From Candidatus Latescibacterota bacterium (GTDB taxonomy: Bacteria; Latescibacterota; UBA2968): a DNA stretch of 64,000 nucleotides. A program made the position numbers and the translations under genes. The notes under the pieces are model-generated. The model saw only the letters and a list, made by a program, of their open reading frames with translations. It did not search any database and had not been told where the DNA came from. The DNA lies in the NCBI GenBank assembly GCA_965204745.1, contig OZ242010.1:2880001-2944000 (forward strand), written 5' to 3'. Position 1 is the stretch's first letter; each line of letters opens with the position of its first letter. Positions 1 through 64,000 of the stretch are shown here, in pieces.

Positions 1-638
1 TCCCTGTCCAATCCCGTCACGAGCCGATCCACTTGGTGGTGGATTCTACCGGCCTGAAAGTGTATGGCGAAGGCGAATGGAAGGTGCGTCAACACGGCTT
101 TTGCAAGCGCCGGACTTGGCGCAAATTGCACATCGGCGTCGATGAGGCCACCGGGGAGATTGTCGCACAGACCCTGACCTCGGCAAGCGTTGATGACGCT
201 TCGCAGGTCAACCCCTTGCTCGATCAAGTCCCGGCCCCTGTCCATACGCTGGGCGCCGATGGCGGCTATGACAAACGCAAGGTCTTCAACACATGCGCCG
301 CCCCCAAACAAGGAGCCCCCATCCGACCTCTGATTCCCCCGCGCCATGATGCCAAAATTGAACAACACGGAAACAGGAAGGCACCCCCCCTCGCCCGCGA
401 TGAAATCATCCGAGCGATCAGGCGTCAAGGCCGCCGACAGTGGAAACGCACCAGTGGCTATCATCGTCGCTCGGTCGTTGAAACCCACATAGGCCGCTAC
501 AAACAACTCATTGGGCGGCAGTTGCGCGCACGAAAAAAGAAGAACCAAGAAACGGAAGCACGGTTGGGATGTGCGGTGCTCAATCGCATGATGAGGATCG
601 CGAAACCCGTGTCCTATCCCATAGAAAGAAGGGCTTAA
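1..638 (+). CDS. IS5-family (IS903 group) DDE transposase, 5' truncated by window edge
   Basis: Motifs HLVVDSTGLKVYGEGEW, RRTWRKLHIGVD, ADGGYD and W..SGYHRRSVVET are typical of IS903-group transposases. Confidence 0.92.
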   Translation, partial: PVQSRHEPIHLVVDSTGLKVYGEGEWKVRQHGFCKRRTWRKLHIGVDEATGEIVAQTLTSASVDDASQVNPLLDQVPAPVHTLGADGGYDKRKVFNTCAAPKQGAPIRPLIPPRHDAKIEQHGNRKAPPLARDEIIRAIRRQGRRQWKRTSGYHRRSVVETHIGRYKQLIGRQLRARKKKNQETEARLGCAVLNRMMRIAKPVSYPIERRA

Positions 639-691
639 ATTTCGCGGGAAAGGGACGAACTTCGCCACGACAACATTTATGCAACAACGCC
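1..691 (+). mobile_element. IS903-group insertion sequence, right part; terminal inverted repeat at 677-691
   Basis: TTATGCAACAACGCC (reverse complement GGCGTTGTTGCATAA) closely resembles the IS903 IR GGCTTTGTTGAATAA and lies 39 bp after the transposase stop. Confidence 0.8.
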
Positions 692-703
692 GTTCCGTGT
701 TGC

Positions 704-728
704 AAGGCTTGCGAGCGAGAGGGGGTGA
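704..728 (+). repeat. 25-bp direct repeat, left copy (right copy 5336-5360)
   Basis: AAGGCTTGCGAGCGAGAGGGGGTGA is identical at both positions. Confidence 0.9.
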
Positions 729-890
729 GCGTTGTAAGCGTTGATTCTGTCGCCTGGTGTTATCCGTGTGGGGTGATCTCGTTGGGTATGGGTTGTTAGT
801 GGCGTGCGTCTTTGATGCAGAATAGGGGCTTGTGGGGCGTGCCTGACAAACGCCCCAATTTCTTTCTCTCTCTTATTGGAGGAGAGTAAA

Positions 891-3800
891 ATGTTGAAGC
901 GTATGTTTGGTTGTTTCGCAGTGGTCTTGTTGGCGGTGGCAATGCACCAGCCCGTAGCCGCCGGTCCCAATGCTAATGCCGTTCTGTCTTGGGACATCGA
1001 TGCCAGCGATAATAAAAGGGATGATGGCAATACATCGGGCACCGTGGCAGGTGCTGGTACCGATGTTGTCGTCGAGGTGTTTATCACGGGGTTGGCAGGC
1101 CCAATTATCGGTGGTGCGTTTTCCATTGATACGAATAGGCTGACCGTCAAAAGTGCGGCGGCTACGCCGGGGTTGTCGGTTCTTGGGACTACCGCAAGAA
1201 CTGTCTCATTAGGTGGTTTCCCACCGGGCGTTGCCCTGCCCAATGGCTATTTGGGAACGGTTACGCTTACGACAACTTCTGACGTAACAGGTACCGAATT
1301 CACAGTTAGTGCCAGCATAAATGTGGCGGATGGCACAAGTCCTTTTGCGACGGATATGCTCACCGCGGCGACGCCATTGACTTTTAATGCCTCTACGCAA
1401 ACGCCTACGCCCGATTTTAACGGCGATGGCACAGTAGACTTTGCAGACTTCGTGGTGTTTGCAGGGCAATTTGGCACGCGGCGCGGGGATAGCAGATACC
1501 AAGCGAAGTATGATTTGAATAGCGATGGCGCGATAGACTTTCGGGATTTTCTGAGTTTTGCCGGCAGTTATGGTCAGTCCGTGCCACCTAGTGGCGGGGG
1601 CGGTAGTAGCGGCGGTGGCGGTGGCGGTGGCGGTGGCAGTGGTGGTAGTGGTGGCGGTAGTAGCAGTCCCGATCTGGTCGTTGAATCGCCTTCGGTCAGC
1701 GATAGAACCTTGACGCCTGGGCAATCCTTCACCCTGCAAGCCACCGTTCGCAATCGGGGCACGGGGCAATCAGCCTCGACGACCCTGACCTATTACCGCT
1801 CGTCCAATTCGACGATCTCTACGAGCGATACAGAAGTGGGCACGGATTCGGTCAGCGGTCTGTCCGCTTCTCGCACGGGTTCGGAATCGATCAGGCTAAC
1901 TGCTCCGTCGAGTACCGGCACGTATTACTACGGCGCGTGTGTGGCAAGCGTCAGCGGGGAGAGCAATACCGACAACAACTGCTCAGAGGGCGTACGCGTT
2001 ACGGTCGTGACTTCCGATCTGATCGTTGAATCGCCATCGGTGGATAATACCACGCCGACGCCGGGGCAGTCGATCACCCTAAGCGCGACGGTGCGTAATC
2101 AAGGCACGGCTGAGGTAGCGGCGACGACCCTGCGCTATTATCAATCGTCTGACGCGACGATCACCACCGACGACACAGCAGTCGGCAAGGATGCCGTCCC
2201 CGAGCTAGCGGCTTCGGCGACGAGTGAGCAGTCAAGTAACGTGACCGCACCTTCGACCGCGGGCACGTATTACTACGGCGCGTGTGTGGAGGCGGTCAGC
2301 GGCGAGAGCAACACCGACAACAACTGCTCAACCGGCGTGCGCGTTACGGTGAGTAGCGGTGGCGGTAGTAGCGGCGGTGGCGGTGGCGGTGGCGGTAGTA
2401 GCAGTCCTGACCTGATCGTGGAACAGCCTTCGGTCAGCGAGAGCACGCTGACGTCTGAGCAATCCTTCACCCTGCAAGCCACAGTTCGCAACCGCGGCAC
2501 GGGGCAATCTCCCGAAACGACCCTGCACTATTATCAATCGTCCGACGCGACGATCACCACCGACGACACAGCAGTCGGCACGGATTTGGTCAACGGTCTG
2601 TCCGCTTCGCGCACGGGGGCGGAATCGATCAGTCTGACTGCACCTTCGACCGCGGGCACGTATTACTACGGCGCGTGTGTGGCAAGCGTCACCGGCGAGA
2701 GCGACACCAACAACAACTGCTCGGAGGGCGTGCGCGTCATGGTCGTTGTTCCTGACCTGATCGTTGAATCGTTTTCGGTCAGTGACAGTACGGTGGGTGT
2801 GGGTAAAGGCATCACTGCGCGTGCCACAGTTCGCAACCAGGGCATGGGGTCGTCAGAATCGACGAGGGTGGTTTTTTATGTGGACGATGATTCATATACT
2901 AATCCCCCCCACGTGCGCGGTCTTTCGGCTTCGGAGACGTATGAGGTATCGAGAGGGTTGAGAGTACCGTCGCGTCCTGGCACGTATTCCTACCACGCGT
3001 GCGTGGAGGATGTCCGCTACGAGACCAATACCGACAACAACTGCTCGAATGCTGTGCGCGTTACGGTCTTGGGTCCCGATCTGATCGTTGAATCGTTTTC
3101 GGTCAGTGACAGTACGGTGGGTGTGGGTAAAGGCATCACTGCGCGTGCCACAGTTCGCAACCAGGGCATGGGGTCGTCAGAATCGACGAGGGTGGTTTTT
3201 TATGTGGACGATGATTCATATACTAATCCCCCCCACGTGCGCGGTCTTTCGGCTTCGGAGACGTATGAGGTATCGAGAGGGTTGAGAGTACCGTCGCGTG
3301 CTGGCACGTATTCCTACCACGCGTGCGTGGAGGATGTCCGCGACGAGACCAATACCGACAACAACTGCTCGAATGCTGTGCGCGTTACGGTCTTGGGTCC
3401 CGATCTGATCGTTGAATCGTTTTCGGTCAGTGACAGTACGGTGGGTGTGGGTGACGTCATCACTGCGCGTGCCACAGTTCGCAACCAGGGCATGTGGCCG
3501 TCAGAATCGACGAGGGTGGTTTTTTATTGGGACGATAATTCATATACTAATCCCCCCCACGTGCGCGGTCTTTCGGCTTCGGAGACGTATGAGGTATCGA
3601 GCAGGTTGAGAGTACCGTCGCGTGCTGGCACGTATTCCTACCACGCGTGCGTGGAGGATGTCCGCGACGAGACCAATACCGACAACAACTGCTCGAATGC
3701 TGTGCGCGTTACGGTCTTGGGTCCCGATCTGATCGTTGAATCGGTTTCGGTCAGTGACAACACGGTGAACGTCGGTCAAGAATTCACTCTGTATGCCACA

Positions 3801-5192
3801 GTTCGCAACCAAGGCGGGAGGGCGTCAAGATCGACGATCCTGAGCTATTTCCGCTCGTCCAATTCGACGATCTCTACGAGCAATACAAAAGTGGGCAGGG
3901 ATTCGGTCAGCGGTCTTTCGGCTTCGGGCACGGGTTCGGAATCGATTAGTCTAACTGCTCCGTCGAGTGCTGGCACGTATTACTACGGCGCGTGTGTGTA
4001 TCCGGACCGCTACGAGAGCAACACCGACAACAACTGCTCGGATGGCGTGCGCGTTACGGTGAGTAGCGGCGGCGGCATTGTTGTTATTCCCGATGCCTAC
4101 CTACGCAATGTGATTTCGGACAGTTTGAACAAGGCACGCAGTGCGCCGATCACACGGGCGGACATGGCGACACTGACGCGGATTAACGCGCCAGGTAGCA
4201 TTACCGATTTGACAGGGCTTGAGTTTGCAACCAACCTGACAACGTTAGGGCTTCAACACAACCAGATATCGGATATCGCCGCATTATCGGGTTTAACCAA
4301 CCTGACATCGTTAAACCTTTGGAACAACCAAATCTCGGATATCGCCGCATTATCGGGATTAACCAACCTGACAATGTTAGACCTTGAAGGCAACCCAATC
4401 TCGGATATCGCCGCATTATCGGGTTTAACCAAACTGGAATGGTTATGGCTTAGATTAAACCAAATCTCGGATATCACCGCATTATCGGGATTAACCAACC
4501 TGACAACGTTAGGGCTTCAACACAACCAGATATCGGATATCGCCGCATTATCGGGATTAACCAACCTGACAACGTTAGGGCTTAGCGGCAACCGTATCTC
4601 GGATATCGCCGCATTATCGGGATTAACCAACCTGACAACGTTAGGGCTTAGCGGCAACCGTATCTCGGATATCGCCGCACTATCGGGATTAACCAACCTG
4701 ACATGGTTAGTCCTTTACGACAACCAGATCTCGGATATCGCCGCACTATCGGGTTTAACCAACCTGAGAACGTTAAACCTTGAGGACAACCAGATCTCGG
4801 ATATCGCCGCATTATCGGGATTAACCAACCTGACAGCGTTATTCCTTAGGGACAACCCGTTGAGTGCCACATCAATCAACACGCACATTCCTGCCCTTCG
4901 GGCCAGAGGGGTTACGGTCAATACTAGGAGGCCACAACCACCGACGCCACAACCACCGACGCCACAACCACCGACGCCACCTGGTGGCGGCAGTGGTGGG
5001 GGGGCCTGTTCGGTGGGGCAGGTGTTGAGTCCGGGGCAGAGTTGCAATGTCGGCAATAATCGGTTCGTGGTCCGCTCCGATGGATATGGGTGTTTTGGCT
5101 TTGCCTGCGCGGGCGAGAGTCTGACTAGCAACAGATTCCGAGCCAGCAGAATCGCCGGCACGTCGCGGTGGCGCATCGACGCACTGCCCTAA
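891..5192 (+). CDS. Large secreted surface protein: signal peptide, dockerin/EF-hand-like pair, Gly linkers, 7 CARDB/Ig-like repeats, 10 internalin-type LRRs, Pro-rich linker, small Cys-rich C-terminal domain
   Basis: GGAGGAG RBS before ATG 891; DFNGDGTVDFADF/DLNSDGAIDFRDF; 7x PDL(I/V)VE..SV...ATVRN.G...YYYGACV...E.NTDNNCS; 22-aa LxxLxLxxNQISDIAALSGLTN repeats. Confidence 0.9.
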   Translation: MLKRMFGCFAVVLLAVAMHQPVAAGPNANAVLSWDIDASDNKRDDGNTSGTVAGAGTDVVVEVFITGLAGPIIGGAFSIDTNRLTVKSAAATPGLSVLGTTARTVSLGGFPPGVALPNGYLGTVTLTTTSDVTGTEFTVSASINVADGTSPFATDMLTAATPLTFNASTQTPTPDFNGDGTVDFADFVVFAGQFGTRRGDSRYQAKYDLNSDGAIDFRDFLSFAGSYGQSVPPSGGGGSSGGGGGGGGGSGGSGGGSSSPDLVVESPSVSDRTLTPGQSFTLQATVRNRGTGQSASTTLTYYRSSNSTISTSDTEVGTDSVSGLSASRTGSESIRLTAPSSTGTYYYGACVASVSGESNTDNNCSEGVRVTVVTSDLIVESPSVDNTTPTPGQSITLSATVRNQGTAEVAATTLRYYQSSDATITTDDTAVGKDAVPELAASATSEQSSNVTAPSTAGTYYYGACVEAVSGESNTDNNCSTGVRVTVSSGGGSSGGGGGGGGSSSPDLIVEQPSVSESTLTSEQSFTLQATVRNRGTGQSPETTLHYYQSSDATITTDDTAVGTDLVNGLSASRTGAESISLTAPSTAGTYYYGACVASVTGESDTNNNCSEGVRVMVVVPDLIVESFSVSDSTVGVGKGITARATVRNQGMGSSESTRVVFYVDDDSYTNPPHVRGLSASETYEVSRGLRVPSRPGTYSYHACVEDVRYETNTDNNCSNAVRVTVLGPDLIVESFSVSDSTVGVGKGITARATVRNQGMGSSESTRVVFYVDDDSYTNPPHVRGLSASETYEVSRGLRVPSRAGTYSYHACVEDVRDETNTDNNCSNAVRVTVLGPDLIVESFSVSDSTVGVGDVITARATVRNQGMWPSESTRVVFYWDDNSYTNPPHVRGLSASETYEVSSRLRVPSRAGTYSYHACVEDVRDETNTDNNCSNAVRVTVLGPDLIVESVSVSDNTVNVGQEFTLYATVRNQGGRASRSTILSYFRSSNSTISTSNTKVGRDSVSGLSASGTGSESISLTAPSSAGTYYYGACVYPDRYESNTDNNCSDGVRVTVSSGGGIVVIPDAYLRNVISDSLNKARSAPITRADMATLTRINAPGSITDLTGLEFATNLTTLGLQHNQISDIAALSGLTNLTSLNLWNNQISDIAALSGLTNLTMLDLEGNPISDIAALSGLTKLEWLWLRLNQISDITALSGLTNLTTLGLQHNQISDIAALSGLTNLTTLGLSGNRISDIAALSGLTNLTTLGLSGNRISDIAALSGLTNLTWLVLYDNQISDIAALSGLTNLRTLNLEDNQISDIAALSGLTNLTALFLRDNPLSATSINTHIPALRARGVTVNTRRPQPPTPQPPTPQPPTPPGGGSGGGACSVGQVLSPGQSCNVGNNRFVVRSDGYGCFGFACAGESLTSNRFRASRIAGTSRWRIDALP
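2751..3722 (+). repeat. Three near-identical 324-bp tandem CARDB-coding repeats
   Basis: Units start at 2751, 3075 and 3399 and differ by only a few substitutions. Confidence 0.95.
4233..4860 (+). repeat. 66-bp LRR-coding tandem array (10 units)
   Basis: Near-constant ATCTCGGATATCGCCGCATTATCGGG(A/T)TTAACCAACCTG framework every 66 bp. Confidence 0.95.
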
Positions 5193-5207
5193 CCGGTAGG
5201 TGGCGAG

Positions 5208-5250
5208 AAAGGGCCAGTGTAACGGCACAACCCCTTACACTGGCCCTTTT
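5208..5250 (+). terminator. Intrinsic terminator after the CARDB-LRR gene
   Basis: AAAGGGCCAGTGTAA / TTACACTGGCCCTTT 15-bp inverted repeat ending in a T-run. Confidence 0.75.
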
Positions 5251-5317
5251 CTGTATCCGAGATTTCAGAACGCCTACACTGGCCCTTTTCTGTATCCGAG
5301 ATTTCAGAACGCCTACA
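5236..5317 (+). repeat. 39-bp tandem duplication including the 3' arm of the terminator
   Basis: TACACTGGCCCTTTTCTGTATCCGAGATTTCAGAACGCC x2. Confidence 0.9.
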
Positions 5318-5335
5318 ATAGAATAACAGGAACGA

Positions 5336-5360
5336 AAGGCTTGCGAGCGAGAGGGGGTGA
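5336..5360 (+). repeat. 25-bp direct repeat, right copy
   Basis: Identical to 704-728. Confidence 0.9.
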
Positions 5361-5367
5361 CTGCTGG

Positions 5368-5691
5368 ATGGCGGAAAAGAAGGTACTGACTGAGGAGGAG
5401 GCGCAGGAGATGCTTGAGCGGTATTACCAGCGGCCATTGTTCGAGGCAACTGTCCTGCTGAAGCTGGCGCGTCGTCAGGTCGGCAACAAGAACGTGGCCG
5501 AGATGCTTGAGGCAATGCGGGTCGTGTTCCTTTCTGATATCTCGATCAAACTGGGTAATCTCCTCCAAGGGAATCCCAAATTGAAGAAGGACGGGTTCAA
5601 TCTTTCAACTTATTTGCATCTGTTTCCGCTCACGGGTGGCAGATTTTTCCAAAACGCCGGTGCCAGAAAAAAGCGCGTGTCCTATTGTTGA
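5368..5691 (+). CDS. Hypothetical protein (107 aa)
   Basis: GAGGGGGTGA RBS-like sequence before ATG 5368; helical, protein-like N-terminus; no recognised family. Confidence 0.5.
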   Translation: MAEKKVLTEEEAQEMLERYYQRPLFEATVLLKLARRQVGNKNVAEMLEAMRVVFLSDISIKLGNLLQGNPKLKKDGFNLSTYLHLFPLTGGRFFQNAGARKKRVSYC

Positions 5692-5776
5692 TACACCGGC
5701 GGACGCGCTTTTGACTTGGTGTTCGCCAGTGACCGCTGAGCAATATGAGCAAATTACTTTTTCATAGGATAACACC

Positions 5777-6952
5777 ATGCCTCAAAACGAACTCACCCTC
5801 CGATACGGTTGCAATCCGCATCAATCCTCTGCGCGGGCGTATGCGTGCAGTGGGAACCTGCCCTTTGCCGTGCTCAATGGCGCGCCCGGGTACATCAACC
5901 TGCTCGACGCCCTGAATGCGTGGCAACTCGTGCGCGAGCTCAAGGACGCGCTCGACCTGCCCGCGGCGGCGTCTTTCAAACACGTCAGTCCCGCAGGGGC
6001 CGCGGTTGCCGTGCCCATTGCAACCGCGCTACAACGGGCGTATTTTGTCCACGATCTCGACCTCTCGCCCTTGGCGACGGCGTATGCACGCGCACGCGGG
6101 GCGGACAGGCTCTCGTCTTTCGGAGACTGGGTCGCGTTGAGCGACGAGGTGGATGAATCCACCGCACGCGTAATCAGCCGCGAAGTCTCGGATGGCATCA
6201 TCGCCCCGGCCTATCGCGCCGAGGCCCTCGCCATTCTGAAAAAGAAAAAACGCGGCGCGTACGTCATTCTCGAAATGGATGCAACGCACTCGCCCACCCG
6301 CACGGAAACCCGGGACATTTTCGGCGTCAGGCTGGAGCAAACGCGCAACACCCAACCCATTGGCCCGGACATGTTCACGCAGATCGTCACCCAAAACAAG
6401 GCGATTTCCCCAGACGCGCAACGCGACATGCTGGTGGCGACGATTGCCTTGAAGTACACGCAGTCCAATTCGATGTGCTTTGCCTTTGACGGGCAGGTGA
6501 TCGGCAATGGCGCCGGGCAGCAAAACCGGCTGGCCTGCACCGAGATCGCCGCGGACAAGGCCGAGACATGGCATTTGCGCCAGCACCCGGATATTCTCGA
6601 TTTCAAATTCCGCAAAGGGCTTAAACGCCCGGCAAAGATCAACGCCATCGAAGCGTATTTGCGCGGCGAGATGACCTATCAGGAGCGGCGCGTTTGGGAG
6701 GCGTGCTTTGACGCTGTGCCCCCTCCTTTGACCGCGGATGCCCGGCGTGCGTGGGTCAAACACATGCGCGATGTCGTGCTCAGTTCCGATGCGTATATCC
6801 CCTTCCGCGACAACATCGACCGCGCCGCACGCACGGGGGTCAAGTACGTCGTCGAGACCGGCGGCTCCATGCGCGATAGTGAGGTGATCGCGGCGTGCGA
6901 CGAATACGGGATGGTCATGGTGATGACCGGGGTGCGATTGTTCCATCATTAG
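5777..6952 (+). CDS. purH: AICAR formyltransferase (short PurH form lacking the N-terminal IMP cyclohydrolase/MGS domain)
   Basis: LRYGCNPHQ, GYINLLDALN, ASFKHVSPAGAA, SSFGD, KYTQSNS, GAGQQ, SDAYIPFRDNI, GVRLFHH. Confidence 0.92.
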   Translation: MPQNELTLRYGCNPHQSSARAYACSGNLPFAVLNGAPGYINLLDALNAWQLVRELKDALDLPAAASFKHVSPAGAAVAVPIATALQRAYFVHDLDLSPLATAYARARGADRLSSFGDWVALSDEVDESTARVISREVSDGIIAPAYRAEALAILKKKKRGAYVILEMDATHSPTRTETRDIFGVRLEQTRNTQPIGPDMFTQIVTQNKAISPDAQRDMLVATIALKYTQSNSMCFAFDGQVIGNGAGQQNRLACTEIAADKAETWHLRQHPDILDFKFRKGLKRPAKINAIEAYLRGEMTYQERRVWEACFDAVPPPLTADARRAWVKHMRDVVLSSDAYIPFRDNIDRAARTGVKYVVETGGSMRDSEVIAACDEYGMVMVMTGVRLFHH

Positions 6953-6996
6953 CGCGAGCCGCGAAAAGCCTGTCCCCACGGATGATGGAATCGCAC

Positions 6997-7150
6997 GGGC
7001 GGTTGGGCGGTGTCGGTGTTGCCTCACCTCTCCCGTCTTGCGTCTTGCGTCTCACCGCAGGGGGTTGGGCGGTGTCGGGGTTGCCTCACCTCTCACCTCT
7101 CCCGTCTTGCGTCTTGCGTCTCACCGAAGGGGGTTGGGCGGGGTGAGAAC
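6997..7150. repeat. Two tandem copies of dispersed module GGGGTTGCCTCACCTCTCCCGTCTTGCGTCTCACCGAAGGGGGTTGGGCGGGG (also ~27205-27262, ~53555-53602)
   Basis: Direct sequence comparison. Confidence 0.8.
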
Positions 7151-7185
7151 TGACAATGCGAATAAAGCGTTGCATCCATTTATTG

Positions 7186-7403
7186 GGACCTACCCCCCTG
7201 GCCCCGTTACTCGCTACGCTTCGTTGTAGGCTACGCCTGTGCCTGTGAGGAAGGGGGGAATGGCGAGAGGTTGTGCGAGGGGTTTGGGTTTCCAGAGCGT
7301 GATCTATTCGCTCAAAGCCATCAGAACAGCCAGGGAGACAAACCTTCAAAAAGCCATGCGCTCCCCCTTTCCTTGTAGGAAAGGGGGCCGGGGGGATAGG
7401 TCC
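7186..7403. mobile_element. ~220-bp MITE-like element with ~20-bp terminal inverted repeats (GGACCTA.CCCCC.GGCCCC); other copies 20079-20307 (inverted) and 26651-27020 (two tandem); fragments 44861-44910 and 55445-55488
   Basis: Conserved core GCGTGATC(C/T)ATTCGC(C/T)CAAAGCCATCA...AAAGCCATGCGCTCCCCCTTTCCT..TAGGAAAGGGGGCCGGGGGGATAGG; non-coding. Confidence 0.75.
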
Positions 7404-7545
7404 TACGAGGAAGGGGAAGAACATCTCTCGTTGCGGAGAGGAGCCGGATGACTCGTCCATGTCTTTGGGCGATTGGTCTCGGCTTGCTTCCTACTCGCTT
7501 TCTACTCTTAATTCGCATTGACCACTATTTGCGAGGAGCAACCGA

Positions 7546-8376
7546 ATGATCATTGACACGCACATTCACATTTACGATCCCACGCGGCCACAGGGCGTGC
7601 CCTTTCCCGAACCGGATGACGAGATTTATCGCCGCGTGATGCCCGAGGATTACCGCGCATTGGTCGCGGATGAGGGGGTTGATGGCGCGATCATCGTGGA
7701 AGCGAGTACCTGGGTTGAAGACAACCAATGGGTGCTCGACGCGATAGAAAGCGACCCGTTTATCAAAGGGCTGGTCGGCAACCTCGATCCGCGCGCCGAG
7801 GGCTTTGGCGATCACCTCAATCGCTTGGCGGGCAATCCGCTCTTTTTGGGCATTCGCCCGCGCACCCATCCGTGGGAACGCGAAGAGGTGGGCGAGATGG
7901 CCGAGGCGTTTGAACAACTCGTTGAACGCGATCTCGAACTCGATACCGGAATCGGCGATGCGGTCGTCGAACTCGCCCGGCGATTGCCCGAACTCCGCAT
8001 CGTGATCAACCACTGCGGCAATATCCCCGCAAACGGCAAACCCATCGCGGCCGCGCAACTGGAACTCATGGCAAAAGCCGCGGAACAACCCAATATGTTC
8101 TGCAAAGTGTCGGGCCTGATGGATTTGCGATGTCAAGTTCGCCCCGCGCCTACGGACCTCGGGTTTTACGTCTATCTGCTCGACGCACTGTGGAATCTAT
8201 TCGGCGAAGACCGCGTGATTTACGGCAGCGACTGGCCCGTGCTCGAGCGCAGTGGCCGCACACCCGCTGACGCGCAACGCTTGGTGCATCGCTACTTTTC
8301 CCAAAAGGGCGATGCGGTGGTGGAGAAATACTTTTGGAAAAACGCCATGACCGCGTATCGATGGCCCGATAGATAA
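7546..8376 (+). CDS. Amidohydrolase family 2 (sugar lactonase-like)
   Basis: IIDTHIH metal motif, VINHCG, CKVSGL, FGEDRVIYGSDWPV. Confidence 0.88.
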   Translation: MIIDTHIHIYDPTRPQGVPFPEPDDEIYRRVMPEDYRALVADEGVDGAIIVEASTWVEDNQWVLDAIESDPFIKGLVGNLDPRAEGFGDHLNRLAGNPLFLGIRPRTHPWEREEVGEMAEAFEQLVERDLELDTGIGDAVVELARRLPELRIVINHCGNIPANGKPIAAAQLELMAKAAEQPNMFCKVSGLMDLRCQVRPAPTDLGFYVYLLDALWNLFGEDRVIYGSDWPVLERSGRTPADAQRLVHRYFSQKGDAVVEKYFWKNAMTAYRWPDR

Positions 8377-8389
8377 GGGGCATTATCCC

Positions 8390-9193
8390 ATGCAAATCAT
8401 CCCTTCTAACAGCGCGCTCGGTGCGGAAATCCGGGGTGTCGATATTTCACGGACACTTGACGATGACACCGTCCAAGCCATTCGCCGCGCACTGCTCGAT
8501 CATTGCGTGGTGTATTTCCGCGATCAGAGGTTGCGAGACGCGGAGCAAATTCGTTTTACGAATTATTTTGGCCGCGCGGTTGAGCACGTCCGCAAACAGC
8601 GCGACCGCGAACACAAAGAAATTTTCATCGTTTCCAACATCGAGGAAAACGGCGAGCCTATCGGCGCGTTGGGCGATAGCGAAATCGGCTTTCACTCGGA
8701 TTTGTCGTATCTCAAACGCCCCGGCACCATCTCGGTGCTCTACGCGCTCGAAGTGCCCCGCACGGGCGGAAATACGCAGTGGTGCAACTGCTATGCCGCG
8801 TACGAAGCCTTGGATGCAGACACAAAAAAACGGCTCACAGGACTGCGAGCCGTACACCGCCATTATGTCGAAGAACAAAATCCCCCGGAGCGCGTCGACC
8901 ATCCGCTCGTGCGGACCCACCCGGAAACCGGTCGCAAATCCCTGTACGCCGGCCCCCACCTGACCCAGTACATCCTCGGCCTGCCCGCCGATGAGAGCGA
9001 CGCGTTGCTCAACGCCCTGTTCGAGCACGCGGCCCGGCCGGAATTTGTTTGGACGCACACCTGGCGCGTTGGCGACCTCGTCATGTGGGACAACCGCCCC
9101 ACCATGCACCGCCGCGAACCCTTCCCCCCATCGGAACGCCGCCTGATGAAACGCACGCAGGTTTTCAATGCGGATGATATACCGCAGGAATAA
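8390..9193 (+). CDS. TauD/TfdA-family Fe(II)/2-oxoglutarate dioxygenase
   Basis: LGAEIRGVD, FHSDLSY (HxD), HPLVRTHPETGRKSLY, WDNRPTMHRR. Confidence 0.92.
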   Translation: MQIIPSNSALGAEIRGVDISRTLDDDTVQAIRRALLDHCVVYFRDQRLRDAEQIRFTNYFGRAVEHVRKQRDREHKEIFIVSNIEENGEPIGALGDSEIGFHSDLSYLKRPGTISVLYALEVPRTGGNTQWCNCYAAYEALDADTKKRLTGLRAVHRHYVEEQNPPERVDHPLVRTHPETGRKSLYAGPHLTQYILGLPADESDALLNALFEHAARPEFVWTHTWRVGDLVMWDNRPTMHRREPFPPSERRLMKRTQVFNADDIPQE

Positions 9194-9260
9194 CCTATTT
9201 GGTTTTTTGTCCTAACCTATAACGAGTAGCCAACTTCCACTCCTCACGCGGAGATTTGCC

Positions 9261-11219
9261 GTGTCTTTGGAAAACGCCCGCGCTGTCGTATTCGATTTCG
9301 ACGGCACGCTTTTTGACTTGGCGCCCGTAGTCAAAGCCGCTCGCAAGCGCGTCGCCACCTTGTTGTTTTCAAACGGGTTTTTCGCCTCTCGTTCCCACGC
9401 GCTCAACCGCATCGAGGTGCTCGAGCGCAAACACGGCCCGTATTATTCGTCCTCGCCCTATTATTTTGCGTTTTTCGACATTGCCAAAGCGATCTTCAAG
9501 GACAAACCCGACCAGGTGCGCGGCTTTCTGGACGAGCGAAATACGGACCCGGACGCCGATCCCGTGGAAGCACTCGTGGGCGAAATGGAGCGCGTGTACA
9601 ACGCCGAAGAAGTCGAGGACATTCGCCCCTATCCGGATGTTTTGCACACCCTGCGGGAATTGCGGATCGCGGGCTACAAACTGTTCTTGGTCACGCTGGG
9701 CAGGTCGCGGCGGCAGCGCAACAAAATTGATCGCCTGGGCATTGCCCCATATCTCGACCGCATCATCAACGAAGGCCCGCCCGCGCACGCGTACTGGTTT
9801 TCAGAACTCATGGAAAGCCACGCCTTGTCGCCGGATGAACTCGTCGTCGTCGGGGATAGGACGCACGACGAAATCCGTGCGGGCAATCGCCAAAACCTCA
9901 CCACCGTCTGGCTGCGGCGCGGCAGATTTTCTCGGGAAACGCCCGCATTGGGCGACCGCCCGGACTACGAAATCAAATACCTCGCCCAACTCTCGACCTT
10001 GCTCCACCTCGCCCGCTTGGGCAAAACCCCGGATCAACTCAAGGTCGCGGTGATCGGCGGCGGCACCGGATTGCCCACGGTGTTGCGCGGGTTGCGGCCC
10101 TATACCCATCATCCGACAGCGGTCGTCGCGGTGACCGACACGGGCGCGTCTTCCGGGCGCATCCGCTGGAATTTGGGCGTGCAACCCCCGGGCGATATCC
10201 GCAACGCCCTCACCGCGCTCGCGGATCCCGCGCAGGTCTCTCAAGGGTTGTTCCGGGTTTTTCAACATCGGTTTCCCAACAGCGAGCAGAAATCCGGCAT
10301 TTTTAAGAACGACCACATCGGCAATTTCCTGGTCGCCGCGCTCACGCAACAACTCGGGGATTTTCACGCGGCCATCCAAACCGCCAGCGATATGCTGCAC
10401 GTTCAGGGCACGATTTACCCGGCGAGTACGGACAACGTCGATATTTGCGCCCAACTGACAAATGGCGAGCACCGCTACACCGAATGGATGGTCAGAAAGC
10501 CCGGCAAGCCGCCCCTTGAGCGGGCCTATCTCGTGTCGAACACCGCGTTGTTGCGCGAACTCGACCGCGAGGGCAGCGCGCTCGAGCGCATGGTCGATCC
10601 GGAAACCGGGCAAGTTGAAATTCGCGCGTGCAAGGGACGAGATGTGGGGTTGGCACAAAACCGGATCAGCGCGCCACGCGGCGCCTTGCAGGCCATTGCA
10701 GACGCCGATGTCGTGGTCATTGGGCCGGGCAGTTTGTTCACCAGCGTGATCACCAACCTCCTCATTCCCGACATTCAGCAGGCCCTCATAGACCGCACGC
10801 GGGGCAAAACCATCTACGTGTGCAATATCGTCACCCAACCCGGGCAGACCGACCACTTCCGCGCATCGGATCACCTCGAGACGATCCTCTGCCACTTTCC
10901 CGGGGATCAGCGCGCGGGCATCATCGACCACATATTGGTGCAAGACCCGCGGGTTTTCCAAACGCCCAAGAGCCGGGCGTGGCATCCCCTGCTCGAGCAG
11001 TACAAAAGAGATGGCAAAATTCTCGTCGCCTGCGATTCGGAAACCCTCGACGCGATGGGCGCGTGGACGCGGGCGGATTTCGTCGAGGAATTTCAACCCG
11101 AAGCCACCGAGCGCGGTGTGGGCGATTTCATCAGCCACGACCCCGCCAAAGTCGCCGACGCGATCTGTCGCGTTTTCTGCGGCTTGAGCGTGCCGGATTA
11201 TTGGGGGATGGATCAGTAG
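9261..11219 (+). CDS. Fusion protein: N-terminal HAD-superfamily hydrolase + C-terminal YvcK/GlmR (CofD/UPF0052) domain
   Basis: FDFDGTL and VGDRTHDE HAD motifs; then IGGGTGLPTVLRGL, VTDTGASSGRIR, PPGDIRNAL, IGPGSLFTSVITNL, CNIVTQPGQT. Confidence 0.88.
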   Translation: MSLENARAVVFDFDGTLFDLAPVVKAARKRVATLLFSNGFFASRSHALNRIEVLERKHGPYYSSSPYYFAFFDIAKAIFKDKPDQVRGFLDERNTDPDADPVEALVGEMERVYNAEEVEDIRPYPDVLHTLRELRIAGYKLFLVTLGRSRRQRNKIDRLGIAPYLDRIINEGPPAHAYWFSELMESHALSPDELVVVGDRTHDEIRAGNRQNLTTVWLRRGRFSRETPALGDRPDYEIKYLAQLSTLLHLARLGKTPDQLKVAVIGGGTGLPTVLRGLRPYTHHPTAVVAVTDTGASSGRIRWNLGVQPPGDIRNALTALADPAQVSQGLFRVFQHRFPNSEQKSGIFKNDHIGNFLVAALTQQLGDFHAAIQTASDMLHVQGTIYPASTDNVDICAQLTNGEHRYTEWMVRKPGKPPLERAYLVSNTALLRELDREGSALERMVDPETGQVEIRACKGRDVGLAQNRISAPRGALQAIADADVVVIGPGSLFTSVITNLLIPDIQQALIDRTRGKTIYVCNIVTQPGQTDHFRASDHLETILCHFPGDQRAGIIDHILVQDPRVFQTPKSRAWHPLLEQYKRDGKILVACDSETLDAMGAWTRADFVEEFQPEATERGVGDFISHDPAKVADAICRVFCGLSVPDYWGMDQ

Positions 11220-11245
11220 TCAGTAGTCAGTAGTCAGTAGTCAGT
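11213..11245 (+). repeat. Heptamer microsatellite (TCAGTAG)n overlapping the stop codon
   Basis: ~4.7 copies. Confidence 0.9.
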
Positions 11246-11315
11246 CCGCCCCGCCCCAAGCGGTCAGCAGTCAGCGGGGCTGAATCCCAAAAGCGAAATC
11301 ACAGGCGGATTTCAA

Positions 11316-12002
11316 ATGACCGAAAAAATTAAAGGCATCATCTTCGATCTCGACGATACCTTGTTCGACTGCATGGGGCAACTCAACCAAACGGCCAGGC
11401 GCAGGGCCGCGCGCATCCTCGCTTCGGCATGCCCTGGCCTCTCCGTTGAAACCGCTTGCCGGCAACAGGAATCGCTCGCCCAAATCCAGGGATCATCAGA
11501 GGCGATTTGCGCGCTCGGTGGGCAATACGATATTTCGCCTCGCATCGTCAAACGGGCACTCGATGCGTACAATTCCCGCATAGTAGAAGCCATCGCGCCA
11601 TTCCCCGACGCGCTCGACACCCTGGCGACATTGGTTCAGCGCGGTTATGCACTCGCCTTGGTCACGGCCGGCCTTCCCGAACGCCAGCGCGAAAAAGTTC
11701 ACCTGCTCGGCTTGGGCGATTATTTCAGCGAGACCGACAACACGCTCATCTTATGCGACACCCGCAAAACCGACAAAGGGCCATGCCTCGCGCAGGCCGC
11801 CAAAACCCTCGCACTGCCCCACGGCCAAATCCTCTGCGTGGGCGACAAACTCACCGAAGAAATCGCCGCCGCCAACACTTTGGGGATGACCACTGTTCGC
11901 ATGCGCCACGGGGTGCAAAAACACAGAACACCCCAAACGCCAATAGAACAACCCGATTGCGAAATAGACCGCATCTCCCAAGTGCTGTCACTCCTGCCAT
12001 AA
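11316..12002 (+). CDS. HAD-superfamily hydrolase (YjjG/subfamily IA-like)
   Basis: IFDLDDTL, LVTAG..ERQREK, VGDKLTEEI. Confidence 0.88.
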   Translation: MTEKIKGIIFDLDDTLFDCMGQLNQTARRRAARILASACPGLSVETACRQQESLAQIQGSSEAICALGGQYDISPRIVKRALDAYNSRIVEAIAPFPDALDTLATLVQRGYALALVTAGLPERQREKVHLLGLGDYFSETDNTLILCDTRKTDKGPCLAQAAKTLALPHGQILCVGDKLTEEIAAANTLGMTTVRMRHGVQKHRTPQTPIEQPDCEIDRISQVLSLLP

Positions 12003-12142
12003 CAAAAACGAGCAACCCGACGGGCAAGCGCGGGGCATTGTCCAAAAAGGTGAGAGGTGAGAGGCAAGACGCGAGAAGGCCACCCCGCTCCCCTCTTGTA
12101 TCTTTGGGCGAACACGGGGACATCCTACATTTGTTTGGATCT

Positions 12143-12510
12143 CCTTTGAACTGGCTGTTGCCAGTTGTACCCCGCTCGCCTTTTGTGTTTTTGTGCCTTT
12201 TGTGGCTCCCATCTCGCCTTTGAACTGGCTATCGCCAGTTGTACCCTGCTCGCCTTTGAACTGGCTATCGCCAGTTGTACCCTGCTCGCCTTTGAACTGG
12301 CTATCGCCAGTTGTACCCCGCTCGTGTTTTTGTATTTTTGAACTGGCTGTTGCCAGTTGTACCCCGCTCGCCTTTGAACTGGCTGTTGCCAGTTGTACCC
12401 CGCTCGCCTTTTGTGTTTTTGTGCCTTTTGTGGCTCCCATCTCGCCTTTGAACTGGTTGTTGCCAGTTGTACCCCGCTTGTGTTTTTGTGCTTTTTGTGG
12501 CTCCCATTGT
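12143..12510. repeat. Array of seven 36-bp palindromic units (CCTTTGAACTGGCT.T.GCCAGTTGTACCCCGCTCG) interspersed with TTTTGTG(C/T)-type nonamers; same unit at ~30248-30284, ~45025-45060, ~51642-51716
   Basis: Internal AACTGGC/GCCAGTT stem; direct comparison of copies. Confidence 0.9.
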
Positions 12511-12513
12511 GGC

Positions 12514-13314
12514 TCATCGCCTCTCGCGCCTTCCCTGAACTCGAATCTCATCCCCGCGTTTGATGCCGAGCACGCGGCTTGCACTGCCTCCGCGAATCGC
12601 GATTTCCAACGTGTCCAAGCTGCCGTAAAGCGCGAGGGCGCGCCCCTCTGCGACATTGGCATACGTTTGGTCTATCCGATCAAAACCGGTCTTGCCCACG
12701 GCGATCTCGAAATTCCCATCGGGAAATTTTTCGTCGATACGCGCCCGGGAGATCATCGAGATGGCATTGCCAAAATGATCCACACTGACCACCCGCCCAA
12801 TGAGTGCGTCCGGCTCTTCTTCAACGCGCCACAAATCGCATGTGACCGGATCGTCAATTTCCGGTCCCACCTCGCCACAGGGCACGCCCGTGAGCAAACG
12901 CGCCCCCACCAGCGCGAACACATCGCGGCCGTGAAATGTCGAACTGACCTGCGGACGCATCAACGCCGCATTTTCAATCGCCACAATCCTGCGGACAGAT
13001 TCTTGCGCGTAAACCCATGAAAACAGGCCATTGTCCGGCCCCACATACACAAAGTGCTCGGTTTCAACGACAATGCCCCTGCGGTCGCTGCCCACGCCTG
13101 GGTCAATCACGCCGATGTGTACCGTGCCCGCGGGAAAAAATCCGCATGCACAGCGCATGGCAAACGCACCCGCGACAATGTCCTGCGCCGGCACTCGATG
13201 CGTAATATCCACGATTTGAGCATCGGGCAAACAGGTGAGCACCACGCCCTTCATCGCGGCGACATACCCATCGGAAAGGCCGAAATCCGTTGTCAGGGTT
13301 AGAATTTGGGGCAT
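12514..13314 (-). CDS. DUF62 SAM hydroxide adenosyltransferase (SAM-dependent chlorinase/fluorinase superfamily)
   Basis: TTDFG..DGYVAAMKG, VIDPGVGSDRR, GPDNG, STFHGRDVF, DHFGN. Confidence 0.9.
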   Translation of the reverse strand: MPQILTLTTDFGLSDGYVAAMKGVVLTCLPDAQIVDITHRVPAQDIVAGAFAMRCACGFFPAGTVHIGVIDPGVGSDRRGIVVETEHFVYVGPDNGLFSWVYAQESVRRIVAIENAALMRPQVSSTFHGRDVFALVGARLLTGVPCGEVGPEIDDPVTCDLWRVEEEPDALIGRVVSVDHFGNAISMISRARIDEKFPDGNFEIAVGKTGFDRIDQTYANVAEGRALALYGSLDTLEIAIRGGSASRVLGIKRGDEIRVQGRRERR

Positions 13315-13404
13315 GATGAGTTCTCGGTGATCGGGAAAACAAGCGGTCAGTCGTCAGTCGTCAGTCTCAATCCCAAGCGGTTAGCGAGGGTTGATCGTTG
13401 CCTT

Positions 13405-14649
13405 TCACCTTTGGCAAACCACGATGTTTTCCTCGTTCATCGTCACCGCGGTTTTGCCCACAATGTTGGATGGGCTGTTCTTTTTGGGCATGCGTTTGTT
13501 CGGGATATTCCGAACAATGGTTTCCCGATGCGAAAATCCGTGCTGGCCGAACGCGAAAATGACAAACTCGTCTGTGGGAAGGGTCGCGTTTTTCACCCTG
13601 CGATTGCCGACCACGTAGCAAATCGTCGCCCGCTTTGAAAGCACGGCGGCCACAGTATTGATGCTACGCTCGAGATCGACGTAAAACGCCTCGACCTGGC
13701 GTGCCCGTTTTTCATCCGCAGAACGGATTTCTGCGATGGCACGGGCAACCGGGGAATCGCACAATTTTCTCGTGGTATTGCTTCCGCCCATGGAAATGCG
13801 GTCAACTTTTCGCGCATTGTCCAAGCCGATCCATTCGCCTGACAAACGCGAAAATTGCCCGTACGCAACGGTGGTTTGCGAGTCCCCATAAGGCGGAGAC
13901 GTGAGAACCAAATCGAATCCGTCCAGCGGTTGCTTTTCGGGCCATTCGCCATTCGCGGTATTTCTGCTCGACACCAATACCTCGACATCCTTGCGCTGAT
14001 GCAGATACGCCTCCAAACCCCGTCGATTCCTGCACAATTTCTCTTGAAACGCGCCAAAAACATCTATCTCGAAATTTTCCAGCTTCTCAAGCGGGATGCG
14101 GTACAACTTAAACTCGCCCTTTCGCGTATAAGAACATTCCCGAACCGTCTCTGAAAACGCGACCCAAAAGAAATTGCGAATCGCCGCGTCGTCTATGGCT
14201 TTGATGTGATGCCGCAGAAACGCGAGGCATTGCGTAACGCCTTGGGAAAACCAATAATCCAGATTCAGAACATCGGGAACGGGCGCGTCCGGCACGCGCT
14301 TGGAGAACCCAATGCGGAAGATGGCGTCGTCCAACTCCTTCAAGTGGGAATCGAGCGTTTGCAGGGAAATCGGGGTCGCCTTGGCCGCTGCGATCAAGCG
14401 CACGAGGGGGTTGATATCACACCCCAGGCCGTTCATCCCAAAGATGGACGCCTCGACCAAAGATGTACCCGTGCCGCAATACGGGTCGAACAACCACCCG
14501 CCTTCAACGCCATACCGAGTCAATAACTTTCTCGCAATCTGCGGAATCATCATCGCGGGATAGGCGTGGAAACAATGCGTGTATTCCTTGGTATCCGTCT
14601 TTCTAAAATCCCATGTCTCATCCTTGTATTTGCGGTTCACGGAGGTCAT
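13405..14649 (-). CDS. Orphan N4-cytosine DNA methyltransferase (alpha-class motif order)
   Basis: THCFHAYPAMMIPQIA, FDPYCGTGT (motif I) preceding LTSPPYGD (motif IV); the ORF-track N-terminal 50 aa largely derive from repeat DNA. Confidence 0.85.
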   Translation of the reverse strand: MTSVNRKYKDETWDFRKTDTKEYTHCFHAYPAMMIPQIARKLLTRYGVEGGWLFDPYCGTGTSLVEASIFGMNGLGCDINPLVRLIAAAKATPISLQTLDSHLKELDDAIFRIGFSKRVPDAPVPDVLNLDYWFSQGVTQCLAFLRHHIKAIDDAAIRNFFWVAFSETVRECSYTRKGEFKLYRIPLEKLENFEIDVFGAFQEKLCRNRRGLEAYLHQRKDVEVLVSSRNTANGEWPEKQPLDGFDLVLTSPPYGDSQTTVAYGQFSRLSGEWIGLDNARKVDRISMGGSNTTRKLCDSPVARAIAEIRSADEKRARQVEAFYVDLERSINTVAAVLSKRATICYVVGNRRVKNATLPTDEFVIFAFGQHGFSHRETIVRNIPNKRMPKKNSPSNIVGKTAVTMNEENIVVCQR

Positions 14650-14795
14650 AGTATCTTTCGCCTCCTTCCAAAGCAAAAATTTAAGAATCTTGTATCTTCG
14701 GGCAAAAAAAGGTGAGAGGTGAGAGGCAAGACGGGAGAAGGCCAACCCAACCCTCTTGCCTCTTACGCCTTTCATCTTGCCTCTGTTGCTTTTTT

Positions 14796-15488
14796 TCAAA
14801 ACACATTCGCTTCTTTCATACTCAAAAACCGCTCGGATCCGACTATCAGATGATCCAACACCTCGATCCCCATGATCTCGCCGGCTTGCACCATGCGGCG
14901 CGTGAGTTCGATGTCTTCGCGGCTCGGGGTCACGTCGCCGCTGGGGTGGTTGTGTGCCAAAATCACGCTGGCAGCGGATGAGCCAACGGCTGGGGCGAAC
15001 ACTTCGCGGGGATGTACGAGGGAGGCGTTGAGCGACCCGATAGACACGTCTTCGCGGCAGATCACCTGATTGCGCGCATTGAGAAACAGGGCTACAAAAT
15101 GTTCCTTGCGCCGATCCTTGATGTCCGTGAGATGCCCCACCACATCGGCTGGGCTGGTGATCGAAGGCGCGATCCCCATGCCCTGATTGAGGCCGCGTTT
15201 TGCCAATTCAAATCCCGCAATCAATCCCGACGCTTTTGCCCGACCAATGCCTTTGATGGTCGTCAGGGCTTCCAGATCCATGTCCACCAGCGCGTCGACC
15301 GAATAATGCCTGCATATCTCGCGGGAGACTTCCAGCACATTGCGGCCCTCGTACCCGGTTCGCAGCAAAATAGCCAGCAGTTCTTCATCGCGCAATGCCT
15401 CCGGCCCCAACCGCTCGAGTTTTTCCCTGGGCATATCCACATCGGCCACGCCCACAATCCCCCCTCTGTGCTTGACAAAGCCATTCAT
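14796..15488 (-). CDS. radC: RadC family JAB-domain protein
   Basis: PREKL..LGPEAL.DEELLAILL.TG, HhH IKGIG.AKA, VHPREVF, AHNHPSGD..PS.ED, LDHLIV. Confidence 0.93.
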   Translation of the reverse strand: MNGFVKHRGGIVGVADVDMPREKLERLGPEALRDEELLAILLRTGYEGRNVLEVSREICRHYSVDALVDMDLEALTTIKGIGRAKASGLIAGFELAKRGLNQGMGIAPSITSPADVVGHLTDIKDRRKEHFVALFLNARNQVICREDVSIGSLNASLVHPREVFAPAVGSSAASVILAHNHPSGDVTPSREDIELTRRMVQAGEIMGIEVLDHLIVGSERFLSMKEANVF

Positions 15489-15884
15489 TTCGTTCTCCTC
15501 AATCTCGGTGTTCCAATGGTGATGGGTTGCCGGATCTTCCAAGCCCTTGGCAGGCGGTTCACGCGGTTGTTTTGAACATCAGGCAAAATCAGTGCCGTTG
15601 GTCAGAAATTTTACAATCCATTTATTTATAGCGAGTTATGCGTGAAAACGCAGCGCGTCAACACGCCACAATGTTCAACTCGCTTCTCACGAGGTGAACG
15701 CGCTGTTCACCCCACAAAAACAAAAACAGCGAGTATCTCTCGACACGCACCGTCGTTGGGGTAAAGTCAATGCGGTTATCCGTGAAGCATCTACTTGAGG
15801 AGATTGTCTGCCCGATCAGATCGGAATGGGTTGGCGCAGCGCGTTGTCGATTTGAAAGCGCGATAAAATGTATCCCGCACGATT

Positions 15885-16602
15885 TCAGAGCCCGTGTGTC
15901 GCGATCTCGTACATTTCATCTGTGCAGGCCGCGAGTGTTCGCACGAGGGCGGGATAGGGCGCGCCATAACCATCGATCAAGCCAGAATGTTGTCGGTCTT
16001 GTTTGTGCGCGACCAGGTTGGAGGCATCGATCAGGCCGCAATAGTGCCAGCCGACAAATTCCGGACGCGCAAAGGCCCGCCGAAAAAATTCATCGGTCCA
16101 TTCTGCCCGCTGTTCGAGGCTATCGGCCACCGGGCCGTAGGGCCGCGGCATGGTGTCGGTGATCATCGTGAACATTGCCGTCGGATATCTCTCCTTTCCA
16201 ATGTGGGATATCGACAAAAGGAATCGGCAACATATAGGGCATAGATGGCCGTGGGGTATTGACGATAGACAACTCGGTGTGAACGCCGACCGTATTGAAG
16301 CCGTACTGCCGACACGTCTGGAGAAACCATTTCTGGAGGGCAGGCGCGAAGTTGTGGCTGTTCAGATCATCCAAGCCCAAGCGTTTCTTCCATGCCTCGC
16401 GATTGTAGTCCTGCTTCCACAGATTGGGGTGCAGATGGTTGATCCCAAAACTCAAAAACGCATTTCCCTCGGGCGTTACGAGCCACCATCTTTCGTCCTT
16501 CTCGACGCGAAAGAAGCCCGTCGCCTCGAACCTTTTGCCCGTCCAGCCGCCGAATCGATCAAAACCGCCTGCATCTCGGCGCGATTCACGTCTTTTCATT
16601 TT
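15885..16602 (-). pseudogene. Internally deleted and frameshifted agarase-like (GH50-related) glycoside hydrolase remnant
   Basis: N-part DRFGGW...[23 protein letters not shown] joins near 16170 out of frame to C-part ..PEFVGWHYCG..D...GLID..G.PY; the central catalytic region appears absent. Confidence 0.65.
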
Positions 16603-16673
16603 TCTATCTCCATGAGACTCAAATGGAAACAACCGAGTTCAATGCCTGACCGAATCAAAAATTTGTCGCTTGA

Positions 16674-18116
16674 TTAGCGAAAAACGCTTCGACCCTCTCG
16701 CTGATACTTTTCGAGCAATGCTTTGAGTTCCGCGACCACCTCGGGGTATTCCGCATAACAATTGAACCGTTCGATCCTGTCGCGTTGGAGATCGTAGAGC
16801 TCGCCCGGCTGATCGTGGGGTTCGTACCCGCGTTCTTCCTTCAACCACTGGGGCTCGGCATTGTCATCGCCACTCGGCGCGTCGATCAACACCCAGCGGC
16901 CTTTCCGAATGGCGAACTTGCCCCGCATGCTGTGGTGGACAGTCGCCTCTCGGATGGGCGCAGCGGGTTCGTTCAACAGCGCGGGCAGGAGGTCGTAACT
17001 GTCTTCGGCCACATCTGCGGGCAAAGGCGCGCCTGCGATAGCCCCTGCTGTCGCTGTAAAATCGGACAGACAAATCACCTCGTCGCAGACCCTGCCGGGC
17101 GCAACTCGCTCGGGCCATCTGGCGATGAACGGCACCCGATGCCCGCCCTCCCACGCATCGCGCTTTAACCCGCGCAGGCCATCCATGCTGTAGTGATCGC
17201 ATTCGCGGATGCGTCTGTACGCAAAATTTTCCGGGCCATTATCGCTGGTAAAAATAAGCAACGTATTTTCGGCGATCCCCTTGCGGTCGAGCGCGGCCAT
17301 CACTTCGCCCACGGTCCAATCGACTTCGCACACGAAATCCCCGTACTCACCTGCGCGGCTCATGCCCTTAAACTCGTCTGTTGGGACGATTGGCGTGTGC
17401 GGCGCGGTCAGCGGAAAGTACAGGAAAAACGGTTGCTCGTCCGCCGCTTCGATATAGTGAACCGCGCGCTGGGTCAACGTCGGCATCACCGCTTCGAGCG
17501 ACCACTTAGACGCCATCGCGCCGGGAAGCCCGAACATGCGCTCGGGCTTTTCTTCGGTGGGCACTTCCAACAGCCGATCATTTTCAAACCACGTATAGGG
17601 CGGAAAATTGGGCACGTCGTCCCCAAAATAATAATCAAACCCGCAGTCAATAGGCCCGCCCGTGACTGGCTTTTCGTAGTCGATATGCTCGCCCAGCGCA
17701 TACCGCTGATCCCTGTCTAGCACCCCGTACTCAGCGCCCTCGTTGGGCAGACGCCCGTCCTTTGTCTGCCAGTGCCAACCCAAGTGCCATTTTCCAATAC
17801 AAGCCGTGCGATACCCCTGGGCGCGCAACAAAGCCGCCACTGTTGTGCGCCCCGGTTCGATCAAGGGCGGGTCCCATGGCCACAACACCCCGCCTTTTAA
17901 GCGGGTTCGCCAAGCGTATCGGCCAGTGAGAATGGCATAGCGAGACGGGGAGCAAACGCTGGATGGCGCGTGGGCATCCGTAAAACACACGCCTTGCGCC
18001 GCCAGCCGATCCAGATTGGGCGTTGGAATTTTGGACGCTGGATTCTGACACGCCAGATCGCCATAGCCCATGTCATCGGCCAAGATGAAAATGATATTCG
18101 GCTCGTTCTGTGCCAT
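16674..18116 (-). CDS. Arylsulfatase (Cys-type formylglycine sulfatase)
   Basis: PNIIFILADDMGYGD, CSPSR..LTGR, GKWHLG, FTSDNG, WEGGHRVP. Confidence 0.94.
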   Translation of the reverse strand: MAQNEPNIIFILADDMGYGDLACQNPASKIPTPNLDRLAAQGVCFTDAHAPSSVCSPSRYAILTGRYAWRTRLKGGVLWPWDPPLIEPGRTTVAALLRAQGYRTACIGKWHLGWHWQTKDGRLPNEGAEYGVLDRDQRYALGEHIDYEKPVTGGPIDCGFDYYFGDDVPNFPPYTWFENDRLLEVPTEEKPERMFGLPGAMASKWSLEAVMPTLTQRAVHYIEAADEQPFFLYFPLTAPHTPIVPTDEFKGMSRAGEYGDFVCEVDWTVGEVMAALDRKGIAENTLLIFTSDNGPENFAYRRIRECDHYSMDGLRGLKRDAWEGGHRVPFIARWPERVAPGRVCDEVICLSDFTATAGAIAGAPLPADVAEDSYDLLPALLNEPAAPIREATVHHSMRGKFAIRKGRWVLIDAPSGDDNAEPQWLKEERGYEPHDQPGELYDLQRDRIERFNCYAEYPEVVAELKALLEKYQREGRSVFR

Positions 18117-18125
18117 GCGAATTTC

Positions 18126-18365
18126 CTAGCTAAACGAGGGTTTTGGGTGGAGTTCAATCAATAGAATCGTGACAATCGTTGAAACCCATGCGAGAAACAT
18201 AAGGCCAATAAGCCAACGGAAAGACTTATGCATGTGGTCTTCCAGCCTGACAATGTGGGCTTTGATCTCCGTAAGGGCCTTTGTGTGTTCTTCTGCAATG
18301 GCTTCAAGCCTCGTCAGTCTTTCGTTGGTCGTGGCTTGTGACGGGTCGATGAGCGGGATAGGCAT
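18126..18365 (-). CDS. Small coiled-coil + C-terminal transmembrane protein (DUF1640/XhlA-like)
   Basis: AGAAAGGA RBS; ERLTRLE...EIKAHIVRLED heptads followed by FRWLIGLMFLAWVSTIVTILL. Confidence 0.65.
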   Translation of the reverse strand: MPIPLIDPSQATTNERLTRLEAIAEEHTKALTEIKAHIVRLEDHMHKSFRWLIGLMFLAWVSTIVTILLIELHPKPSFS

Positions 18366-18498
18366 GGGGTTCCTTTCTTTTTTTGTACTTCAAGCCGGCG
18401 TGCTCGGTCAGTGTGAATCACACCGCTGATCGTCTTTGGCATAGAGACTTGCGGGCCGGTGTTGCAGGATGCGCCACCGTTGACCGTGCCCCAACTTC

Positions 18499-19725
18499 TT
18501 AAAGTTGCAAATTTGTCTGAATACTCGCCACGGCTTGGTCGATATTTTCCCGGTGTCCAAACGCGCTCAGGCGAAAGTAGCCTTCGCCAGCGCGGCCAAA
18601 GCCGGATCCTGGCGTGCCCACGACATGGGCTTCGGACAACAACTTGTCAAAAAAGCCCCAAGACGACATGCCGCCCGGGGTTTTGACCCACAAATAGGGC
18701 GCGTGAACACCGCCAAAAACCGTCAGGCATAGACTTTCGAGACCCGTGCGAATGATGCGGGCGTTTTCCATGTAATAGGCGATCATCTCGCGGCATTCCC
18801 GCTCGCCTTCTTCCGTAAAGACCGACAAAGCCCCGAGTTGCACGATATTCGACGCGCCGTTAAAAAACGTGTTTTGCCGCCTGCCCCACAGCGCGTTCAC
18901 CTTGCCCGGTGCCGCGCCTTCCACGATCAACTCCATGGGCACCACCGTCCACCCCAAGCGCACGCCCGTAAAGCCGGTGTCTTTGGAAAAACTGTTGATC
19001 TCAATCGCACACGCCTTCGCGCCCTCAATTTCGTAAATGCTTTTGGGCAAGTCCGCGTCGGAAATGTAGCCGGCATAAGCCGCGTCGTAAATAATCACGG
19101 CCTTGTGTTCGCGGGCGTAATTCACAAAGGCCCGAAGTTGCGCCTTATTTGCCACCGCGCCCGTCGGGTTGTTCGGGCTACAAATATAGATCAAATCCAC
19201 TTTTTGATCGGGCACATCGGGCACAAAGCCATTGGCCTCTGTACACGGCATATAGACCAACCCCTCATACTGATCGTCGACAGCCTCGCCCGTGCGCCCG
19301 GCAATCACATTGCTTTCCACATACACGGGATAGGCCGGATCTTGCACCGCGATCACATTGTCGATGCCAAAAATTGACTGGATATTCGCGGAATCCGATT
19401 TGGCCCCGTCGCTCACAAACACCTCGGACGCATCGAGTTCCACGCCGTATTTTGCATAGCGTTTGGCCAGGGCCTCCCGCATCTCGGGTTCGCCTTCCCC
19501 GCCATCGGCATAGCCGCGATACGTCTCGACATGTGCCATTTGATCCACGGCATCGTGCAAGCCGGCAATCGCGCTTTTGGGCAGGGGTTCGGTCGTATTG
19601 CCAATGCCCAAGCGCATGACCGCTACGCCTGAATGGGCATCGAGAAACGCCTGCGTGCGCCGTGCGATCTCGGGAAACAAATATCCCGCAGCCAATTTGT
19701 CGTAATGCGTATTAATACTCGCCAT
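18499..19725 (-). CDS. dapL: LL-diaminopimelate aminotransferase
   Basis: YLFPEI, LGIGNTTEPL, SDGAKSD, CSPNNPTG, SFSK.TGFTGVRLG, TPGSGFG..GEGYFRLSAF. Confidence 0.95.
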   Translation of the reverse strand: MASINTHYDKLAAGYLFPEIARRTQAFLDAHSGVAVMRLGIGNTTEPLPKSAIAGLHDAVDQMAHVETYRGYADGGEGEPEMREALAKRYAKYGVELDASEVFVSDGAKSDSANIQSIFGIDNVIAVQDPAYPVYVESNVIAGRTGEAVDDQYEGLVYMPCTEANGFVPDVPDQKVDLIYICSPNNPTGAVANKAQLRAFVNYAREHKAVIIYDAAYAGYISDADLPKSIYEIEGAKACAIEINSFSKDTGFTGVRLGWTVVPMELIVEGAAPGKVNALWGRRQNTFFNGASNIVQLGALSVFTEEGERECREMIAYYMENARIIRTGLESLCLTVFGGVHAPYLWVKTPGGMSSWGFFDKLLSEAHVVGTPGSGFGRAGEGYFRLSAFGHRENIDQAVASIQTNLQL

Positions 19726-19783
19726 TTGCAGGACAATCCTTTCTGAGAAACTGTTTGAATGTATGCCTCACCGCGCCACCCTG

Positions 19784-20307
19784 CCGTGTCTGAATCGCGG
19801 ATTAAACGGATTACGCAGATTACGCGGATTACCCCACACATCCCCACCACCGCTTCATCGTTCCCACTCCGCAGTGTCTTTCGCATCCGCCGCCCCATCA
19901 TCCGTAGGGACAGGCTCCCGTGCCTGTCCTGGGATATAATAAGCTCTCAGCGGTCAGTCCGCAACCCTGCTCATCGGCCCCGTGCGTGCCCGTCCACTCC
20001 CCCCCGCCGTGTCTGAATCGCGGATTGTCGCGGATTACGCGGATTACGCGGATTGCCCCACACCGCCTTACCGCCACAGACCTATCCCCCCGGCCCCCTT
20101 TCCTACAAGGAAAGGGGGAGCGCATGGCTTTCTTGAAGGGTTGCATCCAGGCCTGTTTTGATGGCTTTGGGCGAATGGATCACGCCATGAAATCCAAAAA
20201 CCGCTCGCCATTCCCCTCGGAAGACCGCTCACAGTTCCCCCTTCCTCGTAGGCACAGGCGTAGCCTACAACGAAGCGTAGCGAGTAACGGGGCCAGGGGG
20301 TAGGTCC
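19784..20307. repeat. Composite repeat block: nonamer GGATTACGC modules, GTAG-REP, MITE copy
   Basis: Largely the reverse complement of modules in 26590-27200. Confidence 0.85.
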
Positions 20308-20315
20308 GAAAAAGT

Positions 20316-20352
20316 AAAGCCCGGGGTCATTGCGCCTCCGGGCTTTTGTTTT
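20316..20352. terminator. Probable bidirectional intrinsic terminator
   Basis: AAAGCCCGG...CCGGGCTTT flanked by A and T runs. Confidence 0.6.
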
Positions 20353-20371
20353 TTCGCGTCTTTCGCAGTTG

Positions 20372-20701
20372 TCAGCCTGTCGAGCCAAAGTCGGCGGCGA
20401 AGATGAGGAAATCGGAGAATCCAATCTCGCCATCGCCATTGAGATCGCACTGGGCGTCATATCGCTCCTGACCGAGTCGCGAGCCGAACTTGCTGGCAAA
20501 GGTCAAGAAGTCGGCGAAATTCGCATTGCCATCGCCATTGTCGTCCGTTGCGGTCAGCGTGTAGGTCGTCTCGTCCATGGCCTTGATCGGTATGCCGGAC
20601 TGCGCGAAGGTCGGCATCGGATCGGCTGTCACAGAGAGGATGAACATGAGATGCACTTCATCGCCATCTTCATCTGTGGCGGTCAGGGAACAGGCTTTCA
20701 T
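20372..20701 (-). pseudogene. Remnant of a surface protein: partial Ig-like (He_PIG-like) repeats + dockerin/EF-hand-like C-terminus
   Basis: Truncated LTATDEDGD and YTLTATDDNGD units; NFADFLTFASKFGSRLG..RYDAQCDLNGDGEIGFSDF is paralogous to the module at ~1410-1575; no signal peptide. Confidence 0.6.
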
Positions 20702-23700
20702 TGGAAGTGGGAGGCGGGATAGAGGCTTCGGATGTAGGGTTCAATTTCTTGAGCGGTCGTGCGCGTAGCAGTTGGCTCGATGACGTTCCCTCTGACGAGG
20801 GCCTCGTTCCGGAAGAAGAGGACATATCGAATGATCAGGATTATATCCGAGAACAGCCTCACATCGCCATCGCCATCCACATCGAGAATGTTCTGATTGA
20901 CCAACGTGTCGAGGTAGGGTTCAATTTCTTGAGCGGTCGTGCGCGTGGCAGTTGGCTCGATGACGTTCCCTCTGAGGAGGGCCTCGTTCCGGAAGAAGAG
21001 GACATATCGAATGACCAGGATTATATCCGAGAACAATCTCACCCGGCCATCGCCATCCACATCCAAGTTGGCACTCGGGGTTTCGTCATCGATAATCGTC
21101 CCGGTGCCTTGCGCCGTGCTTATGGTCGCATTGGTCGCACTGCTCAGCGTCACGATCACGGTCTCGTTCTGCTCATCATCCGAGTCGTCGGTCACAGAAA
21201 CAGGGATGGTCTGGATGGTATCGCCTACCGCGAAGGTCAGGGTCCCTGCGGTGAGCGCGGTGTAATCGGTCCCCGAAGTCGCGGTGCCCGTGCCCGCGTC
21301 TGCATACGCCACCGTCACCTGTGCCGTGTGCGCCGGGCTTAGGTACACCCGAAAGGTCAGGGTCGCGCCGGTCGCGCCTTCAATCACGCTGGGCGAACCG
21401 ATACTCAGCGCAGGCATGCCATCGTCATCGATAATCGTACCGGTGCCGGTGAGGCTCGTAGCCCCGCCATCAAAGGTGGCATTGACCGCGTTGCTCAAAG
21501 TCACGATCACGGTCTCGTTCGGCTCATCATCCGAGTCGCCGGTCACAGAAACAGCGATGGTCTGGCTGGTCGTGCCCGCCGCGAAGGTCAGGGTCCCCGC
21601 GGTAAGCGCGGTGTAGTCCGTCCCCGAAGTCGCGGTGCCCGTGCCCGCGTCTGCATACGCCACCGTCACCTCTTTGCCGCTCACCGCATTCAATCTAACG
21701 GTGAACGTCAGGGCAGTGCCCTCAACCGCACTCGGCGAACTAATCGAGAGCCTCGGCGGCGCGTCATCATCGGTGATCGTCAGGGTCTCGGAAGATGATA
21801 GCACCGCCATATTGCCACCCGTCACCGTTGCAGACACGGTCACTTCCTTGTCAGGCGCATCGGTCGTATCGTTCACCGAGGTGATCGTCACGGCGCCCGT
21901 GCTCGTCGTCACATTCGCCGCGAAGGTCAGCGTGGTCGCGGTCGATAGCGTAAAATCGCCCGCAACCGCAGGCGACACAGCCATCGCTGAAACCGTGACC
22001 GTCGTCGCCGTGGTTGCGATGCGATCCAGCGTCGCCGTGATCGTGGAAACCTGGGCATTCTCCGTAATCGACGCAGGAGTCAAAACCAACGTCACGTTCG
22101 GCACGTCGTCATCGACAAGCGTCAGCGTCACATCAGTGACCGATCCCGTGCCTACGCTGTTGGTTGGCGTACTCGACACGGTCACCGTCTTGTTCCCCGT
22201 AGCATCGGCGTTATTCACCCCTGTGATCGTCACGGTGCCCGCGCTCATCGTTTGTCCCGCCGCGACGGTCAGCGTGGCCGGCGTGCTTATCGTGTAGTCG
22301 CCCGCAACCGCAGGTGACACAGGCGCCACTGTCACCGTAATCGTCGTCGGATCGCTTGACGTGTGAGACAGGGTCGCGGTCACGGTCGAGATACCGCCGT
22401 TCTCTGAAATCGACGCAGGCGATACAACCATCGTCACGTCCAGCGGGTCGTCGTCGTCCGTCAGCGTCACAGTGCCGGTCACACTACCCGTGCCTTGGGC
22501 GTTGCGCGACATAGCGGACAAGGTCACGACGCGATTAGGCTCGTCTCGGGTGTTGTTCACCGATGTGATGACCACCGTGTCCGACGCGTTCGTCGTGTCC
22601 CCGGCCGCGATGGTGATCGTCGTATCCGAACCCACCGTGTAAGCACCCGCCACAGGACGCACCGTGATCGTCGTCGCCGCGCTTGATGGACGCGAGAGCG
22701 ACGCCGTGACCGTCGCCGCCGCGCCGTTCTCCGAAATCGACGCGGGATTCGGCGTCAGCGTCACCATCGGCGCAAGGTCGTCGTCGGTGATCGTCAAAGT
22801 TGCCCCGGTCACCCTGCCCGAGACTTGGCTGTTGTGCATCACAACGGGCATGGTCACGTCGCGATTAGGCTCGTCTTGGGTATTGTCCACCGCTGTGATG
22901 ACCACCGTGTCCGACGCGTTCGCGGTTTGCCCTGCCGCGATGGTGATCGTCGAATCCGCCGGCACCGTGTAAGCACCCGCCATCGGGCGCACCGTGATCG
23001 TCGTCGCCGCGCTTAACGACCGTGCCAGCGTCGCGGTCACGGTGCTCATCCCGCCGTTTTCCGAGATCGACGAGGGCGTCAGTGACAACGTCACGACCAC
23101 GGGTTGGAGGTTAAATTGCACGGTGGTGTCCATGCCGGCATACTTCAAGGCCGGATACTGATTCATCGCGCCAAAGGTCCACGGATCGTCGTTGCCGGGT
23201 TGTCCGTCTATGTTGGCGTTCCAACTGGAGTAGATGCCGATGTAGTCGTTGGGGCGCTGGAGGTCGGCGGTGGCGTAGCCCGTGCCGCCGGCGCTAGTTG
23301 TACAGCCGGCGCTGCCGCCGGTTACACAGCCGCTGGTTGAGGTGTCATAGTAGCTTGCGGTTACGCCCGCGCCGGCAATCGTCGATCCCAATAACCCACC
23401 GATGGTTGTCGCCGATCCGCTGGATCGGTTAACCCTGCCGGTGGAGTATGAGTTTGTTATGGATCCGGTGCTCGATTGCGTTCCTACTAGACCGCCGACG
23501 CGGTCGGCTCCGCTGACGTATGCGGTGGAGTAGCTTGTGGAAATAGAGCCGCCGGTCCAGCCGGTCAATCCACCAACGTATGAAGGGCCTGTCACATTGC
23601 CGGTGGTGTAGCAGGCGACGATTGCGCCGTGATTGGCTCCGAACAGAATGCCGCTAAAGTTGCCTCCCGTAACATTGGCGTTGGTTGCGCCTAGGGTTTC

Positions 23701-26292
23701 TGTGCGGGCGCCGGATGCAATAACGCCGAACAGCCCTTGGTGAGTATCGCCGCTGCGGCTGATGAAGAGGTTGTCGATAATGTGGCCGTTGCCCTTGAAA
23801 TTGCCTGCGTATCTAGTGGCGTGTGTGCCGATGGGCGTCCAACCCGTGCCGCTGTTCCAGTACGCGCCGCTGTGGTCGTTGGCGTCCACATCGCCGTCGC
23901 TGTCGCTGTCGAAGTCAAGGCTGGCGGCGAGTTCGTAGCCGGTGCAACCGGTGGAAGGGCAACCCCTTGAGACTGAGGCGTCGGGAAAGGCGGCGTTGTA
24001 GGCGGTCGTATCGTTGGTCGAGGCTCTTGCGTCTATGGCACCATCGCCATCCAAATCCCAGCGCACGGCGTTGAGTTGTGCCAAGGACGAGACCTCGATG
24101 AAGCCATCGCTATCCGTGTCGTAATGCACGGGTTGGGCATCGAACTGCGCCGTGGTGTCCATGTCGGCAAACTTCAACACCGGATACTGCTTTGTCGTAC
24201 CAAAGGTCCAGGGATCATCATCGTTGGCCCCCGAAGCATCTATGGTCAGATCATCCCAGTTGGCATAGATGCCTGTCGCAGACGTGACCGATTGTAAGTC
24301 GGCAGTCAGTTTGCCCTCCGGCGCAACCGTATCGCCATCGTCGGCAATGCCGCTTTCTTGTGTGTCCCAGTAGCTATCGGTCACTGAACCTGAGTTTTCA
24401 GTTAGCCCATGCTTGTTCGGGCAGGCCCCCGTCACTGAGCCTGTTGAGTAGCTCGACGCTATCGTCGCACCGGCACCATTGCCACCCACCAACCCGCTGC
24501 CAGTGGAGGACTGCCCCCCCGAACGGCACACCACAGGCGCCGTGGCGTAACTCGCCACGATGTACGACCCCCTCTGAGCGGCACCCACCAACCCGCCGAC
24601 ATTGGTGTTCGCCGTGACCGACCCCGTGACGTAACTCGCCGCGATCCGACCCTTGTTCAGACCCACCAGCGCGCCCACCGTGTCCTGACCCGTATTGATC
24701 ACCGCGTTGACCAACCCCAAAGAGCGGATGTGGGCAGTGGTGTCCGTGCTTGCGAAAAATCCCGAATAGTTGATGTTGCGGTTGATGTACAGGTGGGAGA
24801 TCGTCTTGCCGTTGCCCTCAAACGTGGCGGTGTATGGGGCGGCGTTGCTGCCGATGGGCATCCAGCCTTGGCCGCTATTCCAGTAGGTGGTGTCTGCTGC
24901 GGTGATCTCGCCGTCGTTGTTCTGGTCAAAGTTGAGGTTGTTGAGCAACTCGTAGCCTGTGCAGGTACCGGACGGGCAACCCATCCGGGCGCTACCGATG
25001 TCACGGTTGGAAAAGGCGGTGTTGTAGGCGGTCGTATCGCTGGTCGTGGCACTTGCGTCTATGGCACCATCGCCGTTGAGGTCCCAGCGAATGACGTTGA
25101 GTTGCGCCAAGGTGGTGATGTCAATCAGGCGGTCATTGTCCGTGTCGTAGTCAGTGACTGTCCGGCCCTGGGCGGCCAGGGAATGACCACCGTACTTCAG
25201 TACCGGGTACTGGCTGCTGGTGCCGAAGTCCCACGGGTCGTCGTTGCCGGTCACGCCGTCCACGTCCACGTTCCAGTTGGCGTAGATGCCGGTGTAGTCC
25301 GTCTTGGCCTTTAGAGTGGTGGTCATCTGGCCCGTGCCGCCGCCGCCGCTCGTCCTGCCGCTTGTTTGCGTGTCCCAGTAAGAGGCGGTGATGGAGGTGG
25401 TGCCGAATAGAGCGGTCAAGCCGCCGATGCGGCCGACGACCGTTGACGTGACCGCGCCCGTTGAGTAACAGGCGATGACGCGGGCGTGGCGGCCATGGTT
25501 GCCTTGGACCGACCCAACCAAACCGCCCACGTAAGCGTCGGTTCCAAAGCTGGGAATCGCATGCACCGCCGCGCGGGAGTAGCTGGCTATTATTGTGCTC
25601 TGGTGAGAGGAGGCGTCGTTTAAGTTTTGGCCAACCAGTCCGCCGACGGCGACGTCTCCTAGAACCGAGCCAGTGCTCCAAGAGGCGGCGACCGTCCCGT
25701 GGTTGGTGCCGACGAGGATGCCCGTGAAGTTACGCCCGTAAACGTATGCGTTTTTGACGCCCACGCTTTCGACGCGGTCGTTGCCGTCGAGCGTGCCGAA
25801 CAGCCCCACGGGGCTCGTTGTCGTCCGCTTTATGAACAGGTTGGAGATGATGTAGCCGTTGCCCTTGAATGTGGCGTCGAACCGCCCAATCGGCGCCCAT
25901 CCCGATCCGTCGTTGTAGTAGTCGTCGCCGGAGTCGCCCATCGCGGAGGTGCCCGTTCCGCTATAAGTCGAGCCATTTCCGTCGGTGTCGAAGTCCAAGT
26001 TGTTGAGCAACTCGTAGCCGGTGCAGGTGGACTGGCACCCCATGCCCGAGGCGGCGTTGGAAAAGGCGGCGTTGTAGGCGGTCGTATCGCTGGACGTGGC
26101 ACTTGCGTCTATGGCACCATCGCCGTTGAGGTCCCAGCGAATGGCATTCAGTTGCGGCAAGGTGGTGATGTCAATCAGGTTGTCGTTGTCCCTGTCGTAG
26201 TCGGTTTGGGCAAAAGCCGGCCCCGATGCCATCAGCATGATCAGCGCGACCAGGGCCAACAAGCGAGCGTAGCAGGGCGTCATTTTGTTCAT
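20698..26292 (-). CDS. Giant secreted adhesin-like protein (1864 aa): three GLUG-motif beta-helical repeats, Ig/Calx-beta domains, duplicated C-terminal dockerin-like motif
   Basis: Signal peptide; 3x DYD.D.D.LI....L.QLNA.RWDL.GDG...VGGLVG...DPW.FG...QYP.LKY; Calx-beta ATSGTDY...GTLTFA...E.NET.IVTLS; 2x 60-aa DVDGDG.VRLFSDIIL.IRY. Confidence 0.9.
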   Translation of the reverse strand: MNKMTPCYARLLALVALIMLMASGPAFAQTDYDRDNDNLIDITTLPQLNAIRWDLNGDGAIDASATSSDTTAYNAAFSNAASGMGCQSTCTGYELLNNLDFDTDGNGSTYSGTGTSAMGDSGDDYYNDGSGWAPIGRFDATFKGNGYIISNLFIKRTTTSPVGLFGTLDGNDRVESVGVKNAYVYGRNFTGILVGTNHGTVAASWSTGSVLGDVAVGGLVGQNLNDASSHQSTIIASYSRAAVHAIPSFGTDAYVGGLVGSVQGNHGRHARVIACYSTGAVTSTVVGRIGGLTALFGTTSITASYWDTQTSGRTSGGGGTGQMTTTLKAKTDYTGIYANWNVDVDGVTGNDDPWDFGTSSQYPVLKYGGHSLAAQGRTVTDYDTDNDRLIDITTLAQLNVIRWDLNGDGAIDASATTSDTTAYNTAFSNRDIGSARMGCPSGTCTGYELLNNLNFDQNNDGEITAADTTYWNSGQGWMPIGSNAAPYTATFEGNGKTISHLYINRNINYSGFFASTDTTAHIRSLGLVNAVINTGQDTVGALVGLNKGRIAASYVTGSVTANTNVGGLVGAAQRGSYIVASYATAPVVCRSGGQSSTGSGLVGGNGAGATIASSYSTGSVTGACPNKHGLTENSGSVTDSYWDTQESGIADDGDTVAPEGKLTADLQSVTSATGIYANWDDLTIDASGANDDDPWTFGTTKQYPVLKFADMDTTAQFDAQPVHYDTDSDGFIEVSSLAQLNAVRWDLDGDGAIDARASTNDTTAYNAAFPDASVSRGCPSTGCTGYELAASLDFDSDSDGDVDANDHSGAYWNSGTGWTPIGTHATRYAGNFKGNGHIIDNLFISRSGDTHQGLFGVIASGARTETLGATNANVTGGNFSGILFGANHGAIVACYTTGNVTGPSYVGGLTGWTGGSISTSYSTAYVSGADRVGGLVGTQSSTGSITNSYSTGRVNRSSGSATTIGGLLGSTIAGAGVTASYYDTSTSGCVTGGSAGCTTSAGGTGYATADLQRPNDYIGIYSSWNANIDGQPGNDDPWTFGAMNQYPALKYAGMDTTVQFNLQPVVVTLSLTPSSISENGGMSTVTATLARSLSAATTITVRPMAGAYTVPADSTITIAAGQTANASDTVVITAVDNTQDEPNRDVTMPVVMHNSQVSGRVTGATLTITDDDLAPMVTLTPNPASISENGAAATVTASLSRPSSAATTITVRPVAGAYTVGSDTTITIAAGDTTNASDTVVITSVNNTRDEPNRVVTLSAMSRNAQGTGSVTGTVTLTDDDDPLDVTMVVSPASISENGGISTVTATLSHTSSDPTTITVTVAPVSPAVAGDYTISTPATLTVAAGQTMSAGTVTITGVNNADATGNKTVTVSSTPTNSVGTGSVTDVTLTLVDDDVPNVTLVLTPASITENAQVSTITATLDRIATTATTVTVSAMAVSPAVAGDFTLSTATTLTFAANVTTSTGAVTITSVNDTTDAPDKEVTVSATVTGGNMAVLSSSETLTITDDDAPPRLSISSPSAVEGTALTFTVRLNAVSGKEVTVAYADAGTGTATSGTDYTALTAGTLTFAAGTTSQTIAVSVTGDSDDEPNETVIVTLSNAVNATFDGGATSLTGTGTIIDDDGMPALSIGSPSVIEGATGATLTFRVYLSPAHTAQVTVAYADAGTGTATSGTDYTALTAGTLTFAVGDTIQTIPVSVTDDSDDEQNETVIVTLSSATNATISTAQGTGTIIDDETPSANLDVDGDGRVRLFSDIILVIRYVLFFRNEALLRGNVIEPTATRTTAQEIEPYLDTLVNQNILDVDGDGDVRLFSDIILIIRYVLFFRNEALVRGNVIEPTATRTTAQEIEPYIRSLYPASHFQ

Positions 26293-26589
26293 CCTTTTGG
26301 GGAGGGGTACACTATATTGATCAGCCTAACAGACTGTTTTGCAATAAAATAGAACCGCATTCCAAGACGGGAATGGGCACCATGAACGCCAGTTTTCGCG
26401 GAGGGAACATAGTGCCAAATGAGGTTCAAACAGCGGCTGAAAATGGCGGTGATCATCTGAATCCTCCTTTGCAAAAGCTGTCGCACAAATTAGGCGCGGC
26501 TTTTCCTCCGCACTCAAAATCGCAATAAAAAAAATAAAACATCACGATTGTTTGTCAAACGGTAAAGTGACGATGGGATCGGTACCGCC

Positions 26590-27283
26590 GGATATGAGGA
26601 CAGGCACGGGGGCCTGTCCCTACGACGGATGGCGGCGGGGGATGCGAGGGGGACCTACCCCCTAACCCCCTTCCTGCGAGGAAGGGGGAATGGCGAGCGG
26701 TTTTGCGAGGGATTTGAGCGAGGGGGGTTTGGGTTTCTATGGCGTGATCCATTCGCCCAAAGCCATCAGAACAGCCCTGGATGCAAACCATCAAAAAGCC
26801 ATGCGCTCCCCCTTTCCTCGTAGGAAAGGGGGCCGGGGGGATAGGTCCTGCGAGGAAGGGGGAATGGCGAGAGGTTGTGCGAGGGATTGTGTGTAAGGGT
26901 TTTTGGATTTTCATGGCGTGATCCATTCGCCCAAAGCCATCAAAACAGCCCTGGATGTAAACCTTTAAGAAAGCCATGCGCTCCCCCTTTCCTCGTAGGA
27001 AAGGGGGCCGGGGGGATAGGGCTATGGCGGTGGGGATGTGAAGGACACAGCGGAGTGGAACGATGAAGCGGCGGTGGGGATGTGTGGGGTAATCCGCGCA
27101 ATCTGCGTAATCCGCGCAATCTGCGTAATCCGCGCAATCTGCGTAATCCGTTTAATCCGCGATTCAGACACGGTGGGGCGGTGATGGGCACGCACGGGCA
27201 GTGGCGGGGTTGCCTCACCTCTCCCGTCTTACGTCTCACCGAAGGGGGTTGAGCGGGGTGGGAACTGACTACTGACTACTGAC
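26590..27283. repeat. Composite repeat block: GTAG-REP, two MITE copies, nonamer module, heptamer modules
   Basis: Direct comparison with 7000-7420 and 19784-20307. Confidence 0.85.
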
Positions 27284-27827
27284 CACTCTCCCTTGCCTTG
27301 GCTTCAAGGTCTTTGGCCAGGGCTTCGATGACCTTGTCGGTCAAGTCGTGTGTTTCTTTTGCGTAGGCCAAAGCCGTTGTGTTGAGCACAAAATCAAAGC
27401 CCTCGTCTTCGGCCACCTGCTTGATGATCTCATTCACGGTTTGAATGATCGGCTCGGACAATTCCGCGGTCTTGCGCGCGAGGCGACCGCGTTGGGGATC
27501 TGCGGCTTCCTGCATAAACCGCTGCAATTCCTGTTGTTTTTTCACGATGGCCTTTTGTTCTTCTTGTTTGCGTTTGTCACTCAGCAACAGGGCTTGGCGT
27601 TCGTACGTTTCCTGCATCTTCTCCAGATCGTTTTGCATGGTGCTGATCTCGCGCCCGAGTTCGTCTTCGTAACGGCCGAACTCCTTCAACGCATCTTGAT
27701 AGGGTTTGTACTGATCCAAAATTTTCTGCGAATCGATGTACCCCAGCTTGATCTCGGCACCGGCAGAACTGACCATGCCGACCAGTGCCAGAGACAGCGC
27801 GACCAAAAACATGCGACAACGTGTCAT
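27276..27827 (-). CDS. skp: Periplasmic chaperone Skp/OmpH
   Basis: Signal peptide, KLGYIDSQKIL, long coiled coil, DLTDKVI; immediately downstream of bamA. Confidence 0.9.
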   Translation of the reverse strand: MTRCRMFLVALSLALVGMVSSAGAEIKLGYIDSQKILDQYKPYQDALKEFGRYEDELGREISTMQNDLEKMQETYERQALLLSDKRKQEEQKAIVKKQQELQRFMQEAADPQRGRLARKTAELSEPIIQTVNEIIKQVAEDEGFDFVLNTTALAYAKETHDLTDKVIEALAKDLEAKARESGQ

Positions 27828-27878
27828 CAAACTCCCTCCAAAAAAATCAGCCCACCTTTACCGCGGCGGAACTGACGA

Positions 27879-30173
27879 CTAATGAAACTGCGGACCAAAT
27901 TGGAAATGCGTCATCATCTGTACCTTTTGACCGTCGACGTGCCGCCGGTCAATACCCCAAGCAAAATCAAAGCCCATAATGCCCACCACGGGCGCGACAA
28001 TCCGAATGCCAAACCCCACGGACCGGCGCAAGTCCGTCAGGCTGATCCGATCCAGATTGCCCCAGGCATTGCCCGCGTCGGCAAAAATCAATCCGTAAAA
28101 TTGCTGCGGCACGATGGGAATGCTGACCTCGGCATTGAACAACAACTGCGCCACGCCGCCCAAGGGCGTGCCCCGGTTATCGACGGGGCCGATCGACCGG
28201 TCTGGATAGCCGCGCAACAACGTGCCGTCGAAAATATCGACGCCGCCCGGCGTGTACAACTCTTGAAAGGGAACGGGCTCGGGGCCATAGCTGGCGGCAA
28301 ATCCCAGTTGCGACTTCACGTTAAGGGCTAGGCGCCAGAACAGCGGGAAGTAAAAACTCGTGACAAAATCGTGCTTGTGAAAATCGCGGCTGCCCCCCAA
28401 AAAGCCGCCGGCCAAGGCGGGCGAATAGGAAATCACGCTGCCGGACGTGGGAAAAATTGGCAAATCCCGGCTGTCGCGGGTCAGGTTCGCGCTGATGCTG
28501 CTGGTGATGTTGTCGGCGTAGTAGGGATTGGCCGCATCCGTGCTGTCGGCAAAATTGAGAAACGAGACCCGCCTCAAGCTATACCCTCCGGAAATGCGCG
28601 AATAATCGGGCCAGCGCAACCTGCGCCCCAAGCGAAAGGCCCCGCCCTCATCGCGCTGATCAAAATTCGCCGCGCCGTAATTCGTCAGGCGCAGGGTTCT
28701 TCTGGACAGGGATGCGGAAACGAGCGTGGGCGTGTTGAGGAGCCACGGTTCGGTGAACCCTATGCTGAAGGTTTCGCGCCGCGAGCCAAATTCCCACTGA
28801 AAGTCGAGTTGTTGCCCATTGCCCCTAAAATTGGGGATTTGCAACCCGATGGTGCCGATCAACCTGTCGCGCTCGCTATACCCCGCGCCAATGGAGGCGG
28901 TGCCCGTGGATTTTTCTTCGATAGTGAACACGAGGTCGATCTCGGAGGTCTCTTCCACGGCTTTTGGCTCGGGCAAGACATTGGCGAAAAAGTTGAGCAC
29001 CATGACCTCGCGCACGCTGCGCTCCAACAATGCGCGGCTGAACGTATCGCCCGGGCGCACGCGCAACTCGCGCCTGATCACGCGGTCTTTGGTTTTGGTA
29101 TTGCCCTCGATCAAAATTTTGCGAATTTTCCACGGGTCGTTTTCGACCACGTCAAAATGCACGTCAATGACCCGGTCGCCCGCGGGCTTTTGCTGAGGGA
29201 AGATCTGCGCGCCAATATGCCCGATGTCCATGTACGCGTTGTGCAACTGCTCGCGGGATTTTTGCACGCGCTCTTCGTTGTACACCGCGGCCGAATCCAC
29301 CACGATAAAGTGGACGAAGCCCGCGTCATTGATTTTCTCATTGCCGGCCCACGTCACCGCGCCGAACCGGTAAATCGGCCCTTCTTCAATGGTAATGTCG
29401 AGAAACATATCCCGTTTGTTCGGGCCGTAGGACAAGCTGTCGGACGCTATCGCCGCGTCCCGGTACCCGTTTTGCCGGTAAAAGGCCAGCACCTTTTCTT
29501 TGTCTTCCGGATAGGTTTCCTCGCTGAATTTCCCGCCGCCGAACCACCAGCCGTCTTGTTTGGTCTCTTTCATCTGCTTGCGGAGTTGCTTCCCGGTCAA
29601 CGCCGCGTTGCCGTGGAAACGGATTTTTTTAAGATTGACCTTCGCGCCCTCGTCGATTTCAAAGACCAATGGCAACCGCCCATCTCCATCCACTTTTGTT
29701 TCTGCGACATCCACAGCGGCGAGCAAGTAGCCCTTTTTGCGGTAGAGCGCGATCAACTTGTTGACGGCCCGTTTCTTTTCCCACGATTGGATCAACTGAT
29801 TTTCGATCAACCCCAACTCGCGCTTCAAGGTCTTGTCTTTCATCGCGCTGTTGCCCTTAAACACCACGCTGCCCAAGCGCGGCACGGCTTTGAGGTCGAT
29901 GATAACGGCCACGCCGCCGGGTACCCGTTCCATAAAAATTTTGATGTCGGAAAACAGGCCGAGTTTGTAGAGGTTGCGAATCGCGCGCGCCGCTTCGCCA
30001 CCCGCCAAATTTTGCCCCTCGAACAACCCGCTTTGAGACGCGATCAACGACGTCTCGACCCAGTCGTTGCCTCGAATGCGGATCTCCCGAATCACTGGCC
30101 CATCTTGCGCGGTCGCGGTTTGAATCCAGAGTGCGATCAGGAGCAAAAAACCGTGTGCAAAAAATCGTTTCAC
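27879..30173 (-). CDS. bamA: Outer membrane protein assembly factor BamA
   Basis: POTRA repeats (GNTKTKDRVIRREL), FTEPWL, LRGY, C-terminal FQFG; GTG start after AGAAAGG. Confidence 0.95.
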   Translation of the reverse strand: MKRFFAHGFLLLIALWIQTATAQDGPVIREIRIRGNDWVETSLIASQSGLFEGQNLAGGEAARAIRNLYKLGLFSDIKIFMERVPGGVAVIIDLKAVPRLGSVVFKGNSAMKDKTLKRELGLIENQLIQSWEKKRAVNKLIALYRKKGYLLAAVDVAETKVDGDGRLPLVFEIDEGAKVNLKKIRFHGNAALTGKQLRKQMKETKQDGWWFGGGKFSEETYPEDKEKVLAFYRQNGYRDAAIASDSLSYGPNKRDMFLDITIEEGPIYRFGAVTWAGNEKINDAGFVHFIVVDSAAVYNEERVQKSREQLHNAYMDIGHIGAQIFPQQKPAGDRVIDVHFDVVENDPWKIRKILIEGNTKTKDRVIRRELRVRPGDTFSRALLERSVREVMVLNFFANVLPEPKAVEETSEIDLVFTIEEKSTGTASIGAGYSERDRLIGTIGLQIPNFRGNGQQLDFQWEFGSRRETFSIGFTEPWLLNTPTLVSASLSRRTLRLTNYGAANFDQRDEGGAFRLGRRLRWPDYSRISGGYSLRRVSFLNFADSTDAANPYYADNITSSISANLTRDSRDLPIFPTSGSVISYSPALAGGFLGGSRDFHKHDFVTSFYFPLFWRLALNVKSQLGFAASYGPEPVPFQELYTPGGVDIFDGTLLRGYPDRSIGPVDNRGTPLGGVAQLLFNAEVSIPIVPQQFYGLIFADAGNAWGNLDRISLTDLRRSVGFGIRIVAPVVGIMGFDFAWGIDRRHVDGQKVQMMTHFQFGPQFH

Positions 30174-30201
30174 GTTTTGGGTACCTTTCTTGAGGAGTTG
30201 T

Positions 30202-30360
30202 TTCATTATTTTGATAGCCACAAAAGGCACAAAAGGCACAAAAGGCACGAGCGGGGTACAACTGGCGACAGCCAGTTCAAAGGCACTTCATTATTTTGAT
30301 AGCCACAAAAGGCACAAAAGGCACAAAAGGTACTACTGGCGATAGCCCGTTCAAAGGCGA
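30202..30360. repeat. ~85-bp tandem duplication of (CACAAAAGG)n + 36-bp palindrome module upstream of bamA
   Basis: TTCATTATTTTGATAGCCACAAAAGGCACAAAAGG occurs at ~30202 and ~30287. Confidence 0.85.
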
Positions 30361-30506
30361 GCCGCGTGTAGGGGTGGGGAACATCTCGCCTCCCTGTCTC
30401 GGGGAGGGTCGAGCCTCAAACGCTCAAAAAAATAAAATGTTCCGAGTGTACATTAAACGACCCGGACATCTGCCCGGGCCGTTTGGGATTGACCGCGCCG
30501 TTGCGA

Positions 30507-33089
30507 TCAAGCCTTGTTCCTGTTCACGACTTTCTTGGGAATGACGGGGGCGCCGCCCATCACTCCTTCGCCGACAACCTCTCCTGCATCGACTTCGGCC
30601 AAGCCAGGCGCATTGCCCTTTTTGCCGATTCGCACGGTTGCCTTTTTCGCGGTGTTCTCTTTGGCGAGGGGGTCGCCCTCAAACGCGAGTTCACTGCCCT
30701 TTTTGCTGACCCGCACCTTGCTACCATCGGTGAAATTGCCCAGAATGATCTCTTCGGCCAGCGGGTCTTCGACCAGTTTTTGAATGGTGCGGCGCAAGTG
30801 CCGCGCGCCATACGTGGGGTTGTATCCCCGCTCGGCGATCAAACTCTTGGCGCCCGGGGTGAGGCGCACGGTGATGTCGCGTTCTGCGACGCGCGCGAGG
30901 ATTTTTTCGAGTTCGATGTCCACGATCCGGATGATCTCTTTTTTGTCCAGCGCGTTGAAGATCACGGTCTCGTCCAACCGGTTGATGAACTCGGGGTTGA
31001 AGGTCTTCTTGACCTCTTCGTTGATGCGCTCTTCCATTTTCTCTCGAATCGTTTTTTTGCTCGACTGACCAAATCCCAGACCGCCCGCTTTTTGCAACTC
31101 CCGCGTGCCCAAGTTGGACGTCATGATCAAAATCGTATTCTTGAAATTCACCTTGCGCCCAAAACTGTCTGTCAGCCGGCCCTCGTCCAAGACCTGCAAC
31201 AGGATGTTGAACACGTCCGGATGGGCTTTTTCAATCTCGTCGAGCAACACCACGGAATACGGACGCCGCCGCACCTTCTCGGTCAACTGCCCGCCTTCGT
31301 CATAGCCCACGTACCCCGGAGGCGCGCCCACGAGCCGCGAGACCGCGAACTTTTCCATGTATTCCGACATATCCACGGTCACGAGCGCGTCTTCATCGTC
31401 GAACAAGTAGCGCGCCAGGGCTTGCGCCAAATACGTTTTGCCAATGCCGGTTGGGCCCAAAAACAAAAACGTGCCGATGGGCCGATTGGGGTCTTTGAGG
31501 CCCGCGCGCGTGCGCCGAATGGAGCGACACACGATCTCGACCGCTTCTTTTTGCCCGATCACCCGCTTGTGCAACTCGGACGCCATGTTGATCAGCCGCT
31601 CGGATTCGGCTTGTGCCAAGCGGAACAAGGGAATGCCGGTCATGCTCGAGATCACTTCGGCGATGTCTTCTTCGGACACTTCGACCACGTCCTCTGTCAC
31701 CTGCTCTTCCCAGGCTTGGCGTTTGGAATCGAGTTTGTTTTTGAGCGCGCGCTCTTCATCGCGCAACTGCGCCGCTTCTTCAAATTGCTGATTTTCGGCT
31801 GCCCGATCCTTTTTGCGCGTGATCTCGCCGATAGCGATTTCGAGGTCTTTGATCTCGTCTGGGGGATTGAGCCGGGACAGGCGCACCCGGGCGCCGGTTT
31901 CGTCGATCACGTCGATGGCTTTGTCCGGCAAGTGCCGGTCGCTGATGTACCGATCCGCCATGTTCGCCGCGGCATCCACGGCCTCGGCTGAAAACGTCAC
32001 GTTGTGATGCGATTCGTAGCTGTCTTTGAGGCCCATGAGAATATCGACCGTCTCATCCACAGACGGGGCGTCGACCAAAATCGTTTGGAAGCGTCGCTCG
32101 AGCGCGCCATCCTTTTCGATGTACTTGCGGTATTCGTCCAACGTGGTCGCGCCGATGCACTGCAATTCCCCGCGGGAGAGCGAGGGCTTGAACATGTTGG
32201 ACGCGTCGAGCGTGCCCTCTGCGCTGCCCGCGCCCACGATGGTGTGCAACTCGTCGATGAAAATGACCACGTTCTGGCTTTGCTGGAGTTCGTTCATCAC
32301 GGCTTTGAGCCGCTCTTCAAATTGCCCGCGGTACTTCGTGCCGGCGACAATGCCGCCCATGTCGAGCGTGACCACGCGCTTGTCCAGCAAAATTTGCGGC
32401 ACGCGCCGCTCCACGATGCGCTGCGCCAAGCCCTCGATGATCTGCGTCTTTCCCACGCCCGGCTCGCCCACGAGCACGGGGTTGTTCTTTTTGCGCCTGG
32501 CGAGCACTTGTGACACCCGTTCGATTTCGCGTTCTCGCCCAATGGTCGGGTCCAATTTGCCCTTCCGCGCCAAATCGGTCAAATCGCGCCCGAAATGATC
32601 GAGGAAAGGCGTTTTGCTCTTTCTCCGCTCGCGCCTGCCCGATGTTCTTCCCTGTCCCTGCAAAACGGCAATCACCTCCTCTTTGGCGGTTTTGTGATCC
32701 ACGCCATACGTGTCCAAAATTCGCGCGGCAACGCCATCTTTGTCCCGCAACAGTGCCAACAAGAGATGGCTGGTGCCCACGTCTCGGCTCTTCATTTCTT
32801 TGGCTTCATTGGCCGCAATTTCGAGAATCTGCTTTGCGCGGGGCGTAAAAGGCACTTCCCCCATCGTCATCGCACCGCCAGAAGAAGCCACGCAATCTTC
32901 GGTCTCTTGTTTGAGACTGTCGAGATTTAAGCTCAAATTGATCAACACTTGCACGGCCGCGTTTTTGCCCTCGCGGATGATGCCGAGCAACAAGTGCTCT
33001 GTGCCGATGTAGTTGTGCCCCAGGCGCGCGGCTTCTTCGCGTGCGAGTTGCATCACCCGCTTGACCTGTTCCGAAAACATGCTGTTCAT
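30507..33089 (-). CDS. clpC: ATP-dependent Clp protease ATP-binding subunit ClpC
   Basis: Clp-N repeats, [11 protein letters not shown]-like [26 protein letters not shown]. Confidence 0.96.
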
Positions 33090-33155
33090 CCAATACTCCT
33101 CTCGCTAACGACTCAAAACCCCGGTTCCAAATAATAACGGGTTGTAACAAAAAAC

Positions 33156-33845
33156 TCAACCCTTTCCTGCGAGGCGGCCATCTTCCATTTCGACCACCCG
33201 ATCCGCGCGGGCCGCCAAGTGGTGGTCGTGTGTGACGATGACAAAGGTCTGGTTTTGGGACCTGGCCAAGTCCCAAAGCAAGGCGTGCAATTCCTCGCTG
33301 CGCGCCACATCCAAATTGCCAGAGGGTTCGTCGGCCAAAACGACGGCCGGTTGCGTTACCAAGGCCCGCGCCACAGCGACGCGCTGCGCTTCTCCGCCAG
33401 AGAGTTCGGAGGGCAAATGCGAGAGCCGCTCGTCCAACCCGACCGCACAGAGCAGTTGTCGCGCTTGGGGACGCGCTTTGGTTGGGGAGAGGCCGGCGAT
33501 CATCAAGGGCATCATCACATTTTCAAGGGCCGTAAAATCGCGCAATAAGTGGTGAAACTGAAAGACGAATCCGATCTGCCGGTTGCGAAATCTGGCGCGG
33601 GCCGCATCTGACAGGGCGAATAGATCGACCCCGTCGATGACGACTGTGCCGGACGAGGGATGGTCCAACCCGCCCAAGATGTGCAACAACGTGCTCTTGC
33701 CGACCCCGGACGCGCCGACTACGGCTACAATTTCGCCGCGAACAACGCCCAAGTCAACCCCTTTGAGCACCTCGATGCGGGCATCTCCCAACATGTAGTG
33801 CTTGCAAACATCTGTTGCGCGGAGCAACTCATCTGTCGAGGTCAC
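33156..33845 (-). CDS. lolD: Lipoprotein-releasing ABC transporter ATPase LolD
   Basis: GASGVGKST, IGFVFQFHHLL, LSGGE.QRVA, DEPSGNLD. Confidence 0.9.
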   Translation of the reverse strand: MTSTDELLRATDVCKHYMLGDARIEVLKGVDLGVVRGEIVAVVGASGVGKSTLLHILGGLDHPSSGTVVIDGVDLFALSDAARARFRNRQIGFVFQFHHLLRDFTALENVMMPLMIAGLSPTKARPQARQLLCAVGLDERLSHLPSELSGGEAQRVAVARALVTQPAVVLADEPSGNLDVARSEELHALLWDLARSQNQTFVIVTHDHHLAARADRVVEMEDGRLAGKG

Positions 33846-35349
33846 GGCTTTCTTCCGGGCGCAGGTGGGGGAATAGGATGACGTCTCGAATGGATGGCGC
33901 GTCTGCCAACAGCATCACCAGGCGCCCGACGCCAATGCCCAAGCCGCCGGTCGGGGGCATCCCGTGTTCCAATGCGCGCAAATAATCTTCGTCGAGGACT
34001 TGGGCCTCATCATCGCCCCGGGCGCGCAGGGTTTGTTGCTGGGCGAATCGCTTCCGTTGCTCAACTGGGTCGTTCAGTTCGGAAAACGCATTCGCCATTT
34101 CCCATCCGTTGATAAAGAGTTCAAATCGCTCGGTGAGGTCTTTCGCGCTGCGATGGCCCTTGGCGAGTGGCGATACGGCGCGGGGATAGTTGATGATGAA
34201 GGTCGGCTGAATCAACTGGGGTTCTACGCACGCTTCAAACAGCGCGTTGATCGATACCCCGCGTTCTGCCCCCGGTTCAACATCGGAACCCAACCGCTTG
34301 CACGCGGCCTCCAACGCCGCATCCGAAGCGCGGGCCACGTCTAGCTCGCCGTACTTTTTGATGGCGTCGAGCATGGCGATGCGCGGCCATGGGGGCGTCA
34401 GGTCGATAGTTCGCCCTTGGTAGTTGAGTTGTGCCGAACCGTTCACCTTTTCGGCGACAAAGACGTATAACGCCTCGGCTATCGCCATCATATCCGTATA
34501 ATCCGCGTACGCCTGATACAGTTCGAGCATGGAAAATTCGGGGTTGTGCGTGCGGTCGATGCCCTCGTTGCGAAAATTTTTGCCGATCTCATACACGCGC
34601 TCAAGCCCGCCCACGATCAACCGCTTGAGGTACAATTCATCGGCGATCCGCAAATACAAGGGCATGTCCAAGACATTGTGATGCGTGACAAAGGGACGTG
34701 CAGACGCGCCGCCGTAGATGGGTTGCAACACCGGGGTTTCGACTTCCAAAAACCCGCGCGCATCCAAAAATTCGCGCATGGCAGAGACGATGGCACTGCG
34801 CTTGCGAAACACCGCTTGCACGTCCGGGTTGAGCGCGAGGTCGAGGTAGCGGCGGCGATAGCGCAGTTCTTTGTCGCTGAATTGATCGTGGATGACGCGC
34901 TCGCCATCGCGGATTTCCTCTTTGGGCACGGGCAGCGGGCGAATGGCTTTGGACAACAACGCGAGTTCTCGCACTTGCACGGTGATGTGCCCGGTGCGCG
35001 TTTTGAAGACCGGGCCGGCGACGCCGATGAAATCCCCGATGTCGAGCAACTGCCACAGGGCAAACGCCTCATCGCCCACGACGTCGAGCCGGACGTAAAT
35101 TTGAAAGCGGCCCTTGGAATCCCGCAAATCGGCAAAGGCCGCTTTTCCATGGCCGCGCGTGACGATCAACCGCCCCGCCATCCGCACCTGGCCTTCTGAC
35201 GCGCTGAGGGCATCAAAACGCGCTGCGATGTCCGCAGAGTGGTGCGTGGTCTCAAAGCGATACGGGTAAGGCTCGATGCCCATGTCCCGAATATCGGCGA
35301 GTTTCTGCACGCGCTGTTCGATCAACGTTTGTCCCACGACCCGATTCAC
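33829..35349 (-). CDS. lysS: Lysine--tRNA ligase (class II)
   Basis: RYRRRYLDL, GGASARPF.THHN, FRNEGID.THNPEF, GMPPTGGLGIG. Confidence 0.97.
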   Translation of the reverse strand: MNRVVGQTLIEQRVQKLADIRDMGIEPYPYRFETTHHSADIAARFDALSASEGQVRMAGRLIVTRGHGKAAFADLRDSKGRFQIYVRLDVVGDEAFALWQLLDIGDFIGVAGPVFKTRTGHITVQVRELALLSKAIRPLPVPKEEIRDGERVIHDQFSDKELRYRRRYLDLALNPDVQAVFRKRSAIVSAMREFLDARGFLEVETPVLQPIYGGASARPFVTHHNVLDMPLYLRIADELYLKRLIVGGLERVYEIGKNFRNEGIDRTHNPEFSMLELYQAYADYTDMMAIAEALYVFVAEKVNGSAQLNYQGRTIDLTPPWPRIAMLDAIKKYGELDVARASDAALEAACKRLGSDVEPGAERGVSINALFEACVEPQLIQPTFIINYPRAVSPLAKGHRSAKDLTERFELFINGWEMANAFSELNDPVEQRKRFAQQQTLRARGDDEAQVLDEDYLRALEHGMPPTGGLGIGVGRLVMLLADAPSIRDVILFPHLRPEESRDLDR

Positions 35350-35386
35350 GATCAGTACCTCGCGTATTAGCTGTGACAGTTGTTAC

Positions 35387-35415
35387 ACTATAACCAATAT
35401 GTATTTTTTCGTCAA
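35387..35415 (-). promoter_or_regulatory. Sigma70-type promoter for the lysS operon
   Basis: Minus strand TTGACG-N17-TATAGT. Confidence 0.65.
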
Positions 35416-35449
35416 GCGCGTTGCCCGTTGACGGGCGTGGTCGATGCCT

Positions 35450-36554
35450 CTACGACAGCAAATAGGCGTGGATAAAGGGGTCGAGGTCCCCGTCCATGAC
35501 GCCCGAGACGTCGGAGGTCTCGACACCCGTGCGCGCGTCTTTGACCAGTTGATAGGGTTGGAACACGTAGTTGCGGATCTGACTGCCCCATTCGATGCGT
35601 TTCTTCGTGCTTTCGAGCGCGGCGCGTTTTTTGTCTTCTTCCTCGCGCATGTGTCGATACAGCCGCGCCTTGAGAATTTTCAGGGCCGCGTTGCGATTCT
35701 TGTACTGGGAACGCTCGTTCTGGCACTGCACCACAAGGCCCGTGGGGAGGTGGGTAATCCGCACCGCGGAATCGGTTTTGTTGACGTGTTGCCCGCCTGC
35801 GCCGCCCGCGCGGTACGTATCCACCTTCAGATCATTGGGATTGATTGCCACCTCGATATCGCCCTCTGCATCGGGATACACAAATACGGACGCAAACGAC
35901 GTGTGCCGGCGGCTGTTGGAATCGTAAGGCGAAATCCGCACCAATCTGTGGACGCCGGATTCGGCTTTGAGATAGCCAAACGCATACTCGCCCTTCACCT
36001 CAATCGCCGCGCTCTTAATCCCCACGATCTCGCCGGGCAAGGTGTCCAAAACGCGCATCTGAAACCCGCGCCGCTCGGCCCAGCGCGTGTACATCCGCAT
36101 CAACATCTGCGCCCAATCCGTGGCTTCCGTGCCCCCTGCGCCCGAGTGGATGGTCAAAATCGCGTCGTGGCGATCCTCGGCATCGCCCAGCATATATTGC
36201 AATTCGAGCGCGTCCAATGCCCGCCCCACCTCGGGCACCTCGGCGGCGACTTCGGCCAGGGACTCGGCGTCGCCTTCTTCGCGCGCGAGTTCAAACAGCA
36301 CGTCCAAATCCCCGACTTGCCCATCCAATTCCTCCCAGCGGTCGACCCAGTGCTTCTCGGCATTGCAGGCGTCGATGACCTGTTGCGCGGTTTCCCGGTC
36401 GTCCCAAAAATTCGGCATGCCCATCCGCTTTTCAAATTCGGCGATTTTTGCGCGGCGTTGCACCACGTCAAAGATACCTCCCGAGCTCATCCACGCGCCC
36501 GCGATAATCGGACAAGATGCCTTGCAACTCGCGTTCCTGAATTTCTACGGCCAT
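35450..36554 (-). CDS. prfB: Peptide chain release factor 2 with programmed +1 frameshift
   Basis: 28-codon ORF from ATG 36554 (MAVEIQ...LGRYL) ends at CTT TGA C preceded by GGGAGG; the +1 frame continues DVVQRR...; SPY and GGQ motifs. Confidence 0.96.
36467..36483 (-). promoter_or_regulatory. prfB frameshift cassette (internal SD + CTT-TGA-C)
   Basis: Minus strand GGGAGGTATCTTTGAC. Confidence 0.93.
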
Positions 36555-36606
36555 GATGTTCTCCTCGTTGCGACCTACCCCCAAAGGCGAGGGGAGGGGT
36601 CATGCC

Positions 36607-37290
36607 TCACCGCAAATCGATCAACTCCACGCCATTGGGCACATGGAAGGTAAATTGATCGGCTTTGACCCTTTTGTTCACTTTCAAATCCGACAACACA
36701 AATGTCGTTATATCGTCGTGGATGTTGCGATATTCCACTTGGCGCACCAGATAGAGGCGTTTGTCGATCCACAGGCGAATGGTGTGGATGTACGTATCTT
36801 CTTTTGTTGCGGACAAATCCACCACGTAGCACGTCTTGCGCTGGACTTTTTTTTCGCCCACATAGACGGGCGCGTAATTTTCGTCGTATCCCCCGAGCAA
36901 AATGAGATCGAACAACAACTTCTCGTAGCTGCGGTCATTTTCTATCGCGGAATAATCGCTCACCAGCACTTGGGCATTGGCGGGTGCGTAGTTCCACGCG
37001 GTCTCGCCATCGCTCACCACGACCTGCACATCCGAATCCATGCGAAACCGATTGGGTTGCTGAACCAGCAACGTGCCTTTCATCTCTTGGTGCTGCTCCA
37101 TCAACCGCCAGTAGTGTTGCTTGACAAAGTGGGCGGAAAGCGTTTTGAGTTCCGCAAATTTTTTCTGCAACTTCTCCACGACCTCAGCACCCCGCGCATC
37201 GGCCCGCGCGGACCCCGCGCAAAACACAATCCCGAGCATGGCGAACAACGCACAAACACACGCCCAACGCGCAACCCTCTTTCCGTGCAT
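36607..37290 (-). CDS. lolA: Outer membrane lipoprotein carrier LolA
   Basis: Signal peptide, TLSAHF.Q, G.L..QQPNRFR, VVSDG.T.W.Y.P...QV, F.F.VP.GVELID. Confidence 0.85.
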   Translation of the reverse strand: MHGKRVARWACVCALFAMLGIVFCAGSARADARGAEVVEKLQKKFAELKTLSAHFVKQHYWRLMEQHQEMKGTLLVQQPNRFRMDSDVQVVVSDGETAWNYAPANAQVLVSDYSAIENDRSYEKLLFDLILLGGYDENYAPVYVGEKKVQRKTCYVVDLSATKEDTYIHTIRLWIDKRLYLVRQVEYRNIHDDITTFVLSDLKVNKRVKADQFTFHVPNGVELIDLR

Positions 37291-37291
37291 T

Positions 37292-37810
37292 TCACACCTC
37301 CTCTGCCCGCGCCTGCCTCGCCACTATGCGCGAGATCCCGAGCACGAGCAAGACGAGCAGTACGGTCAAACAAATGTACGATCCCACCGTGCCCAAATAG
37401 GGGACGAACACCAATGAGGACAGCATAAAGCCGAGCCAGCCGCCGAACCGCCAAGCCGTGGAGGAATCTCCCGCGTACAACACGCCCATCGCGCTGCAAA
37501 AGAGCACCATCGCAGAGAACAGGGCGACGCTGTACACCGCGAGCGGCTTGGCGTCCGCTATTCCCAAGCAGTTCCACCCGCACAAGAACACCCATGCGGT
37601 CAGCGCATAAGCCCCATAGCCCACGCCGAACAGCAGGTAATAGGACAGGTGCGCGCCGAGCCATCCGATCAGATTTTGCGCGTGTTCGAGCGGACGAGTC
37701 GAATTGGGCGGGTCCTCTGGCGAATGCGACAGCAGGCTCAAGGCCATCAACAGCGCGAGCGCGATTGTGCATCCGCCCAAAATTTGAGAAAGCAATCTCG
37801 GTTGATTCAT
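37292..37810 (-). CDS. Stand-alone FtsK N-terminal 4TM domain (no motor domain)
   Basis: LSLLSHSPEDP, N.IG.LGA.LS..L...VG..AY, GG.LG match the FtsK_4TM pattern; ftsK-lolA synteny. Confidence 0.72.
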   Translation of the reverse strand: MNQPRLLSQILGGCTIALALLMALSLLSHSPEDPPNSTRPLEHAQNLIGWLGAHLSYYLLFGVGYGAYALTAWVFLCGWNCLGIADAKPLAVYSVALFSAMVLFCSAMGVLYAGDSSTAWRFGGWLGFMLSSLVFVPYLGTVGSYICLTVLLVLLVLGISRIVARQARAEEV

Positions 37811-37845
37811 GGTTGGAAATGCCTATAAGTGAGTCCGCATGCGAT

Positions 37846-39465
37846 TCATCGTCTATCGTTCAACCCCCGTGCGATGACCACGGGTTCTCGGACGCGGAAC
37901 AATTTGCCGTCGGGCGTGCCGGCCTCCAAGTAGAGGATATAAATACCGGGCTTGAGCAGGTGTCCATTGTCTGCGCGGCCATCCCATTGGACGACGCGCT
38001 CGCTGCCGCCTTCAACGCCTTCGAGCAACGAGGCCACGCGCCTGCCCGTGCGGTCGAACACCCACAAATTTGCGTGCAACCGCGGGAAGGGCACCGCGTA
38101 TTTAATGGCGACTCGATCCGCAAAGGGATTGGGTTCGGCGATGAGAGAAACGCCCGCGACATCGTCTTCAAACCGCACGCTATTTGCCGCGCCCGGGGTC
38201 GCGCCTATGGGGGATTGGCTGACGAGCCAGTTGTCGCTCTCTCCGGCAATGGCGAGATCGATCCGCTCCAGGCTCGCTTCGGTCTCTTGCGCTGGATAAA
38301 AGACGCTATCGACAACGCTCGCGGTCGCGTCTCGCAAGACCAGGGCATCGCCCCCGTCGTTCAAGCGGGGCCAGCGGGTCAGGGACAAAATGGCCGCAGA
38401 GAGATCCGGATATCGCGCGGCAACGCGGCCCGCATCTTCCGCGACGAGGACATGGCCCAAGCCCTCGATCATTGCGCCCGCGCCAAACGCGCCTGTGGTT
38501 CGCACATCGGAAATCGTCCACTCGGCCAGGGAAACCGGGTCGGGCGACCGGTTGTACAACTCGATCCACTCGGCGCCTTGGGCCATCACCTCGGCAATGG
38601 CGACCTGCCCGCGCGCCATGCCACCTATCACGATCCACGTCGCCGCGTTATTCGTCGTATCCTGATCCCCTGCAAACGCGAGTCTGGCTCGAAAGGGCGT
38701 CTCGCCTGCGGGTGGGTTTGCAATGGGGATCGTGACCCGAGTCGAATCCCCGGCATCAAGCCTATCCCCCACGGCAACCCCTTTGCCGTTGACCGCGATT
38801 TCGTACGATGTCGCGCGTTCCCGCCCGATATTCGTCACCGTGAGGCCCACCGCTGTCGAGCCGCCCCAGGGCACGCGCACCGGCGAGGCGGTGTTCCGCG
38901 CCAGTGCCAGGTCCCGGTCCTTGACGCTGATGCTGTTCACCGCGCCCGGGGTGGGCCATTTGGCGTCCGTCCAGTTTTCGGGCGCGTCGCCTTGGGCGGC
39001 GTCGATCTTTTCCTCTGAAATCCCGAGGGGGTTGCCCGGTTGATAGGTCGCAGCGGCGACGGTATCGCCCGCGGCTGCGATCAGCAAAATGCGTTCGGCA
39101 TGCACATTGCTCAGGCCGTTGTGCCCGAGTGTGGCGCTGTCGACCGTCAAGTTGAGGGCGGTATCCGGCAGGGGATCGTAATGCGTCGAGTGCGCGTTAT
39201 AGCCCGCATCCATCACCAGAGCGTACGCGCCCGGGGCGAGCACCATCGCGTCGCCGACGAGCGCGTTGGTCTCCTCGTCATCCCCGATTCGCCAACCGGT
39301 CAGATCGACCACCCGATCCCCCGCGTTGAACAATTCGATGTATTCGTCGAAAAATTCGCTTCCGGATGGCGCGAACATGATCTCGTTGATAACCACCTGT
39401 GCCTCTGCCGCATGGGTCAGCGCGCACAAAAACAATGCGATACAACCTATTTTTTGCAATCTCAT
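37846..39465 (-). CDS. Secreted lamin-tail-domain (2x LTD) protein with C-terminal FlgD-like Ig domain
   Basis: VINEIMF...EYIELFN...DLTGW; AEVM..EWIELYN; TPGA.NS; PNPF...WDG....G..L.PGIY. Confidence 0.8.
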   Translation of the reverse strand: MRLQKIGCIALFLCALTHAAEAQVVINEIMFAPSGSEFFDEYIELFNAGDRVVDLTGWRIGDDEETNALVGDAMVLAPGAYALVMDAGYNAHSTHYDPLPDTALNLTVDSATLGHNGLSNVHAERILLIAAAGDTVAAATYQPGNPLGISEEKIDAAQGDAPENWTDAKWPTPGAVNSISVKDRDLALARNTASPVRVPWGGSTAVGLTVTNIGRERATSYEIAVNGKGVAVGDRLDAGDSTRVTIPIANPPAGETPFRARLAFAGDQDTTNNAATWIVIGGMARGQVAIAEVMAQGAEWIELYNRSPDPVSLAEWTISDVRTTGAFGAGAMIEGLGHVLVAEDAGRVAARYPDLSAAILSLTRWPRLNDGGDALVLRDATASVVDSVFYPAQETEASLERIDLAIAGESDNWLVSQSPIGATPGAANSVRFEDDVAGVSLIAEPNPFADRVAIKYAVPFPRLHANLWVFDRTGRRVASLLEGVEGGSERVVQWDGRADNGHLLKPGIYILYLEAGTPDGKLFRVREPVVIARGLNDRR

Positions 39466-41597
39466 ACCATCCCCAATCTTCGTCTAATCGCCCATTCAAT
39501 CACCAGCAACCCCACCAGCGCGACCAAGGGCCACCGTTGCCCCCACAACGCGATTCGGTGGTGCGTCACGACCGGCTCGGCTGCCAAAACGAGCGAGTCG
39601 AGTGCCGCGGTCAAACCGCTCGGGCGCGCGTATTGCCCGCTGCTGCGCGTGGCGATGTCTCCGAGCAATTCCGCGCGCATCCGCACGGTTTCGTATTCCA
39701 AGCTGTATCGGCCCACGGTAAAATGGCCCGTGCCCGTGCCCAAATTCTGGGCTCGCACCTGGTATTCGTAATCCCCTTGGGGAAAACGCCCCAAGTTGCC
39801 CGCGTAACGCCCATTGCCCAAATCGCGCAATACCACCTCGCGCACGGCCAAACTGTCTGCCACTCGCGCTCGAACGCGCGCGCCGGACCGCGGTTGCAAC
39901 AGGGCGTCAAAAACCTGTGCGCGTACAACGACTGCCTCCCCACTGCGGTACGCGGTCTTTTCGGTCATCAACTTGATGCGGGACACGTCGTCTCGCGTGA
40001 CCAGCCAGCGCGTCATGTTTTGCCAAAATGCCCGCGCCACAGCATCGGTTTTGCCATCGCCCCACATCATCAAGCCGTGCCGCCAAAACGTCTGAAAGCC
40101 CACGAGCGCGGTCTTGCCCGCTTCCACGCGCCGAAGTGCCAGCAGGGGCATGGGGTTGCCATCCACGCGCTCGGTGGGATGATGCGCGAGCACGGTCGCG
40201 TCTGAAACCGCGTTGCCCACGCGATTGTAAGCCAGCAGGGGAGGCAGCGCGTCCCAGGCCGCTCGATCAGCCAAGGGGTCGTCGTCTGAAACGCGCAAAA
40301 TGGGGTGGAGGGATTCGGGAAAGCCGAGGGCAAACGCGCCGGCTTGAAATGTGCTGGACGAGGGCGAGAATCGCACGGGCAAAACCTGGGCCAATGCGGA
40401 CCGAGCGTACCCGTCGTCAAAAGCCGCGTCTCCGCCGATGACCAGCAGGCCCCCGCCCCGTTGCACGAATGAGACGAGTTTTCGTTCCGGCATCCCGACG
40501 AGTGCGGCATAAGGCGCGTTGAGCAGGACCGCGACATCGTGGTCGGGCAAGGTATTCATCGCGCGTTGCACCTCTCGCGCCCACCCCGTTGACCCCGCAC
40601 GGACGAGCACCTCGACTTGGAGATTGGGATCGGCTTGCAACACGCGCCGCAAATAGCCCAAATCCGCACTCGGGCTGCCCGCGATCATGAGCATTCGCAC
40701 GCGGCTTTCGAGCACCTCTGTCGAAACCACCATGCGGTTGTTGGCCTCTGCGCGTTCCCCGGCTTGCGCTGCGATAGCGATGGAAAACGCATGCCGGCCT
40801 GCACGCTGCGGCACGATCTCAAAGTCCAAGGTTTGTTCCCCGTCTGTCAATGCAATGGTTTTTGCAGCCACTTCCCCGCCTTCGAAAAGCACGCGCACCC
40901 GGTCGCGCACCCGGTCAAAGCCAAAGGAAAACACGCGCACTTGCACGGCGAGGGGCCTGCCCACATAGCCCAAGGGATCGATGACCGCAGACGCAATGCC
41001 CACGTCTTTGGGCGGAACCGGATCGCCGATGCCGATGGCGATGACCGGCACCCCGAGGTCCGCGGCAGCGCGCTCGGGTCGTCCCCCCAAATTTTGCCCG
41101 CCGTCTGAAACGAGCACCACAGCAGCAAGCCCTTGGCCCATGGTTTGGTCGCGCACCCCGTCCAACGCGCCTGCCAGATCCGTGGCCCTGCCGCCCCAAG
41201 TGGGGGCTTCGCCATCGCGCATGGGGGTCAGCGCGTCCGAGAAGCGAAATTGCGATACCCGTGCGCGATTGTCCAATGACCGGAGTGCCGGGTGATCCAA
41301 TACCCCTTGGGCGATTTCAAACCGCGCGGTATCGCCATCCGCGAGTTGCATGCTCTCGCTGTCGTCGATGAGCAAGGCGATGAGCGGCAGCCTTTGCGTG
41401 TGCAAGGTCAATGCGAGAATGGGCTGCATCAAAAGGCCGATCAGCAAGAGGAGCGCGGCAGCGCGTACGACCGACAAATAGCGGTTGATGCCGCGCGCGT
41501 TCGTGCGATACATCAGAAAAATGAGGTACAGCCCCGCGGCAGCCGCGCAGGCCAGTGCCCAACCATCCGAAACGGAAATCGCAACATCGCGCAACAT
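39462..41597 (-). CDS. Membrane protein with VWA domain, Ig-like domain and class I glutamine-amidotransferase-like domain
   Basis: N-terminal TMs, IDDSESM (MIDAS), LVSDG, FV..GGGLLVIGG, C-terminal EWAIRRR. Confidence 0.8.
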   Translation of the reverse strand: MLRDVAISVSDGWALACAAAAGLYLIFLMYRTNARGINRYLSVVRAAALLLLIGLLMQPILALTLHTQRLPLIALLIDDSESMQLADGDTARFEIAQGVLDHPALRSLDNRARVSQFRFSDALTPMRDGEAPTWGGRATDLAGALDGVRDQTMGQGLAAVVLVSDGGQNLGGRPERAAADLGVPVIAIGIGDPVPPKDVGIASAVIDPLGYVGRPLAVQVRVFSFGFDRVRDRVRVLFEGGEVAAKTIALTDGEQTLDFEIVPQRAGRHAFSIAIAAQAGERAEANNRMVVSTEVLESRVRMLMIAGSPSADLGYLRRVLQADPNLQVEVLVRAGSTGWAREVQRAMNTLPDHDVAVLLNAPYAALVGMPERKLVSFVQRGGGLLVIGGDAAFDDGYARSALAQVLPVRFSPSSSTFQAGAFALGFPESLHPILRVSDDDPLADRAAWDALPPLLAYNRVGNAVSDATVLAHHPTERVDGNPMPLLALRRVEAGKTALVGFQTFWRHGLMMWGDGKTDAVARAFWQNMTRWLVTRDDVSRIKLMTEKTAYRSGEAVVVRAQVFDALLQPRSGARVRARVADSLAVREVVLRDLGNGRYAGNLGRFPQGDYEYQVRAQNLGTGTGHFTVGRYSLEYETVRMRAELLGDIATRSSGQYARPSGLTAALDSLVLAAEPVVTHHRIALWGQRWPLVALVGLLVIEWAIRRRLGMV

Positions 41598-41603
41598 GGA
41601 ACC

Positions 41604-42656
41604 TCACACTTGCCGGTCGCGCAGCCCGGGAAGGGGCAATCGCGGTGCCGCATTGAGATCGGCCCCGGCAACTTCGCCCCGCGCCAGCCGAAACGCGCCC
41701 GCGCCCGCGATCATGGCCGCATTGTCCGTACACAAAAAAGCGGGCGGATAAAACGCGCCCATCCCCAGGTCGTTCGCGCCCGCATCGAGCTTTGCGCGCA
41801 GTGCGCGATTGGCGGCCACCCCGCCCGAGAGCAACACCCGTTCCACCCCCGCTGCTCGTGCTGCTCGAAGCGTTTTGTCCACGAGCACATCGACCACCGC
41901 CGCCTGAAAACTCGCCGCAATATCGGCCCGCATCCCCGCGATGTCTTTTTGATCGAGGTCGCGGATGCGATAGAGCACCGAGGTTTTTAACCCGCTAAAA
42001 CTGAAGTCGTACCCCGGATCGTTCATCAACCCGCGCGGAAAATCATAGCCCTCGGCATCGCCCTTTTCCGCAAGGGCCGAGAGGGGCGGCCCGCCCATCG
42101 TCACCTCGCCTTCGCGCAACAGCCCGAGGAGTTTCGCCACCTTGTCAAAGGCTTCGCCGGCCGCGTCGTCCCGCGTGCGCCCCCAACGCTCGTAATCGCC
42201 CCAGGCCGAGACGTAAATCAACTCGGTATGCCCGCCTGAAACCACCAGTGCCATAAAAGGCGGTGCCAGATCGGAACAGGCCATCGCGCCTGCGAACAGA
42301 TGGCCCTCGATGTGATGGATGCCCACCAAGGGCAGGCCCGCGCCGAGTGCGAGCCCCTTGCCCACGGCTACGCCCACGAGCAAACAGCCGACCAGCCCGG
42401 GGCCTTGCGTGACGGCAATCCCGCCCAAGTCGCGCAGGGCTAACCCCGCGTCTGCGAGGGCCTGATCCACAATGGGCAACAAGGTGCGGATGTGGTTGCG
42501 AGACGCCAACTCGGGCACGACCCCGCCGTACAGGCTGTGTTCCGTTTGGGAAAAGATCGCGTTGGAACAGATCTGCCCGCCGGCCACCACGGCGGCCGCG
42601 GTTTCGTCGCAAGATGTTTCAATGCCCAAAATGGGCTGATGGGAGATGCACGTCAT
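41604..42656 (-). CDS. tsaD: tRNA t6A37 threonylcarbamoyltransferase TsaD
   Basis: LGIETSCDET, GGVVPELASR.H, HHIEGH, VSGGHT, DDAAGEAFDK, TDNAAMIA. Confidence 0.96.
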   Translation of the reverse strand: MTCISHQPILGIETSCDETAAAVVAGGQICSNAIFSQTEHSLYGGVVPELASRNHIRTLLPIVDQALADAGLALRDLGGIAVTQGPGLVGCLLVGVAVGKGLALGAGLPLVGIHHIEGHLFAGAMACSDLAPPFMALVVSGGHTELIYVSAWGDYERWGRTRDDAAGEAFDKVAKLLGLLREGEVTMGGPPLSALAEKGDAEGYDFPRGLMNDPGYDFSFSGLKTSVLYRIRDLDQKDIAGMRADIAASFQAAVVDVLVDKTLRAARAAGVERVLLSGGVAANRALRAKLDAGANDLGMGAFYPPAFLCTDNAAMIAGAGAFRLARGEVAGADLNAAPRLPLPGLRDRQV

Positions 42657-42659
42657 AAA

Positions 42660-42700
42660 AAAAAGAAACCGGCGTTGGGATGCAAACAACCGGCAAAAAA
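42660..42700 (-). terminator. Probable intrinsic terminator between the Zn-ribbon gene and tsaD
   Basis: Minus strand CCGGTTG...CAACGCCGG followed by TTTCTTTTTTTT. Confidence 0.45.
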
Positions 42701-42740
42701 TATTTCGGCGAGGGAAGCGATCCCCCGCCGAAAACAAAGC

Positions 42741-42929
42741 TTACTTGTAGGACTGCGCGATGTTCCGGCCCGTGCTGATTTCGCCGTTGTCAATCCGCAA
42801 ATTATATCCGCAACTGGGGCTGTTGCACACCCACGCCTTGTAATGGATAGGCGCCCCATCGCGTCCATAATCTGACAGCGGCAGCAAAATACCCTCGTCG
42901 CACTTCAAACACTGTGGAAATTGCTCCAT
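42741..42929 (-). CDS. Small Zn-ribbon-like protein (62 aa)
   Basis: CxxC...CxxxxC; GAGGGGG RBS. Confidence 0.75.
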   Translation of the reverse strand: MEQFPQCLKCDEGILLPLSDYGRDGAPIHYKAWVCNSPSCGYNLRIDNGEISTGRNIAQSYK

Positions 42930-43054
42930 AAAATCCCCCTCTCTATCGATTCGCTCTGCCAGCGTCGGTTGCGAGATAATGTAACAAACTTATGCCCAAA
43001 GTCAACTTGTTTGTCCCATTTTTTGTTTTTCAACCCGCGCTTGGACCATTGCAT

Positions 43055-43083
43055 TTGACAACCGCATTTTTATGGCCTATCTT
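43055..43083 (+). promoter_or_regulatory. Sigma70-type promoter for nhaC
   Basis: TTGACA-N17-TATCTT. Confidence 0.65.
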
Positions 43084-43135
43084 AAAAACGCCATTCGCAC
43101 AGCGTTTTTTCACCCCAAGTTATGGAGGGACTCGT

Positions 43136-44860
43136 ATGTCCAAAGGCATTCGCAATTTCGTCATTTTTGTCGTCGCCATGGCCGTCTCGTGGATCGTCGG
43201 CATGAGCGTGCCGCCTACGTGGAAAGTGGAACAGATCACATTGGATGTTCACACAGACGCCGCCGGCAACTTGTATTACACTTACAAGGAAAAGCCCGCG
43301 TACTTCGACGCGGTTCCCCTTGCAGACGCCCAACTCCGTCCGGACAGAATCGACGGATCGAGCGAGACCCCGCCCATCAAAGAAGAATTTGTCTGGGAGA
43401 TGCGCGATGGAGAGACCATGTATTACCAGTTCAGCGCCAAGCACCACTGGGGCTATTGGTCCTTGTTGCCGGCCGCGGTGGCCGTGATCTTGTGCTGGCT
43501 GACGCGAGAGCCGGTCACGGCCCTGTTGGGTGGCATTGTGGCGGGCGCGCTCATTTTGACGCGATACGACTTCACGGGCGAGGTCTTGATCCCGTCGTTG
43601 TCAACCACGAACGCGGCGAGCATCTTGGTGCTCTACTTGTGGCTCTTGGGCGGGTTGATGGGCATTTGGTCGCGCACGGGCGCGGCGCAAGCATTTGCCG
43701 AGTTTATGACCGTGCATTTTGTTCGCGGCCCCAAAAGCGCCAAGTTGGTCGCGTGGATGCTCGGCGTCATTTTCTTTCAGGGCGGCACGGTGAGCACGGT
43801 GTTGGTCGGCACGACGGTCAAACCCCTTGCAGACAAGGAGAACATCAGCCACGAGGAATTGGCCTATATCGTCGATTCCACGGCTTCGCCCATCGCGTCC
43901 CAACTCGCGTTCAATGCCTGGCCCGGCTATGTGCAGGCGTTTATCTTTGTGTCGGGCGTCAGTTTCTTGGCCACGGAAGCGGACCGGATGTTGTTCTTTT
44001 ACCAAAGCGTTCCGTTCTGTTTTTACGCCATCTTTGCGGTGCTGGGCACGTTTTTGCTCAGCGTTGAAAAACCCCTGTTTTTGGGCAAGCAACTCAAAGC
44101 CGCTGTCAAACGCTCGCGGGAAACCGGGCAACTCGACGCGGACGATGCCGAACCGTTGAGCGCGAAGGAATTGCAGGGCAGCAATGTGCCCGAGGGCTAC
44201 AAGCCGCATGTGCTCGAATTTTTCATCCCCTTGGGCGCGCTCATCGCCATTGCTATCGGAACTTTTCTTGCTTATGGATCGCCCAAAGTGCATTGGGCAT
44301 TTGGCATTGCGCTCCTGTTGGCCGTGGGCATGGCCCTCGCCAAGGGCATGGCCCTCAAAGACATCGTCACGGGTTTTCAAGATGGCCTCAAAGGCGTGGT
44401 GCTCGGCTCGGTGATTCTCTTGCTCGCCATCACTATCGGCGGCATCAGCAAGGAAACCGGCGGGGGCACGTTTTTGGTCGAGCAACTCGGCAGCAGCATT
44501 CCCTACTTCCTCCTCCCGGTCTTGCTCCAATTATTGACCATGACTATCGCCTTTTCCACGGGTACGAGTTGGGGTACGTACGCGGTGGCATTCCCCCTTG
44601 CCATGCCACTGGCTTGGGCCGTGGCCACGGCAAATGGCCTGTCGCATCCCGAACTGTTTATGACCCTGTGCTTTGCCACAGTCATCGACGGCAGCGTTTA
44701 CGGCGACCAGTGCTCGCCCATCTCGGATACGACAGTGCTCAGTTCCATGTGTACGGGTTGCGACCTGATGGACCACGTCAAAACGCAAATCCCGCAAGCC
44801 TCTATCGCCGCTGGCCTCGCAGCGATTTGCTGGACCGTCATCGCTGTCTTCACCGCGTAA
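43136..44860 (+). CDS. Na+/H+ antiporter NhaC-family transporter
   Basis: [48 protein letters not shown]; GGAGG RBS. Confidence 0.88.
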
Positions 44861-44950
44861 TTCGCTCCGTTTCGTTGTAGGCAACGCCTGTGCCTGTGAG
44901 GAATGAGGGAAAAACATCTCCCCTCCCCGTTTCGGGGAGGGGTCACATTT

Positions 44951-45195
44951 GACCGCTCAAGCAGAACGGCTTGGCATAATCAGCAATCAGCAAAAGGCGC
45001 GAGCCGCGAGATGGGATTTTAGCCACGAGCGGGGTACAACTGGCGACAGCCAGTTCAAAGCACAAAAGACACAAAAAGGGAGCCGTGTGTAGGGGCGATG
45101 CCCCGTGCTCGCCCTAAGATACAAGATGTAAGACGCAAAAACATAGGGGCGTGGCCCAACCGCATCTCGCTTCTGCCCAACTACATTTTGCGATT
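44951..45195 (+). repeat. Left direct repeat (~130 bp, interrupted by a ~110-bp 36-bp-unit/REP insert) of the three-gene cassette; right copy 46270-46401
   Basis: GACCGCTC.AGCAGAACG.CTTGGCATAA...AAAAGGCGCGAG.CGCGAGATG and AGACGCAA.AACATAGGGGCGTGGCCCAACCGCATCTCGCTTCTGCCC..CTACATTTTGCGATT are shared. Confidence 0.9.
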
Positions 45196-45245
45196 AGGGA
45201 TACATTATCAATCGCTTAACCCCTTAACCCACGGGAGCAGAACTT

Positions 45246-45560
45246 ATGACTCAACAAACGATTGATCCCGTACAAGAATTTGCCCGCCAAATCCAGCAGG
45301 CAGAAGATGATCCCGATGTGCCCAAAATTTATTTCAATGGGTTTTTGAGTGCCATGGGCGCAGGTGATGTTGCGGTTACGCTAAAACGCGGCGAAACGCC
45401 CGTTGCCGTGCTCAACATGTCGTACACGGTCGCCAAAACACTCGCTGAAAAACTGCGAGAATTGATCGGCAATTTGGAGACGATCACAGACCACAACGTC
45501 ATGACCACAGATGAAACAACTGCCAAAATGGATCGATACAATGCCGACCACAACCCATAA
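45246..45560 (+). CDS. Hypothetical protein, DUF3467-like
   Basis: IYFNGF....GDV.V.L......V.LNMSY..AKTL...L...I..LE pattern; GGGAG RBS. Confidence 0.7.
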   Translation: MTQQTIDPVQEFARQIQQAEDDPDVPKIYFNGFLSAMGAGDVAVTLKRGETPVAVLNMSYTVAKTLAEKLRELIGNLETITDHNVMTTDETTAKMDRYNADHNP

Positions 45561-46131
45561 ATCTGCACGCGATAAAATTTTGGATTTCCGCCACTATTCC
45601 AAAGGCTGGGATTACGGAGAAGGAAAACCTTTCTCGCCGGAAACCATTCGCCGCGCACTTTTGATAAATCGCATGATCATTGCCAAATGCACGCCGGAAA
45701 CCGATGCGTTTCCTGGCCCTGATGGCGACATTATGGTTACGGCCTATTGCGATCCGTGGTATTGGGAATTTCTCATCGACGCCTCCGGGATGGTTCTGTA
45801 TATCGCGGAAAAGGATGATGTTGTCACAGATGAACGCGAGGGCCTTTCCCATGATGAGGCTTTGCATCTCGCCAGGAGGTTGACCAAACAGACATGGAAG
45901 TTCTACGCATCCTCAACGCCCTTAGATACGACCGCAGAAAACAGCGATTCAACAGCTTGGCCTTCAAGCCCTTTGGAAAACCGCCCGGAATCTCGGTCAT
46001 TGACACTGCCTGCATTCAAGACATGGGCAATACACCATGTTCACACATACGACAGTACTATGATCGAATTGCCGGTGCCCCTCCTATCTTTTGGAAATTC
46101 CACACCGATCTATTGCCAGACCAGTGCGTAA
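45541..46131 (+). CDS. Hypothetical protein with GWD-motif domain and Ser/Thr/Pro-rich tail overlapping the next gene
   Basis: KGWDYGEGKPFS.ETI..A...FP.PDGDI...EF.ID; start overlaps the previous gene by 20 bp. Confidence 0.65.
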   Translation: MPTTTHKSARDKILDFRHYSKGWDYGEGKPFSPETIRRALLINRMIIAKCTPETDAFPGPDGDIMVTAYCDPWYWEFLIDASGMVLYIAEKDDVVTDEREGLSHDEALHLARRLTKQTWKFYASSTPLDTTAENSDSTAWPSSPLENRPESRSLTLPAFKTWAIHHVHTYDSTMIELPVPLLSFGNSTPIYCQTSA

Positions 46132-46298
46132 TCGAACAAGAAGACAGTCTCACCGGCGACGTATGTCACTACAATATTCACGGCCTTAGCGAGAAACAGG
46201 CACGGGAATTTGTTTTGCAATACGCAGGCCAACTCCATCACTTCCAGATTTGCGACCCTACAGGACAAAGACCGCTCGAGCAGAACGACTTGGCATAA
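45894..46298 (+). CDS. Hypothetical protein, possible ADP-ribosyltransferase/RES-like toxin
   Basis: GGAGG upstream; LR...F.SLAFK...GISV...CHYNI pattern (R on first strand, S-V, late H). Confidence 0.6.
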   Translation: MEVLRILNALRYDRRKQRFNSLAFKPFGKPPGISVIDTACIQDMGNTPCSHIRQYYDRIAGAPPIFWKFHTDLLPDQCVIEQEDSLTGDVCHYNIHGLSEKQAREFVLQYAGQLHHFQICDPTGQRPLEQNDLA

Positions 46299-46401
46299 AT
46301 CAGCGGTCAGCAAAAGGCGCGAGACGCGAGATGTGAGACGCAAGAACATAGGGGCGTGGCCCAACCGCATCTCGCTTCTGCCCCACCTACATTTTGCGAT
46401 T
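46270..46401 (+). repeat. Right direct repeat of the three-gene cassette
   Basis: Matches 44951-45013 plus 45124-45195. Confidence 0.9.
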
Positions 46402-46428
46402 GACTAAATGAACGGGATATATTATCTT
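46400..46428 (+). promoter_or_regulatory. Sigma70-type promoter for the HsdR_N-like nuclease gene
   Basis: TTGACT-N17-TATCTT. Confidence 0.55.
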
Positions 46429-46476
46429 GTCTGTCAATCGCTTACCTCATTCACCATCCGAAAGGAGATATTATTT

Positions 46477-47433
46477 ATGATACTGGAAAGCCTGCTGACG
46501 TTGGTGGAGACTCTCCGAAAGCATGTTGACGATCATGGCGACGCAATCAGACAAAGTGAAGCATTGACCCGCTATGTGCTGATAGATCCCCTCCTACGAG
46601 AACTGGGTTGGAACACCGCAGATCCAGATACGGTGAGACCCGAATTTAGTGTAAGTGGTGGTTGGGCGGATTATGCCCTTCTCAATAATGGCAAACCCGT
46701 AATGATGCTGGAAGCCAAAAAACTGGATACGGACCTGCAAGAAGCAGTCGACCAAGGCATTCAATACTGCCTTAAGGAAGGAACCAAATACTTCTCTGTG
46801 ACAGATGGCATACGATGGGAAATCTACGAAACTCACAAACCTGTTCCCATAGACGATAAGAGGATAATCTCATTCGACTTGAAAGGTACATCGGTTGCTG
46901 AAGCCTGCTTGAAAGCCCTGGCCCTGTGGAGGCCCGGCGTAATCTCAGGTCATGTTCAGGTGGGACAAACGCCTATCGTCGGGTTGCCTGATGAGCAGAC
47001 AAGCACAACCAAATTTCAGCCTACCCAAGAAACGCCTGTTCAACCACCATCGCCTGATACAGATGACAAGGGATGGCAACCGCTATCAGAGTTGAATCCC
47101 CAAGAAGATTCAAAGCCAACTGAAATTTTGTTCCCCGACGGTACAAGTGTTTCCATAAACACATGGAAAGCAATACTGGTTGAGATTGTACGTTGGCTCA
47201 TAGACAACAACAAATTGAATGAAAGTCATTGCGCTCCTGGAATAGGCCGCACCAAGAAGAGTTACTTGGTAGCTACCTCTCCCAAACACCCAACTGGCAA
47301 CAATTTTGGTAATTCTGAAAAAATAGGATCCTTCTACATCGAGACACATGGCAGTGGCAAAGTTATCGTTCAGAACGTTAAGCACATCATCGAATACGTA
47401 GGTCAAGACCCCGCCCGATTCAAAGTTCGCTGA
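46477..47433 (+). CDS. HsdR N-terminal-like PD-(D/E)xK nuclease with C-terminal putative DNA-reader domain
   Basis: EALTR..LIDPLL.ELGW, V.PE, ADYAL, LEAK, Q..QY, TDG..W.IY; C-terminal YIETHGS...V..VK.IIE..G; AAGGAG RBS; lower GC. Confidence 0.8.
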   Translation: MILESLLTLVETLRKHVDDHGDAIRQSEALTRYVLIDPLLRELGWNTADPDTVRPEFSVSGGWADYALLNNGKPVMMLEAKKLDTDLQEAVDQGIQYCLKEGTKYFSVTDGIRWEIYETHKPVPIDDKRIISFDLKGTSVAEACLKALALWRPGVISGHVQVGQTPIVGLPDEQTSTTKFQPTQETPVQPPSPDTDDKGWQPLSELNPQEDSKPTEILFPDGTSVSINTWKAILVEIVRWLIDNNKLNESHCAPGIGRTKKSYLVATSPKHPTGNNFGNSEKIGSFYIETHGSGKVIVQNVKHIIEYVGQDPARFKVR

Positions 47434-47572
47434 TGGGCAACCGCACATGAAAAAGCGAAGCTGTACAAAGTTGATTCATGAAGGGCAAGCAATAGCGATG
47501 CACATTGCCCCGTTCCCAATGTCCACTTGACCCACGCAATAACCCATTCACAACCCGAAAGGAGGCAATCAA

Positions 47573-47680
47573 ATGTCGATTGAAATGATCCCGATTGGAA
47601 TGATCCTGTTTATGACGTTTCTGGTGATCCTGTTCGTCATTGGGTTCATCGTCATCTCTTCGGAGCACAAATCGGACTGA
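47573..47680 (+). CDS. Small single-TM peptide (35 aa, MSIEMIPIGMILFMTFLVILFVIGFIVISSEHKSD), absent from the ORF track
   Basis: AAGGAGG 7 nt upstream of ATG; ~22-residue hydrophobic stretch; followed by a terminator. Confidence 0.65.
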   Translation: MSIEMIPIGMILFMTFLVILFVIGFIVISSEHKSD

Positions 47681-47769
47681 ACCGCCAGCGATGAATCGCC
47701 TTTTCCGTACGGAACTCGGATTGCCCATTCGCGGCATCGGTCTATCGCAACATCGCCATTCCGCGCAAC

Positions 47770-47815
47770 AAAAAACCGCAGGACATATTCACGTCCTGCG
47801 GTTCGCGTTTTTTTG
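47770..47815. terminator. Bidirectional intrinsic terminator
   Basis: AAAAAACCGCAGGAC...GTCCTGCGGTT...TTTTTTT. Confidence 0.65.
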
Positions 47816-47873
47816 TCCTTTTCAATTATCCCATCGCCACAGCGGCAATCCCGTTCATACACCGAGTTTGGGG

Positions 47874-48347
47874 CTATTGACGACCACTCTTGCATAAATT
47901 TCTGTTGCCAAGCAGTCGTCTGTGGCTGTTTTCAAAGTGCTCTTTGAGAAGCGTGGAATAGACCTTTCCTCGGGGGTTGTCAATCAACTTTTTGTCCTTG
48001 AAATCCTGTTGCAAATCCTTATCGTTTGAATACAACAAACGCGCACCGCTGACTTGGGCCAACGCCACAATATGTGGATCATCGGAACGGCACGAGTTCT
48101 CGCTTTTGAGTTGTTGTGTCTTGTCGTTCACAGTAGCGGTATTGCAGAGCCTGACTCGTCCAGAGAGAACCGCCTGTTTCCACCATGTTCTGAACTTGCG
48201 ATTTCCGTCGAGTTCTCGCAGCAACTTGCCGCCTGCAACGAGTTGTCCCTTTCCCGAATTGAGCCATTGGAAGAACTCCTCGCCAGCCGGTGGACGGTCA
48301 GGGCCGAACACTTGATGTACAATATTGATGTCGAGAATGGCACACAT
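47874..48347 (-). CDS. PIN-domain protein
   Basis: AILDIN, SDDPHIVALA, LLYSNDKDL acidic PIN motifs; ATG directly abuts the upstream ATPase stop. Confidence 0.8.
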   Translation of the reverse strand: MCAILDINIVHQVFGPDRPPAGEEFFQWLNSGKGQLVAGGKLLRELDGNRKFRTWWKQAVLSGRVRLCNTATVNDKTQQLKSENSCRSDDPHIVALAQVSGARLLYSNDKDLQQDFKDKKLIDNPRGKVYSTLLKEHFENSHRRLLGNRNLCKSGRQ

Positions 48348-49712
48348 CTAAAGCCCTAGGGATCGCGTTGTTTCTTCCATGAAAAATTGGCGGTAACTCT
48401 GCGGCGCGTTCAAAACATTGCCCTCTCGATCCAATCGTAGCGAGTGAATGCGAACATCCAAGTCCCCGCGCTCAAAGAACAGAATGGAAACATCCTCCGG
48501 TCTCAAGTTTGTCGCGCCGTCGCGGACATCCATCCGCACGCGGTCAATCAGGTGGTCGCTGTGCGTTTCAATGATCAACTGGCGGTATTGCCCGGCGAGT
48601 TGACAAAACAAAGTTCCCAACGCCGCTTGGGCACTGGGATGGAGATGGACTTCTGGTTGTTGCAACAAAAACATGAGGCGAGATCGGTTCTCCACCTCGT
48701 CCCGCTGGGCATCTCGGCGCAACAACTCGGTTATGACGGGCAACACTTGGCTGACGCCATACCCGACGTCAATCAGGTTGCGCTGTGGCCCCTTGGCGCG
48801 TTTTCCGAATTTTCTGATCTGCACTTGAAAAGGGCCGGTGTCTTTCCTGCCCAGCGGCTCGACCGAGATTTCATCGAACAGACCGGACTGTTTTCCAAAC
48901 GCTTCAAGGGCGTTCTTAAGGGCGTTCCACTGTCTCTTGTTTTGAAAATACGCATCGGCGAAATACATCGGGATATAATCGCCTTCCGGGTCTCGCGTTG
49001 GACGCGCCGGGTCATAGGTGCGACGCGGCTTGGACCGAACAGGCGCGCTGGCATAGGGGCGCGTTTCAAATATGGATCTCATTTCAGAGATCATAACAAG
49101 TTTTTCTAACCGTTCCCAATCTTCTTCAGTGAGCGATTCGGTATCTTGCAATTCAGTTAATGATCTGTTGCTTTTAACATCATTTTGTAGCGTTAAAAAA
49201 AAAGAAAAAAAGTGAGGCAGTTTGTCCCTATCGGCATCCAACCGAGGACGGAGATAACCGGATGCCTGCCACTGCCATGTGCCCTTTGGTGTGCCAAATC
49301 TGAGTTGCCAAGTCCGATCCTGCCCGAGGCAGTCCTCAACCCAAACATCATCAAGGGCAATGCGTCTTTTCACTGGCACTGGCACAGTTCCACTTCGTGC
49401 GAAAGTCACGTCAAAGCGGTAAGCCTCCCCCTCCATAGATTGAAGCGTAAACCCGGCCTCAAAAGTATCTGCTCGTCCTGCCCTTCCCCCTCGGTAGTAG
49501 GCGATTTCGTCAAAACTGCCGAGGTCGTAGGGTTCTTCCTTGAAATCCGGAATGCTCGCTTGATAGGCGATATCCCACAGGGCGCGAATCAGGGCCATGA
49601 AAGAAGTCTTGCCCGTGCTGTTCTCGCCCACGAGCAGGGTCAGCGGTGCGAGGCGGGCAACTTGCTCTTCCCGGAAGCATCGGAAATTTTTCAGAGTGAT
49701 TTGGTCCATCAC
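48348..49712 (-). CDS. ABC/AAA_21-type ATPase (DUF3696-like C-terminus)
   Basis: LKNFRCF, GENSTGKT, DVGYGVSQVL, QQPEVHLHP, IETHSDHL. Confidence 0.88.
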   Translation of the reverse strand: MMDQITLKNFRCFREEQVARLAPLTLLVGENSTGKTSFMALIRALWDIAYQASIPDFKEEPYDLGSFDEIAYYRGGRAGRADTFEAGFTLQSMEGEAYRFDVTFARSGTVPVPVKRRIALDDVWVEDCLGQDRTWQLRFGTPKGTWQWQASGYLRPRLDADRDKLPHFFSFFLTLQNDVKSNRSLTELQDTESLTEEDWERLEKLVMISEMRSIFETRPYASAPVRSKPRRTYDPARPTRDPEGDYIPMYFADAYFQNKRQWNALKNALEAFGKQSGLFDEISVEPLGRKDTGPFQVQIRKFGKRAKGPQRNLIDVGYGVSQVLPVITELLRRDAQRDEVENRSRLMFLLQQPEVHLHPSAQAALGTLFCQLAGQYRQLIIETHSDHLIDRVRMDVRDGATNLRPEDVSILFFERGDLDVRIHSLRLDREGNVLNAPQSYRQFFMEETTRSLGL

Positions 49713-49720
49713 ATGGACTC

Positions 49721-50170
49721 CTACGCGCTCGGCGTGTCTGGGGCAGACGGGTCGCCTTCAATCCAGGCTTCGCCCCCATCGGTCCACACTTCTTTTTTCC
49801 AGATCGGCACGGTTTGTTTTAAGCGGTCAATCGCGTAGTGACACGCTTCCAATGACGCTTTGCGATGGGGGGAAGAAACCGCGATCAACACGCTGATCTC
49901 CCCAATTTCCAACCGCCCTATGCGGTGCAACATGCCCACGCGATCCACGTCCCACTTGTCTTTGATCTCATCCCCAATTTCGCGCATCTTTTTTTGGGCC
50001 ATCTCTTTGTACGCATCGTAAATGAGATAAGATGTTCCGCGCCCTTTTGTGTTGTCGCGCACCACGCCGGCAAACGTCGTCACGGCGCCGTCCGAATCCG
50101 CCAGCACCGCATTGTACAGCGCGTCCGGTTGTATCTCTGCGTTTTGGATTTTATACACGTCATCGGCCAT
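49721..50170 (-). CDS. moaE: Molybdopterin synthase catalytic subunit
   Basis: GAVTTF.GVVR, HRIG.L.IGE.SV, SSPHR, IDRLK..VPIWKKE. Confidence 0.95.
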   Translation of the reverse strand: MADDVYKIQNAEIQPDALYNAVLADSDGAVTTFAGVVRDNTKGRGTSYLIYDAYKEMAQKKMREIGDEIKDKWDVDRVGMLHRIGRLEIGEISVLIAVSSPHRKASLEACHYAIDRLKQTVPIWKKEVWTDGGEAWIEGDPSAPDTPSA

Positions 50171-50318
50171 ATCAAATTCCTTTTTTGTTCGCCCAACCCT
50201 TCAGCCGCCCCGTGTGCGTGACCCCCTTTGCATCCCATCTGCCCGTGCGATCCGCCCATCGTCCCAGCCGCCCCGTGTGCGGTTCTTGTCCATGCGTTTC
50301 ATCTGCGGCGATCAGGGG

Positions 50319-50564
50319 TTAGCCGCCGCTTACGGGAGGAATGAACGCGACCTCATCTCCTTCTCGAAGTTGCACGTCGCGATCTGCATACGCTTGATTG
50401 ACCGACACCATCAAACTCGGCGCGAGGTCTGCAAATCGCGCGCGTTCTGATGCGAGGGTGGCGATCAAGTCGGTCACAGTCGCGCCAGGGGCCAGGATCA
50501 TTTTTCGATCACTGACCCCCATCAAATCCCGACAAGACGCAAAAAAGAGCACGGTTATGGTCAC
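50319..50564 (-). CDS. moaD: Molybdopterin synthase sulfur carrier subunit
   Basis: VLFFA, GDEVAFIPPVSGG C-terminus. Confidence 0.95.
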   Translation of the reverse strand: MTITVLFFASCRDLMGVSDRKMILAPGATVTDLIATLASERARFADLAPSLMVSVNQAYADRDVQLREGDEVAFIPPVSGG

Positions 50565-51559
50565 GGTTCTACTCCCAATACTCGTCGTAGCCTCGGGTTG
50601 TTTTGAACGCCCGGCGTACGCCCGCGTTTGGCAATGGGTTTGCCATCGACCTCTTTTAGATCCGCAGTAAAATCAATCGGCGACGCGCCGCTGATCGCGC
50701 TGCCCACGCCAAACCCGGCGATGGGGCATTGCAGTCGCACAAATTCCGAAATTCGCTCGGGCGTCAATCCGCCACTCACAAAAATGCCCACCTCGTCAAA
50801 TCCCGCGCCGTCCAATGCCTGTCGCACGCGCCAGACCAATGCGGGCGTTACCCCGCCCAATTCGGAGGGTGTATCCAAGCGCACGCCCCACAATCGGCCT
50901 TTCAATGCACGCGCCACGCGCACGCTCTCTTCGGCTTCGTCTAAAAACGTATCCACCAGCACAATGCGCGGCACGGAATCGGGCAGGTGGGCGTCAAACG
51001 CTCGGGCCGCGGTCACGGTATCGCCGCAAATCAACATCAAGGCGTGGGGCATCGTGCCGGACGCTTCCCTGCCAAACAGCGCGGCCCCGGCCGGCGTTGC
51101 AAAGCCATCGCATCCGCCAATGCCCGCGGCGTATTCCATGCGGTCTGAAACAGCGGGATGGACGTGCCGCGCGCCAAAGCTGATAATGGGAATCTCGCCC
51201 GCGGCTTCCACGCATGCCCGCGCTGCTGTGGCCCAACCGCTGCCGTGCGCGAGCGTGCCCAGCATCGCGGTTTCAAAAACGCCGATAGCGCGATACTTCG
51301 CTTGGAGGCGCAACACCACTTCCTTTCGCGTCATCGCGTCCCCGTCATCCAACGCCCAAACCGTTGCATCATCGGGCAGGACTTCGCGCAAATTCTCCAG
51401 CACCTCGCGGATGCCACACAACAGGCCATCGCCATTGGGAAATACCTCCATGATCACATCGGGATCGCGCCCTTCGGCTTTGAGCACCGCAAGGGTATTC
51501 AAAAAATACTGGTCAGCGCGAGCAGTGTCGAGAAATGGGATGGGTTGTTTGGTAGTCAT
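50561..51559 (-). CDS. pncB: Nicotinate phosphoribosyltransferase (short form)
   Basis: DQYF, SFGARHVHP, GTMPHAL, LVDTF, GVRLDTP, SGG, FGVGS, AKRG. Confidence 0.85.
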   Translation of the reverse strand: MTTKQPIPFLDTARADQYFLNTLAVLKAEGRDPDVIMEVFPNGDGLLCGIREVLENLREVLPDDATVWALDDGDAMTRKEVVLRLQAKYRAIGVFETAMLGTLAHGSGWATAARACVEAAGEIPIISFGARHVHPAVSDRMEYAAGIGGCDGFATPAGAALFGREASGTMPHALMLICGDTVTAARAFDAHLPDSVPRIVLVDTFLDEAEESVRVARALKGRLWGVRLDTPSELGGVTPALVWRVRQALDGAGFDEVGIFVSGGLTPERISEFVRLQCPIAGFGVGSAISGASPIDFTADLKEVDGKPIAKRGRTPGVQNNPRLRRVLGVEP

Positions 51560-51604
51560 GGCAAATTGATGAATCTACGAATCGGTGGATACGCCTTATT
51601 CAGT

Positions 51605-51830
51605 CCTCTTGTGCCTCTTGCCTCTCGCCTCTTCCTTTTGTGCCTTTGAACTGGCTGTCGCCAGTTGTACCCCGCTCGTGCCTTTGAACTGGCTGTCGCC
51701 AGTTGTACCCCGCTCGTGGCCTCTTGCCTCTCGCCTCTCGCCTCTTCCTTTTGTGCCTTTTGTGCCTTTTGTGGCCTCTTGCCTCTTGCCTCTCGCCTCT
51801 CGCCTCTCACCTCTTGCCTCTCACCTCTTT
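51605..51830. repeat. Composite block: (CCTCT(C/T)G)n heptamers, two 36-bp palindromes, TTTTGTGCC nonamers
   Basis: Direct reading; overlaps the PHP gene stop. Confidence 0.85.
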
Positions 51831-52646
51831 CATCGCATCCAAGAACGCCGATGGCACGGGCACGGTTCCAAGCACGGGGTTGCCGCGCTCATCGCCGTGG
51901 CAATCCGATCCGCCGGTGGGGAGCAAGCCATAGTGGTTTGCCATAGCTGAATACCGGCGCACAGCCTTGCGGTCGTGTTTGATGTGCATCACTTCTATGC
52001 CGTCCAAGCCCTGTTTGATCAGGTCGGGAATGATGGCATCGCGCCGATACAAAATCGGATGGGCCAAGCTGGCAAGGCCGCCCGCTGTGTGGATGATCTC
52101 GACCGCCTCACCGGGGGTCAGCGTGAACTTGGGTTGAAACGCGGGCCTGCCATAAGACAGATATTTTTGAAACGCTTGATCGTGCGAAAACACAATGCCT
52201 TCTTCCACCAGCACATCGGCGATGTGGGGCCGGCCAATCGCGGCATTGCCCGCCCGATGCAGTACTTGGGACATAGTGATCCGCACGCCCAAGCGGTTGA
52301 GCTTTTCCACGATCTTTTCCGCGCGTTTGAACCGCGTCTCCTGAAATTTTTGCAACCACGCGAGCAAGTCCGAATGATCGGGATCGACAAAATAGCCCAA
52401 GATGTGGACGTCTGCCCGCGCTTCTTGCGTGCTCAACTCGATGCCGGGAATCACTTCAATGCCGACCTCTCGTCCCACATCTTGTGCCTCGCGCACACCG
52501 GCAACCGAATCGTGATCGGTCAGGCTGATGGCCGACAATCCCACTTCCGCGGCGCGCTTGACGACCTGCGTCGGCGAGAACGAACCATCCGATTTGGTGG
52601 AGTGCAGGTGCAGGTCGATGTATGTGTTGGCGCGATGTGTTGGCAT
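51807..52646 (-). CDS. PHP-domain phosphoesterase (TrpH/YciV family)
   Basis: DLHLHSTKSDG, LTDHD, GIELS, GRPHIA, LAHP, GGSDCHG. Confidence 0.92.
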   Translation of the reverse strand: MPTHRANTYIDLHLHSTKSDGSFSPTQVVKRAAEVGLSAISLTDHDSVAGVREAQDVGREVGIEVIPGIELSTQEARADVHILGYFVDPDHSDLLAWLQKFQETRFKRAEKIVEKLNRLGVRITMSQVLHRAGNAAIGRPHIADVLVEEGIVFSHDQAFQKYLSYGRPAFQPKFTLTPGEAVEIIHTAGGLASLAHPILYRRDAIIPDLIKQGLDGIEVMHIKHDRKAVRRYSAMANHYGLLPTGGSDCHGDERGNPVLGTVPVPSAFLDAMKEVRGKR

Positions 52647-52675
52647 ATCTCTTTACCGCCTCGCCGATAAGCGCG

Positions 52676-52775
52676 AGGACAGGCACAAGGGCCTGTCCCT
52701 ACGGGTGATGGGCTGGGGGCTGATTGCTTTTCGCATCTTGCTATCTCCGGGCGGGCACGGGGGCACCGTCCCTAC
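52676..52775. repeat. Two GTAG-type REP palindromes (GTAGGGAC...CCCGTGCC.G.CC); others at ~12106, ~19904, ~26597, ~45089
   Basis: GTAG tetranucleotide followed by an imperfect hairpin. Confidence 0.7.
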
Positions 52776-52791
52776 AAGGTGTTGGGCGGGA

Positions 52792-52928
52792 TGCCTTCTC
52801 ACGTCTTGCCTCTGCCTTCTCACGTCTTGCCTCTGCCTTCTCACGTCTTGCCTCTGCCTTCTCACGTCTTGCCTCTGCCTTCTCACGTCTTGCCTCTGCC
52901 TTCTCACGTCTTGCCTCTGCCTTCTCAC
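52792..52928. repeat. 21-bp tandem repeat TGCCTTCTCACGTCTTGCCTC x6.5
   Basis: Perfect copies; flanked by the direct repeat CCCTACAAGGTGTTGGG.GGGATG. Confidence 0.95.
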
Positions 52929-53000
52929 TTTTTTGCACCGCCCCTACAAGGTGTTGGGTGGGATGAGATTCGTCGGTCAGTTGTACCCCGCTCCGTTCGT

Positions 53001-53537
53001 CTATTTGTACGTCAATCCCAATGCTTGTTGCTTGCCTTCGCGTTGCAATTTTCGCAACTGACCGCGCACCAAATTGCGCTTGATCGCGTTGAAGTGTTCC
53101 ACGATGAGCACCCCGTTGAGATGGTCGATTTCGTGTTGGAGGACTTTGGCGACAATGCCATTCAGATCCATTTCAAATTTCCGTCCGTTCCCGTCGAGCG
53201 CGCGCACGCCAATCTGCGCGGGACGCCTGACATCGCCCACAATGCCCGGCAGGCTCAAACACCCTTCTTCGCCGATATGATCGCCTTCTGCCCATAGAAT
53301 TTCCGGGTTGATAAAAACCAGCGGTTCGGCTAGGGGATCGCGTGGTCGCACGTCCAGCACGAGAAGCCGCTCGGTAAAACCCACCTGTTGCGCCGCAAGC
53401 CCTACGCCTTCGGCAACGTACATGGTTGCAAACATATCTTCGATGAGGTGTTGCATCTCATCGGTTATATCGCGGACCGGGGTCGCCTTTTGCCGCAACA
53501 CGGGGCAACCAAATTTTTTGATTTCGAGTAAGGCCAT
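53001..53537 (-). CDS. def: Peptide deformylase
   Basis: GVGLAAQQVG, EGCLS, QHEIDHL. Confidence 0.96.
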   Translation of the reverse strand: MALLEIKKFGCPVLRQKATPVRDITDEMQHLIEDMFATMYVAEGVGLAAQQVGFTERLLVLDVRPRDPLAEPLVFINPEILWAEGDHIGEEGCLSLPGIVGDVRRPAQIGVRALDGNGRKFEMDLNGIVAKVLQHEIDHLNGVLIVEHFNAIKRNLVRGQLRKLQREGKQQALGLTYK

Positions 53538-53576
53538 AATTTTTACCTACGCCTCTTGCCTCTCCCGTCTCCCCTC

Positions 53577-54563
53577 TTACCGAAGGGGGTTGGGCGGGGG
53601 GCCGGAGACTGACCGCTCATTCAGGGGCGTCCAGCCGCGGCCGGGGTGGCGGATTCTTGCGTTGTCCCATTGCTTTCGCAGCGCGGCAAATGCCTCGGGG
53701 TCGCGCATTTCTCGGTGCGGGTTTTGCGTGTCTCGAATCACGAAATACGCCTCGCCCGGATGGCAGGCCATGGTCACGGGATCGCGTTCTGGCGCGTAAT
53801 CTTCGGGGACTTCGCCGATGTTGCTCGGCACGCTGAAATCCTGATAGCGCAAGTCCATGCTCCAGCGCACGATATCGGTCTCGTTTTCAAACGAGGCGTG
53901 CGGGGTCATGTTCGTCAGGAACAACACGGAGCCTGCCGACATTTCAATGGGGATCGCGCCAGCGGGCAAATTTTCCGGGGCGATTTCCAAAAAGCCCGCG
54001 TGCCCACCGGTGTAATGCCGAATAATCCCCTCGTCCTGCACCTTTGGAATCACCCACAAACACCCGTTCTCCAGCGTGGCATCCACCAGCGGGATCCAGC
54101 ACGTCACCATCAAATCGTCATAACAATGCGCCATCGAATAGCCCGCGTCCTGATGCCAGGGCACCTCGCCGCGCAAATACCCCGGCACCTTGGGGCGGAT
54201 GCGGTAGATCGACGCGGCGACGATATCCGGGCCAATCACGTCTTCGATACACGCGATCAAGGGGGGATGGCGCAGGGCGTGCAAAATCCCCGGCCCGTGA
54301 AACTTCCCGGACCAAATCGACTTCAACACCTCGTGCGCGGCATCTGCGTCGTACCGGTGGAGTTTGGTCAACCGCGTCTCGAATGGCTCGTCCGCAAAAT
54401 CGCGGTCCAACTCGCCCGCGCGGATCAGCGCGTCGCACGTTTCCTGTATCGCGGCTGTCAACCCGTCTTTCAAGGGTTGCAGGTCATCGGGGGTGTAGAG
54501 GGCTTCTTTGACGACATATCCCAATTCGTTGAATTGTCGAAGTTCTCCTGCTGTGAGACCCAT
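53577..54563 (-). CDS. Phytanoyl-CoA dioxygenase (PhyH) family, canonical HxD
   Basis: PWHQDAGY, WIPLVDAT.ENGCL, TPHAS..N....RWSMD.RY. Confidence 0.9.
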   Translation of the reverse strand: MGLTAGELRQFNELGYVVKEALYTPDDLQPLKDGLTAAIQETCDALIRAGELDRDFADEPFETRLTKLHRYDADAAHEVLKSIWSGKFHGPGILHALRHPPLIACIEDVIGPDIVAASIYRIRPKVPGYLRGEVPWHQDAGYSMAHCYDDLMVTCWIPLVDATLENGCLWVIPKVQDEGIIRHYTGGHAGFLEIAPENLPAGAIPIEMSAGSVLFLTNMTPHASFENETDIVRWSMDLRYQDFSVPSNIGEVPEDYAPERDPVTMACHPGEAYFVIRDTQNPHREMRDPEAFAALRKQWDNARIRHPGRGWTPLNERSVSGPPPNPLR

Positions 54564-54581
54564 GGGTTCCTCCTTTGGCGA

Positions 54582-55331
54582 TCACATCACCACGTTTTCC
54601 CGGTTGCCGACTGACGGGGGTTGCAGGATGCGCCGCTGTTGATCCGTCAGCTTGGGATAGGCTTCAGGATCGTAGTAATTTTGCGACCACGCCGAGTGCC
54701 CGGGGCTGAACTTGTACAGCAATGCACGCCGCTCCTGCGCCCCGTTCCAGGGCATGGTGCCGTGTACCAACGCCTCTGTGAAAATGAGCATATCCCCGGC
54801 TTCGACTTCGGGTTGGTGGACGTAGTGCGCCGCGCGTTCAAAGCCGCGAACCTCTGCGGGAATATCCGCGGCAAAATTGCTCTTGTGCGTGCCGGGAATG
54901 CAGGCAAACCCGCCATCGCCTTTGCGTGCCAGCGTGAGGTTGTACGTGAACACGGTCAACCCATTTCGCATGACGCCCGCGTGGTATTTGTACCAGTGAT
55001 CCCCCGGCGCATTGGATTGCATGGCTGGCCCACCGTGCAATCGCCCGCCGTGCGCGCCCTTTTTCATGAAAATGCAGTAGTCGTGATCCGCGCGAAATTT
55101 CGGCCCCAGCAATTCGATCATGTACGGCAGGGCGTTGGGGTGGTCGAACAATGCCTGCGCTTCCGGCCCCCACGCCGAAACGCGGCCCGTGCGCCTGTGC
55201 TCGTCGTCTCCAGTATCGGGCCAGACCGCGTCGGCCAACGTATTCAGCGCATCGACTTCGTCCGCGCTCAACACGTTTTTGACGACCAAAAAGCCCTGCA
55301 AGTCAAAGCGGAACTTTTCTTCGGGTGTCAT
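54582..55331 (-). CDS. PhyH-family Fe/2OG oxygenase, H-x-G variant
   Basis: FDLQGFLVV, LHGG, CIPGTHKS, FTEALVHGT.PW...RR. Confidence 0.85.
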   Translation of the reverse strand: MTPEEKFRFDLQGFLVVKNVLSADEVDALNTLADAVWPDTGDDEHRRTGRVSAWGPEAQALFDHPNALPYMIELLGPKFRADHDYCIFMKKGAHGGRLHGGPAMQSNAPGDHWYKYHAGVMRNGLTVFTYNLTLARKGDGGFACIPGTHKSNFAADIPAEVRGFERAAHYVHQPEVEAGDMLIFTEALVHGTMPWNGAQERRALLYKFSPGHSAWSQNYYDPEAYPKLTDQQRRILQPPSVGNRENVVM

Positions 55332-55340
55332 GGATTCCTC

Positions 55341-55406
55341 CAGTGGTCAGTGGTCAGTGGTCAGTGGTCAGTGGTCAGTGGTCAGTGGTCAGTGGTCAGT
55401 GGTCAG
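55341..55406. repeat. Heptamer microsatellite (CAGTGGT) x9.4 abutting the RBS of the 55331 gene
   Basis: Perfect tandem copies. Confidence 0.95.
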
Positions 55407-55611
55407 CCCCCAATCCACATCCCCCCTCGCAAAACCGATCAGCGTTCCCCCCTTCCTCGCAGGAAGGGGGGTTAGGGGGGTAGGTCCGAAAAAAGACAAG
55501 TACGCAATGGATTCAACTCTTAATTCGCATTGAAAGATGACCGCAAGGGCTGTGCGTGATGGCTTTGACCCCGTGCATCATGCGACAAAAAACCCGTCAC
55601 ATCACCCCTCG

Positions 55612-56532
55612 CTAAAACAATCGCTTGAAGTCCGCGCCGATGACATTGCCTGCCGCGTATCGGCTGCGGAATAGGGTTTGGCGCATGGGGGGCATGGTCG
55701 AGAGCAACGCGGGATCGGGTTTCAACTCGGGTGCCCATCCGCCATCCACCTGATTGAACAAATGCGCGACCGCGATGCGGTCGTTGTCTTCATTGGTCCA
55801 CGGATGCGCGCTGTGCGTGGTGGCTTCGGCGAAGAACAAGACCGATCCGGGTGGGCATTCGTACGTGGTCCAAATGTCCGAATCCGGGTCTTGAACCTCG
55901 TCTGGCGCGGTATAGACCGACTTGTGGCTGCCCGTGATCAACAGGGTGCCGCCCCGTTTGTGTTTCACGGGGTTGAGTTCCCACACCACGCGCAGGTGCG
56001 GGCAAAAGCTCTTGCCGGGAAAGGCGTTGTAGAAATGCACGTCCCCCGGCAGGCGAAACAGGCCATTGCCATTGTGCGGGACAAAGGCGCGCGATTCCCG
56101 TTTGTCCCGATTGCGCCTGCCCGGCGCGGTGCGATACCACAGGCCGCAACCGCCCAAACTGAAGCCGTAACACTCCTGGCTGGAAAGGGCGGGATTGGCC
56201 GTAAATTCATTCAGCATCCCGACGACGACCGGATGGTCGACCAACCGCTGCGTGGGCCCGGCAAGGGGGGTGCGCTCATGCGCGGGCAGGGACTCTGGCT
56301 CGAAATGCAGTCGCAGACACCACGCCCGCATCTCGTCGATTTCCGCCGCGCTCAACACCTCGGGGATCAGCGACCAACCGCATGTGTCAAACGCGTACTT
56401 CTGTTCCTCTGTCGGCGGCACAACCGGCGCGCCATCGGCGTTCTGTTGCGGCAACTCGTGTGCGTAAGGCGCCATGGGCTGCCCCATGTTTTTGTTGATG
56501 ATATAGGGCTCGCCCCGTCCATTGTTCGCCAT
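55612..56532 (-). CDS. PhyH-family Fe/2OG oxygenase paralog A, H-N-G variant
   Basis: KYAFD..GW, PHNGNG, GGTL.ITGSHK, FAEATTHSAHPW....RIA. Confidence 0.8.
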   Translation of the reverse strand: MANNGRGEPYIINKNMGQPMAPYAHELPQQNADGAPVVPPTEEQKYAFDTCGWSLIPEVLSAAEIDEMRAWCLRLHFEPESLPAHERTPLAGPTQRLVDHPVVVGMLNEFTANPALSSQECYGFSLGGCGLWYRTAPGRRNRDKRESRAFVPHNGNGLFRLPGDVHFYNAFPGKSFCPHLRVVWELNPVKHKRGGTLLITGSHKSVYTAPDEVQDPDSDIWTTYECPPGSVLFFAEATTHSAHPWTNEDNDRIAVAHLFNQVDGGWAPELKPDPALLSTMPPMRQTLFRSRYAAGNVIGADFKRLF

Positions 56533-56550
56533 TTCTCGCTCCTATGCAAT

Positions 56551-57471
56551 TCACTCGGTTTCGACGTAAGGCATTATCCGCGCATGAAACGCGCCGTTTT
56601 CCACATTGTTCGATGCTTTGACCTCTCGAAACAGGGATTGCCGCTTGGGGTGCATGGAAGCCAACAAGTCCGGATGCGGCAACCACGAATGCCAGCGGGT
56701 TGCCACCGCGTTGTACAGGTTGAACACCGCCAACCGGTTGTCGTCCTCATTCGTCCACGGATGCGCGCTGTGCGAAATCGCTTCGGTGAAGAAAATCACG
56801 GATCCCGCGTCGCATTCGTACGTGTCCCAAATAGGCGAATCCACCTCAAAAGCCGAGGCCGGTGCCGGATACGCTGCTTTGTGGCTGCCCGAAATGAACA
56901 GGGTGCCGCCCTGCCGGTATTTTACGGGATTCAATTCCCACGCCGCGCGCGTCAACCCGCTCCACGCCTTGCCCGGCACACAGCGATAATAATGCGAATC
57001 CCACGGCGGGCGAAACAGGCCATTGCCATTGTGCGGACTGAATTTGCCCGGCACGTATTCATGCGCGGAGCGATACATCAAGTGCGAGGTTTCCAAGCGA
57101 AAGCCATAACTCTCTTCGCTCGCGCACGGCGGATAGGCCAAAAACTCGTTCAAAAAGCCCACCACGACGGGATGATCCATCAGCTTTTGCAGAGGGCCGC
57201 TCAGGGTGCAACGCTCGGCTTCGGAAAACCCCTCGGGATCGCGGTGCAATCGTTCAGCGTACTCCTGCATTTCCGTCAATTCATCCCCTTTGATTACGCC
57301 CGGGACCAACAACCACCCATTGCGATCAAAGTCGTACTTCTGCTTTTGCGTCAACGGCACGACCGGCGCGCCATCGGCAGTTGTGGCGGTCAAATCCCCG
57401 GCCTGTGTGAGTTGCACGCTGCCCAGATTTTTGTTGATCACAAAGGGGGTTGCGTTCACGATTTGTTTCAT
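56551..57471 (-). CDS. PhyH-family Fe/2OG oxygenase paralog B, H-N-G variant
   Basis: Close paralog of 55612-56532; PHNGNG, GSHK, FTEAISHSAHPW. Confidence 0.8.
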   Translation of the reverse strand: MKQIVNATPFVINKNLGSVQLTQAGDLTATTADGAPVVPLTQKQKYDFDRNGWLLVPGVIKGDELTEMQEYAERLHRDPEGFSEAERCTLSGPLQKLMDHPVVVGFLNEFLAYPPCASEESYGFRLETSHLMYRSAHEYVPGKFSPHNGNGLFRPPWDSHYYRCVPGKAWSGLTRAAWELNPVKYRQGGTLFISGSHKAAYPAPASAFEVDSPIWDTYECDAGSVIFFTEAISHSAHPWTNEDDNRLAVFNLYNAVATRWHSWLPHPDLLASMHPKRQSLFREVKASNNVENGAFHARIMPYVETE

Positions 57472-57484
57472 CTGAGATTCCTTT

Positions 57485-58951
57485 CTACGGTTGAGACAGG
57501 CGGTGAAGTGGGATATAGGGCGTCTCGAGTTCATTGACCATAAATCCCTCGCGCTTGTTCTTATCTCGCAATGCGGTCAGTGTCAAGCTGTTGCCCTTGC
57601 GCTTTGTGCTGTTGCACGGCGCGCAGAGCAGGGCGCGGTTATACACGCTGTTCGCACCGCCATCTGAGCGCGGGCGAATATGGTCGAGTTGCAAATAATC
57701 GGGATGGCGAAACTCCGCGCCACATCCCCAGCATACAACGCCTGTCAGATGCCCCAACTGCTTGCTCGTCTCCTCGATGAGATAGGTTTTCTTCCGGTCA
57801 TTCGTCCACTTCGCGCTCTCGTCCTCGTTGCCCAAGGGTTGCTTGCGCTTGCCCTTGATACGCAAGGGCGGTACGGCTACATGCTTGTCATCCGTGCGCG
57901 TGATAGGCTTGTCGATCAGATGGACATCATATTCAGAAAACCAAAAGTCAGTTTGGCTATCGACCTCCATGTGCTTGGCGAGGTCTTTCAAAGACCTCTT
58001 GGATTGCCGACTGCCGGGGTTGAGTCCGTTCTGATACAAACGCACCAACACTTGCTCATGTGCTTCCTCCCAAATGTCAGAACCAATCCATTGTCGTCCA
58101 AGTTTTTCTGCGGCGACACACGTTGTCGCACATCCGCAGAATGGATCGAAAACAACATCGCCAGGGTTACTGCTGGCTTTGATGATGCGCTCCGACAAGG
58201 CCACGGGCTTCTGTGTGGGATAGCCAGTGCGCTCTCGGGCAATACGTCCCACGGGAGAAAAATCAGGCCACCATGTTTCAGGGACTTTGCCCTTTGCGAG
58301 GTATTGGTCACGATCATCGGGGAGCAATGCTTTGGTGATCATCGCTCCTTTTCTGTTTGTATTGAGTTGTTTGTGTGGAATGCGAACTCTATCTCTGTTG
58401 AAAGTCCATTTCTCCCCTTTTGTGTACCAAAAAAGCGTGTCATGTTTGCGATTAAATTGGCGCATGTTGGGAGACCCCGGTCCTGTGTAACACCACACAA
58501 TCTCATTGCGAAAGTTCTTCTTTTCAAAGATAGCATCCAGCATAGCCTTAATATAGTGGCTTGCTGTGGGATCGCAATGCAGATACAGGCTCCCATCGTC
58601 TCGCAGTATCCTGTGCATCTCGATTATTCGGACGCCCAGCCAACACAGGAACGCCGCCATGTCTTGCCCATAAGCCATCTCTGCGGCTTCGATCACAAAC
58701 CACACCGCCGGATAGTCGTCTTGAATCTGATCCTTCCATTTTGGATGGACGTCATCATCCCACGACCACCTGTCTTGAAACCTTGCACCAGACGCCAAGC
58801 TACCGGGCGTGGCATGAAAATCCCGCCCTTTGTTGAAGGGCGGGTCTGTGGCGACGAGATGAACGCTGTTGCTGTTCAGCCCGCGCATGAAGTCCAAGTT
58901 GTCACCATGATATAGCGTCCGATTGGGGACGTTCAAGATGCCTTGCGGCAT
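57485..58951 (-). CDS. Beta-class DNA methyltransferase fused to a C-terminal HNH endonuclease
   Basis: TDPPFN, YPTQKP, FDPFCGCAT; C-terminal CWGC...LDHIRPRS.GG.N...N..LLC..CN..K; GAAAGGAG RBS. Confidence 0.88.
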   Translation of the reverse strand: MPQGILNVPNRTLYHGDNLDFMRGLNSNSVHLVATDPPFNKGRDFHATPGSLASGARFQDRWSWDDDVHPKWKDQIQDDYPAVWFVIEAAEMAYGQDMAAFLCWLGVRIIEMHRILRDDGSLYLHCDPTASHYIKAMLDAIFEKKNFRNEIVWCYTGPGSPNMRQFNRKHDTLFWYTKGEKWTFNRDRVRIPHKQLNTNRKGAMITKALLPDDRDQYLAKGKVPETWWPDFSPVGRIARERTGYPTQKPVALSERIIKASSNPGDVVFDPFCGCATTCVAAEKLGRQWIGSDIWEEAHEQVLVRLYQNGLNPGSRQSKRSLKDLAKHMEVDSQTDFWFSEYDVHLIDKPITRTDDKHVAVPPLRIKGKRKQPLGNEDESAKWTNDRKKTYLIEETSKQLGHLTGVVCWGCGAEFRHPDYLQLDHIRPRSDGGANSVYNRALLCAPCNSTKRKGNSLTLTALRDKNKREGFMVNELETPYIPLHRLSQP

Positions 58952-59069
58952 GATGTTGCTCCTTTCAGCGTTATTGACTGATGTTACGCACAAATCAACA
59001 TATGCCTCGCTTGCTTGTTTAATGCGTTTGGTTCTAGAGCATCGTTGGTTGCTTTCGATGCCTTCGGCG

Positions 59070-59110
59070 ACTTACTTTTTTTCAACAGCAAAAAAAAGTA
59101 AGCAAAAAAT
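59070..59110. repeat. A/T-tract hairpin TTACTTTTTTT-N7-AAAAAAAGTAA
   Basis: 11-bp inverted repeat in the intergenic region. Confidence 0.6.
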
Positions 59111-59320
59111 GCCGCTCTCAAACGCCGAGAGGCTTGCACAGCGCAAATCGCTTTTGTAATCGCACAATATGCGTCAGCCTGCAAGGTGGGTTGCATAATG
59201 GATGTGGGTTGCGAGACGGACTTGCGCGCTGTGCCTGATGGCTTGATCGGATGGTGTTTTGCGAAGTACTTTGTGCGATGGTTTGTTTCATGTACTGCGG
59301 AACTTCAGTGAGATAATCCA

Positions 59321-60391
59321 TCAACTAAGCCTCTGGTAGAGTTCGGCATTCTTCTCGAGCAAATATTCGCAGATTTCTACAAATCTCATATCCCGGAACA
59401 CGCCATTTTGAAAAAAGTCAATCACGTCACCTTTTACTACACAATATGACCCAGTGCCACCCGGTCTAAATCCCAGATGGTTGCCAATCACAATGCGTAT
59501 GATCTCGGGAATGATGGCGGCAACGATGTTGGCTGTGTAGTTTCCGGACTGCTCAGCGTTAAGTTTTAGATCTGGGATCCGCCCCGCGTGCGTTAGGACA
59601 TTACGCGCCTTGTTGACATGTCGCACCCGAGTCTTTTGATCGGGAGTTGGAGGCGTATCTATAATCTCAAGCGATTGCAGGAGCGAAATCAATTTGTCCG
59701 CTAAACTGAAAGATAAAGTTGGGCCGTCATTAACTTGACTATGTAGCATACGCTTATACCGTTCCGCTTGATCCGACTGGAGTTCCGTTTTGAGTTTTTT
59801 GCGGGTGCGCTTGTCGACCTTCTGGTAGGTCGTATGATGCTGGTCGAGAATGATGTTGAGGGCCGTGCAGTACAAAGCGGCGCGAGATTGCAACGGGGCG
59901 GCGTTCATTGCCTTGTTGTATAAGAGCAGAGCGCGGTGCAAATTGTTGGGTACTAAGTTCGCCCTATTCTGCCATGCAAGTGCTGTTACGCGCAAGGTCT
60001 CACTTAGAGCTACGGCGTAGTCGCCATATCCATGGGGGGAAAACCTTTCGCGGTACTCTGCGGTTGCGACATGTCTGCCCGTCAAAAAAGTGAGCAGATG
60101 GCACAAATCCCATTGCCCGCCATCGTCGGCTGTTTCGTTGAGAAGAATACTCTTTTCTTCGGGGCCGTCCCACGACATCGTTGCCGTGGCTTGCCAAGTG
60201 CCTTTGCGTTCCGGCAAAGTTTGCAGTCCGGCCTCGCTGATGATCTGTCTTAGAGGTTGAAACAATTTAGAAACCTTGACGTCGTAATCGTCTGCGAGAC
60301 GCACGCTCAGGCAACCGATTTCGCGTTCTGACCATGAGGGGCCGGGCCGCGATTCGCCCATGTAGAGATTGAAAAGATCGAGCGTTTTCAT
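59321..60391 (-). CDS. Hypothetical protein with C-terminal HEPN-like R-x4-H motif (ApeA-like)
   Basis: LL.FLTGR, AL..Y..A, ARNVLTHAG; lower GC than flanks. Confidence 0.65.
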   Translation of the reverse strand: MKTLDLFNLYMGESRPGPSWSEREIGCLSVRLADDYDVKVSKLFQPLRQIISEAGLQTLPERKGTWQATATMSWDGPEEKSILLNETADDGGQWDLCHLLTFLTGRHVATAEYRERFSPHGYGDYAVALSETLRVTALAWQNRANLVPNNLHRALLLYNKAMNAAPLQSRAALYCTALNIILDQHHTTYQKVDKRTRKKLKTELQSDQAERYKRMLHSQVNDGPTLSFSLADKLISLLQSLEIIDTPPTPDQKTRVRHVNKARNVLTHAGRIPDLKLNAEQSGNYTANIVAAIIPEIIRIVIGNHLGFRPGGTGSYCVVKGDVIDFFQNGVFRDMRFVEICEYLLEKNAELYQRLS

Positions 60392-60404
60392 CGCGTTTTT
60401 CCTT

Positions 60405-61208
60405 TCAGAGATTTTGGATTGCATAGACCGCTTTGTCGATTTGGTCTGCGGTGATGGATTCGGCTAGGGCGTCGAAACCGAGCAACAAGGCGATGTCGCA
60501 GATGTTGTTCATTTCTCGCGGGATGCCGTTAGATGCGCGGTAGAGCGCGTCGAGGGCGGCTTTGTCAAATAAGGGCCGTTTGCGTCCGGCTTTCTTCAGG
60601 CGCGTTTGCACATAGGCGTGGGTTTCCTCGCGCTTGAGCGGTACGAGGTGCGATTCGCGGGCGACCTGTTGTGCCAACGGGTCGAGGCTTGCGACGCGGT
60701 CTTTGAGGGCAGGCGGGCCGATGAGGATCAAGGTGAGAAAGAACCGGTCATTGCGCTGGAAGCTGAACAGGGATTGCAATTCCGCAAAGGTGTCGTCGTC
60801 TTCAATGGCTTGGGCCTCATCGACAATGACGACCGTGTACTTGCCTGCATTGGCACTTTTGACGACCTGAACCTCGAGGGCGCGGCGCAGGGCGGAGATG
60901 GCGTGCGATTGCGTTTCAACGCCCAACTGGTTGAGCAGGTCCCGCAGAAAATCGCGCGGGGAAAGGCCGGATTTGGTCATCAGGGCAATGGCGTACCTGT
61001 CCGGGGACAGGTCTTGGATGAGGATGCGGCTCAAGACGGTCTTGCCGCAACCGGTGTCGCCCGTCAGCACGGCGGCGCCCATGCGTTTGTCGATTGCGTA
61101 AAACATGTGCAACAATGCCTTTTGGTGGTCCGTTGCGGGATAGAAAAACCGCGGGTCCGGAACATTTTCAAATGGCAGTTCTCTCAAGTTCCAATAGTCC
61201 TGATACAC
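60405..61208 (-). CDS. ExeA/GspA-family AAA ATPase
   Basis: Y..YWNL.E.PF...PDPRFFY, GDTGCGKT, IVDEAQ, LILIG.P.L, S.GIPR.MN.ICD.ALL. Confidence 0.9.
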   Translation of the reverse strand: MYQDYWNLRELPFENVPDPRFFYPATDHQKALLHMFYAIDKRMGAAVLTGDTGCGKTVLSRILIQDLSPDRYAIALMTKSGLSPRDFLRDLLNQLGVETQSHAISALRRALEVQVVKSANAGKYTVVIVDEAQAIEDDDTFAELQSLFSFQRNDRFFLTLILIGPPALKDRVASLDPLAQQVARESHLVPLKREETHAYVQTRLKKAGRKRPLFDKAALDALYRASNGIPREMNNICDIALLLGFDALAESITADQIDKAVYAIQNL

Positions 61209-61526
61209 GCTCGTGATCCTTTGTGTGAAATCCGATGGCAATGCCTATCGGCGCGGTGGTTGAATACGACACGCATTCCAAACGAATATAGGTACGCAAG
61301 GCGGTCTGTGTCAAGCGAACGAAATGGGCAACGCGGTGGTTGTAGAGGCGTTCAAGGCACTGCTTCGGACAAGCACAGTACGATAGCCTTTCATCCTGCG
61401 TAATCCGCTGTCAACGACGAGAGGCGCGACCACTCATCCCGCGTAAAATACTTTGACGAACTGCGTCCGTAGCCTATATTGCGCGGTAATCATCGATGTT
61501 TTTCGCCGTTCATCGCGGAGGTCTGT

Positions 61527-63050
61527 ATGGCTTGGTGGCAATCCGTTTTGCTGGCCACTTACAGCCTTGTGTTTGCGTTGTTGTTGCTCGTCAGCCTGCA
61601 CCGGCACTTGATGGTCCATCTCTATTACAAGCACAGGCGCGTGCGGCCCATGCCCCGCGGCGCGTTTGACGAATGGCCCGTCGTCACCGTGCAACTGCCC
61701 GTGTTTAACGAACGCTATGTGGTCGAGCGGCTGATTCGCGCAGTCGCCAACATGGATTATCCACGCGAGCGGCTCGAAATTCAGGTGTTGGACGATTCGA
61801 CCGATGAAACGACCGCGATAGCCGCGCAATGCGTGGATGAACTTCGGCGTTCAGGGGTAGCTATCGCGCTGATCCATCGCGACGTACGCACCGGGTACAA
61901 GGCGGGCGCGCTGGCAGAGGGATTACGGGTTGCGCGGGGCGAGTTCATCGCGATTTTTGACGCGGATTTTTTGCCGCCGCCCGAGTTTTTGAAGCGCGTC
62001 ATCCCGCATTTTACGGATTCGGAAGTGGGCATGGTTCAGACGCGCTGGGGGCACTTGAACCGGGAGTACTCGTTGTTGACGCGGGTACAGGCCATTTATC
62101 TCGACGGGCATTTTGTGATGGAACACGGCGCGCGCAGCCGGTCGGGCCTGTTTTTCAATTTCAATGGCACGGCAGGCATTTGGCGGCGGACGTGCATCGA
62201 CGACGCGGGCGGCTGGCAACACGATACCCTGACCGAAGACCTGGATTTGAGTTATCGCGCACAGTTGGCGGGTTGGCGGTTTGTCTATTTATCCGATGCC
62301 GTGACGCCGGCCGAAATCCCAGTGGAGGTCAATGCTTGGAAGTCGCAGCAGTTTCGATGGGCAAAAGGATCTGTGCAGACCGCGAAAAAAAATCTGCGGA
62401 CCCTGTTGAAAAGTCGGTTTCCGTGGCGCGTCAAGGGCGAGGCCGCGTTTCATTTGGTGACGAATTTTTCCTATCTGTTGATGGTGATGATCTCGGTGCT
62501 CATTTTTCCCGCGATTGTTCTGCGCGAAGACTTGGGTTGGCTCAGGGTGTTGCTGATCGACTTTCCCCTGTTTGTCGGCGCGACCGGGGTGATCTCGCGG
62601 TATTACATCCACGCGCAGCGCGAAATTTATTCGGATTGGAAGGCGCGCATTTTGTATTTGCCGTGCGTGTTGGCGTTGGGCATGGGCATTTCGTTGAACA
62701 ATGCGCGGGGCGTGCTTCAGGCATTGCGCGGGCACGAGACCGCGTTTCAGCGCACGCCGAAGTATCGGGTTGTGGGGCGCGCTGGCAACTGGTGGCGCGA
62801 GACTTATGCGATAAAAAAGAACATGACGGCATTTTTGGAAATCGGCCTCGGGTTTTACTTGCTGATCGCCATGGCGTATTCGATAGGGCGCGGGCTGTAC
62901 TTTCCCGTGCCATTCCTAATGTTATTTGCCTCGGGCTTTTTTTTTGTGGGCGGCATGTCGTTGTTCCAAGGGCTTTGGGCGCGCCTAAATGCACAGCGGT
63001 TGGCGGTTGGCGATCTGCGGTTAGCGGTTGGCGATCAGACGGAGGAGTAG
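61527..63050 (+). CDS. GT2 processive glycosyltransferase (cellulose synthase-like)
   Basis: QLPVFNE, DDSTD, GYKAGAL, FDADF, TEDLD, QQFRWAKG; multiple TMs. Confidence 0.92.
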   Translation: MAWWQSVLLATYSLVFALLLLVSLHRHLMVHLYYKHRRVRPMPRGAFDEWPVVTVQLPVFNERYVVERLIRAVANMDYPRERLEIQVLDDSTDETTAIAAQCVDELRRSGVAIALIHRDVRTGYKAGALAEGLRVARGEFIAIFDADFLPPPEFLKRVIPHFTDSEVGMVQTRWGHLNREYSLLTRVQAIYLDGHFVMEHGARSRSGLFFNFNGTAGIWRRTCIDDAGGWQHDTLTEDLDLSYRAQLAGWRFVYLSDAVTPAEIPVEVNAWKSQQFRWAKGSVQTAKKNLRTLLKSRFPWRVKGEAAFHLVTNFSYLLMVMISVLIFPAIVLREDLGWLRVLLIDFPLFVGATGVISRYYIHAQREIYSDWKARILYLPCVLALGMGISLNNARGVLQALRGHETAFQRTPKYRVVGRAGNWWRETYAIKKNMTAFLEIGLGFYLLIAMAYSIGRGLYFPVPFLMLFASGFFFVGGMSLFQGLWARLNAQRLAVGDLRLAVGDQTEE

Positions 63051-63151
63051 GCGTTGTATCCCAAGCGGAACGCGAAGGGTCGTTTTCTTGTCTAATAAGG
63101 CGCGACGTAGTGCTGAAAATAGCCCCAAATAAAGCGGATTGACCCATGGTA

Positions 63152-64000
63152 ATGCGACTCAAAAATTCCTATTTGTGGGCGTATGCCGCAGCCATTTTGT
63201 TGCACATTGCGATCCTCGGCTTGGAAAATCCCCTTTTCGTCATCGCGCCGCCAAAGGCAGACGACGCGGTGTCGCCACCGATGATTTTTGAATTTGTCGA
63301 TGTGCCCACGCGCAAAGACGATGCGCGGCCCGAAGAAACCCGGCTGATCGCAGAGCGGGATCAACTCGCACGGGATCGGCAGACCGAACCCCTGCCGGAA
63401 GACCACTCGCCGTTTTCCGAAGGGATGGCGCGGGCAAAGGATATGGCGATGGCAGCGCAGGGCCAGGCGCGCAATCGGGCGCGAGATGCGGACGCGGCGC
63501 GGGAGCTGAAAGCGGCAGAGCATCCCCGATTCAGCTTTGCAGATGTGTTGCAGAAAAGCCCGGATGAAGCGCGGCAAGAACGGGAACGGGTCGTACTCGG
63601 CGGGGTAATGTTGCCCGAACAGCGCGTTCAGCAGGACAATCGCCAAACCCGTGCGCTGGAACGCGGGGGGTTGCAACTGAGCACTTACGCTTGGAATTAC
63701 GCGCCCTATTTGACCTATCTCAAGCGGCGGATCGAAGGAAATATTTTTCCGCCCCGGGCATTTGATTTGGGGATGCTCGAGGGCACGACTCGGGTGAAAT
63801 TTAGAATCTGGCGCGATGGGCGGCTCGAAGGCCCGGAACTCATCGACTACAAAGGCAGTGATCTGTTGCGCGATACGAGTTTGAAGGCCGTTGAACTCTC
63901 TGCGCGGTTCAAGGCACTGCCGCCGGATTTTCCGGATGAGTACCTCGAAATTGTGGGCGCGTTTGAATATATTATCCTCGGCAAAGGACCAAGGCGGCAA
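63152..64000 (+). CDS. TonB/TolA C-terminal-domain membrane protein, runs off the window end (not in ORF track)
   Basis: Translated by hand: MRLKNSYLWAYAAAILLHIAIL (TM with His)...YAPYLTYLKRRIEGN...GTTRVKFRIWRDG.L...DTSLKAV....F..LP.DFP. Confidence 0.8.
   Translation, partial: MRLKNSYLWAYAAAILLHIAILGLENPLFVIAPPKADDAVSPPMIFEFVDVPTRKDDARPEETRLIAERDQLARDRQTEPLPEDHSPFSEGMARAKDMAMAAQGQARNRARDADAARELKAAEHPRFSFADVLQKSPDEARQERERVVLGGVMLPEQRVQQDNRQTRALERGGLQLSTYAWNYAPYLTYLKRRIEGNIFPPRAFDLGMLEGTTRVKFRIWRDGRLEGPELIDYKGSDLLRDTSLKAVELSARFKALPPDFPDEYLEIVGAFEYIILGKGPRRQ

What the first reader, a model, noticed from the sequence alone, without database searches (positions are those of the whole stretch)
4233..4860. 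LRR array hypervariable only at the concave-face codons (VLR-like diversification)
Seen: ten 66-bp units keep almost invariant framework DNA, even at synonymous sites (TTA, CTT, TCGGATATC). The x positions of LxxLxLxxN vary widely: TTLGLQH, TSLNLWN, TMLDLEG, EWLWLRL, TTLGLSG, TWLVLYD, RTLNLED, TALFLRD. At several x codons the third base is fixed (NNA, NNG, mostly NNC) while bases 1-2 change. Units 1 and 5 share a variable patch, as do 6 and 7. Established: these x positions form the ligand-binding face of internalin-type LRRs. Inference: a repeat-shuffling or gene-conversion system generating variable binders in a symbiont, analogous to lamprey VLRs.
Basis: partly seen in the sequence, partly recalled or inferred. 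Interest (0 to 1): 0.7.

Follow-up and report, generated by a model that had tools for sequence, protein, structure and literature searches.

The report
Sponge-symbiont LRR protein, variable binding face
A sponge-associated bacterium's secreted protein carries nine nearly identical leucine-rich repeats that differ almost only at the residues facing a ligand, a striking pattern best explained by ordinary repeat duplication, gene conversion and selection rather than by a dedicated diversity-generating machine.

Summary
Window 4233-4892 holds nine full 66-bp internalin-type LRR units and a C-cap unit. 15 of 18 nucleotide columns in codons 3, 4, 6, 8, 9 and 11 vary, against 5 of 48 framework columns (Fisher p=3.5e-8).

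The array sits in a 1,438-aa secreted modular protein of a Latescibacterota bacterium found in sponge metagenomes. It is one of 12 LRR genes (128 units) in this genome with the same pattern. All 30 related genomes searched carry such arrays.

The VLR/DGR-like reading is not supported:
- The only reverse transcriptase is an Ec67-type retron.
- No template copy or silent cassette exists.
- 117 of 128 variable patches are unique, and only one is shared between genes.
- An orthologous array pair in two related species keeps 45 of 48 variable-position residues.

Evolutionary gene conversion is supported:
- Framework differences between those orthologues are mostly swaps of variants already present in other units (18 of 22).
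- One gene has framework pS 0.000 beside a duplicated domain with pS 0.18.

Best reading: tandem unit duplication, framework homogenisation and selection for different concave-face residues. This regime is known from fungal NLR repeats and plant R genes. This scan noted the same pattern before on other DNA (phage LRR fibres). No strain-level data could be obtained.

The parts
891..5192 (+). Gene for a 1,433-aa (from ATG 891; 1,438 aa from TTG 876) secreted modular LRR protein
   Evidence: ORF 876..5192. Paralogues begin at the same MLKRMFG motif.
891..965 (+). Probable Sec signal peptide (MLKRMFGCFAVVLLAVAMHQPVAAG)
   Evidence: Read from the translation. Inference only; no predictor was run.
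1413..1553 (+). Dockerin-type Ca-binding repeat, at the end of an N-terminal module that recurs 82 times in this genome
   Evidence: Pfam Dockerin_1, 29.2 bits against cut-off 22.9. 82 matches to the N-terminal 275 aa in G000.
1671..4061 (+). Seven CARDB domains; the last ones form a 324-bp tandem repeat at 92% identity
   Evidence: Pfam CARDB E=1.5e-85, 7 stretches. TRF 2655-3837. Domain starts.
4080..4232 (+). LRR N-terminal cap
   Evidence: Helices at residues 7-32 of the model, low pLDDT. Aligned with the paralogue's cap.
4233..4826 (+). Nine full 22-residue internalin-type LRR units; variable codons are 3, 4, 6, 8, 9, 11 of each
   Evidence: Pfam LRR_4 E=5.1e-48 and LRR_8 E=1.1e-33. InlA 1o6s E=1.1e-136.
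4827..4925 (+). Tenth half-unit plus C-terminal cap (NLTALFLRDNPLSATSINTHIPALRARGVTV)
   Evidence: The same cap occurs in paralogues.
4926..4982 (+). Pro/Thr-rich linker (15-bp repeat)
   Evidence: TRF 4931-4980; translation.
4983..5189 (+). C-terminal Cys-containing module of about 65 aa, function unknown
   Evidence: No Pfam family at E<=0.01. Related tails at 5 other places in the genome.
1..635 (+). 3' part of an IS5-type DDE transposase gene, lying between this gene and its upstream LRR paralogue
   Evidence: Pfam DDE_Tnp_1 E=3.6e-28. ORF at genome 2879526-2880635.

Best explanation
The array is the ligand-binding domain of a secreted or surface protein. Its order is signal peptide, N-module with dockerin repeat, seven CARDB domains as a stalk, an internalin-type LRR horseshoe, a PT linker and a small C-terminal module. 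Each 22-residue unit contributes one beta-strand to the concave face. Codons 4, 6 and 8 point outwards from that strand, and codons 9 and 11 follow it.

The DNA pattern comes from ordinary evolution of a repeat family, in four steps:
1. Whole units are duplicated and lost by recombination between the identical framework stretches.
2. Short-tract gene conversion between units, and sometimes between paralogous genes, keeps the framework DNA uniform, synonymous sites included.
3. Selection favours different residues at the exposed positions of new units. Because almost only amino-acid-changing bases (codon positions 1-2) change, the third base is kept.
4. Once diversified, the exposed residues are conserved.

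Shown here: the pattern, its genome-wide and clade-wide spread, the framework homogenisation, the stability of x residues between species, and the absence of a DGR and of cassettes.

Inferred: the selective cause, the confinement of conversion to the framework, and the binding function and partner (probably a sponge-host or other surface ligand).
For: Fold and family:
- Pfam LRR_4/LRR_8 and CARDB hits.
- InlA is the best solved match.
- In the AF2 model (pLDDT 83.5) the strands fall on codons 4-8 of each unit.

Spread of the pattern:
- 12 ORFs with 128 units in this genome. Amino-acid entropy is 3.4-3.8 bits at codons 4, 6, 8 and 9, 2.6 at codon 11, and <=1.5 at framework codons.
- 31 of 31 genomes searched, including G000, have matches.

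x codons diverge far more than silent framework sites in young arrays:
- Focal array: framework pS 0.100 against x-codon pN 0.535.
- Arrays 10 and 11: framework pS 0.031 and 0.000 against x-codon pN 0.59 and 0.69.

Framework silent sites are free to change:
- In the relatives' arrays, framework pS ranges from 0.07 to 0.58.
- Between orthologues, framework pS is 0.099 against 0.129 in the neighbouring gene.
- The framework uses rare codons (TTA is 3% and CTT 7% of Leu codons), so codon optimisation does not hold it constant.

Homogenisation of the framework:
- In gene 11, nine units in two LRR domains have framework pS 0.000, while the duplicated domain next to them has pS 0.179 (18.2 of 101.5 sites).
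- Between the focal array and its neighbour paralogue, framework pS is 0.085. This equals the within-array values and is lower than in the caps and CARDB domain (0.13-0.24).
- Between orthologues L003 and L008, 18 of 22 framework differences toggle between states already present in other units. They fall in 9 of 48 columns.
- One unit of the neighbour paralogue carries the framework variant typical of the array at 5.228 Mb.

Stability of the x residues:
- 45 of 48 x-codon residues are identical between L003 and L008, which differ by one unit indel.
- Each pair of loci L004, L005, L007 and L010, from four species, shares 4-7 x-signatures.

No dedicated machinery.
Against: - Short-tract conversion cannot reach the 3-bp framework islands inside the patch (codons 5 and 7). 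Yet these are invariant in every young array. Either the units are truly young and x codons changed very fast (omega well above 1), or conversion tracts sometimes cross the patch. I cannot separate these.
- The NG86 pS at x codons (0.44 in the focal array) exceeds the framework pS (0.10). This would also fit older or more mutable x codons, though pS is unreliable at multiply hit codons.
- The orthologue evidence comes from other genes of the family. The focal gene has no orthologue among the species representatives: the best foreign array is 64-66% identical. There is also no LRR match within about 290 kb of the syntenic neighbour gene in the closest relative.
- No strain-level or single-molecule data were obtained.
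- Unit pairs are not independent, so the pS/pN contrasts are descriptive, not formal tests.
- No ligand or expression data.
Confidence: 0.7

Rival explanations
1. Recombinational shuffling as a selected diversity device. The 39 bp of identical framework between patches (codon 12 to codon 2 of the next unit) serve as crossover sites. Units are swapped, duplicated and deleted within and between the 12 genes. Strains of the population would then carry different binder repertoires: VLR-like in logic, but germline and on an evolutionary time scale.
For: - Duplicated units (1/5 and 6/7), triplicated units in two other genes, and one patch shared between genes 1 and 6.
- A one-unit indel and an apparently replaced last unit between orthologues.
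- A framework tract of another subfamily inside the neighbour paralogue.
- Units sharing a left half-patch with different right halves (TTLGL+QHNQ, +SGNR, +SGNQ).
Against: - 117 of 128 patches are unique, and only 1 is shared between genes.
- 45 of 48 x residues are kept between species in one orthologue pair.
- x-signatures are kept across four species in another set.
- No recombinase is consistently next to LRR loci. The two tyrosine recombinases are elsewhere, and the one nearby serine recombinase belongs to a six-copy 1.8-kb insertion element.
Confidence: 0.12
2. Very recent amplification from one unit, followed only by intense positive selection at x codons, with no gene conversion.
For: - Embedded codons 2, 5, 7 and 10 show no silent variation in the young arrays 3, 4, 9, 10 and 11.
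- The third base of the x codons is kept.
- Variants at an x codon are mostly one or two steps apart at positions 1-2.
Against: - Framework pS is 0.000 across two LRR domains of gene 11, while the co-duplicated neighbouring domain has pS 0.179.
- 18 of 22 framework differences between orthologues are toggles of shared variants.
- Between-paralogue framework pS is lower than that of the flanking domains.
Confidence: 0.12
3. Targeted hypermutation of the x codons, either by a diversity-generating retroelement (adenine mutagenesis from a template) or by another enzyme.
For: - NNC, NNG and NNA codons with a fixed third base resemble DGR-mutated AAY codons.
- x-codon pS is higher than framework pS.
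Against: - There is one RVT_1 match in the genome. It is a retron Ec67-type RT-Toprim (NCBIfam 708 bits against cut-off 450; PADLOC RT-Toprim_I-C E=1.8e-218), 2.1 Mb away.
- All 101 framework-like 33-mers (up to 8 mismatches) lie in coding arrays or in a kinase gene tail. None is a non-coding template.
- The framework is full of adenines that never vary.
- x residues are conserved between species.
Confidence: 0.02
4. Assembly or polishing artefact that made the framework look uniform.
For: Repeats are hard to assemble, and short-read contigs break throughout the array.
Against: - The genome is a single 5.48-Mb contig.
- Run X1 contigs match 4046-4139, 4407-4487 and 4674-4751 exactly.
- The same pattern recurs in 12 genes here and in independent assemblies of other species.
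Confidence: 0.02

Closest known systems
Internalin-type (22-residue) LRR domains, e.g. Listeria InlA (PDB 1o6s) and InlB
   Same: - The same 22-residue unit, LxxLxLxxNxIsDIsxLsgLtn.
- phmmer E=1.1e-136 to InlA.
- A beta-strand plus short-helix solenoid in the model.
- That ligand contact runs through the concave strand residues is established knowledge for InlA/E-cadherin, recalled rather than tested here.
   Different: - Not an InlA/InlH equivalogue: NCBIfam scores are 180 and 163 bits against cut-offs 1600 and 1050.
- Different architecture: dockerin, CARDB stalk and a Cys-rich tail. No Ig-like inter-repeat region or LPXTG/GW anchor was found by Pfam.
- The convex half of the unit is far more uniform than in Listeria internalins.
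Repeats with high internal conservation in fungal NLRs (Podospora het-e/het-d/nwd WD40, ANK, TPR repeats), Dyrka et al. 2014, PMC4986451 (passages read)
   Same: - Near-identical repeats.
- Concerted evolution within and between paralogues.
- Repeat-number change.
- Diversifying selection on a few positions per repeat that map to the binding surface.
   Different: - Bacterial, extracellular, and LRR. That paper states that no LRR motifs were found in fungal NLRs.
- No RIP-type mutagenesis is available here.
- Amino-acid identity between units is 79% here, below their 85% criterion.
- Repeat-number polymorphism was seen here only between species and in another gene of the family.
Solvent-exposed xxLxLxx residues of plant NBS-LRR and RLP resistance genes (positive selection with sequence exchange between paralogues)
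   Same: Variable concave-face residues on a conserved framework in clustered multigene families. Search listings and abstracts only: PMC3113787, PMC3645687, PMC6771003.
   Different: In plants the repeats of one gene are usually not near-identical at the DNA level. They are eukaryotic immune receptors.
Eukaryotic-like repeat proteins (ELPs) of sponge symbionts, including Latescibacterota MAGs (PMC12993501, passages read)
   Same: LRR proteins are reported in all ten sponge-associated Latescibacterota MAGs of that study. This genome's relatives are labelled Latescibacterota, and sponge metagenomes hold this DNA.
   Different: In the passages I read, that paper counts domains only. It does not describe the DNA-level pattern.
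Lamprey VLR assembly and DGRs
   Same: LRR concave-face diversity (VLR); variable codons with a fixed third base (DGR).
   Different: - No incomplete germline gene with silent cassettes.
- No DGR reverse transcriptase or template.
- x residues are stable between species.

Membership tests
Internalin-type 22-residue LRR domain (Pfam LRR_4/LRR_8) | Tandem 22-residue units with LxxLxLxxNxIxDIxxLxxL | tested here: met
   Nine full units and a cap unit. LRR_4 scores 160.5 bits against cut-off 27; LRR_8 scores 115.2 against 27.
Internalin-type 22-residue LRR domain (Pfam LRR_4/LRR_8) | Solenoid of one beta-strand and one short helix per unit; similarity to solved internalins | tested here: met
   AF2 single-sequence model: pLDDT 83.5, pTM 0.82, strand and helix every 22 residues. 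InlA 1o6s E=1.1e-136.
Class 1 internalin (InlA / InlH equivalogues) | Whole-protein score over the NCBIfam cut-off | tested here: not met
   internalin_A 180.4 bits against 1600; internalin_H 163.3 against 1050.
Diversity-generating retroelement target | DGR-type reverse transcriptase in the genome | tested here: not met
   One RVT_1 match in 5.48 Mb. It is a retron Ec67-family RT-Toprim.
Diversity-generating retroelement target | Template repeat near-identical to the variable region, differing at adenines | tested here: not met
   All 101 genome matches to the 33-nt framework (up to 8 mismatches) lie inside LRR coding frames. Framework adenines are invariant.
VLR-like cassette assembly / silent-cassette gene conversion | Non-expressed donor cassettes and an incomplete expression site; a limited, reused module repertoire | tested here: not met
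   Units lie in 12 long ORFs plus one kinase tail. 117 of 128 patches are unique, and 1 is shared between genes. The ORF at 5228087-5229061 lacks a signal peptide and may be a broken gene, but it shares no patch.
VLR-like cassette assembly / silent-cassette gene conversion | Variation between cells of one population | tested here: inconclusive
   Only short Logan contigs could be laid. Their differences fall on x codons but cannot be told from paralogues.
Invertase or shufflon-type switching | Site-specific recombinase next to inverted gene segments | tested here: not met
   Two Phage_integrase matches lie far away. Of six Resolvase matches, one lies 1.3 kb upstream of the paralogue but is part of a six-copy 1.8-kb insertion element. 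The arrays of a locus share one orientation.
Concerted-evolution repeats with diversifying selection (regime of fungal NLR repeats) | High internal conservation of repeats | tested here: met
   Framework nucleotide identity 96.4%, whole-unit nucleotide identity 85%, amino-acid identity 79%. The 79% is below the 85% amino-acid criterion of PMC4986451.
Concerted-evolution repeats with diversifying selection (regime of fungal NLR repeats) | Exchange between repeats and paralogues | tested here: met
   (contrasts and toggling). No formal conversion-tract test was run.
Concerted-evolution repeats with diversifying selection (regime of fungal NLR repeats) | Excess amino-acid change at surface positions | tested here: met
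   x-codon pN 0.535 against framework pS 0.100 in the focal array; ratios of 5 to over 19 in young arrays. These are uncorrected proportions and the pairs are not independent.
Concerted-evolution repeats with diversifying selection (regime of fungal NLR repeats) | Repeat-number polymorphism between strains | not testable with these tools
   Seen only between two species, in another gene (9 against 10 units). No strains of this species were available.

The most novel reading that the evidence does not exclude
The roughly 12 LRR genes of each of these sponge-associated Latescibacterota form a recombination-driven binder library. Rare-codon framework DNA is kept identical by conversion, and because it is identical it lets units be duplicated, swapped and re-diversified quickly. 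Each lineage would thus build lineage-specific recognition surfaces for host or phage ligands. This would be a bacterial, germline counterpart of the fungal NLR repeat system, and in logic of VLRs.
Probability: 0.12. Interest if true: 0.65.

Novelty: new member of a known kind. Interest (0 to 1): 0.3.

Why it matters
LRR and other eukaryote-like repeat proteins are thought to mediate recognition between sponge symbionts and their hosts, yet their ligands are unknown. This family marks five or six residues per repeat as the likely contact positions. It also contains both old arrays conserved across species and young lineage-specific arrays such as this one. That gives a rational starting point for ligand hunts and for comparing strains between sponge hosts.

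It is also a clean bacterial example of framework homogenisation coexisting with surface diversification, a regime mostly described in eukaryotic immune receptors. It does not reveal a new diversification mechanism.

Tried and rejected
- **DGR:** rejected.
- **Invertase or shufflon:** rejected.
- **Limited cassette repertoire (TALE or VLR-like):** rejected.
- **Codon-usage or silent-site constraint on the framework:** rejected. The relatives' arrays reach framework pS 0.58. Orthologue framework pS (0.099) is close to the neighbour gene's (0.129). The framework uses the rarest Leu codons.
- **Read-level variation:** four runs were laid (X1, X3, X4, X5). Only contigs of about 64-166 bases cover the array. 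All listed differences inside the array fall on x codons, but contigs at 90-95% identity may come from paralogues or related species, so nothing can be concluded.
- **RNA evidence:** no RNA holder listed.
- **Strain variants:** an exact 30-mer of the unique C-terminal region found 0 stretches in metagenome contigs. The protein search of the LRR plus tail found 3,266 proteins at E<=1e-20 among 7,999 scored, but the best identity among the 120 listed was 67%, so no strain variants.
- **Orthologue of the focal gene:** none among the 30 relatives (best 64-66%). There is no LRR match next to the syntenic neighbour gene in the closest relative.
- **Not tried:** Fold search, complex prediction, and a formal codon model or conversion-tract test.
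Full report
**What is there**

ORF 876..5192 (+) encodes a 1,438-aa protein; the likely start is the ATG at 891. Pfam finds a dockerin-type repeat, seven CARDB domains and LRR_4/LRR_8 repeats. NCBIfam gives internalin A/H matches far below their cut-offs. A hydrophobic N-terminus, a Pro/Thr linker and a 65-aa Cys-containing tail without any Pfam family complete the protein. Related tails occur at five other places in the genome.

The LRR part is an N-cap (4080-4232), nine full 66-bp units (4233-4826) and a half unit that runs into the C-cap (4827-4925). The best solved relative is Listeria InlA (1o6s, E=1.1e-136). A single-sequence AlphaFold model (pLDDT 83.5) places a five-residue strand on codons 4-8 of every unit and a short helix on codons 16-20. 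Codons 4, 6 and 8 are therefore the outward-facing strand residues of the concave sheet.

**Checking the observation**

Among the nine full units, 15 of 18 columns in codons 3, 4, 6, 8, 9 and 11 vary, against 5 of 48 framework columns (Fisher p=3.5e-8). The minimum number of changes is 27 against 5. Framework nucleotide identity is 96.4% and x-codon identity is 53.4%; chance is about 26%.

Over the ten units, codon 3 is NNA and codon 4 is NNG in 10 of 10, and codon 9 is NNC in 9 of 10. Units 1/5 and 6/7 differ by one base each. Short-read contigs of run X1 reproduce two of the variable patches exactly.

**It is a family trait, not a local oddity**

The laid genome is one 5.48-Mb contig with 56.5% G+C. 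It holds 12 reading frames with 128 units of the same 22-residue type, plus a one-unit LRR at the tail of a Ser/Thr kinase gene. Across the 128 units, amino-acid entropy is 3.4-3.8 bits at codons 4, 6, 8 and 9, and 2.6 at codon 11. It is at most 1.5 in the framework.

All 31 genomes searched (G000 and 30 relatives of the same genus or order) carry such arrays. The neighbouring housekeeping gene's closest relatives (90-64% identity) are MAGs titled Latescibacterota. Four sponge metagenome runs hold parts of the stretch. Three of them, when laid, contain contigs that differ from the unique C-terminal region at 2-4 bases over 163-211. A paper on sponge-associated Latescibacterota MAGs reports LRR proteins in all ten MAGs (PMC12993501, passages read).

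**Tests of a dedicated diversification system**

- *Reverse transcriptase.* There is one RVT_1 match in the genome, at 5.01 Mb. It is a retron Ec67-family RT-Toprim.
- *Template or silent cassettes.* All 101 matches to the 33-nt framework (up to 8 mismatches) lie in the coding arrays or the kinase tail.
- *Module repertoire.* 117 of 128 27-nt patches are unique. Nine patches occur more than once, eight of them within one gene and one between two genes.
- *Recombinases.* Two tyrosine recombinases lie elsewhere. One of six resolvase-domain genes lies 1.3 kb upstream of the neighbouring paralogue, but it belongs to a 1.8-kb element present in six copies. An IS5-type transposase lies between the two paralogues.
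- *Stability between species.* L003 and L008, from two species of the genus, are orthologues that differ by one unit. In eight aligned full units, 45 of 48 x-codon residues are identical. There are 7 x-codon base differences against 22 in the framework. Over nine units, x-codon pN is 0.096 and framework pS is 0.099; the neighbouring gene has pS 0.129. Each pair of arrays L004, L005, L007 and L010, from four species, shares 4-7 x-signatures.

The exposed residues are therefore inherited stably, not re-randomised.

**How the pattern arises**

In young arrays, x-codon pN is about 0.55-0.69 while framework pS is 0-0.10. In the relatives' arrays, framework pS reaches 0.58. The framework uses TTA (3% of Leu codons) and CTT (7%). 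Silent framework sites are thus free to change, and their uniformity is not codon optimisation.

Three results point to homogenisation:
- In gene 11, nine units spread over two LRR domains have framework pS 0.000. The duplicated domain that follows each LRR domain has pS 0.179.
- Between the focal array and its neighbour paralogue, framework pS (0.085) equals the within-array values. It is lower than in the caps and CARDB domain (0.13, 0.21, 0.24).
- 18 of 22 framework differences between the L003 and L008 orthologues are toggles between variants present in other units, and they fall in 9 of 48 columns.

One unit of the neighbour paralogue carries the framework variant typical of the array at 5.228 Mb.

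The 3-bp framework islands inside the patch (codons 5 and 7) are also invariant in young arrays, and the third base of the x codons is retained. This argues that x codons of new units change fast and almost only by amino-acid-changing steps, which means selection. I therefore combine unit duplication, framework conversion and diversifying selection. I cannot apportion them.

**Limits**

- The pS and pN values are uncorrected Nei-Gojobori proportions over non-independent unit pairs.
- Units were defined by a regular expression, and divergent units are missed.
- The orthologue evidence is from other genes of the family.
- The focal gene has no orthologue in the 30 relatives. There is no LRR gene at the syntenic place in the closest one. 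It appears lineage-specific and young.
- No strain-level data were found.

**Comparison and verdict**

The regime matches that described for highly internally conserved WD40, ANK and TPR repeats of fungal NLRs: concerted evolution, repeat-number change, and diversifying selection on binding-surface positions (PMC4986451, passages read). It also matches that reported for plant R-gene LRRs (listings and abstracts only).

Earlier notes of this scan describe the same pattern in phage LRR fibre genes on other DNA and reached the same conclusion. I did not test those.

This is a new, clean bacterial member of a known kind. It is striking to look at, but there is no evidence for a new mechanism.

Noticed in passing
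window 1-635 (continues upstream to genome 2879526): An IS5-type DDE transposase gene (Pfam DDE_Tnp_1, E=3.6e-28) sits between the focal gene and its upstream LRR paralogue (genome 2877870-2879495). A six-copy 1.8-kb element with a serine recombinase and a TnpB-like frame lies just upstream of that paralogue.
   Followed up: partly
window 2655-3837: The CARDB domains form a 324-bp tandem repeat (3.7 copies, 92% matches). The few amino-acid differences between copies come in small clusters (KG/DV, GS/WP, RG/SR).
   Followed up: no
window 5236-5317: A perfect 39-bp direct repeat (2.1 copies) starts about 45 bp after the stop codon of the LRR gene.
   Followed up: no
window 876-1700: The N-terminal module with the dockerin repeat has 82 matches in this genome and 38-115 in each of 20 genomes of the genus, heading many different modular proteins. 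In the L003/L008 orthologue pair this part has pS 0.010, against 0.129 in the neighbouring gene.
   Followed up: partly
window 4983-5189: The 65-aa Cys-containing C-terminal module has no Pfam family. It recurs at five other places in the genome (37-68% identity), three of them in a cluster at 3.241-3.251 Mb.
   Followed up: partly
genome 4212719-4214368 (outside the window): A Ser/Thr kinase-like frame with a membrane segment and a coiled-coil (EEARR repeats) ends in an LRR N-cap, a single LRR unit and the C-cap. The cap DNA is 90% identical to that of the focal gene.
   Followed up: partly
window 4233-4826 and all arrays: Leu codon 7 is CTT almost everywhere in the family: 70 of 81 units even in the relatives' divergent arrays. 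CTT is only 7% of Leu codons in this genome. The focal framework also uses TTA (3%) for three of its five Leu codons, and the array's G+C falls to about 45-50% against 56.5% for the genome.
   Followed up: partly
loci L004, L005, L007, L010: Arrays from four species share an ordered series of x-signatures (TWSARS, TQYQGD, TRSQD., TRYHTR ...) that repeats within each array, suggesting a higher-order repeat of several units.
   Followed up: no
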